Part shown: in pieces, positions 1 through 32,184 of the stretch
Numbering within the stretch: position 1 is the first letter of the stretch
How the letters are laid out: the number at the start of each line of letters is the position of its first letter
DNA from: a virus
Lineage: Duplodnaviria; Caudoviricetes
Strand: one strand, 5' to 3'
Length of the DNA stretch: 32,184 nt
Virus record (IMG/VR): IMGVR_UViG_3300023283_000396
Span: 1 to 32,184 of that record
The notes under the pieces: model-generated
Seen by the model: only the letters and a program-made list of their open reading frames with translations
What the model was told of the DNA's origin: nothing
Databases searched by the model: none
Position numbers and translations under genes: made by a program

Positions 1-459
1 TCATGGGCACCCCCCGCCTGGGTTGTTGGGCGCGGCGAACATGACCTCGATCGCGCCCTCACAGTTGATCACGCGCCAGGCCCGCACCACCGCGCCGTTG
101 CCGATCGGCTGGAGCTCGACGCCGGCGGGCAGATTGTCTACATCGGTGCCATCGCCCTGGACGCCGGAGCTGGTGTTGTTGGCCTCGATGGTGTTGTACG
201 CCGCACCGCTGTAGCCGTCGGCCTTGTCCTTCCAGCGTCCCTCTTTTTCGAGGGCTTGTTCGGTGACGGTGTAGGTCCAGCGGTTGGCGTGGCCGGAGAT
301 CAGCGACGAGCCGGTGATCTTGGCCCACAGGGTAGAGGAGCTGCCCGCCGCCGCGTTAGGGTGCCGGCCCGCGACCTGGCGTCGTTTTTCGGCGGCGTCG
401 GCGAGGCTGCGTTGGGCCTCGATCAGCTCGTTGGTGCGGGTGGGGATGAGGATGGTCAT
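1..459 (-). CDS. Hypothetical tail-region protein (152 aa, MTILIPTRTNEL...)
   Basis: ATG at 459 overlaps the TGA of the upstream gene (ATGA coupling). The first 39 codons of the 1..576 ORF are off-frame-like and were trimmed. Confidence 0.7.
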   Translation of the reverse strand: MTILIPTRTNELIEAQRSLADAAEKRRQVAGRHPNAAAGSSSTLWAKITGSSLISGHANRWTYTVTEQALEKEGRWKDKADGYSGAAYNTIEANNTSSGVQGDGTDVDNLPAGVELQPIGNGAVVRAWRVINCEGAIEVMFAAPNNPGGGCP

Positions 460-2558
460 GACACTCCCACGGTCAGCTCTTGGGCCGGGTCGGGAGCCAG
501 GGCGTCGGCGACGGTGACGGCGGTGGCGCGGTTGGGGTCTTCGGCCCCGCTGGCGGCCTGGCTGCGGACGCCGCATCGGACTTGGGTGCCGTCGGGGAAG
601 GTGCCCAGGCTCTTGGTGTAGCGGCGTGCCCCGCTCGCGGTGACGGTGTGGTCGATCGAGCCGTAGTCGATCGAGGCGACGCCGGTGGCGACGTAGACGT
701 TGAACTGGGCGGGCGCGGCCGGCTGGCGGTCGGTGCGGTAGGCCCAGACAGCGTTGACCTCGCCGTCGGCCCCGCGCTCGAGCTTGAGCCCGACCGGCGG
801 GTTGGGCGTGGGCAGGATCAGGTCGCCAACGTCGCCGAACGCCACGCGCCGCAGCCGCAGGCCCGCGGTGTCCTCGACGCCGCAGCGGCTGACGGCGCGG
901 GCCTGCACGAACTGCTCACTGCCGTCGGCGTAGCCGTCGAGATCGACGGTGGCCACGTTGGCCGGGACGATGGCGACGAGGGTGTCGGTGGCGTTGCGGG
1001 TCGGCCGCTGGTAGACGTGGTAGCCCTGGCGGGGGAAGGTCACCACGCCCAGCGGGTCGCCGATGACGCGCCACGAGCTGTTGATCACCGGCGCGGCGAG
1101 CAACACCGCCTCGCCCAGGGTCCAGCCGGCCAGCAGGGCGGTGAGCAGCGCGGCGGGGTTGAGCAGCTCGCCGTCGGCCGGGCCGGTGACGTGACCGCCG
1201 GCGACGGCGTAGCCACCGTCGATCGCCGCCTTGACCAGGCCGGACCCGGAACGGAGCGCGGCGGCGGCCGATGTACCGGAGGTCAGCAGCACGGCGCGGG
1301 TCTGGTCGCTGGTGGTCAGCGAGCCGGACGTGGCGTCGGTCAGCTCGACCGCCAGGCCGTGGGCGGAGCCGTCGAACGTGTCGTCACGCTGCAGCCGGAG
1401 GCGTTGCAGGGCGAGGGTGCCGTCCAACGCGGCCGCGTCCGCCCAAGTGGCGGCCGAGAGACCGACGCGGCCCGTGTCCGGGTCGAGAGCGGAGAACTGC
1501 CGCGACGCGGCGTCGGTGGTCTGCAGCGCGTCGATCGACGTGGTGAGGGCCTGGGCATCGGCGAGCGTGGCGGCCGTGATCTCACCGACGGCGTACGCCC
1601 CGGAAGCCCCGCCCCCGGAAGTCAGGCTCGATCGAGCGGGCAGGTCGTCGCTGCCGGTGACGCCGGCCAGGGCGTGGGTGTTGCTGGCGTTTGCTGGGTC
1701 GCCCGGCAGGTCCGCAAGCAGGCTCTGCCACGAGTACTCGACCGAGCTGATGGTGACCACGCCCGGCAGCTTGTGCCCGATCAGGATGCCGTCCACGGTC
1801 AGGCTGTTGTTGGTCAGGTAGTCGGAGAGCTGTGTGACCAGGGCGTCGTGCTCGGCCTGGGTGATGGTCTCGGTCGCCGGGACGCTGGTGAGGCCGCACA
1901 GGTTGGCGTAGGGCACGCCGCGTGCGTCCAGGTAGCTCTGGGCCCAGGCGGCGCTGTCGGCGTCCTGGGCGTCGTACAGGACCAGCCAGCGGGCCGGGTC
2001 GGACAGGTCATCGGACGAGGGCGTGACCCGGACCGGCCCGACGTAGGCGGTTGCGACGAACAGCTCGTCGAGATAGTAGTCGCCGGTGAGCCCGCTGTCC
2101 TTGTGGCTGCAGCCGATGTAGACGCGCTGGGTGCCCAGGCTGCCGAAGCTCCCGGTGGCGGTGGCAGCCTCGACGCCGTGGACGTAGAGCGTGGCCGTGC
2201 CGGACGTGTCCACCTTGAGCTCGATGCAGAGCCAGTCGAGATCGGCGGGCGAGGCGGCCAGCGTGTCGCCGGTGGCCAGGGTGACGGTGATCGCCCGCGT
2301 GTCGAAATCAAGCGCGATCCGCCACACCTCGTAGTCCGCCTCGTCGGTACCGCGGAGCACCGCAGCATTGCCGTTGGCCGCGTCGCCCAAGCCGAGCTCA
2401 ACCCGCACATGCAGCAGCGACTGCTCGTTGCCAAAATCCAGTGCGTTTTCGCGGCCGTCGGGCCCGCTGGCGCAAGCGACCAACAGGCCATGACCGCCGT
2501 CACCCGGCCGGTCAGGAAAAGCCGCCGCCGAATTGTGCGGGTCAAGCACGACGCTCAT
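456..2558 (-). CDS. Putative tail adsorption protein: LamG-like N-terminus, TIGR03790-like domain and FN3-like C-terminus (700 aa)
   Basis: LYVHG...YLDELFV (LamG-like); LVLYD..DS...A..Y...RGVP..N and G.TLGEA...A.P...SW..IGDPL (TIGR03790-like); PNPP..L...W...FNVY (FN3). ATGA-coupled on both sides. Confidence 0.7.
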   Translation of the reverse strand: MSVVLDPHNSAAAFPDRPGDGGHGLLVACASGPDGRENALDFGNEQSLLHVRVELGLGDAANGNAAVLRGTDEADYEVWRIALDFDTRAITVTLATGDTLAASPADLDWLCIELKVDTSGTATLYVHGVEAATATGSFGSLGTQRVYIGCSHKDSGLTGDYYLDELFVATAYVGPVRVTPSSDDLSDPARWLVLYDAQDADSAAWAQSYLDARGVPYANLCGLTSVPATETITQAEHDALVTQLSDYLTNNSLTVDGILIGHKLPGVVTISSVEYSWQSLLADLPGDPANASNTHALAGVTGSDDLPARSSLTSGGGASGAYAVGEITAATLADAQALTTSIDALQTTDAASRQFSALDPDTGRVGLSAATWADAAALDGTLALQRLRLQRDDTFDGSAHGLAVELTDATSGSLTTSDQTRAVLLTSGTSAAAALRSGSGLVKAAIDGGYAVAGGHVTGPADGELLNPAALLTALLAGWTLGEAVLLAAPVINSSWRVIGDPLGVVTFPRQGYHVYQRPTRNATDTLVAIVPANVATVDLDGYADGSEQFVQARAVSRCGVEDTAGLRLRRVAFGDVGDLILPTPNPPVGLKLERGADGEVNAVWAYRTDRQPAAPAQFNVYVATGVASIDYGSIDHTVTASGARRYTKSLGTFPDGTQVRCGVRSQAASGAEDPNRATAVTVADALAPDPAQELTVGVS

Positions 2559-3301
2559 TCGGGGATCTCCAGTACTTGCGCGGCGGTCAGCGCCTGCGGC
2601 CAGAGCCGCATCCAGGCATAGGTGACGGGTGAAGAGTTGGTGGTAAAGTACGTGGAACTACGGGCGATGTCAGACGCGTTAATGCCGAGCGGCATGCCAT
2701 CCGTGCCAATAGTGTCGAATCCCGCGTCTCTTAAGCCCGTACCTGCCGCGAGCTGGGTATCGACCGCGACACCTTCGTGCCAAAACGTCACGTCGCCAGC
2801 CGCGTTGACGGTTATGCCATACGTGACCATCTGGCTGTACAGCACGTCGGCGGCGGAAATGACAATGGCGTTCTGGTAGTTGGACAGATGCAGTTTGTTG
2901 TTGGAATTGGCACGAAAACGGAATCCATGAGAGTTGGCGCGGTTACCGGTGAATTCGATATTAGAACCGATCCCTGCGGCATCGATATTGCACCTCACGA
3001 AGCACGAAAACTCACCGTCGTTGCTGATGACCTGCGGCACGCCGTTGGCCACATCTGGTTCGCCGTAGCGGTACTCGCCGGACCCAAAGGTCGCGGTGCC
3101 GCTGCCCCATGTAATCGCCCCAGGCCCGTTATCCAGGTCATACCCAAAGGAGCCCGAGTCGGTGAACACACTGCCGCTGCCCTCGTTGCACTCCCACGCG
3201 ACCAGTGGCTGAGGGACCACGACCGCAGCCACATCACCCTGCTCGAACTCGGCCCAGCCCGGCAGCTCAAAGTCCACGTGTTTTGGCAGCGGTGTCACCA
3301 T
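2555..3301 (-). CDS. LamG/concanavalin A-like lectin domain protein, candidate receptor-binding protein (248 aa)
   Basis: LVAW.CNEGSGS...DSG...YD start and MRLW..ALT..QV end typical of Laminin_G_3 domains. Core is lower in GC. Confidence 0.72.
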   Translation of the reverse strand: MVTPLPKHVDFELPGWAEFEQGDVAAVVVPQPLVAWECNEGSGSVFTDSGSFGYDLDNGPGAITWGSGTATFGSGEYRYGEPDVANGVPQVISNDGEFSCFVRCNIDAAGIGSNIEFTGNRANSHGFRFRANSNNKLHLSNYQNAIVISAADVLYSQMVTYGITVNAAGDVTFWHEGVAVDTQLAAGTGLRDAGFDTIGTDGMPLGINASDIARSSTYFTTNSSPVTYAWMRLWPQALTAAQVLEIPE

Positions 3302-3307
3302 GGTTAA

Positions 3308-3667
3308 TCAGACGGTGCCGAGTTTGTCCATCAGGGCCTTGAGCTGCGCGCCGTCCAGCGGGTCATTGCCCAGCGGCGTCTTGGTGGCGTCGCCGGCCGC
3401 CGTCTGTCCCAGGAGGAACGCGACGTTGTCCGCGACGGTGATCTCCTCGAGATAGACGCTGCGCTGCTGAGCGTTGCCGCCGTTGTGCATCAGGCTGTCC
3501 GCGTCGTTGGTGTCATCCTCGGCGACCTTCGCGGCGACCTCGGCCTGCACGTCGGCGTTGGCCGCGTAGTAGCTCAAGTCCTCGAGGTAGGCGACGGTGG
3601 CCCGGACCATGGCCTTGCGGTCCTGGTTGAGCTTGGTGGCGTGGTTGGTGAGTTTGGTGGTGGCCAT
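3308..3667 (-). CDS. Hypothetical protein (119 aa)
   Basis: AAAGGAG Shine-Dalgarno before the ATG, GC3-rich codons, within the late operon. Confidence 0.8.
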   Translation of the reverse strand: MATTKLTNHATKLNQDRKAMVRATVAYLEDLSYYAANADVQAEVAAKVAEDDTNDADSLMHNGGNAQQRSVYLEEITVADNVAFLLGQTAAGDATKTPLGNDPLDGAQLKALMDKLGTV

Positions 3668-3720
3668 GAGTCGTTGCTCCTTTGGGTTGGCTGCTTAAAG
3701 GCGGATGCCGCCTGGGAAAA

Positions 3721-3740
3721 CTTCCGGGGAATTCCGGGGG
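3721..3740 (-). repeat. Two tandem CCCCGGAA(T/G) units directly after a stop codon
   Basis: + strand cttccggggaattccggggg; same unit as at 9384-9421 and 11903-11928. Confidence 0.85.
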
Positions 3741-4541
3741 TTAGGGTGCGGCGTGGGTGACGTCGAGCTCGGCCGAGTAGTCGGCGTTGATCGGGTGCAT
3801 GGGCGCGGGCCCGATGCGGACGGTGACGGTCTCGGCGGTGGCGTCGGTCAGGTCGATCTCAAACAGCCCGTCCGTGTGCGACTGAAACACCAGGTCTTCG
3901 CCCGCGGTGATCGTCTCGACGAGCGTGGTGTTGCCGGCGGCGGCGATCGAGGCGTTGGTCACCGCGTCGTAGTCGCCGTCGTCGCAGACGCGGACACGCA
4001 GGTAGTCGGTGCCGCCGATCGCCTGGACGTGGATGCGCGAGGCCGAGCCGGTGTCACCCTGGGTTTCGAGGCTGATGACATATCCCGGGGTCTTGACCAT
4101 CAGCACGTCGTCGAATCGGCGGTCGGTGACGGCGGTGATCTCACCGGCCGAGAGCGTGACCTCGCCCAGCTTGATGTGCTGGGTGGCGGGCCAGCCCACG
4201 GCGTCGGTGCCGGCGGAGATGGTGAGCGTGCCGCTGTTGTCGTAGGCCCAGACGTAGGCGGTGTCGTTGTTGTAGGCCGAGAGATCGACCGTGCCGCCGG
4301 CGTAGCTGAGCACCTTGCCGCCGATCTGGCACCGGCCGGGCATGACCTGGATGTTCGCGGCGGTCGCCTCCTCCTTGACCATCAGGTCCGACGCGCTGGC
4401 CAGGTCCAGGTGTTTGAGGTTGCGGATGACCTCGGTCCAGTGCGGCTGCGTGGCGGCGGGGATGGCCAGCATGCCGGTCCGCGGGAACCGTGTGCCCGAG
4501 AGTGCGTTTGCTTCGGCGGTGGTGAGGTCTTTAACGGTCAT
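3741..4541 (-). CDS. Putative tail fibre/baseplate-associated protein (266 aa)
   Basis: V.PG...IGG...YAGG.V and IKLGEVT..AG.IT.VTD.R segments resemble N-terminal anchoring domains of phage tail fibres; position in the tail module. Confidence 0.6.
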   Translation of the reverse strand: MTVKDLTTAEANALSGTRFPRTGMLAIPAATQPHWTEVIRNLKHLDLASASDLMVKEEATAANIQVMPGRCQIGGKVLSYAGGTVDLSAYNNDTAYVWAYDNSGTLTISAGTDAVGWPATQHIKLGEVTLSAGEITAVTDRRFDDVLMVKTPGYVISLETQGDTGSASRIHVQAIGGTDYLRVRVCDDGDYDAVTNASIAAAGNTTLVETITAGEDLVFQSHTDGLFEIDLTDATAETVTVRIGPAPMHPINADYSAELDVTHAAP

Positions 4542-4563
4542 TTAATGAGCCTTTCAACGGCGG

Positions 4564-5058
4564 TCAAACATCGCCGGATGCGGTCCAGGTCAGTCGTGCT
4601 TGGCGGGCGCTGCCCGTGCTGGTGATGGTCAGTTGCGTGGCCCCGGCCGGCGGGTCGCTCAGGGCCGCGACGGCCTCGGCGACGGCGGCCTGGTTGCCCG
4701 GCGCGTCGCGCGTGACCACGCCCACGGGCACGGCGGCGCAGACGTCGTCGGGGTTGACGGTGATGTCCAGCTCGACGCGGGGCAGGTTGTTGAGGCCAAA
4801 CGCGCCGTCCCCGAACGCGCCCCGGCCGAACCCGTAGCCCTGCTGCGAGTAGCCAAACGGTGCCTCGCCGAACCCGTCCTGCCCAAAGCCACCGCGGGTG
4901 CCGGTCTGTCGCCAGGCCGGCTCCGTGAGCTTGGTCTCACCACCGGCCGGGCTGGATGACGCCAGGCTGGCTGCGCCCTCATCGCCGACCCGGACGAGCA
5001 GGTCGTCGGCGTAGGCCCAGTCGATGTCCTGCAGGATGCTCAGTGACACATCAGCCAT
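4564..5058 (-). CDS. Tail-tip protein with xxFG glycine-aromatic repeats (164 aa)
   Basis: GGFGQDGFGEAPFGYSQQGYGFGRGAFGDGAFG; TGATG coupling with the upstream gene. Confidence 0.7.
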   Translation of the reverse strand: MADVSLSILQDIDWAYADDLLVRVGDEGAASLASSSPAGGETKLTEPAWRQTGTRGGFGQDGFGEAPFGYSQQGYGFGRGAFGDGAFGLNNLPRVELDITVNPDDVCAAVPVGVVTRDAPGNQAAVAEAVAALSDPPAGATQLTITSTGSARQARLTWTASGDV

Positions 5059-7370
5059 CAGGGCGTCCCCCCCGTCTGCAGCACGCGGTCTTCGAGGGCG
5101 ATGCGGATGCCCTGCTGCTCATCGGGGGCCAGCGTGTAGGTCAGCGACGCGACGTTGGGGTAGCGGCTGGTCGATCCGGCCGACGTGGCGAAGCTGTAGC
5201 CGCGCCCGCGGATGCCCACGATGCGGTCGCCCACGCGGTACTGGCCCAGGGCCGGCAGCCAGGTAAAGGCGTCGGCCGCGAGACGCAGGCCCTCGAGCTG
5301 GTCGCGGCGACGCTCGGCGTAGGCCCGTACCAGCGTGTAGTACTCGGGGTCGGACCCGTCCCCGGAGAGGTCGACCGTGATGCCCGCGACCTTGGTCCAC
5401 GCGGTGTTGCCCAGGCCGGTCGTCGCCGGGGCCGCCCAGACGTCCTCGACGTCCACGTTGATGACCTGCATGCGCGGATAAACCGAGCCGCTGCTGGCCT
5501 GACGGGCGGCGTAGTACAAGGGGGCGTGGTCGGCCTCGATCGCCGCCGTCACGCGGAAGCGCAGGTCCTGCGTCTCGATCAGCTTCCACCAGCTGTCTTC
5601 GTAGGCGATCGGGCCGCTCGTGCCCAGGTTGCCGGCGTTGACCGTGGCCAGGTTGGCGCAGCGCGGGTCGGTCAGCGTGATGCCGCAGAGGTTGCGCTCG
5701 ACGCGGAACTCCAGCTCGATCACCCGCCAGGTGGAGCCGGCGTCCTCGCTGACCTCCAGCACGTAGTCCCGCCCGACGTTTGCGAAGGCGTAGCTCCGCA
5801 GCGGCTGCAACCGTCGTATGCGGCGGGACCACTTCATGGGGACGACCGTGCCCAGCAGCTCGTCCCGCTCGGTGCGGATGCCTGAGCCCTCCTCGTTGAG
5901 GCCCAGCTCGGTCACAAAATCAAAGCCCGCCTCGTCGTGCTGGTAGCCGCCGCTGCTGTACCCGCCCGTGTAGCCGCCCTGGCAGTCCAGGCCCCACAGC
6001 CGGCCGACGTGGCCGTAGTCGCCAAACTCATCGCCCCCGACAACATGACGCTTGTGGTACGTAGAGTTGGCCAGCTTGTCGTCGGTGACGCCCTGGAGGT
6101 CGCCGTCGCTGGCGTCCTCGGTCCAGTCGCCCTCGCCCCAGATCGGCTTGAGCCCGAGCGTGCACTCGATCGCGGTGCGGCCGGCGGCGAGCACCGCGTT
6201 GCGCACCTCGCGGCCGTCCTTGAGCCCCGACACCTTGCTGACGTTGTTCTGGGCCAGCATCGCCTCGGCCGAGTTGTAGCTGGTCCCGCGTTTAGCCAGG
6301 TTGAAGGTCTTGAGCGTGCCGGTGTTTTTACGCCAGAGGCGCAGGACCCAGTCGCGGTCGTACTGCGTCGCCCCCCCGGAAGAAAGCTCCTCGTCGTCGA
6401 GCCTCACGCCCGGCTCCACCGCAAACTCGAACCCGCCGGCGTCGCAGATCGCCTGGAGCGCCCCCAGCGGCCCCAGGCCGTGGACCTTGGTCTCGGGCAG
6501 CCGGTCGTTGATCCCGGCGTAGCGCCCGTTGTAGCCGGTCTCTTCGCCCTCGCCCGACAGCACGGCGATCAGCTCGCGGTCGATGTCGATAAAGCGGCTG
6601 ACCGCGCCGCGATCGGCCGTGCCCAGCACCCAGTAGATCAGCACCGATCGGATCGCGTCCCGCACCGTCCAGTACGCCCCCCGCGGGTCGTCGTCGTGCG
6701 TGAACGGCGAGCCGGCCATCCCGCTGAACTGGGTGATCGGCGTGGTGATCGCGTTGGTCGCGTCGCGGTTGGGCCGGCCCCGGAAGTTGAACACCACCGG
6801 CAGGGCGATCGACTCGCCCTGGATGATCGGCGTCGCCTGCCCACCCTCTACGCCCTCGCCCCCCTCAGTCGTCGCGAAGGCGTCGGCCATCCACCGGTAC
6901 CACAGCATCGTCGCGGGGTACAGCTCCGGCAGCGTGGGCAGCGCGAACGCCGCCATGCGGGCCGACTCGATGTCGCGGCCGCCGTCGGCCTGGGCGGTGA
7001 ACGGGTGGCGCGACAGCACGCCCTCGAAGATCAGCGTGCCGCTGCCCGGGTCGCCCGTGTCCTGGGCCGAGGCGTCCTCCACCGGGGGGATCACCACGCT
7101 CACCTGGTCGTCGGTGCTGTAGTAGCTGAGCATCTGCTCGAAGCCCAGATCGCTCTGCGGCGGCAGCGGGATGTAGGTAAACGACGCCTCCGCCACGCGG
7201 CCGCCCTTGTAGTGAGTAACCGAGTCGCACCGCAGCGCGTCGTCCAGGACCCAGCCGCTGCGGTCCGCCCCGTCCAGCACCGCGCCGCCGTCCACCGCCC
7301 GGCGCACATACACCAGCGGGGCCAGCGGCCGGAACTGATACGTCGAGATGGGGGCGGCCAGTTGCGTCAC
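5058..7370 (-). CDS. Putative tail hub/tail-tip (Tal/gpD-like) protein (770 aa)
   Basis: Likely GTG start at 7370 in a GTGA overlap. Second gene after the tape measure. LIFEG, L.AICDA.GFEF, VRNAV and YRVGDRI motifs fit a hub fold. Confidence 0.65.
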   Translation of the reverse strand: MTQLAAPISTYQFRPLAPLVYVRRAVDGGAVLDGADRSGWVLDDALRCDSVTHYKGGRVAEASFTYIPLPPQSDLGFEQMLSYYSTDDQVSVVIPPVEDASAQDTGDPGSGTLIFEGVLSRHPFTAQADGGRDIESARMAAFALPTLPELYPATMLWYRWMADAFATTEGGEGVEGGQATPIIQGESIALPVVFNFRGRPNRDATNAITTPITQFSGMAGSPFTHDDDPRGAYWTVRDAIRSVLIYWVLGTADRGAVSRFIDIDRELIAVLSGEGEETGYNGRYAGINDRLPETKVHGLGPLGALQAICDAGGFEFAVEPGVRLDDEELSSGGATQYDRDWVLRLWRKNTGTLKTFNLAKRGTSYNSAEAMLAQNNVSKVSGLKDGREVRNAVLAAGRTAIECTLGLKPIWGEGDWTEDASDGDLQGVTDDKLANSTYHKRHVVGGDEFGDYGHVGRLWGLDCQGGYTGGYSSGGYQHDEAGFDFVTELGLNEEGSGIRTERDELLGTVVPMKWSRRIRRLQPLRSYAFANVGRDYVLEVSEDAGSTWRVIELEFRVERNLCGITLTDPRCANLATVNAGNLGTSGPIAYEDSWWKLIETQDLRFRVTAAIEADHAPLYYAARQASSGSVYPRMQVINVDVEDVWAAPATTGLGNTAWTKVAGITVDLSGDGSDPEYYTLVRAYAERRRDQLEGLRLAADAFTWLPALGQYRVGDRIVGIRGRGYSFATSAGSTSRYPNVASLTYTLAPDEQQGIRIALEDRVLQTGGTP

Positions 7371-7786
7371 GTCGAGAAGCTCTCCCCGATAGCGAGTTGG
7401 CGGAAACGAAACTCGGTAAAGCGGCGGACCGCGTCGGCCCCACGCGCCTCGATCGGCCCGCGGAACTGGACGCTGATCAACTCCATGTTGGACCACTGCG
7501 AGTTGCCCACGTCCACGGTGCGGTCCGACAGCTCGGCCGTCTTGGCCTGCCACGAGCTGAGCGTGCTGTTGAGGTCGGCGATCGCCTCGGGCACGCTGCC
7601 GCCCGAGCCCTGCAAGAAGCCGGCGACGACCAGGTCCGCGGGCTGCTGGACGCCCTTGCGGACAAACCGCTCGCCGAAGCCGGGGAAAGACAGCTCGACC
7701 CGCGAGACCGGCCGGCCCGGCTGGAAGCGGTGCCGCCAGTCGGCGCGGCTGTTGACGCTGGAGCTGTCGATCTGGAAGGTGCTCAC
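7367..7786 (-). CDS. Putative distal tail (Dit-like) protein (139 aa)
   Basis: Directly after the tape measure, beta-rich, GTGA overlaps at both ends. Confidence 0.6.
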   Translation of the reverse strand: MSTFQIDSSSVNSRADWRHRFQPGRPVSRVELSFPGFGERFVRKGVQQPADLVVAGFLQGSGGSVPEAIADLNSTLSSWQAKTAELSDRTVDVGNSQWSNMELISVQFRGPIEARGADAVRRFTEFRFRQLAIGESFST

Positions 7787-9342
7787 TGGGCCGTCCTCCC
7801 GCTATCGACAAACGCCGGGTCGGCCGCGTTGTTGAACTGCTGGCCGACCACGTTGAAGTTGTTGACCACCGTGCCGGGGGTGGCGTCTTCGTACGCGCGG
7901 CCGATGCCGGAGACGTCCAGGTTGGGGCCGCCTTCAACTTGGCTCTGAAGGCTCGGGGCGGGCGGCGCGAACAGACCAAACAGCCGGCCGTCACTTGTGT
8001 CGGTGGGCGTGGCGATCTTCGCTGCGTCGACCGGGTCAAACCCTACACCCACAAGGGTGTCGTAAAGACCCCGCTCCGCAGCCTGAAGAAAAGGAGGCAG
8101 CGAATCTTGCCTCAGTTGCTGCTCTTCCAAAAGCGCACGGACTAGCTTCGCACGCTGGCCGTCGGTGCGGGAGGCGCGAATGTCCTGGACTCGGGCGGCA
8201 GCCTGGTCGGTCTGCAATCGCAACGCCTGCTGCCGGTCGGCCCGAAAGATGTTGTTGATCGCCTCCTGCGTCAAGTCACTGTCGCCCTGGGTGGCCTCAA
8301 AGATCGAGCCGATGTTGCGGTTGTACTGGTCCTGCTGAGTGAGCGCGGCGAAGGTGGCGAAGTTTTCGCGCCCGAAGAGCGTCGTGATCTGTTCGGTGTT
8401 GAGGTCAGCGTCACGCAGCGCGTTGAGCTGGTTAATGACACCGCTGCCCGGTGCCGCCCCCGCGCCTTGAAGGATCTCCGCGCCGGCCGGCGTCACGCCG
8501 CCGGCCAGGATCGTGAGGATGTTGCGAAGGCTGGTGGGGCCCTGCTCCTCGTTGGCGGTGAGGGCAGACACCAGGAGCCCGGACGTTTGCTCGGCGGTCA
8601 GGCCGACCGTCTGGCCCACGGCCAAGGCGGCGGGAAGGCTGCCCTCCAGGACCGTCGGCGACGCGGCGGGCGAGAGCTCCTGCGTCTTGCGGATGATGTT
8701 CTGGAGCCGCTCGGGGTCATCCACAAACTGCGACCCGCGCGCGAAGAGGCCCACCAGCTGCGATGGAGACGTGGACGTCGTCAGGCTGGTCTCCACCAGC
8801 TGCTCAAACAGGTCGATGCGCTGCTGATCACCCAGGCCAGCTGTCTTGGACTTGAGGTTGGCAAAAGCGCCCGCCAAGTCAACCTGGGCTTCATCCCCCC
8901 CCACCAGCTCACTGGCCGCCCGCACCGCCGCCAACTCCTGCGGGTTATATCCCTGGTTGAGGAACTGCAGGTCGAGCTGGGCCCGCTTGAGGTCGTTGGC
9001 CGCGCGGGCGTTGCGCTCGAGATCTTCGGTGTTAGCGCGGATCGCCTGGCTGAGGATGCCGAAGCTCGCGGCTCCGGCGATCAGCCCCCCCAGGGAGCTT
9101 TGCAGGCCCTTGTAGGCGCGGGTTAGTAGGCCGACCTTTTTGCTCGACTCGCCCGACCGCCGGCCGGCCTCGCTGGCGGCTTCGCCGAACCGGCGCTGCT
9201 TGCCACTGGCCTCGTCGGCCTCCTTGCCCATACGGTCGGTGTTGCGCGCGGTCTCTTCCTGCTCTTTCTGGATCCGCTCCAGCTCGCGCAGGGCCTCGTC
9301 GCCCTCGACCGTGTACCTGGTTTTGATCTCTTCGTTGGCCAT
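7783..9342 (-). CDS. Tail tape measure protein, short (519 aa)
   Basis: MANEEIKTRYTVEG N-terminus, long helical Ala/Leu/Gln-rich body, G...GTSLRNIL-like motif (GPTSLRNIL), VVNNFNV tail, position after the tube gene. Confidence 0.85.
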   Translation of the reverse strand: MANEEIKTRYTVEGDEALRELERIQKEQEETARNTDRMGKEADEASGKQRRFGEAASEAGRRSGESSKKVGLLTRAYKGLQSSLGGLIAGAASFGILSQAIRANTEDLERNARAANDLKRAQLDLQFLNQGYNPQELAAVRAASELVGGDEAQVDLAGAFANLKSKTAGLGDQQRIDLFEQLVETSLTTSTSPSQLVGLFARGSQFVDDPERLQNIIRKTQELSPAASPTVLEGSLPAALAVGQTVGLTAEQTSGLLVSALTANEEQGPTSLRNILTILAGGVTPAGAEILQGAGAAPGSGVINQLNALRDADLNTEQITTLFGRENFATFAALTQQDQYNRNIGSIFEATQGDSDLTQEAINNIFRADRQQALRLQTDQAAARVQDIRASRTDGQRAKLVRALLEEQQLRQDSLPPFLQAAERGLYDTLVGVGFDPVDAAKIATPTDTSDGRLFGLFAPPAPSLQSQVEGGPNLDVSGIGRAYEDATPGTVVNNFNVVGQQFNNAADPAFVDSGRTAQ

Positions 9343-9383
9343 GGGCTTGGATTACAAAACTTCAGCGGGGAACTTCGGGCGGA

Positions 9384-9421
9384 TTCCGGGGGCTTCCGGG
9401 GGCTTCCGGGGGCTTCCGGGG
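9384..9421 (-). repeat. Four tandem 10-bp units (CCCCGGAAGC on the mRNA strand) plus two degenerate copies at 9358-9382
   Basis: ttccgggg at 9384, 9394, 9404 and 9414 in the tube/tape-measure spacer. Confidence 0.92.
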
Positions 9422-9425
9422 TGGG

Positions 9426-9851
9426 TTAGGCCATAGCGATCGGCAGCGCCGAGCCGTCGGAGCTGTAGGCCACGCCATTGACCGATGGCCGGCCGAAGTC
9501 GCGGCGGTTCTGCGGGTGCCCGAAGTCGCGAAACTCGTGGTTGCTGATCGTCAGCGTCTTGTTGGCCCCGCCGCCGCTCTGGGTAAAGACGACCACCAGG
9601 TCGCCGTTGGATTCGGCGACGAGGTCGAGCATGTTGCCGTGGTCCTGCTCGAACACGACCTGCGTCGTCACCGGGAATTCGGGGGTACCGACGTTCTCGG
9701 CCCCCTGGACGTAGAGGTAGCCCTCCTCGTCGATCGGCAGCAGGTTGCCTTTGCTGACGTTAATGTTGACCGAGCGGACCCCGATGTACTTGTTGGCGCC
9801 CTGCGTCACGGAGACGATGTTGGTGAGTCGGATGCTTGAGACATCTGCCAT
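9426..9851 (-). CDS. Putative tail tube (major tail) protein (141 aa)
   Basis: Beta-rich, between the terminator-like gene and the tape measure; GAGGT SD. Confidence 0.65.
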   Translation of the reverse strand: MADVSSIRLTNIVSVTQGANKYIGVRSVNINVSKGNLLPIDEEGYLYVQGAENVGTPEFPVTTQVVFEQDHGNMLDLVAESNGDLVVVFTQSGGGANKTLTISNHEFRDFGHPQNRRDFGRPSVNGVAYSSDGSALPIAMA

Positions 9852-9863
9852 GGTGTTACCTCG

Positions 9864-10316
9864 CTATTGCGTGCCCTGGAGGGCACGCTCGTAAATGACT
9901 TGCCAGCCCCGCGACACGCTGCGGAGCAGAAACGTTTGGTTGGGGTCGGTGGCCACGTCCCAGGCGAGCTCGCCCTCACCGCGGATCACCTCGATGCTGG
10001 CGTTGCCGTACTGCAGCTCCTCGAGCTTGGCGGCGACGGCGTCGTAGACCTCGTCCATCTGGGCCTCGGCGTCGTCGCTGCCGCCCGGGTCGGTCTTGGT
10101 GGCCACGCCGACCTCGATGTCCAGGCTGCAGCGCACCTGGTTGTCGTCGAGGTCTTCGTAATCTTCTCGCACCCGCACGACGCTGACGACCAGCGCCCCG
10201 CGGTTGACCTGGTCGGGGAGCAGGGGCCGGGTGAAGACCGTGTCGTCGTTGAGGTCGGCCAGCTCCTTGAGCTTGGTGACGATGTCGCTGATGATGTCTT
10301 TGCGTTTGCTGGCCAT
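9864..10316 (-). CDS. Putative tail terminator (lambda gpU-like) (150 aa)
   Basis: SKRKDII..I...L N-terminal helix, acidic alpha/beta pattern, W.V.Y C-terminal strand, synteny. Confidence 0.65.
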   Translation of the reverse strand: MASKRKDIISDIVTKLKELADLNDDTVFTRPLLPDQVNRGALVVSVVRVREDYEDLDDNQVRCSLDIEVGVATKTDPGGSDDAEAQMDEVYDAVAAKLEELQYGNASIEVIRGEGELAWDVATDPNQTFLLRSVSRGWQVIYERALQGTQ

Positions 10317-11014
10317 TACAGACGCCTCCCCTCGGCCCCGGCGTCCGCGCCGTCCTGGAGCAGGTCGGCCAGGCGGGGCAGCTGGTCGGCGAACGCGCCG
10401 CCCAGCGCGTCGATGCCCTCGACCCGCACCTGCTTTTTGAGCACGAACAGCGCCTTGAGCCCTTTACGTCGCACGCCCGGAACGGGGCCGGTGGTGCCGG
10501 CGATCAGGTTGCCGCGCCGCGAACGGAAGATGACGTAGTCCTTGACCGGCCCGCCGCTGCCCCGCTTGCGGGGGCGTGTGCGGCCCATCAGCTCGCGCGG
10601 GCTGACGCGGGTGATGCCCCGGCCGGTCTGGTTGTCGGGCAGGGGGACCCACAGGTGGTTGGCGGACTTGGGCTTGATGACCGTCGTGCCGTCGCCCAGG
10701 ACGGTGCCGGCGTAGGCCGAGGCGGGGCTGCCGCTGGGGACGCCCACAAAGCCGCTCAGCGGCCTGTCCTGCCTGGAGGCGACCGAAGCCCGGAGGATCC
10801 CCGAGCGCGCGGCGGCGGGCGCGTCGCCGCCGCGACGGACGCCCTTGCGGTACGCGCCGGAGAGGTAGCTGCGCTTGACGTGCGTCTCGACCTCCTGCAG
10901 GCCCTGGGCGTGGGCGGTGCTGAGGTTGTCGGCGATGATGCCCGCGCGCTCGCCCAGCTCGCGGAGCGTGCGCTTGGCCTGGCCGGTCATGCTGTACTTG
11001 ATCACGATGCTCAT
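10316..11014 (-). CDS. Neck/tail-completion protein, HK97 gp10 / Mu gpG-like (232 aa)
   Basis: ATG at 11014 (TGATG overlap). RSG.LR.S, YA....G.T.IKPK..L.VP and LFVLKK.V motifs; basic. Confidence 0.7.
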   Translation of the reverse strand: MSIVIKYSMTGQAKRTLRELGERAGIIADNLSTAHAQGLQEVETHVKRSYLSGAYRKGVRRGGDAPAAARSGILRASVASRQDRPLSGFVGVPSGSPASAYAGTVLGDGTTVIKPKSANHLWVPLPDNQTGRGITRVSPRELMGRTRPRKRGSGGPVKDYVIFRSRRGNLIAGTTGPVPGVRRKGLKALFVLKKQVRVEGIDALGGAFADQLPRLADLLQDGADAGAEGRRL

Positions 11015-11637
11015 CAGTACAACCTCCGCAGGGCTTCGCACGCGGCGACCAGCTCGGGCACGAGCGGCTGGCTGTTGACGCTGACGCTGCCGGCCGCGCC
11101 GCCGCCGGCCTGGTCGGTGCCGGCAAAGCCGCCGGTCCGGAACAGCCGCACCGCCTGGAGGAGCACGCCGTGCTGCAGGTCGTCCGGCGGCAGGATCGCG
11201 TCGGGCATCGGGTCTTCGTCGGGATCGACGTAGCCGGCGACGTAGATCACCTGCAGGTGGCGACGCTTGAGCCACCAGTGGCTGTACTGGCGCTCGAGCT
11301 TGCCCAGCTCGCTGTCCACGACGAAGTCGGTGTTCTCGACCAGGGCGGTCTGGGCGGTGAACTCGGCGTCGGTGCCGTAGTCGTAGAGCTGCTTGACGGA
11401 GGTCACCGACTCGATCGGGTACCGCCTGAGCTTGACGACCTTGGCCTCCGGGTCGGTGTCCCAAGGATACTCGACAAACGTGCCGCGCCGCAGCTCGCGG
11501 CCGGCGCCACGCACCGACTCAGCCATCGCCGAGGCTGTCTCCAGCAGCGTGGTCAGGCGCGTGTCAAGGTCCGTGCCGCTGATGTTCAGCAGGTCGCGTT
11601 GCTTGAGGTCGGCGAGTTTGGCGAGCTTGTCAGCCAT
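11014..11637 (-). CDS. Head-tail connector/adaptor (gp6/gp15-like) (207 aa)
   Basis: LA.L.DLK..L.I...D.D..L..LL..AS...E, L.RYPI.SVTSV, V.YVAGY and P.DL...V motifs. Confidence 0.85.
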   Translation of the reverse strand: MADKLAKLADLKQRDLLNISGTDLDTRLTTLLETASAMAESVRGAGRELRRGTFVEYPWDTDPEAKVVKLRRYPIESVTSVKQLYDYGTDAEFTAQTALVENTDFVVDSELGKLERQYSHWWLKRRHLQVIYVAGYVDPDEDPMPDAILPPDDLQHGVLLQAVRLFRTGGFAGTDQAGGGAAGSVSVNSQPLVPELVAACEALRRLY

Positions 11638-11643
11638 TGGCGG

Positions 11644-11871
11644 TTAAGAGGCGTCCTGTTGCTGGGCGACACGGTGGACGAGCTGGGGCTCCTGCGGGGG
11701 CGGCCCGACGACGTCGGTGCCGCGCAGGGCGTAGTCGTCGATGACCTTGAGCTCGTGTTGCTTGGCCAGCTCGTTGAGCTGGGCGCGGGTGAGGCGGACG
11801 CGGTCGCCGGGCTGGTAGCCCTCAACCTTGTCCGTCTTGATCTGCACGAGGAGGATCGTGTGCTGTCCCAT
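11644..11871 (-). CDS. Small hypothetical head-region protein (75 aa, MGQHTILLVQ...)
   Basis: ACAAGGA SD before the ATG at 11871. Y.PGD.V.L...QL pattern common in small genes downstream of capsid genes. Confidence 0.65.
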   Translation of the reverse strand: MGQHTILLVQIKTDKVEGYQPGDRVRLTRAQLNELAKQHELKVIDDYALRGTDVVGPPPQEPQLVHRVAQQQDAS

Positions 11872-11902
11872 CGGTCTTGTCCTTGTGTTTGCGGTGCTGA
11901 TG

Positions 11903-11928
11903 TTCCGGGGATTCCGGGGATTCCAAGG
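11903..11928 (-). repeat. Tandem 9-bp units (GGAATCCCC) x2-3
   Basis: + strand ttccggggattccggggattccaagg, intergenic. Confidence 0.85.
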
Positions 11929-11972
11929 CTGGCGGAGCGGTGGCCGGTCGGGGCCGGTCATCGCCCGGTGGT

Positions 11973-12203
11973 TCAGTCCCTGGGGTAGGTTTCCTGTTGG
12001 TTGGTCTTTGGGACGCATCGGTAGTCTTTGCCTTTCTTGAGTTGCTGCTGCTGGCACTGGTTGAGGCTGAGCCAGAGGCGTTGGCCGGGGGCTCGGCGGA
12101 TCGGCGAGGCGATGTGCCGCCTGATCTCGATGAGTCGCGGCTTGTCGCGGTCCTGTTTCTTGGGTTCTTTGCGGCGCTGTTTTTTGTCGGGCGTGGTGGT
12201 CAT
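11973..12203 (-). CDS. Small basic hypothetical protein (76 aa)
   Basis: ACGGAG SD before the ATG; fills the gap in the late operon. Confidence 0.55.
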   Translation of the reverse strand: MTTTPDKKQRRKEPKKQDRDKPRLIEIRRHIASPIRRAPGQRLWLSLNQCQQQQLKKGKDYRCVPKTNQQETYPRD

Positions 12204-12250
12204 CGGGTGCTCCGTTCAATGATGCTTGAATGCCTGTTGCAAGGCCCTTC

Positions 12251-12282
12251 AAACGGCCCCCCGTGTTGGGGTGGGGGGGCCG
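12251..12282 (-). terminator. Possible weak intrinsic terminator or stabilising hairpin after the capsid-decoration gene
   Basis: 9-bp GC stem (12254-12262 / 12274-12282) followed by only TTT on the - strand. Confidence 0.4.
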
Positions 12283-12308
12283 ATGTGAGGGGTCTTGGGA
12301 AGGAGGGG

Positions 12309-12764
12309 TTACTCGATTTCCAGGCTGGTCAGGCCAAGGCCGGCGGCGGTGACCTCGTTGTTGCCGGGGTGATCGGCGATGGCCAGCGCCGTCAGGAACG
12401 TGCCGGCACTGCCGTCACCCGCGGTGGCCTGGATCTGCAGGTAACGCTCCTGCCACTCTTCGGCGTTGATGTAGACACCGAACAGGCCGTTGTCGTCATC
12501 TGCACCGGGCTTGGTGGTGACGTCCTTGATGGTGGCCGGTGTGCCGCCGAGCGTGGTGGCGTCCGACTGGGTGTCGGATTCCTGCACGCGCAGGACGGCG
12601 GCGGCGATGTCGGTCGCACCGAGCTGGACGATGAACAGCACGCCCTTGGCGTCGCTGGGCATGAAGTCCGCACGGTCAATGACGCGGCTGGCGAAGGCGG
12701 CGTCATCCTTGATCGCCGCCGGGGGGATGGCGTTGAAGAACTTTGAGAGGTTCAGAAGGTTCAT
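12309..12764 (-). CDS. Putative capsid cement/decoration protein (Bbp16-like jelly roll) (151 aa)
   Basis: Directly after the MCP; SRVID, LRVQESD and RYLQIQ.T motifs. Confidence 0.7.
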   Translation of the reverse strand: MNLLNLSKFFNAIPPAAIKDDAAFASRVIDRADFMPSDAKGVLFIVQLGATDIAAAVLRVQESDTQSDATTLGGTPATIKDVTTKPGADDDNGLFGVYINAEEWQERYLQIQATAGDGSAGTFLTALAIADHPGNNEVTAAGLGLTSLEIE

Positions 12765-12886
12765 GGTTTTGATCTCTGTTGGGAGGGTTTGGTTTCAGTA
12801 AGCGATTCAAAATTCCCGTTGGGGTGACACGCTGGTTGCCGGCACGGGATCACACCGGGCGTGTTTGATCAGGTCGATCGAGCCGA

Positions 12887-14227
12887 TCAGGAAGCGGCGA
12901 GCTGGAGGCCGACGATCGGGCCGGGCACGCGGTCGCCCGCGGTGGCCGTCGCGTTACCGACGCTGTGCACGTTCACCGCCACCCGGCGCGTGCCGAGGTA
13001 GGTGATCTGCTGCTCAGCGAACTTGTAGTCGCGGCTGGTCTTGAGTCCGTAGGCGCGGCGGTTGCCGATGGCGGCGGCCATACGCAGGTTGCCAAAGAGC
13101 AGGGGCACCGAGCTGTTCGCCTGAGCGTTGGGCATGATCTGCGTGAGCTCGATCGGGGTGCCGCCGTAGGTCAGGCGACGCCGGCCCTCGATCTCCGTGG
13201 CCGTCACGCCGCCGGCGGCGTGGATCATCGGCACCAGGACTGAGAAGTAGAACTGACGGTGGCAGAACATGCGGACGTCCGACTCGCCGGCGGCATACTG
13301 CGGGAGCTTGCCCATCATCTCGTCGATGTTGCCCTGGGTGATCTCAGGCCAGGCGTTGCCGTCGGCCTGCTGCAGGCCGGCGATGTTGGCCGGGGTGCTC
13401 GTGTCCAGGTTCTTGAGCCGCTCGGTCACGCCGAACAGGCCAAAGGACGCGGCACCGCCGTTGCCGATGAAGCCGACGCGGTCCATCTTCTTGGCGAAGC
13501 GGCGGGCCATGCGGCGTGCGATGAACTCGGCGATGTCCACAGCCGCGTCTTCTTCGAGTTCGTTGGGGACGTAGATCAGCGTGGCCCAGGTCTTGGGGTT
13601 GAGCTGCTCAAGGCGCGGCGAGGATTCGGTCTTTTCGCCGGCCGCCGTGTTCTCGCCGACCACGAAGACGTCGTCGTCGTCGTTTTCTTCGACGACGAAA
13701 GACTTGCTCTCGGCGTTCACCGGGACGGGCTCGGCGTACCGCTCGAACACGCCGTAGGTCTCGGTGAGCTGGTGGATCATGTTCGACATCTCGGTGGGCA
13801 GGAGCCCGCCGAACGTCGTGGAGTCCATGGCCTTGGCCACGTCGGAGAAGTCGCGCTGCAAAATCTCGTCGGCTTTCGCTGCGCGAGCTGCGCAGTCGTC
13901 GTCCCACTTAGCCGAGAGCTTGATGAAATGCAGGCCGAAGACGCGGGCCTCGTCTTCGCTGGCGAACATGCCGCGATACTGCCCGCCGAAGCCGTAGCTG
14001 AGGCGGCGTGTCTTTGCCAGCTCACGGGCGACGTCGGTCTGGACCTGCTTGAAGTCCCGCTCGAGCTGCTCGATGGCGTCGCCCATTTTGACGAAGTCGC
14101 CTTCGCCGGAGAAGTGATGGATGAGCTCGTCCTGCGCCTCCTTCATGGAGGTGACGTTCTCGGCCAGGTCCTTGATCATCGCCTTGTCCGCGTCGGACAG
14201 GGATGCTTTGTCTTTTGTGGTTACCAC
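12887..14227 (-). CDS. Major capsid protein, HK97 family (446 aa from GTG at 14227)
   Basis: Coiled-coil delta domain, GGLLPTE, VGEN, V.NEL.EDA.VD, D...F.GNG, G.PI....MP, LLFGNL motifs. AAAGGA SD before the GTG. Confidence 0.93.
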   Translation of the reverse strand: MVTTKDKASLSDADKAMIKDLAENVTSMKEAQDELIHHFSGEGDFVKMGDAIEQLERDFKQVQTDVARELAKTRRLSYGFGGQYRGMFASEDEARVFGLHFIKLSAKWDDDCAARAAKADEILQRDFSDVAKAMDSTTFGGLLPTEMSNMIHQLTETYGVFERYAEPVPVNAESKSFVVEENDDDDVFVVGENTAAGEKTESSPRLEQLNPKTWATLIYVPNELEEDAAVDIAEFIARRMARRFAKKMDRVGFIGNGGAASFGLFGVTERLKNLDTSTPANIAGLQQADGNAWPEITQGNIDEMMGKLPQYAAGESDVRMFCHRQFYFSVLVPMIHAAGGVTATEIEGRRRLTYGGTPIELTQIMPNAQANSSVPLLFGNLRMAAAIGNRRAYGLKTSRDYKFAEQQITYLGTRRVAVNVHSVGNATATAGDRVPGPIVGLQLAAS

Positions 14228-14281
14228 TGGGTTTTTCCTTTTCAAAGAAGGTGTAGATGCGTTCAGCGGGGACCGGTTGAG

Positions 14282-15148
14282 TTACGTTTTCAGCCGGTCC
14301 ATCGTGGGGCCCAGCAGCTCTTGCAGTTCGCTGCTGCCGCCTGGGGCTTGCTCGTTGCCGAGCGGGTCATCGTGGTCGTTGTAGCCATGAGACTCGGAGC
14401 TCTTACTCGCTTCGATCACGATGTAAATCAGCTCGTAAAGATCAGTTCCGATCTCGGCTTTAAGTTTTTCGGAAACCGCCTCGCGGACGGCCTCGTCGAT
14501 GAATTGTTTGAGTTGTTCACGGATCGCTTCGCCGTCGGGCCCTTTGCCAGTGGCATCGGAACGCGGAAAGGCGCGGGCGATCAACACGGCGTCGGGGTTG
14601 GCCGGCACGGCGACCGCGGAGACTTCCAGCAGTTCCACGTCGGTGAAGACACGGACTTTGCGTTTGCCGTCCTCCGTTTCCACTTCGCTCATCTCCCAGG
14701 CGTGCACGCGGAAGCCAACGCTGAAAGCCTTCATGTGCCCGTCGCGGTACAGCTGCCAGTACTCATCGGCGAGCTGCGTGTTCGCGAAGTGGGCGGTGCC
14801 CACCAGGCCGTCGTCGGTGATGCGCATGTTGGACCAGTGACCGATGACCGTCGCCTGGCCCGCGTCGAATCCGGCGTACTGGTGCGAGGCCAAGAGCACG
14901 GGGTTTTTCCGGAAGGTCTCCAGGTGCTTCGCGAACGCCTTGGGCTCAACGATCTCGCCGTAACGGTCGATCGTCGCCGTCGACACCAGCGCCTCAATCG
15001 TGCGGCTTTCGGCGTTGACGCCGAGCACGCGCGACTCGCGATCGATGGAGACACCACGGTCGTGGATCTGCGGCTCGTCGGTCAGCAGGTCGGGGTTGAG
15101 CAGCTTCAGTGACTCGTCGAGGTAATGGCTATTTGTCTTGTTGTTCAT
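14282..15148 (-). CDS. HK97-family prohead protease (288 aa)
   Basis: DRYGEIV.P.AF, NPVLL.SH, AFSVGF and LLEVSAVAVPANP motifs. Confidence 0.93.
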   Translation of the reverse strand: MNNKTNSHYLDESLKLLNPDLLTDEPQIHDRGVSIDRESRVLGVNAESRTIEALVSTATIDRYGEIVEPKAFAKHLETFRKNPVLLASHQYAGFDAGQATVIGHWSNMRITDDGLVGTAHFANTQLADEYWQLYRDGHMKAFSVGFRVHAWEMSEVETEDGKRKVRVFTDVELLEVSAVAVPANPDAVLIARAFPRSDATGKGPDGEAIREQLKQFIDEAVREAVSEKLKAEIGTDLYELIYIVIEASKSSESHGYNDHDDPLGNEQAPGGSSELQELLGPTMDRLKT

Positions 15149-17516
15149 GGTCTGCGTCCTTGCTCTTGTTGTCGTCCCGTTCCATGAGGCGCTCGTAAGT
15201 CAGAAAGCCCATCGCTTCGTAACGATCCAGCACCGCCTTGACGCCGTCGCCGGGGAAGCGGGCGATCGTGGTGCAGCTGCAGTTGATGTCGTCCTGTCGC
15301 ACGCCGGTCGCCCGAGGGTGCGGGCAGGTGTTGCCGGTGTTGGCGATGGTGAACAGCCCGTCGTTCGCAACGGGTTGCTCCAGCGTGTTGCGCTCGGTGT
15401 CGTAGTGCCACATCCGCCCTGTCTCGGCCCGGCTCCACAGCCAGCTCTTGAGCGGCGTGCCCGCCTGCTTGCGGCCCAGTTGTCTCGCCTCCTCGACGCT
15501 GCGGCCGACCTCGGTACGGGCGATGGTCTTGGCGCGATGGCCGGTGGTGTTGAAGGTCTGGCGGATGCGCTCGGCGATCTGGTCGGGCGTTTCCTGCATG
15601 GACATCGCGTCGGCGATCGTGGCGGCCAGCTCGCGGCGCAGTGTCCGGTTTGAATTGGTCAGAGCCACCTCGCGCACCCGCATCGCCCGCTCGACCTCTG
15701 GATCGCGGAAGTCGAACTCTGGTGCATCGGCGTCGTCGCTTGCGCCCTGGCCATGCTCCGTGATCGCCTGCTCGCCGCCAAGCCGGAACGACTCGTGGAC
15801 GATGGGCCGGGCCTGCACGATCAGCCGCTGGTTGGCGGCGCTGATGTCGAAGATGATCTCGGCTATGAGGTCACGCTGCGTTACTCCGGAGCGAGCCTCT
15901 TCGGAGCGGTCGCCGTACACGCGGTCGAGGTTGGCCAGTGTCTCGGCACGCAGTTCGTGTCGAACCTTCTGGACCTTGCTGCGCATCTGCCGTTCGAGCA
16001 CAGACCATGAGCGACGCCACGCCGCGTAGATCCGTGCGAGTTGCTGCTCGGACAGCTCTCGCTCCTGGGCATCCAGCCTTTGATCACGGAGCGCCTTATC
16101 CTCGTCTTCTGGCTCTTGCGGCGGTGGCCCGGCCGGGTCGTCGTCGCCCGGCATGGGCTCGTCGGCCGGGATCAGGTTCACCGGCATGTAGCCGGTCTTC
16201 TGCCAGTCGTACGTGGGCAGGGCGAGGTCAAATGCGTCGATCACATCTGCGGGGGGTTGCATGTACTTCTCGATGAAGACAGCGCCTTCCTTGGCGCGGC
16301 TGAGCATCGATTCGCGCACGGCGGGAACACCGCTGGTGTCGAACCAGACCACAAGGTTCCCGCCTTGCCAGCCCGCCCGCTGGAGGTTGCGGTTGTGACG
16401 GGCCACCGCGATCTGCGATCGGCTCATCGTGCGGGCGCGTCTCGCGGTGCGGTCGCCGCTGAGCGAACGGTCGGCGTCGAAGCGGCTGATCACGCCCCGC
16501 CTGATCTCGTCGGCGATCCACTCGCCGCGCGGGATGGTGGTATCCATCCACAGCGAGTTCTTGGCGATGGTGCCGTGGGCCCGGTTGCTGTCCTCGTAGT
16601 AGCCAATCGCGGCGGGGTCCACACGCAACGCCACACACACGTCGACTTGCTTCATCTTTTGGAGCGTGCTGAACTCCATCTCGTCGAAGGTCGCGGCAAT
16701 GCGCTCCCACTTCATGCCGCCGTACAGAAACAGTGGCCGGCGGCGATTCTTCGGGCCGGCGTGACGTTTGGACAATTCCTCGCGCGTGTCGTTGACCTGT
16801 TCAGGCGTCGGGCGTTTGTCAGTGACCCATGCACCGCCCGGCTCGATGCCGTTGTCCAGGCTGGCGTCGTTGGCCACGTCCGACTTGTAGATCTGGGAGA
16901 TCGGCAGGCCACAGCTCTCAAGAGGCGACGAGAAGCCGTAAGGGTCCATCGGGTCAAAGCTGCTCAGGCCAATGGTCACAACCTGCATGAGGTCGAGCTT
17001 GATCGCCTCATCCCAGCGACGACCGGGCTGACGCCACTTCCAGCCAATCAATTCGCCTCTGCCTGGGCCTGAAACAACAGGCTTCATGTCCCAGCCCGCG
17101 ACCGGCAGCATCTGCGTGGGCCGACCGCTGGGGTTGTCGTCGCCGCCTTGGATTGTCCCGGGGGGAAAGACCAGGTGGGTAACGCCCGACAGGTCCAGGT
17201 ATGCCGAGCAGTTCTTGAGGAACTGCCTCTGCCCCATTCCGGGTGCGGGGTTGCACAAGAGGTCGTAGATCGGCCCTGATACAATCAACTGGTCGTCGCC
17301 GGTGGAAAGCATCAGCGGCATGGAAGCGAGAGTCTCGGCCTTCACGTCTACCGCTGCGCGGACCACAGAGACCTGGCGGTACGGGCTCTTTGGCCCGTCC
17401 TTCACGGCTCCGCCATGCGTGCGGCTGAGGAACGCCAGGAACTCGGCAGCACTTTTGTTGTGGGCCTGCTCTTCCAGTCGAGCGCGGCAAATCAGACTCT
17501 GCGACAGGTGCTTCAC
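15129..17516 (-). CDS. HK97-type portal protein fused to a Mu gpF/SPP1 gp7-like head morphogenesis domain (795 aa)
   Basis: Portal: V.AAV...AE.LASMPL, LL.NP, G.SPL, NG..PGG, L.GG.KW. C-terminal: RAKTIARTE, K.W, R..H, INCSC. Confidence 0.88.
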   Translation of the reverse strand: MKHLSQSLICRARLEEQAHNKSAAEFLAFLSRTHGGAVKDGPKSPYRQVSVVRAAVDVKAETLASMPLMLSTGDDQLIVSGPIYDLLCNPAPGMGQRQFLKNCSAYLDLSGVTHLVFPPGTIQGGDDNPSGRPTQMLPVAGWDMKPVVSGPGRGELIGWKWRQPGRRWDEAIKLDLMQVVTIGLSSFDPMDPYGFSSPLESCGLPISQIYKSDVANDASLDNGIEPGGAWVTDKRPTPEQVNDTREELSKRHAGPKNRRRPLFLYGGMKWERIAATFDEMEFSTLQKMKQVDVCVALRVDPAAIGYYEDSNRAHGTIAKNSLWMDTTIPRGEWIADEIRRGVISRFDADRSLSGDRTARRARTMSRSQIAVARHNRNLQRAGWQGGNLVVWFDTSGVPAVRESMLSRAKEGAVFIEKYMQPPADVIDAFDLALPTYDWQKTGYMPVNLIPADEPMPGDDDPAGPPPQEPEDEDKALRDQRLDAQERELSEQQLARIYAAWRRSWSVLERQMRSKVQKVRHELRAETLANLDRVYGDRSEEARSGVTQRDLIAEIIFDISAANQRLIVQARPIVHESFRLGGEQAITEHGQGASDDADAPEFDFRDPEVERAMRVREVALTNSNRTLRRELAATIADAMSMQETPDQIAERIRQTFNTTGHRAKTIARTEVGRSVEEARQLGRKQAGTPLKSWLWSRAETGRMWHYDTERNTLEQPVANDGLFTIANTGNTCPHPRATGVRQDDINCSCTTIARFPGDGVKAVLDRYEAMGFLTYERLMERDDNKSKDADHEQQDK

Positions 17517-18886
17517 AGGAGGATCGCCCCCACTTCATCATTTGACTTGCCCGCGTGCATCATCAGCGCCGCTGCCCAGAACTCGTCGCCGTGGCCGTCG
17601 GCGGTGCGGGCGGCGTCGTAGCGGGGGTGGCCGGCCATGCGGGTCATGCGGATCGAGTGCAGCGACTCGCGGGTGTCGCTGATGCCAGGCACACGGATCG
17701 AGCGGTCCTCGAAGTAGCCACGCATCGGGCTGGCCAGCAGGTCCTTGGTGCCGCTCGTGAACTTGATCGCCTCGCCGTTGCCCTGGGCCTCGGCCGCCTG
17801 GCCGATCTGCGTGCCCAGGCCCGTGCCGTCGATGCAGCCGCGCACCGTCTTGGGGTGGCGCAGGCGGTCGAGGATCATCTGCTGGACGACGTGCAGCGGC
17901 TCGCCCTGGAGGACGATGCGTTCGCGCACCCACATCACGTCGCCGACCTGCTCGCCCCAGTAGATGGCGGTGGGGTCTTTGCTCTCGCCGATGTCCGCGC
18001 CCAGGTACCGCGGGCCGTCGCCGAACTTGTCCGGCCGGCCGGCCAGGTCGTCCTCGCACAGCTCGATCAGGCGGTAGGGCAGCCAGGCCGAGCTCTCGCT
18101 GCTGGGCACGGCCAGGAACTCTTCCCGCCACTCTTCCTCGGTGCTGCAGCCCGCGCGGGCGTCGGCGAGGAACTGCTCGCGGGTCAGCTCGGTGCCCTTG
18201 ATCTCGTTGATCTTTTCCACCAGGCCCTGGGCGACCGCGTCGAGGATCGTGACCAGGTGCATGGACCAGGGCATGTCGCCCTTGTGTCCCTGCCCGGCTT
18301 CGACGCGCTCAGCCATCCCCCGGAACTTGTGAAACCTCGTGCCCTCGCCGTTGTGCGTTGAAAGAATCGCCAGCGAGTCGCCCCACATGATCACGGGATA
18401 GGCGGCCTTGTACATGCCGTCCGGGTCGTCGTGGAAGTCGAACTCGTCGAGGCGGACGTCGCCGCCCTTGGACCGGAAGCGGCGGGGGTTGGAGCTCATC
18501 GCCGTGATGCGGGCCCCGTTCTCGAAGCGGATGCAGAAGGCGGTGGCCGCCCGCTTGGTGTCGGGGTCTTCGACCTGGTCGGTGAAGTAGTCGGCCACCG
18601 AGCCGAAGACCTTGTCGTGAAAGAAGCGGCAGTACTCGACAAACTCAAACGCCGCCGACTCGTCCGCCGAGGAGAACCAGTAGTCGGTCCTGCGGTAGCC
18701 CGTTGAAGCGGGGTTTAACCGCTTTTCAACGGCGTCGAACGCCTCGCAGTACGTCGCCCCGATCCGCCGGCTCTTGGGCCAGAGCTTGAGGCGCGCGTGA
18801 TCGTTGCACCAGGCGGTCTGGTACGGCAGCAGCAGCCGGCCCCGGTTGCTCTTGGGCGTGGTGATGGCGGTGGGGGCTGCGGTCAC
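17513..18886 (-). CDS. terL: Terminase large subunit, Mu gp28-like (457 aa)
   Basis: LLPYQ, KSRRIGAT (Walker A), LDEF, STHNG, G.DIG...D, ID.TG.G and H.D.FWA motifs. Confidence 0.95.
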   Translation of the reverse strand: MTAAPTAITTPKSNRGRLLLPYQTAWCNDHARLKLWPKSRRIGATYCEAFDAVEKRLNPASTGYRRTDYWFSSADESAAFEFVEYCRFFHDKVFGSVADYFTDQVEDPDTKRAATAFCIRFENGARITAMSSNPRRFRSKGGDVRLDEFDFHDDPDGMYKAAYPVIMWGDSLAILSTHNGEGTRFHKFRGMAERVEAGQGHKGDMPWSMHLVTILDAVAQGLVEKINEIKGTELTREQFLADARAGCSTEEEWREEFLAVPSSESSAWLPYRLIELCEDDLAGRPDKFGDGPRYLGADIGESKDPTAIYWGEQVGDVMWVRERIVLQGEPLHVVQQMILDRLRHPKTVRGCIDGTGLGTQIGQAAEAQGNGEAIKFTSGTKDLLASPMRGYFEDRSIRVPGISDTRESLHSIRMTRMAGHPRYDAARTADGHGDEFWAAALMMHAGKSNDEVGAILL

Positions 18887-19152
18887 TCGCCACCTCCCAT
18901 CTGATCAATCAACGACTGCTCGCCAACAGACAGGGCCGTGGTCATGCAGCCGAGCTGCGCCATGATCAAAAGCACCAAAGCCTCATCTTCCGGCAAAGCG
19001 GAAAGTTCTCCGGGCTCCAGGTGTTTAAGTTTGCCTGCGATGCGGGCGAATTCTTGCAAGTTGTGATGTGCTATCGACACGCCGCCGGCCAGAGACTGGT
19101 CGTACTTGGCGCGGAACCGGGCCATCGTGGTTTGATCGAGTGCTGGGCTCAC
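18883..19152 (-). CDS. Hypothetical protein between the terminase subunits (89 aa)
   Basis: GTGA overlaps at both ends; lower GC than its neighbours. Confidence 0.65.
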   Translation of the reverse strand: MSPALDQTTMARFRAKYDQSLAGGVSIAHHNLQEFARIAGKLKHLEPGELSALPEDEALVLLIMAQLGCMTTALSVGEQSLIDQMGGGE

Positions 19153-19856
19153 GCGTCCCCCTTCGTGATCTTGGAGATCATGGCGATCACGTCTTCGCGC
19201 GTGAACGACTTGCCCTGCTTGGCCTGCTCTTCGACCTTCGCTTTGACCTCACGCTCGGCGGCGACCAGTTGCTGGCGGCGCTGCTCGTTGTCGATCTGCA
19301 ACTTTTCGATCTCGGCCTGGAGCTTCTCGGCGCGCTGCTCGTGCTGCTGCTGGGTCAGGTCGAGCTTGGCCTGGTTGTGCTTGCCGCGCGACCAGCCGTC
19401 GATCATCGCGATGATCGAGCTCAGCTCCTTGCCCTCGAGCTGGGCGAGGTCGTCGGCGTCCACCGCCCGCTCGGCGGCGAGCCGCATCATCTGGGCGATC
19501 AGCAGCTGCGCGGTGTCGTCGGTGCGGCCCTGAGTGGCGTGCTCGATCGACAGCTTCGCCAGCCGTTGGCGGTGCGTCTGCCGCACCGCGCTAAAGCGGT
19601 GCCGGAAATCCGAGGCCCAGCGAAAATACGCCGAGCGGCTGACGGCGAACTCGTCGGCCAGCTCCTCGATGATGTGCTGGTAGCCGTCGAGGTCGGGCCG
19701 CTCGCGATCGACCAGGATCAGCCCCACGTCGATCAGCATCGGCCGGTCCAGGGCCAGCACCGACGACTTGCTCTTGTCCACGTCAAAGCAGTCGACCGTC
19801 TCGGCGACCAGCTCGCGGGGCGAGGGCATGGCGGGTTGTGGCGTGGTGTTGCTCAT
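19149..19856 (-). CDS. Mu gp27-like (DUF3486) protein, putative terminase small subunit (235 aa)
   Basis: KSSV..L, HTH-like VSRSA..RW, helical C-terminus, upstream of the gp28-like TerL. Confidence 0.72.
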   Translation of the reverse strand: MSNTTPQPAMPSPRELVAETVDCFDVDKSKSSVLALDRPMLIDVGLILVDRERPDLDGYQHIIEELADEFAVSRSAYFRWASDFRHRFSAVRQTHRQRLAKLSIEHATQGRTDDTAQLLIAQMMRLAAERAVDADDLAQLEGKELSSIIAMIDGWSRGKHNQAKLDLTQQQHEQRAEKLQAEIEKLQIDNEQRRQQLVAAEREVKAKVEEQAKQGKSFTREDVIAMISKITKGDA

Positions 19857-20215
19857 CAGATGCGCTGGTCGTCCACGAGGGGGTGTTTGGGGGCCGACTC
19901 CTCGATCAGGGCGCAGCCCGTGTCGGTGATCGAGAAGCTCAGGTAGTCCAGGCAGTTGGGGTCCTGGTGCTGGTACTCACGCTCGTCGGTGGTCAGCACC
20001 AGGCCGGCCGAAGACAGGTCGCCGAGCAGCTGCCGCACGTGGCCGTCGTCGCCGCACAGCTCCGTGCCCGTCGCCTGCGGGCCAAACAAGTCGGCGAGCA
20101 TCCGCCCGCTGACGGTCGGCCCGTACTCCCCGCCCCGCGCGTCGTAGAGCATGCGGAGCATGCGGCGGCGCAGGCGGCGGTTGCGGGCGTGGTTGATCTT
20201 GGCCTGGTCACTCAT
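19856..20215 (-). CDS. Mu gp26-like winged-helix protein (119 aa)
   Basis: RR..LR.L, V...L..L...GLV and ITD.G pattern; synteny with gp27/gp28. Confidence 0.7.
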   Translation of the reverse strand: MSDQAKINHARNRRLRRRMLRMLYDARGGEYGPTVSGRMLADLFGPQATGTELCGDDGHVRQLLGDLSSAGLVLTTDEREYQHQDPNCLDYLSFSITDTGCALIEESAPKHPLVDDQRI

Positions 20216-20660
20216 GGGTGTGTACCTCCCGGCGTAGGCTGGCGATCTCGGTGCTCAGCTGCTTGGTCGCGTCCTTGAGGTCGCCCTTGGTCACGTAGTT
20301 GCTGGCGATCATCTCGCGGAGCTTGCCGACCTCGCCCAGCAGACGCAGGTCCTGGTCGCGGTCACGCTTGAGGGCGTCGAGGATCTGCGCGTCTTTGCTG
20401 TCGATCTTGCGGGCCAGCTCCGTGATCTGACGCTGCAACGCGGCCTGGCCATCGGTCGTGGTTTTGATCCGCTCCTCGACCAGCTGCTCGGTCTGCTCCG
20501 CGATGCGGTCCTCGAGCTGCTCGTTGCGGGCGATCTTGCGCCACAGGGCCGTCATCAGCGCGCCGAAGATCAGCTGGCTGATCGCAAACGCCACGCCGAG
20601 CACCCACATCCAGACGGCCTGGGCGGAGCTCTCGGCGGCGAGTGTGAGTGCGTTGAGCAT
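20208..20660 (-). CDS. Single-TM coiled-coil protein, Mu gp25-like position (150 aa)
   Basis: N-terminal TM (AVWMWVLGVAFAISQLIFGALM), coiled coil, YVTK.D motif. Confidence 0.7.
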   Translation of the reverse strand: MLNALTLAAESSAQAVWMWVLGVAFAISQLIFGALMTALWRKIARNEQLEDRIAEQTEQLVEERIKTTTDGQAALQRQITELARKIDSKDAQILDALKRDRDQDLRLLGEVGKLREMIASNYVTKGDLKDATKQLSTEIASLRREVHTHE

Positions 20661-20688
20661 GGGTCTCTCGATACGGGGCGGTGACTGC

Positions 20689-20723
20689 AAAAGGGCCGTC
20701 GCCGGGTTTAACCGGCGCGGCCC
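20689..20723 (-). terminator. Intrinsic terminator-like hairpin inside the late operon
   Basis: - strand GGGCCG-CGCCGG-TTAAAC-CCGGCG-A-CGGCCC-TTTT. Confidence 0.65.
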
Positions 20724-20736
20724 GACCAGGGGGTTT

Positions 20737-22062
20737 TCAGAGTGTGATAGGACGGCACCGGCCCCGGAAGGCGTCGCTCAGATCGCGAGCAACGCGAGCT
20801 CCAGGGCCTTGCCGATCGCTGTTTGCCAGGCCAGCTCTGCGACACGCCGCTGCTCCTCGCGCTGCGAGGCCATGCGTGCGGCCAGCTTGCTCAGTGATGC
20901 CTTGATGGCCGCGTGCTCCCGCAGCGATGCCCCGACGATCACATTTTGGATCGGGATGTTGCCCGCGAATGGCTGATCCAGCAAGTCCCAAAACTCCTGC
21001 TCGCCCATCGTCAGCAGGTACGGCACCAGCGCCTCGGTAAGCGGTCTCAACCACGCCGGCAGGTCGTCCAGGGCTTGGCGCACCCGCGGGTTCTGGGTCG
21101 GCGTCTGGGCCAGCTCCGGGCGTTGCGCTTCCAGGGCCATCGCCACTGTCGCCGTTGCTCCCTGGTGTTGCGTCCCCGGCCCCGTCGGGTCGGGGCGTGT
21201 GGTCTGCGGTTGGTCGCTCGCTGGGCTCATCGGTCAGCTCCTGCTTGTACGCGTCGACCACGGCGTCCACCCTGGACGCGTCGCCGCCGACAGCTCGGTA
21301 GATGGATCGCATGGTGCTCGCCTGGGCCCGCACCCAGACCTTGACGGCCTCGATGTCGCCGGGGGTCAGCTCATCGGTCGCGTCGAGCTTGGCCGAAAAG
21401 ATGCCCGCCTCGACCGCCTGGGTCTCTAGCAGCGCCAGCTCCTCATCGCTGGCCGTCTGCAGGCCCGCGCAGCCGGTCAGCGCGGACGCGGCGATGCCGC
21501 CGGCCAGCATCAGGGCGACGCCGTTGTTGGTGACGGTGGGCATGGCGGAGCGGGTGTTGCTGTGAGGGGACTTGGGGCGCAACCACTCGTAAAACCCCGA
21601 CGCGCTCGCGGCCATCAGCGTGGCGCTCCACGCCAGCGCCCAGTAGTCGCCGGCCAACACGCCGACAACCTGGTTGGCAAACCACGTCAGGCCCAGGGCG
21701 ACGGCGATGGCGAAGACCCATTTGGGCACGCTCTGTGTGATGTCCGCCAAGCCGCCCGCGGGCAGGCCGGCCAGGACGCGTTTGATCACCTGCACCACGA
21801 GCACGGTCGCCACGACGATACCGCTGAGCGTCGAGAGCTGGGTGAACTGTCCGCCCGGGTCAGCCTGCCCCTGCGTCGTGGCAGCGGCAACGGGGAGGGG
21901 GGTATCGGTGTTGAGGACGGCCCGCTCATCGGGCCAGCCATCGGCGGCGTAGGTGGGAGGGGTGGGTGGGGTAGAGGTGGGGGCGGGCTGGGCGAACGCG
22001 TAACCGGCGATGATCGCCAGCACGCTCGCGACAACCACAAGGAGGGGGGTTTGGGGGAGCAC
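20737..22062 (-). CDS. Holin-like membrane protein with an N-terminal signal peptide and an internal lipobox domain (441 aa from GTG at 22062; last about 165 aa doubtful)
   Basis: AAAGGA SD. Signal ending AFA|Q, three TMs ending ASGFYEW, then ...ASALTGC. The C-terminal part overlaps the 20778-21230 gene. Confidence 0.6.
   Translation of the reverse strand: MLPQTPLLVVVASVLAIIAGYAFAQPAPTSTPPTPPTYAADGWPDERAVLNTDTPLPVAAATTQGQADPGGQFTQLSTLSGIVVATVLVVQVIKRVLAGLPAGGLADITQSVPKWVFAIAVALGLTWFANQVVGVLAGDYWALAWSATLMAASASGFYEWLRPKSPHSNTRSAMPTVTNNGVALMLAGGIAASALTGCAGLQTASDEELALLETQAVEAGIFSAKLDATDELTPGDIEAVKVWVRAQASTMRSIYRAVGGDASRVDAVVDAYKQELTDEPSERPTADHTPRPDGAGDATPGSNGDSGDGPGSATPGAGPDADPEPAGAPSPGRPAGVVETAYRGAGAVPADDGRAGVLGLAGSAIRGQHPDPKCDRRGIAAGARGHQGITEQAGRTHGLAARGAAACRRAGLANSDRQGPGARVARDLSDAFRGRCRPITL
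20778..21230 (-). CDS. Hypothetical helical protein nested in another frame of the holin-like ORF (150 aa)
   Basis: CAGGAG SD before the ATG at 21230; protein-like helical composition, hydrophobic C-terminus. Confidence 0.7.
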   Translation of the reverse strand: MSPASDQPQTTRPDPTGPGTQHQGATATVAMALEAQRPELAQTPTQNPRVRQALDDLPAWLRPLTEALVPYLLTMGEQEFWDLLDQPFAGNIPIQNVIVGASLREHAAIKASLSKLAARMASQREEQRRVAELAWQTAIGKALELALLAI

Positions 22063-22243
22063 GTAGGAGTCCTTTCCGCTGAGCGCGTCGGCCGTGAAGC
22101 GCAAGCAAACGGACCGCTTCGTCACGCTGCCAGAGCCCAAGCAGCGCGGCGGAGCGGCCCGTGTGTCGGTCCGCAGAGAGTTTTACGTGCGTTCGCTTCG
22201 CCGGCGTGGCCGGCACGACCTACCCCTAGGCCGTTGTGTTGTC
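22063..22243 (-). ncRNA. Candidate structured 5' leader of the late operon
   Basis: Hairpins at 22215-22234, 22200-22214 and a 22-bp stem 22109-22130/22141-22162, plus alternative long-range pairings. Confidence 0.45.
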
Positions 22244-22249
22244 TTTACC

Positions 22250-22278
22250 AGCTTGATCAAGTTTCAAGCGGCTGTCAA
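22250..22278 (-). promoter_or_regulatory. Candidate late-operon promoter
   Basis: TTGACA (22278-22273)-N17-CAAGCT on the - strand, overlapping the palindrome CTTGATCAAG (22252-22261). Confidence 0.45.
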
Positions 22279-22288
22279 GTGTCCGACG

Positions 22289-22627
22289 TTATTTTTTTAT
22301 CCGCGACACGTGATGGATCAAGATGCCCAACATCAGGATCACGCAAGCGCGAAACAGGCCCGCACCAAAGTCATAGCTGAATTCTTCGTGCGGCCCAGTG
22401 CCTGGCCTCATACCAAAAACGCTCACCGCGATCACGAAACCGACCATCGCGATGACGGACAAGATGATACTGCCGCCAATCATAGCGCCGCCCTTGCCTA
22501 TTGACTTCAAGGCCCCAGGAAGATCATGGTATTCATCACCTGTCAGAGGCGATGATTCTCCTTCTTTTCTCACTTCTTTCGCCGCGTCGACTTGCTTTTT
22601 AATCTTGGACAAATCAGGTGCGCTCAT
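22289..22627 (-). CDS. Two-TM membrane protein, low GC (112 aa, MSAPDLSK...)
   Basis: Two hydrophobic segments; ATG at 22627 just after the stop of the lipoprotein gene. Confidence 0.7.
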   Translation of the reverse strand: MSAPDLSKIKKQVDAAKEVRKEGESSPLTGDEYHDLPGALKSIGKGGAMIGGSIILSVIAMVGFVIAVSVFGMRPGTGPHEEFSYDFGAGLFRACVILMLGILIHHVSRIKK

Positions 22628-22643
22628 GGGCGGCCAACTTTCT

Positions 22644-23312
22644 TTATTCGAACACGACCGTCCGCTCATCGGGCAGTGTAAAATTTTTGCCGCCGCGCTG
22701 GCCGCCCATCCGGACAAACATCTTGGCCACGGTCGGGGTTTCACCAAGCGTGGATATGGCCTTGAAATATGCGTCCGTTGGCATGTTTCCCAAGACCTGG
22801 CCATCGTCCATGACGTGCGGCCCAACCAACCCGGCAAAGCTCCACAGACCTACCTCTGCCTCCAACGCTTGCAGCGCAGTGTTGCGATCTACTTCAAGAA
22901 AGTAGATTTTGTTTTCAGCGTACCGTTCAGACCCCCAGTACTTCGGAGCTGAAATAACCGCGACCCAATCCTCATTGCTGTGCGTGAACGTAATCAACGC
23001 CGACCGGACGCACGCCGCGATCGACTGCAGATTTTCTTGTTTGGGGAATTTGCTGTCAATGACCGTTGGCTTCACAATCAGAATCAACGGGTCTTCACTA
23101 ACGACCATGAGGCGGCCGGTGCTCTGGTGCCATCCAACATATTCCTGAATCGCCAGTGCTGCAGGATGATCACTGTCGGTGGTATGCTCTGCGGGGTTTT
23201 CACTGCATGCGTTTGTTACGCCGAGAGCCAACATGATCAGGATGAGTGCTGAGCGGTTTATTGTGTTGGGGAAGGGTGGCGAAGCCGCCTCGGAGTCGTA
23301 AATGCATGTCAT
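22644..23312 (-). CDS. Putative lipoprotein, low GC (start uncertain)
   Basis: NRSALILIMLALGVTNA-C signal-peptide-II-like segment followed by a soluble domain. Confidence 0.65.
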   Translation of the reverse strand: MTCIYDSEAASPPFPNTINRSALILIMLALGVTNACSENPAEHTTDSDHPAALAIQEYVGWHQSTGRLMVVSEDPLILIVKPTVIDSKFPKQENLQSIAACVRSALITFTHSNEDWVAVISAPKYWGSERYAENKIYFLEVDRNTALQALEAEVGLWSFAGLVGPHVMDDGQVLGNMPTDAYFKAISTLGETPTVAKMFVRMGGQRGGKNFTLPDERTVVFE

Positions 23313-23676
23313 GGTGGCGGGCCTCCGCTACGAGATTCGGGTTGTTTCGGGGTGGGTCTATCTCAACGGCGAGCGGTGTTACGGCACCTGCGATCACGAC
23401 GCCCAGGTGATCCGGATCAGCGGCGCGGCCCAGCCGGACCGCCGGCTGCTGACGCTCAAGCACGAGGTCTGGCACGCCTGGGAGGAGCTGGTCCCGCTGC
23501 GGCTGGAGTCCGAGGAGGACCGGGCCCGCGCGTTCGCGGCCGTGGCGTCTTCGATCGACATCGACGTGCGCGACCTCCAGCCTCCAGACAATGAGCCGAT
23601 CACGTTCCAGGTCGTGCGCATCCTGTTACCGCAGGGCACCGAGCTCAAGTTTCAGCGTCGCGACCGCGACGCTTGA
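23302..23676 (+). CDS. HExxH zinc metallopeptidase, ImmA/IrrE-like (124 aa)
   Basis: YG.C......I.I, RR..TL.HEVWHA and EE..A..FA motifs; GGAG SD. Confidence 0.8.
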   Translation: MHVMVAGLRYEIRVVSGWVYLNGERCYGTCDHDAQVIRISGAAQPDRRLLTLKHEVWHAWEELVPLRLESEEDRARAFAAVASSIDIDVRDLQPPDNEPITFQVVRILLPQGTELKFQRRDRDA

Positions 23677-23980
23677 CCGGCGTGTCTTTGACACCGCCGG
23701 CCTTGCTGGCGGCGATGCGTTTGTCGTAGTTCATGCGTTCGATTAGTTGTTGCACCACTTCATCGGCACGGTCTTCGTTTTCGATAGAGAGTACGTCATT
23801 AGCCCGCGATCTTTGTTCGGAGACGGGCAACTCTGCAAAAGCAATCAATGCTGCCGACACAACCCTGTGTTTCATGCCTGAACCTGACTGCATGAAGGTC
23901 ATGTGGCGCAAGAGTTCGTGATACGCACGGTCGATTTTTGCACCCAGAGACGGCTTCTTGTCATTTTTTTTTGCTGACAT
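23645..23980 (-). CDS. Putative repressor, ribbon-helix-helix-like (111 aa)
   Basis: Divergent from the early operon across an AT-rich spacer. Strand (SLGAKI), helix, turn, helix (HRVVSAALIAFAELP) pattern. Confidence 0.55.
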   Translation of the reverse strand: MSAKKNDKKPSLGAKIDRAYHELLRHMTFMQSGSGMKHRVVSAALIAFAELPVSEQRSRANDVLSIENEDRADEVVQQLIERMNYDKRIAASKAGGVKDTPVKRRGRDAET

Positions 23981-23986
23981 AACGTT

Positions 23987-23992
23987 ATTTTA
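23987..23992 (-). promoter_or_regulatory. -10 element of a probably leaderless repressor transcript
   Basis: TAAAAT separated by 6 nt from the ATG at 23980; no SD. Confidence 0.5.
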
Positions 23993-24013
23993 CAATATGA
24001 CTTAGATACTTAT

Positions 24014-24075
24014 TTGCCAACAAAAAGATAACTACGCGGCAAAAAGCTCTTGAAAAGTTATCTTTTTGGTGGCAA
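24014..24075. promoter_or_regulatory. 20-bp inverted repeat, candidate operators
   Basis: ttgccaacaaaaagataact (24014-24033) and agttatctttttggtggcaa (24056-24075): 19/20 complementary, 22-bp spacer. Confidence 0.8.
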
Positions 24076-24078
24076 GAT
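24050..24078 (+). promoter_or_regulatory. Candidate early promoter
   Basis: TTGAAA-N17-CAAGAT with TG extended -10; predicted +1 falls on the ATG at 24085. Confidence 0.5.
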
Positions 24079-24084
24079 GGGTGC

Positions 24085-24261
24085 ATGAAACGCATCGGGA
24101 TCGTTGGACCAAATCCGAAGGCCTGCCGTGTCATTGCACGCGATGCGAAGACCGGCAAGAGCAAGAGCTGCACGGTGTACGGCCTGACCACAAAAGAACT
24201 CATTGACCTTGTAAAGGACGCGGTGAAACAACGCGCCGCCGAGGAGTCCCAAGCCGCATGA
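24085..24261 (+). CDS. First early gene, 58-aa basic protein (Cro/Ner position); not in the ORF track
   Basis: MKRIGIVGPNPKACRVIARDAKTGKSKSCTVYGLTTKELIDLVKDAVKQRAAEESQAA*, translated by hand. Confidence 0.7.
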   Translation: MKRIGIVGPNPKACRVIARDAKTGKSKSCTVYGLTTKELIDLVKDAVKQRAAEESQAA

Positions 24262-24267
24262 CCCCCT

Positions 24268-24420
24268 CACGCCGGCGGGCGTCCCGCCGCGTGCGTTCGC
24301 TGCCCTGCAGAGCCCATCCTCGACCGGCCAAGAACCGGCTGCAGGGCTTGGGGCCGAGAGGCCCCGCCAACCCCCGGAAGCTCCCCGTCGCCCCCCTGGG
24401 GCGGCGGGCGAGTTTGAACG
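24268..24420 (+). ncRNA. Candidate multi-stem structured RNA in the early leader
   Basis: Four hairpins, including GGGGCC-GAGA-GGCCCC; three are enclosed by CGTTC/GAACG next to the downstream SD. Confidence 0.5.
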
Positions 24421-24434
24421 AAAGGACCTGACCC

Positions 24435-24698
24435 ATGGCATCTTCAGCCCTCCAAAAGCCCGGCACCAAGCACGGCCCTTGCGCGGCTCACTGCGAGCAC
24501 CAGGACTGCTGCGAATCACGCCAGATGGCTGCGAGCGCCTGCCCGATCTGCAACAAGCCCATCGGCTACGGCAACCAGTTCTACGACCTGGCCGAAAACG
24601 ACATTGACCCTTTCGCAAGTGGCCTGGTCCACGCCAGCTGCTACGAGCAGTGGATCGAGCAGCCCGGTGCCAACCAGCACGCCATGGCGGAGTGCTGA
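24435..24698 (+). CDS. Cys/His-rich zinc-finger protein (87 aa)
   Basis: C...C.H..C, CPIC and HASC motifs; AAAGGA SD. Confidence 0.75.
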   Translation: MASSALQKPGTKHGPCAAHCEHQDCCESRQMAASACPICNKPIGYGNQFYDLAENDIDPFASGLVHASCYEQWIEQPGANQHAMAEC

Positions 24699-24795
24699 CC
24701 CTACCGCTTTCTCCCCTCCGCCCCGTCAGGGTCTGACCACACTGGCGGGGTTTCGCGGGCCGTTGCCCGCACACGTGATTGGCTCGCCTCTCAGC

Positions 24796-24875
24796 CATGG
24801 ATGAGAGCTTAGACCGGCGAAGGACCGCTGGGAGCAGACTCAGGCAAGGATGCGACGCAGATGGCAGAACGGATT
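24796..24875 (+). promoter_or_regulatory. Cluster of CsrA/RsmA-type GGA sites over the leader and RBS of the CII-like gene
   Basis: CATGGATG (24796), AAGGAC (24820), CTG-GGAG-CAG (24828), GCAAGGATGC (24844) and AACGGATT (24868). Confidence 0.6.
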
Positions 24876-25394
24876 ACATCAATGATCTGTGACATCCTCC
24901 GGGACCTGCACGAGCGTGGCGTGTTCACCGCCCATGACATGGGCGACCTGCTGGGCATCCACGCGACCAACTGTTACCCCTACCACTCCCACCGCGAGCC
25001 CAAGGCGACCAAGCTGCGCCTGGTCTTCCGGGCCATGCCGGCCGAGGCCCAACGCGACGTCCTGCACTGGCTGACCGGCGGGACGGGCTGGGTCAGCCAG
25101 CACCTGGACCAGGAGCTGGACATCAACGGCGACGGCGACGTGGACGTGAGCGACGCCATGATCGCGGCGGCCGAGCTGACCGGCGAGACCAGCGAATTTA
25201 TCGCCGACCTGGCCCTGGGCCTGTCGGACAAAAAGATCGACGACGCCGAGTGCGGCAAGCTCCAGGCCATGCTCGCCGAAGCGCGGCAGCACCTGGTCAT
25301 GACCGAGGCCGTGGTCGTCGAGCTAAACAAACAGCACAACGCCCGCCGCAAGTGCCGGCAACCGTTGACCGCGGGTGGGAGGGCTAAGCGATGA
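24861..25394 (+). CDS. Phage CII-like (186 CII/CP76-type) regulator with a DxNxDG Ca-binding-type loop (177 aa)
   Basis: N-terminal HTH-like FTAHDMGDLLGIHATNCY; C-terminal ETSE......L.D.KID..E...L pattern; DINGDGDVDVSD loop. Confidence 0.6.
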   Translation: MAERITSMICDILRDLHERGVFTAHDMGDLLGIHATNCYPYHSHREPKATKLRLVFRAMPAEAQRDVLHWLTGGTGWVSQHLDQELDINGDGDVDVSDAMIAAAELTGETSEFIADLALGLSDKKIDDAECGKLQAMLAEARQHLVMTEAVVVELNKQHNARRKCRQPLTAGGRAKR

Positions 25395-25936
25395 GAGATG
25401 AGCAGCGCATCGCCGCACTTTTTGTCGAACCGCAAGGTGTGTACAGCCGCATCCCATACTGCTGCCTGTGGGATCGTGAGCGCGACGCGAGACGTTACAC
25501 AGGTGATCTGCCGGTCATCTGTCACCCGCCTTGTGCTCGCTGGGGCAGGTACGCCACAGTCAAGGACCAACGCCTGGGTGATGATGAGGGCTGCGGCGCT
25601 GCGGCTGTTGACGCGGTGCGCAGGTGCGGTGGGGTGTTGGAGCATCCCGCGCATAGCCATATTTTTGACGCATTCGGGTTGCCTGCACCCGGCGAATTTG
25701 ACAGCTTTGGCGGTTACACCGCTGCGATCAATCAATACGATTATGGGCACAAGGCGATTAAGCCAACATGGCTCTACTGTGTCAATTGCCAAGTGCTCCG
25801 TTTGGCTAAAAAAAATTCGAGCGATCCGCCGCGACCTTTAGAAAATCTCAGCAAAAAGCAACGGTTAGCTACTCCTTTGCCATTGGCATTGGTGCTGGTG
25901 CACGCTGCCTTGCAGGTTGAGGCGGTGCGCCAATGA
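25391..25936 (+). CDS. Compact DNA cytosine-C5 methyltransferase-like protein (181 aa)
   Basis: HPPC (motif IV), LEHP (motif VI-like), Q.DYGH...K.TWLY; lacks a canonical FxGxG; lower GC. Confidence 0.65.
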   Translation: MRDEQRIAALFVEPQGVYSRIPYCCLWDRERDARRYTGDLPVICHPPCARWGRYATVKDQRLGDDEGCGAAAVDAVRRCGGVLEHPAHSHIFDAFGLPAPGEFDSFGGYTAAINQYDYGHKAIKPTWLYCVNCQVLRLAKKNSSDPPRPLENLSKKQRLATPLPLALVLVHAALQVEAVRQ

Positions 25937-26271
25937 GCCCGCTTGATCTATATAAGACGCAAGGGTCTGGCCGACCGCGCAGCGTGACGCTGCGCTGGAA
26001 CGAGCAGCCCGCCGCCGCGCTGGAACGCAAGGTGCGTCAGAGCCCGGCCCGGCCGCCGCTGAAGCTGGCGGTCTACCATCCCGGCGAGCGCGAACCCAAG
26101 GGCCACTGGTCGCTGGTCCTGTCGCGCGTCGACGCGACGACGGCCCAGCGGCGGGCCGCCCGCCTCGAACGGCTCAACCAGACGACGCACGTGATCAAGT
26201 CCGACCGCCCCGGCACGCACGGCCTGCTGTACGTCTGGCACCCCGCCCACCGGCTGGAGGTGTCGGCATGA
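25933..26271 (+). CDS. Hypothetical basic protein (112 aa)
   Basis: ATGA-coupled on both sides; GC3-rich. Confidence 0.7.
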   Translation: MSPLDLYKTQGSGRPRSVTLRWNEQPAAALERKVRQSPARPPLKLAVYHPGEREPKGHWSLVLSRVDATTAQRRAARLERLNQTTHVIKSDRPGTHGLLYVWHPAHRLEVSA

Positions 26272-27011
26272 TCAAGGTCAACTCCGACCCGATGCCCGAC
26301 GAGTTGGTCCAAGCCCAGACCCGTGCCACCTACGACATGGGCAGCCGGATCCGGACCAGCCCGATGGTGTTGGCCTGGATAGTCGCACTCAAGCACCAGC
26401 GGCCGGCGGCGACGGTCTCAGCCCTCGTGCGGTTCAGCAACCACTACGCGACGCTTAACGGCTACAAGGGCTGCAACTACGCCACGATGACAAGAGAGAT
26501 ACAGGAGCGTATGGCGCGCACGCCCAAGGCGGCCTTTGATCACGCCCCTGACGCGGTGTACGCCCCGCTTGACTGCCCGGTCCTTGGCAAGCGTCGTTAT
26601 ATGTTTGAGCCGCGCGACCTGGATGCGCTCCGCGCATATGAGACACAGCGGCGCGACGCAGACCTCCGCACGTCTGTGACCCGCAAGGCTCCGGTCAAGG
26701 CCGAGCCGCTGGACCTGGCGGTCACGCTGCTGCTACGCCCGGACCAGACCCCGGCCAGCGCAATGCGGGAGTTTCTGGGCGCGGGCAAGCGGGTCAGCCG
26801 CTTGCTGATCGCCGAGCTCAACCCCCTGGAGCTGATCGGCTACTGGCAGGAGGTCCCCGCCAAGGCCAAGACGGCGGCGGACATCGCCATGCGTAAGGGC
26901 CGGCTGATTGAGTTCGGCTCATCCCGCTGGCGCTGGGTGCCGGCGGCCGGACGCGAGACCAAGGACACCTGCAAATTGCCCAACGGCGTGCAAGCCGGGA
27001 GCCTGTTATGA
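26268..27011 (+). CDS. Hypothetical protein (247 aa)
   Basis: GGAGGT SD; ATGA-coupled on both sides. Confidence 0.75.
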   Translation: MIKVNSDPMPDELVQAQTRATYDMGSRIRTSPMVLAWIVALKHQRPAATVSALVRFSNHYATLNGYKGCNYATMTREIQERMARTPKAAFDHAPDAVYAPLDCPVLGKRRYMFEPRDLDALRAYETQRRDADLRTSVTRKAPVKAEPLDLAVTLLLRPDQTPASAMREFLGAGKRVSRLLIAELNPLELIGYWQEVPAKAKTAADIAMRKGRLIEFGSSRWRWVPAAGRETKDTCKLPNGVQAGSLL

Positions 27012-27346
27012 GCACGACCACCACACCAGTGACGACGGTCACCCCGGCCGACTGCCGGGGCAAGCCCAGCCGCGAGCGGCAGCAGTGCCCCTGTTGCGGC
27101 AAGACGTTCGCCGGCGGGTCGGTGGTCAGCCACCGCACCCAGTGGTGCAAGGAGCATCAGGCGTACGGCCGGCTCCGCCAGCTCTACTGCGACCACTGCG
27201 ACGTGGTCCACTGCTGGCTCCAGGAGGTCAAGGCCGGCGGCGGGCTGGGCATCGTGCTCAGCCACGGCGCGCGCATCACCGGCCGCAAGTACATCGACGA
27301 GTTTTTGGCCAAGCACCCCCAAGCCGCGGGGGTGGACCAATGCTGA
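27008..27346 (+). CDS. Zinc-ribbon protein (112 aa)
   Basis: CPCC and CDHC pairs; translationally coupled. Confidence 0.75.
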   Translation: MSTTTTPVTTVTPADCRGKPSRERQQCPCCGKTFAGGSVVSHRTQWCKEHQAYGRLRQLYCDHCDVVHCWLQEVKAGGGLGIVLSHGARITGRKYIDEFLAKHPQAAGVDQC

Positions 27347-27429
27347 TCCACTTTTTGAGCTACGGCGTCTACGCGCTGGCCCTGATTGTGTTTGGCCTGT
27401 GCGCCATCGCCCCCTTGTTTCGCCGCTGA
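27340..27429 (+). CDS. 29-aa single-TM peptide (MLIHFLSYGVYALALIVFGLCAIAPLFRR)
   Basis: GGTGGA SD, overlaps the previous stop, ends 3 nt before the transposase ATG. Confidence 0.55.
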   Translation: MLIHFLSYGVYALALIVFGLCAIAPLFRR

Positions 27430-27432
27430 ATC

Positions 27433-29694
27433 ATGACTCAAGCCTTACGCCATCCCGACCTGCCCCACGCACGCGCGGCCAACGCCGACGGCGAGCTGGA
27501 CTACAGCATGCTGATCGAGGCCGGCGAGGCGGCGGGCCTGCTGGGCAAGCACCGCGACGCGATGACCCGCGACTGCCGCGACCGGCTGCGGCACCAGGGC
27601 CTGGCGGTGTACGCCGCGCCGCCCAACGGCGGCAACCCGCGGTGGTGGGTCGATCGCCGCCACGACCTGCGCCTGGCCCCCGGAAGCGTGGGCGAGCAAT
27701 ACCAGACGCCACAGCTGGGCCACTACCCGCGCGAGAAGGTCCGCGAGGCGTGGGACCGCGCGGCGTGCGTCGAGCGGCTGCGCAAGATGCGGGCCCACGA
27801 GCGGCGGCCGGTCAAGCAGTGGCTGCCTGGCCTGATCGACCGGCTCAACCGCGAGATGGCCGGTCTCAAGGTCAGCCAGTCGAGGCTCTACGCCTGGGAC
27901 AAGGCGTACCAGACGCCGGCGGACCTGGTGGAGCTGATCGACAAGCGCGGCGGCAACCAGACCGCCAAGGCCGACCCGGCCTGCTGGACCTACTTCCGCA
28001 AGGTTTACTTGGATCCGCGCCAGCCGACCGTCCGCGCCTGCTGGCGCAAGACGCGGGCGCACGCCAAGGCCCAAGGCATGACCTGGTGCAGCTACTCGGC
28101 CTGCAGCCGCCACCTGCGCGACCACATCAGCGAGGAGGAGGACCTGATCAACCGCGACCCCAAGCGGTGGCGGCAGCAGATGCGCCCCTACGTCGAGCAG
28201 GACCCCGAGGCGTTCGCCGCCGGCGACTGCTGGGTGGGCGACCACGCGCAGCTGGACATGTGGGTGCGTCACGGCAAGAGCCTGATCCGCCCCTGGATCA
28301 CCGCCTGGATGGACTGGCGCACGCGCAAGGTGGTGGGCCACGCCTTCAGCGTCGCGCCCAACAGCTCGACCATCCTCCAGTCATTCCGGGCCGGCCTGCT
28401 GGACAAGGCCAACCACGGCGGGCCGAGCACCGTGTGGGTGGACAACGGCAAGGACTACGCCTGCTGGAGTTTCCACGGGGCGACCCGCAAGCAGCGCGAA
28501 AACAAACGCTTCCTCCCCGCGGGCTACATGCACGAGGGCGAGGTCGGCGGGCTGTTTGGCCTGCTCAACATCGAGGTCCACTTCAGCATCCCGCACAACC
28601 CCAACGGCAAGAGCCGGATGGAGCGGTGGTTTTTGACGATGCACGAGCTGTTCGACCGCGAGTTTGCCACCTACTGCGGGCGCAGCCAGGAGCACAAGCC
28701 CGAGGGCCTTGAGCGCATCCTAAACAAGCAGGTCCGCGTGCCGACGTTCGAGCAGGTCGCGGGGCACCTGGACAAGTTCATCGGCGCGTACAACGCGCGC
28801 AACGAGCACAGCATCAAAGACCTGGCCGACGACCAGGGCGAAGCGGTCAGCCCCGACCACGCGATGGCGCAGTGGTGCAACCGGACCCGCGCCCTGGCCG
28901 ACCCGTCGGTCCTGGACCTCTTCGCTCAGCAGTGGCACAAGCCGGTACGGGCCAACCGCAACGGCATCACCATCAGCCCGTTCGGCAAAAACCTCAGCTT
29001 CGGCGGCGACGACCTGGCCTTGTCGCGCTACAAGGCGCTGGCCGTCAAGGACCGGCCCTACCTGCACGTCAGCTACGACCCGGCCGACCTGTCGTCTATC
29101 CGCGTCTTCGACGAGCACTACCGCTTTATCTGCGAGACGTGCTGGAACCAGCTCGGCGGCCGGCACGACGGCGGCAAGGTCAGCCGCTTTGCCCTGCAGG
29201 AGCACATGCGCCGCCAACGCAAGTACCGCGACGCGATGCAGACCGTGGCCGACAACCGCGAGCTGGAGATGTACAGCGACGCGGAGCTGATCGCCCTGGG
29301 CAACCGGGACGACACGCCGCCCGAGCCCAAGGGCCCGGACCGTTTAGAGGTGGTCCAAACGCCTGTTGACGGCCAGATGGAGGAGGTCCAAAAGGACAAG
29401 CTCCGCAAGGCCGCCGGCGCGGAAAACCTCTCGGACCAGGACGACGATTTTGATTTTGAGCCGGCCAGCTTCCCCGCCCCCGCGGGCGGGCGTGACCAGC
29501 CGGACGAAGACGACGAGGACGGCGCGTTGCCCCCTCTGAGCCTGGACGACCTGTCACCCCCGGAAGACGGCCAGGAGGCCGACGACCTGCACGAACAGTT
29601 TGACCTGGCAGACACGGATGTCGCCCCTTACCGGTTCCCCGCCGACTCGACGGATGACGACGAGGACGAGGACCTGCTGGAGCAACTGCGATGA
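27433..29694 (+). CDS. Mu-like DDE transposase (MuA) (753 aa)
   Basis: WVGD, VDNGKDY, K..MERWF catalytic triad; L.DKRGGN linker; V.YDP.DLS.I.V Mu-transposase C-terminal motif. Confidence 0.95.
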   Translation: MTQALRHPDLPHARAANADGELDYSMLIEAGEAAGLLGKHRDAMTRDCRDRLRHQGLAVYAAPPNGGNPRWWVDRRHDLRLAPGSVGEQYQTPQLGHYPREKVREAWDRAACVERLRKMRAHERRPVKQWLPGLIDRLNREMAGLKVSQSRLYAWDKAYQTPADLVELIDKRGGNQTAKADPACWTYFRKVYLDPRQPTVRACWRKTRAHAKAQGMTWCSYSACSRHLRDHISEEEDLINRDPKRWRQQMRPYVEQDPEAFAAGDCWVGDHAQLDMWVRHGKSLIRPWITAWMDWRTRKVVGHAFSVAPNSSTILQSFRAGLLDKANHGGPSTVWVDNGKDYACWSFHGATRKQRENKRFLPAGYMHEGEVGGLFGLLNIEVHFSIPHNPNGKSRMERWFLTMHELFDREFATYCGRSQEHKPEGLERILNKQVRVPTFEQVAGHLDKFIGAYNARNEHSIKDLADDQGEAVSPDHAMAQWCNRTRALADPSVLDLFAQQWHKPVRANRNGITISPFGKNLSFGGDDLALSRYKALAVKDRPYLHVSYDPADLSSIRVFDEHYRFICETCWNQLGGRHDGGKVSRFALQEHMRRQRKYRDAMQTVADNRELEMYSDAELIALGNRDDTPPEPKGPDRLEVVQTPVDGQMEEVQKDKLRKAAGAENLSDQDDDFDFEPASFPAPAGGRDQPDEDDEDGALPPLSLDDLSPPEDGQEADDLHEQFDLADTDVAPYRFPADSTDDDEDEDLLEQLR

Positions 29695-30812
29695 GCAGCC
29701 ACAACGACACCCTTCAAGCCCTACACGATGATGCACGGAGGCTGCGCGTGGCGATCCCACTACCACCGGAGGGTGAGCTCTCACCCGATCAGATCAGCAA
29801 AGTCCAGGCCCTGCTCGAGCAGTTCCTCAAGGACAAGGGCATCAGCCAGGCCAGGCTGTCCAAGATGATGGGCGACGGCTACAGCACGTCGAGCATCTCC
29901 ACCTTCCGCAGCCTTGAGCCCGACGGCCACTACGCCGGCGACCGCGACCGCCTGGCCCGCGGGATCAACGACTTCATTGAGACCTACCTCCGCCGCGAGG
30001 AGCGGCCGCTGCCCGACGGCTACGTCGAGACGGCCGTCGCCCAGCGGATCATCACGGTGATCAACCAGTGCGTCAACCAGCGCAGCATGGGCCTGATCTC
30101 CGGCGACAGCGGGCGCGGCAAGACGATCGTGCTCAAGGCCGCCGAGTCCAAGATGCCCGGCTCGATCTACCTGCGCGTGCTCAAGGGCGGCAACTCCAAG
30201 GCCGGCTTCGCCCGGATGCTCGCCCGCAAGCTCAAGCTCCGCCGGTGGCGGACCACGCTCGACATCGAGGAGATGATCATCGAGCAGCTCACCGACTCGC
30301 AACGGCCGCTGTTGATCGATGAGGCGCACCAGCTCTCGATGGAGGCGCTCGAGCTGATCCGCGACATCCACGACGTCGCCGAGGTGCCCGTCATCCTGTG
30401 CGGCACGCGCGACATCGAAAAAGCGACCAGCGACCAGGACGTCTTTTTCGGCCAACTCGCCAGCCGCATCGGCATCCGCTACGACATCAACGCCTACGCC
30501 CGCAAGCACCCCAACGACCCCGAGCCCAGCAAGCCCATCCACACGGTCCAAGAGGTGGTCAAGCTCTACGGCGGCGGCAAGCTCAAGCTCACCGACGACG
30601 GCGCGGCCTACCTGGCCAAGCTGGCCAACCTCGAAGGCCAGGGCGGGCTCCGGCTGTGCCGGCAGATCATGGAGACGGCCATCACCGCCGCGAAGACCAA
30701 GACGCTTGACGCCAAGGCCCTGGCCAAGGTCCTGCGCCTGATGCACGGCAAGGCGTACCACGCGCAGCGGACCCAGGCCGCGCTCAACTCCTCTAACCTC
30801 AAGGTGGCATAG
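29691..30812 (+). CDS. MuB-like AAA+ transposition ATPase with an N-terminal HTH (373 aa)
   Basis: ISQARLS HTH, GDSGRGKT Walker A, LLIDEAH Walker B, QLASRIG arginine finger. Confidence 0.95.
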   Translation: MSSHNDTLQALHDDARRLRVAIPLPPEGELSPDQISKVQALLEQFLKDKGISQARLSKMMGDGYSTSSISTFRSLEPDGHYAGDRDRLARGINDFIETYLRREERPLPDGYVETAVAQRIITVINQCVNQRSMGLISGDSGRGKTIVLKAAESKMPGSIYLRVLKGGNSKAGFARMLARKLKLRRWRTTLDIEEMIIEQLTDSQRPLLIDEAHQLSMEALELIRDIHDVAEVPVILCGTRDIEKATSDQDVFFGQLASRIGIRYDINAYARKHPNDPEPSKPIHTVQEVVKLYGGGKLKLTDDGAAYLAKLANLEGQGGLRLCRQIMETAITAAKTKTLDAKALAKVLRLMHGKAYHAQRTQAALNSSNLKVA

Positions 30813-30818
30813 CACGCG

Positions 30819-31316
30819 ATGGCATGGACGCCGCAACAACGCAAGCTCTTCGGGTGGGCGTGTCGATCGACCGGGATCGATGACACGCACCGCCATCTGA
30901 TCCTGCGCCAGTCCGACCGGGCCATGCACGATGGCAAGATCACGTCCACCTCGCCCCGGCTCAACCAGGCGGACTTTGAGCGGTGCATGAGCGTGGCCGA
31001 AAACGCCGCGGGCGGCCAGCTCAAGATGAAAACCAAAAAGGGCGTGATCAAACGCTACCCCGTCCGCCACTGGCAGGACCGCCTGGTCAACGGGACGCTG
31101 CGCCGCCTGCGGCATAAGGCCCGCGACCTCGACGCCCGACTCGGCCAGTGCGGTGAGGACTGGACGCCCGGCGGCCCGAGCCTGGACGGCTGGATCAAGG
31201 CGCGCGTCGCCGGCGGCCAGGACAAAACGCTCGACGAGCTGACGCTGCACGAGCTCGAGGCCCTGGTCACCGGCCTCGAGAAGCACTTGAAAGGCCGGAA
31301 GGCGGTGTGCTCATGA
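30819..31316 (+). CDS. gemA: GemA-like (Mu gp16, DUF1018) protein (165 aa)
   Basis: G.DD...H..L....GK..S...L...D and L..L...E...LV.GL.K motifs in the early region. Confidence 0.65.
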   Translation: MAWTPQQRKLFGWACRSTGIDDTHRHLILRQSDRAMHDGKITSTSPRLNQADFERCMSVAENAAGGQLKMKTKKGVIKRYPVRHWQDRLVNGTLRRLRHKARDLDARLGQCGEDWTPGGPSLDGWIKARVAGGQDKTLDELTLHELEALVTGLEKHLKGRKAVCS

Positions 31317-31870
31317 GCGATGTCACCGCCAGCCACATCACGTGTGAGCAGGCCTTGTCAGACTGCGAGGGTTTGATCGTGTCCGTTGCGAAGCGCTTTG
31401 CCCACTGTAACACGCCCTGGCTTGACCTGGAGGACTTTATCCAGGAAGGGCGGCTGTGCGTGCTGGAGTTGCTGCCCAGCTACGACCCGCAGGTCGGTCA
31501 GCTCACCACCTATGTCTACCGGCCGATGCAGCGCCGATTCGCCGACATGTTCTCGCGCCGTGTCGGCGGTCGGCACGATCGGCACCGTGTGCCGCATGTT
31601 CTGCTCGAGGCGCGGGCGGCGCACATCAACGCGTCGTGCCGGCGACCCTGCACCGACCACGAAATCGCGGCTCAGCTCGACGAGCTACTCTCGCGGCTGC
31701 GCGGCGGCGTGGACGAGTTGGACTGGCAGCTGATCCTGCTCCAATACGACGACCTGGACACCTACACGAGCTGGGCCAAGCGGCTGGGATGCACGCGTAC
31801 GACGGTTATGCGGCGGGCCCGCAACGCGGAGAGCCGCGCCGTCGCCGCTCATCACCGGAGGGCCGCCTGA
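31313..31870 (+). CDS. Sigma-70-family RNA polymerase sigma factor, regions 2 and 4 only (185 aa)
   Basis: LIVSVAKRF...DLEDFIQEG........YDP....TTY (region 2); WAKRLGCTRTTV HTH (region 4). ATGA-coupled start at 31313. Confidence 0.85.
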   Translation: MSDVTASHITCEQALSDCEGLIVSVAKRFAHCNTPWLDLEDFIQEGRLCVLELLPSYDPQVGQLTTYVYRPMQRRFADMFSRRVGGRHDRHRVPHVLLEARAAHINASCRRPCTDHEIAAQLDELLSRLRGGVDELDWQLILLQYDDLDTYTSWAKRLGCTRTTVMRRARNAESRAVAAHHRRAA

Positions 31871-32184
31871 TGCTGGTGCTCTCGGCCAAAAACAACCAGG
31901 AGTTTTTCTTGTTCGATTCAGAGGCCGGTGCGTTCCTCGGTGTCGTCTGCGTCACGCGCACCGCCGGGAAACGCGCCAGACTGAATCTCGGGCTGGCCCC
32001 TCATATCAAAGTCGAGCGCCAAGAAAACCTCACCCCCGAGCACTGGCGCATGATCGGTGAGGCAGCCCGCCGCGAAGCTGATGCCAAGCAAGCAGAGGTG
32101 GTGCCGTCACCACCACCACCGCCACCCAAAGCAGCAAGCGGTGAATCTTGCGCCATTCAAGTGAAAAGACCTTTGATCAAATAA
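31870..32184 (+). CDS. csrA: CsrA/RsmA-like RNA-binding protein with a Pro-rich C-terminal extension (104 aa)
   Basis: MLVLSAK..Q.F....V.V....G.RARL.L..AP.IKV.R.E aligns by eye with the CsrA consensus; TGATG-coupled ATG at 31870. Confidence 0.72.
   Translation: MLVLSAKNNQEFFLFDSEAGAFLGVVCVTRTAGKRARLNLGLAPHIKVERQENLTPEHWRMIGEAARREADAKQAEVVPSPPPPPPKAASGESCAIQVKRPLIK

Follow-up and report, generated by a model that had tools for sequence, protein, structure and literature searches.

CsrA/RsmE operators such as those of hcnA (PDB 2jpp) and E. coli glgC present an ANGGAN hexaloop on a short stem, with the Shine–Dalgarno (SD) sequence in the loop and often a second hairpin upstream, and in a bridging model CsrA occupies a hairpin together with the SD site (PMC7652899). 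The same source names L4 and R44 as critical for RNA contact and describes CsrA as also able to activate translation. In Bacillus subtilis and Campylobacter jejuni, flagellin, FliW and CsrA constitute a switch (PMC7652899, PMC7829508), and positions 51 and 55 of CsrA are FliW-contact residues (PMC7829508). Phage-encoded CsrA homologues have been reported in 30 of 2517 phages (PMC7366521), and PTXU04_00028 (PMC11879866) and gp47 of the Bcep22-like phage JC1 (PMC9144972) are examples of such small CsrA-fold genes in temperate phages. The accessible parts of these three papers do not name a phage RNA target for the homologues, and according to PMC11879866 the role of a phage csrA gene in the phage life cycle was untested until the knockdown in that study. 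Host proteins also act on prophages: an rsmA mutant of Serratia sp. ATCC 39006 indicates that host RsmA restrains a prophage (PMC4046660), and csrA overexpression in Salmonella raises cI (PMC12371270), so that a host CsrA-family protein restrains prophage expression or excision. These effects are genetic, and the accessible parts of both reports do not place a direct site on any phage mRNA, whereas the locus described here carries a conserved candidate site.

The window, the whole stretch of 32,184 nucleotides analysed here, was cut at gene boundaries from a 165,337-nt contig and ends exactly at the stop codon of a csrA-like gene, whose rank as the last early gene in the sequence-only reading is therefore provisional. 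It is a Mu-like prophage, with tandem genes for a MuA-like DDE transposase (27433..29694, + strand; PF09039, PF09299 and PF02914 over cut-off; phrog_310, E 8.8e-83) and a MuB-like AAA+ transposition ATPase (29691..30812, +; AAA_22 and TniB; phrog_296, E 1.7e-42). The nearest genome relatives of the ATPase are found in Phycisphaerae/Planctomycetota MAGs, and we infer Phycisphaerae as the likely host lineage. The window shares with Mu-like transposable phages the MuA/MuB early operon and a CII-like HTH gene upstream of it, but differs from them by its HK97-type protease and capsid, its sigma-70-type gene and its csrA-like gene. The CII-like gene (24861..25394, +) is followed by small genes up to the transposase (25391, 25933, 26268, 27008 and a 29-aa ORF at 27340; 25391..27429, +) with ATGA or similar overlaps. 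Downstream of the ATPase gene, a sigma-70-type gene encoding region 2 and an HTH (31313..31870, +; PF04542, E 2.7e-9) overlaps the start of the csrA-like gene (31870..32184, +) through its own stop codon in a TGATG junction, and between 24861 and 32184 each gene overlaps or adjoins the next. A promoter scan of the + strand from the leader to the csrA-like gene yielded neither a rightward sigma70 site nor a terminator, and the scan identified no lysogeny-establishment promoter that the CII-like protein might activate. It placed a sigma70-like site (24020-23992) at a divergent 111-aa gene pointing away from the early operon (23645..23980, -), which is repressor-like by position only and has no family match in Pfam and PHROG searches. 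An Rfam search of 23900-25000 gave no credible match.

The CII-like protein has an N-terminal HTH-like region, a D-x-N/D-G-D-G-x-V-D motif and a helical C-terminus. It has no match to the Pfam CII family and matches phrog_101 weakly (E 0.031), and phrog_101 matches 4 of 16 members of the CII-like family at E ≤ 0.05 (lowest 4.1e-9). Since the label CII-like derives from these weak PHROG matches, a timer or lysis–lysogeny role can be suggested for the gene only tentatively. A metagenome scan with the CII-like protein yielded zero confirmed loci, and locus scans with single proteins each returned one irrelevant locus.

The leader of the CII-like gene contains the elements listed in the sequence-only reading, namely five GGA motifs around the start (24799, 24822, 24831, 24848 and 24871), two CANGGANG matches at 24796 and 24845, and an SD site whose GGA at 24848 ends 10 nt ahead of the ATG at 24861. 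The abundance of GGA, which had been taken as a signal, does not stand out from chance: when 24796-24875 is shuffled 5000 times with dinucleotides preserved, 35% of the shuffles contain at least five GGA, six separate stretches of the sense strand attain five within 24001-32184, and CANGGANG is found 20 times across the window, so that the count was discarded as evidence. The proposal that every GGA can sit in a hairpin loop goes too far: the stem at 24820 has 6 bp, those at 24797, 24846 and 24869 have 1, 2 and 1 bp, respectively, and the GGA at 24831 is not in an ANGGAN loop. The best site, which was absent from the two matches previously called perfect, is the upstream CsrA-type hairpin at 24814..24831 (+), in which a 6-bp stem carries the hexaloop AAGGAC (24820-24825) in both the MFE and the centroid fold. 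Its closing-pair probability is 0.98, no other ANGGAN stem in the window is as long, and a 6-bp stem is attained by 0.1% of leader shuffles. The SD-overlapping site GC-AAGGAT-GC (24844..24853, +) has a 2-bp stem and follows the upstream loop at a distance of 26 nt; at the corresponding position, 20 of the 23 Mu-type relatives have a hairpin. The CANGGANG match at 24796..24803 (+; 1-bp stem, closing-pair probability 0.0) may be a minor site, and ACGGAT on a 1-bp stem (24868..24875, +) lies within the first codons, 8 nt before an in-frame ATG at 24882 that is an alternative start.

The hairpin, defined as an ANGGAN loop on a stem of at least 4 bp in the leader of the CII-like gene, was sought in 12 discovery and 11 held-out Mu-type loci (23 transposable prophages) and in 37 non-Mu homologues. 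It is present in 11 of 12 discovery loci as against 0/24 other homologues, and in 8 of 11 held-out loci as against 0/13, giving 19/23 Mu-type prophages versus 0/37 non-Mu homologues, whereas 1.4% of 26,392 background windows contain such a hairpin. Eight control loop patterns occur in only 0-2 of the 23 Mu-type leaders, and replacing A at loop position 1 by G, C or T gives 0/23. The SD lies within the loop, with GGA 5-11 nt ahead of an in-frame start, in 20/23, and two hairpins 19-51 nt apart are present in nine of the 23 prophages. At loop position 2, 14 of 31 loops have C, a choice not explained by selection for SD pairing. The stem letters vary with pairing retained, G-U pairs included: pairs form in 85% of stem cells and 16 changes are double-sided (0/500 shuffles), in an alignment that is biased toward structure because its rows were picked for having stems, and pairing drops to 20-47% once the stem is slid. 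Local folds of the discovery leaders give the best hairpin a closing-pair probability of at least 0.8 in 4/12 and of 0.4 or less in 8/12. Among other phage gene starts, nine of 121 have a hairpin of at least 4 bp, and 23 of 439 SD-like GGA sites do so, 12 of these being CII-like leaders.

Two further sites had been put forward as part of the same regulon. The GCAAGGACGC element at the protease RBS and the ACAAGGAC element before the 11871 gene are indeed present, but neither is supported as a CsrA site: the former (GC-AAGGAC-GC, 15154..15163, -) has a 2-bp stem, with 0/10 protease starts attaining 4 bp, and the latter has a 0-bp stem. Both are ordinary SDs outside the conserved operator, and a regulon including them was rejected. 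ANGGAN hairpins upstream of MuB (at least 4 bp in 6/20) were not counted either, their positions being scattered within the acidic tail of MuA or the start of MuB; in the window this site corresponds to a coding run D-T-D-V.

The open 104-aa frame at 31870..32184 very likely encodes a divergent CsrA-fold protein, as judged from sequence profiles and predicted models, with a core of about residues 1-60 and a proline-rich tail. The CsrA-like assignment of the sequence-only reading is thus upheld by the predicted fold but not by the family score. PF02599 does not match the full-length protein and, as the sole family match, reaches 12.2 bits (E 0.18) with residues 1-64 and 12.8 bits with residues 1-56, below the Pfam gathering score of 27 bits, which one syntenic relative (L181, 32 bits) passes. 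A core of five strands and one helix is predicted by single-sequence AF2 in one of five models (pLDDT 83.8), and an alignment-guided model reaches pLDDT 88.7. Foldseek with the latter, in a partly circular comparison, places CsrA/RsmE in the top 11 rows (prob 0.96-1.0, TMq 0.50-0.63, E 0.06-0.2). A profile of five phage copies retrieves CsrA-family chains from the PDB in 10/10 cases, and HHalign to CsrA gives 71% with the single sequence and 97.5% with the profile. With the single sequence, phmmer against the PDB gave nothing relevant; with the single-sequence model, Foldseek found no CsrA in the PDB and, in BFVD, only weak rows bearing the CsrA name (ranks 9 and 42), VIA placed the RsmN-type chain 4kji at rank 32 (Z 2.9), and the CsrA clusters from the ESM Atlas scored 0.84 and 0.83, under its 0.9 bar. 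Direct homologue searches with the window's protein retrieved only itself, and two repeat proteins sharing an F-L-F-D stretch with it were judged spurious. An intertwined homodimer, as in CsrA, is predicted with a score of 0.70 versus 0.01 for the best control (contacts agreeing at 91% or more, pLDDT at least 84); of 30 solved dimers, 20 attain this score mark, as does 1 of 23 single chains, and the prediction possibly echoes solved CsrA dimers, canonical CsrA having been included in the input alignment. A possible tandem CsrA-like ORF lies on the minus strand of locus L003 (2254-2688; HHalign 38%).

As the sequence-only reading had stated, the Arg equivalent to E. coli R44 is kept: R50 of the window's protein aligns with it, and L4, the other RNA-contact residue, is retained as well. 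R6, G15 and K29 are invariant in 8/8 canonical rows, whereas the window's protein has A6, F15 and R there. At the FliW-contact positions 51/55 it has E57/M61 and not V/I51 and N55; N is retained at position 55 in the copy of locus L113. Compared with described phage CsrA homologues, the copies found here are more divergent, mostly below the Pfam cut-off, and lie in Mu-type early operons together with a conserved cis site.

csrA is over cut-off in 10/10 host genomes, fliW adjoins host csrA in 5/5, and the fliW-type host CsrA copies have I51/N55; a corresponding CsrA may be expected in the window's own host, judging from the hosts of its relatives. Phycisphaerae hosts thus share fliW–csrA–flagellin clusters with the B. 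subtilis and C. jejuni systems. The csrA-adjacent host flagellins carry a 7-8-bp ANGGAG hairpin on the SD in 5/5, and these leaders are a host positive control for the operator. The phage site differs from the flagellin switch in lying on a phage gene, and from the hcnA and glgC operators in being a candidate site on a prophage early regulator of a planctomycete lineage, with a closing pair that varies (C-G, G-C, A-U). Since the phage hairpin has the same shape as the flagellin hairpin of the hosts, host CsrA likely gates phage early translation. Conservation, covariation, the held-out set and the host control strongly support the CII-like RBS as a putative CsrA-type operator.

The leader hairpin is probably a CsrA operator read chiefly by host FliW-linked CsrA; binding would keep the early regulator, and possibly its coupled genes, from being translated. 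We infer that host CsrA would bind the SD hairpin and repress the CII-like gene, and that by coupling the block may extend down to the transposase and so affect the phage life cycle. In the window, a CsrA dimer would dock on the stable 6-bp hairpin (24814-24831) and reach over to the weak SD site, 26 nt further on, after the model of E. coli CsrA on glgC. As CsrA can also activate translation, the effect might instead be positive. The phage CsrA-fold protein would be an optional module that, if it binds RNA, may add late FliW-insensitive repression.

The circuit originally proposed, in which the operator is bound mainly by the phage CsrA-like protein, closing a distal-to-proximal negative feedback that acts as a timer or lysis–lysogeny switch, shares with this model the operator and the CsrA fold, both of which are supported; the phage protein as main ligand is unlikely. 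Five of the 23 Mu-type prophages have a csrA-like gene distally in the early operon, all five with a hairpin of at least 4 bp, the R44 equivalent is invariant across the five copies, a homodimer is predicted as described above, and the csrA-like gene's own SD bears an ANGGAN hairpin of 3-5 bp in three of four Mu-type relatives. However, prophages in which no csrA-like gene was found retain the hairpin just as well (9/11); in this group very divergent copies may escape detection, and several records stop 4-5 kb beyond the last shared early gene. Moreover, the window's protein lacks the canonical R6, has E49 adjoining R50 and reaches 12 of the 27 bits required by Pfam, and the leader of its gene contains no ANGGAN site. 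Since the hairpin persists without phage csrA and all ten hosts have CsrA, the main ligand is more likely to be host CsrA, with the phage protein in an accessory role. The absence of R6 from all five Mu-type copies, with their loop insertions or remodelled C-terminus, would also suit a protein that, with host CsrA reading the operator, serves as a dominant-negative partner relieving repression once early transcription starts, or acts on host mRNAs with altered specificity; the dimer interface is predicted to be intact, and host processes have been proposed as targets of mobile-element CsrA homologues (PMC11879866). The retained L4 and R44 equivalents of the window's protein argue against such a role, which we consider distinctly improbable.

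Any stem flanking an SD reduces translation initiation, and GGA would be conserved by SD function regardless, so that the hairpin might be a protein-independent translation damper; it might equally be the site of another RNA-binding protein or a DNA palindrome serving as an operator or promoter element. These readings are very unlikely, given that the SD is unpaired and exposed in the loop, A is required at loop position 1, second hairpins off the SD distance share the same loop, and the stem letters are free while pairing is kept, even by G-U pairs. Chance production of motifs from G-rich DNA and SD sequences does account for the GGA count and for the protease and 11871 sites, but as an explanation of the leader hairpin it is close to negligible, being contradicted by the 19/23 frequency against the 1.4% background, by the homologue controls and by the held-out loci.

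With host FliW-linked CsrA as the preferred ligand, a more speculative extension can be considered, which we regard as possible but rather doubtful: Phycisphaerae prophages may have copied the host flagellin operator so as to read the flagellin–FliW–CsrA switch and tie induction or transposition to flagellar assembly, some adding a FliW-blind CsrA that locks or overrides it. Phage csrA genes are common, and prophage effects of host RsmA/CsrA are known as mutant phenotypes; the present analysis adds a specific, conserved and covarying candidate operator, located on one early regulator of the phage and shared across a prophage family that has diverged deeply. The system brings its own controls, with non-Mu homologues as the negative and flagellin leaders as the host positive control. 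It makes the long-open issue of what use CsrA is to a phage experimentally tractable, and it points to host post-transcriptional input into the early control of a transposable phage.

The leader of the CII-like gene (24861-25394, + strand) contains the five GGA motifs and the two CANGGANG matches located there by the sequence-only reading. When 24796-24875 is shuffled with dinucleotides preserved (5000 shuffles), 35% of the results carry five or more GGA motifs, so that the count is not unusual; nor is the match rare, as the window has 20 copies of CANGGANG. All five motifs had been thought able to sit in hairpin loops; two lie in ANGGAN loops closed by a stem of at least 2 bp, and the other three do not. 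The hairpin at 24814-24831 has a 6-bp stem, the longest ANGGAN stem of the window, with a closing-pair probability of 0.98, and such a stem is attained by 0.1% of leader shuffles. The Shine-Dalgarno (SD) site at 24844-24853, 26 nt downstream of this hairpin, has a 2-bp stem. Two further sites proposed for CsrA are not supported: the protease ribosome-binding site has a 2-bp stem, with at least 4 bp in 0/10 protease starts, and the site before the 11871 gene has no paired stem. An ACGGAN hairpin of at least 3 bp, 30-85 nt upstream of MuB, is present at 29611-29622 in the window and at MuA 3' ends, recurring in several relatives; it is confounded because the site falls in an acidic coding run, D-T-D-V.

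Alignments of MuB homologues and, further, of the CII-like protein (20/401 genomes matched, all 30 matches examined) were used to collect related loci from viral contigs and genomes, and 119 nt around the start region of each CII-like gene were scanned. An ANGGAN hairpin of at least 4 bp is present in 11/12 CII-like genes upstream of MuA (Mu-type) in this discovery set, and of at least 2 bp in 12/12; 0/24 non-Mu homologues attain 3 bp, and the background rate at 4 bp or more is 1.4% of 26,392 windows. L101 and L108, non-Mu prophage-like loci with 3 and 1 bp, and L110, a 1.7-kb contig with 4 bp, were set aside from these counts. Under a single uniform definition, 8/8 CII-like starts pass, compared with 9/121 other phage gene starts. 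In a held-out search the family matched in 98/401 genomes, and loci from the best 30 matches plus a metagenome scan gave 11 new Mu-type loci, MuA being confirmed in each, as well as 13 further non-Mu homologues. Overall, nine loci were removed as duplicates or near-identical copies. In this held-out set from the best 30 matches and the metagenome scan, at least 4 bp is attained in 8/11 Mu-type loci and at least 2 bp in 10/11, and 0/13 controls attain 2 bp. In L139, the single held-out miss, a stop codon interrupts the CII-like frame close to its start.

When the discovery loci are pooled with those from the best 30 matches and the metagenome scan, 19/23 Mu-type loci carry a hairpin of at least 4 bp, the hairpin being conserved among relatives. 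A GGA lies 5-11 nt ahead of an in-frame start in 20 of these 23 loci, two hairpins lie 19-51 nt apart in 9, and eight control loop patterns are found in 0-2; loop position 2 is C in 14/31 loops. Such a hairpin accompanies 23 of 439 SD-like GGA sites in 27 phage-bearing loci, and 12 of the 23 are CII-like leaders. In a protein tree independent of the hairpin, a 95/96 branch separates 23/23 Mu-type proteins, which have long terminal branches, from 36/37 others, whose wider gene context was looked at in 6/37. Across 12 hairpins, 85% of stem cells are paired, with 16 double-sided changes (0/500 shuffles; slid controls 20-47%), a count biased toward structure because the rows were picked for having stems. 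Local folding counts against the hairpin, the best one reaching a probability of at least 0.8 in only 4/12 discovery leaders. SELEX hairpins are described as mostly having four or fewer pairs (PMC7652899). The hairpin is a real and specific cis-regulatory feature and, judged from sequence, very probably a CsrA-family binding site. L183 (G422:C1:2039500-2059499), an apparently decayed locus whose CII-like frame is broken near the start, with a partial MuA match and no MuB match, is alone among the Mu-type loci in lacking the hairpin.

The proteins of the 32,184-nt window trace to a 165,337-nt contig, and the last base of the window completes the stop codon of its final gene; the window is therefore most likely prophage DNA trimmed at gene boundaries. 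The minus strand encodes an HK97-type protease, capsid, portal and terminase, and the rightward operon a MuA-like transposase (27433-29694), a MuB-like ATPase (29691-30812) and, distally, a sigma-70-type protein (31313-31870); MuA, MuB, HK97-type and RsmN-type are used as names for the families matched. The nearest genome relatives of MuB (37-44% identity) are in MAGs of Phycisphaerae and other Planctomycetota, suggesting that the host is a phycisphaeral planctomycete. The sigma-70-type gene occupies the slot where a late activator would be expected and has no tblastn match in any related locus. The stretch 22289-23980, which separates the late genes from the early operon, is an island of low GC (56-58%, compared with about 66%). 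It contains two cargo genes whose products are probably membrane or secreted proteins and, at 23302-23676, a DUF6782 metallopeptidase-like gene also present in several relatives.

The full-length CsrA-like protein (31870-32184, + strand, 104 aa) has no Pfam or PHROG match and no relative in database homologue searches. Against PF02599, residues 1-64 match CsrA and nothing else, yet score 12 bits, below the cut-off of 27. A similarly divergent gene lies in the distal early operon of four other Mu-type prophages (L005, L113, L177 and L181), three of the four being detected via a CsrA-seeded profile. The profile of the five phage copies gives a 97.5% match to host CsrA, and its PDB matches are exclusively CsrA-family chains. 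CsrA/RsmE occupies the top 11 Foldseek rows for the alignment-guided model, but none for the single-sequence model. A homodimer is predicted at 0.70 against 0.01 for the best control (contact agreement at least 91%, pLDDT at least 84), the mark being attained by 20/30 solved dimers and 1/23 single chains and the score possibly reflecting likeness to solved dimers. The Arg equivalent to R44 is retained, as R50, as is L4; R6 is lost, as are the residues with which CsrA contacts FliW at positions 51 and 55 (PMC7829508). By these models the protein has a CsrA fold, though it is not a family member by the Pfam test. The csrA-like genes at L005:13234, L113:17304, L181:9863 and L116:10021 carry an ANGGAN hairpin of 3-5 bp at their own SD, a sign of possible autoregulation; those of the window, L177 and L117 have none. 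L003:2254-2688 (-) is a 145-aa ORF resembling two tandem CsrA-type beta units, the second half reaching only 38% by HHalign. Phycisphaerae hosts (L069-L073) have a second class of CsrA paralogue, mostly without I51/N55, in which four residues are inserted at the loop that also carries insertions in the phage copies; this class is a possible source of the phage genes.

The sequence-only reading proposed feedback by the phage CsrA, with host CsrA as a possible further input. Of the 23 Mu-type loci, 5 have a csrA-like gene, 11 with downstream coverage show none, and the remaining 7 are truncated or decayed. A hairpin of at least 4 bp is present in 5/5 loci with the gene and in 9/11 where none is found, although very divergent copies may be overlooked there, L003 carrying a candidate, and the hairpin is therefore independent of detectable phage csrA. 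Phage-only feedback is unlikely. Host genomes have 1-3 csrA genes above the cut-off in 10/10 tested, with fliW directly upstream of one in 5/5. In 5/5 cases the SD of the flagellin gene adjacent to csrA carries an ANGGAG hairpin of 7-8 bp, so that the expected natural target of a FliW-type CsrA shares its architecture with the phage site; more widely, at least 4 bp is attained in 7 of 15 flagellin genes examined (17 matches). Host CsrA is probably the main repressor and the phage copy an accessory. In the non-Mu prophage-like regions L116 and L117, a CII-like gene is closely followed by a canonical csrA (L116:10021-10200; L117:8529-8708 (-)). The SD of the CII-like gene again forms an ACGGAT loop, with stems of 1 and 3 bp, and the pairing may extend beyond transposable phages.

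Phage csrA genes have been reported in 30/2517 phages (PMC7366521), in JC1 as gp47 (PMC9144972) and in CSP3 as orf23 (PMC10269572), and knockdown of a phage homologue gives smaller plaques (PMC11879866). Host RsmA/CsrA influences prophages in Serratia (PMC4046660) and Salmonella (PMC12371270), and chromosomal CsrA acting on fliC is described in PMC13418256. A full-text literature search, chiefly of open-access main texts, yielded no account of a CsrA operator conserved on the early regulator of a phage, nor of one in planctomycete phages, although the phage table of PMC7366521 could list transposable phages. 

The regulator is tentatively labelled CII-like. A conserved, apparently chromosomal clade (L083-L100, L134-L153; e.g. 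G258:C1:3230619-3231107) has the same CII-like HTH and D-x-N-G-D-G protein without the hairpin, is widespread in the order of G006 (family matched in 98/401 genomes), and may represent a domesticated phage regulator whose motif resembles a calcium-binding one. A promoter scan found no rightward promoter for the early operon. Hairpin-to-SD bridging by CsrA has been described for glgC (PMC7652899), and by analogy a CsrA dimer would most likely grip the stable upstream loop, bridge to the SD and block initiation of the CII-like gene, with a possible effect on lysogeny, induction or the rate of transposition. Since neighbouring genes from 24861 through the transposase to 32184 either overlap or lie within 6 nt of each other, repression could be polar, presumably by translational coupling along the early operon. 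FliW and flagellin would set the level of free CsrA in the host (PMC7652899) and thereby inform the phage of flagellar state. The phage CsrA-like protein, encoded at the distal end of the operon and without the FliW contacts, could reinforce or antagonise this input.
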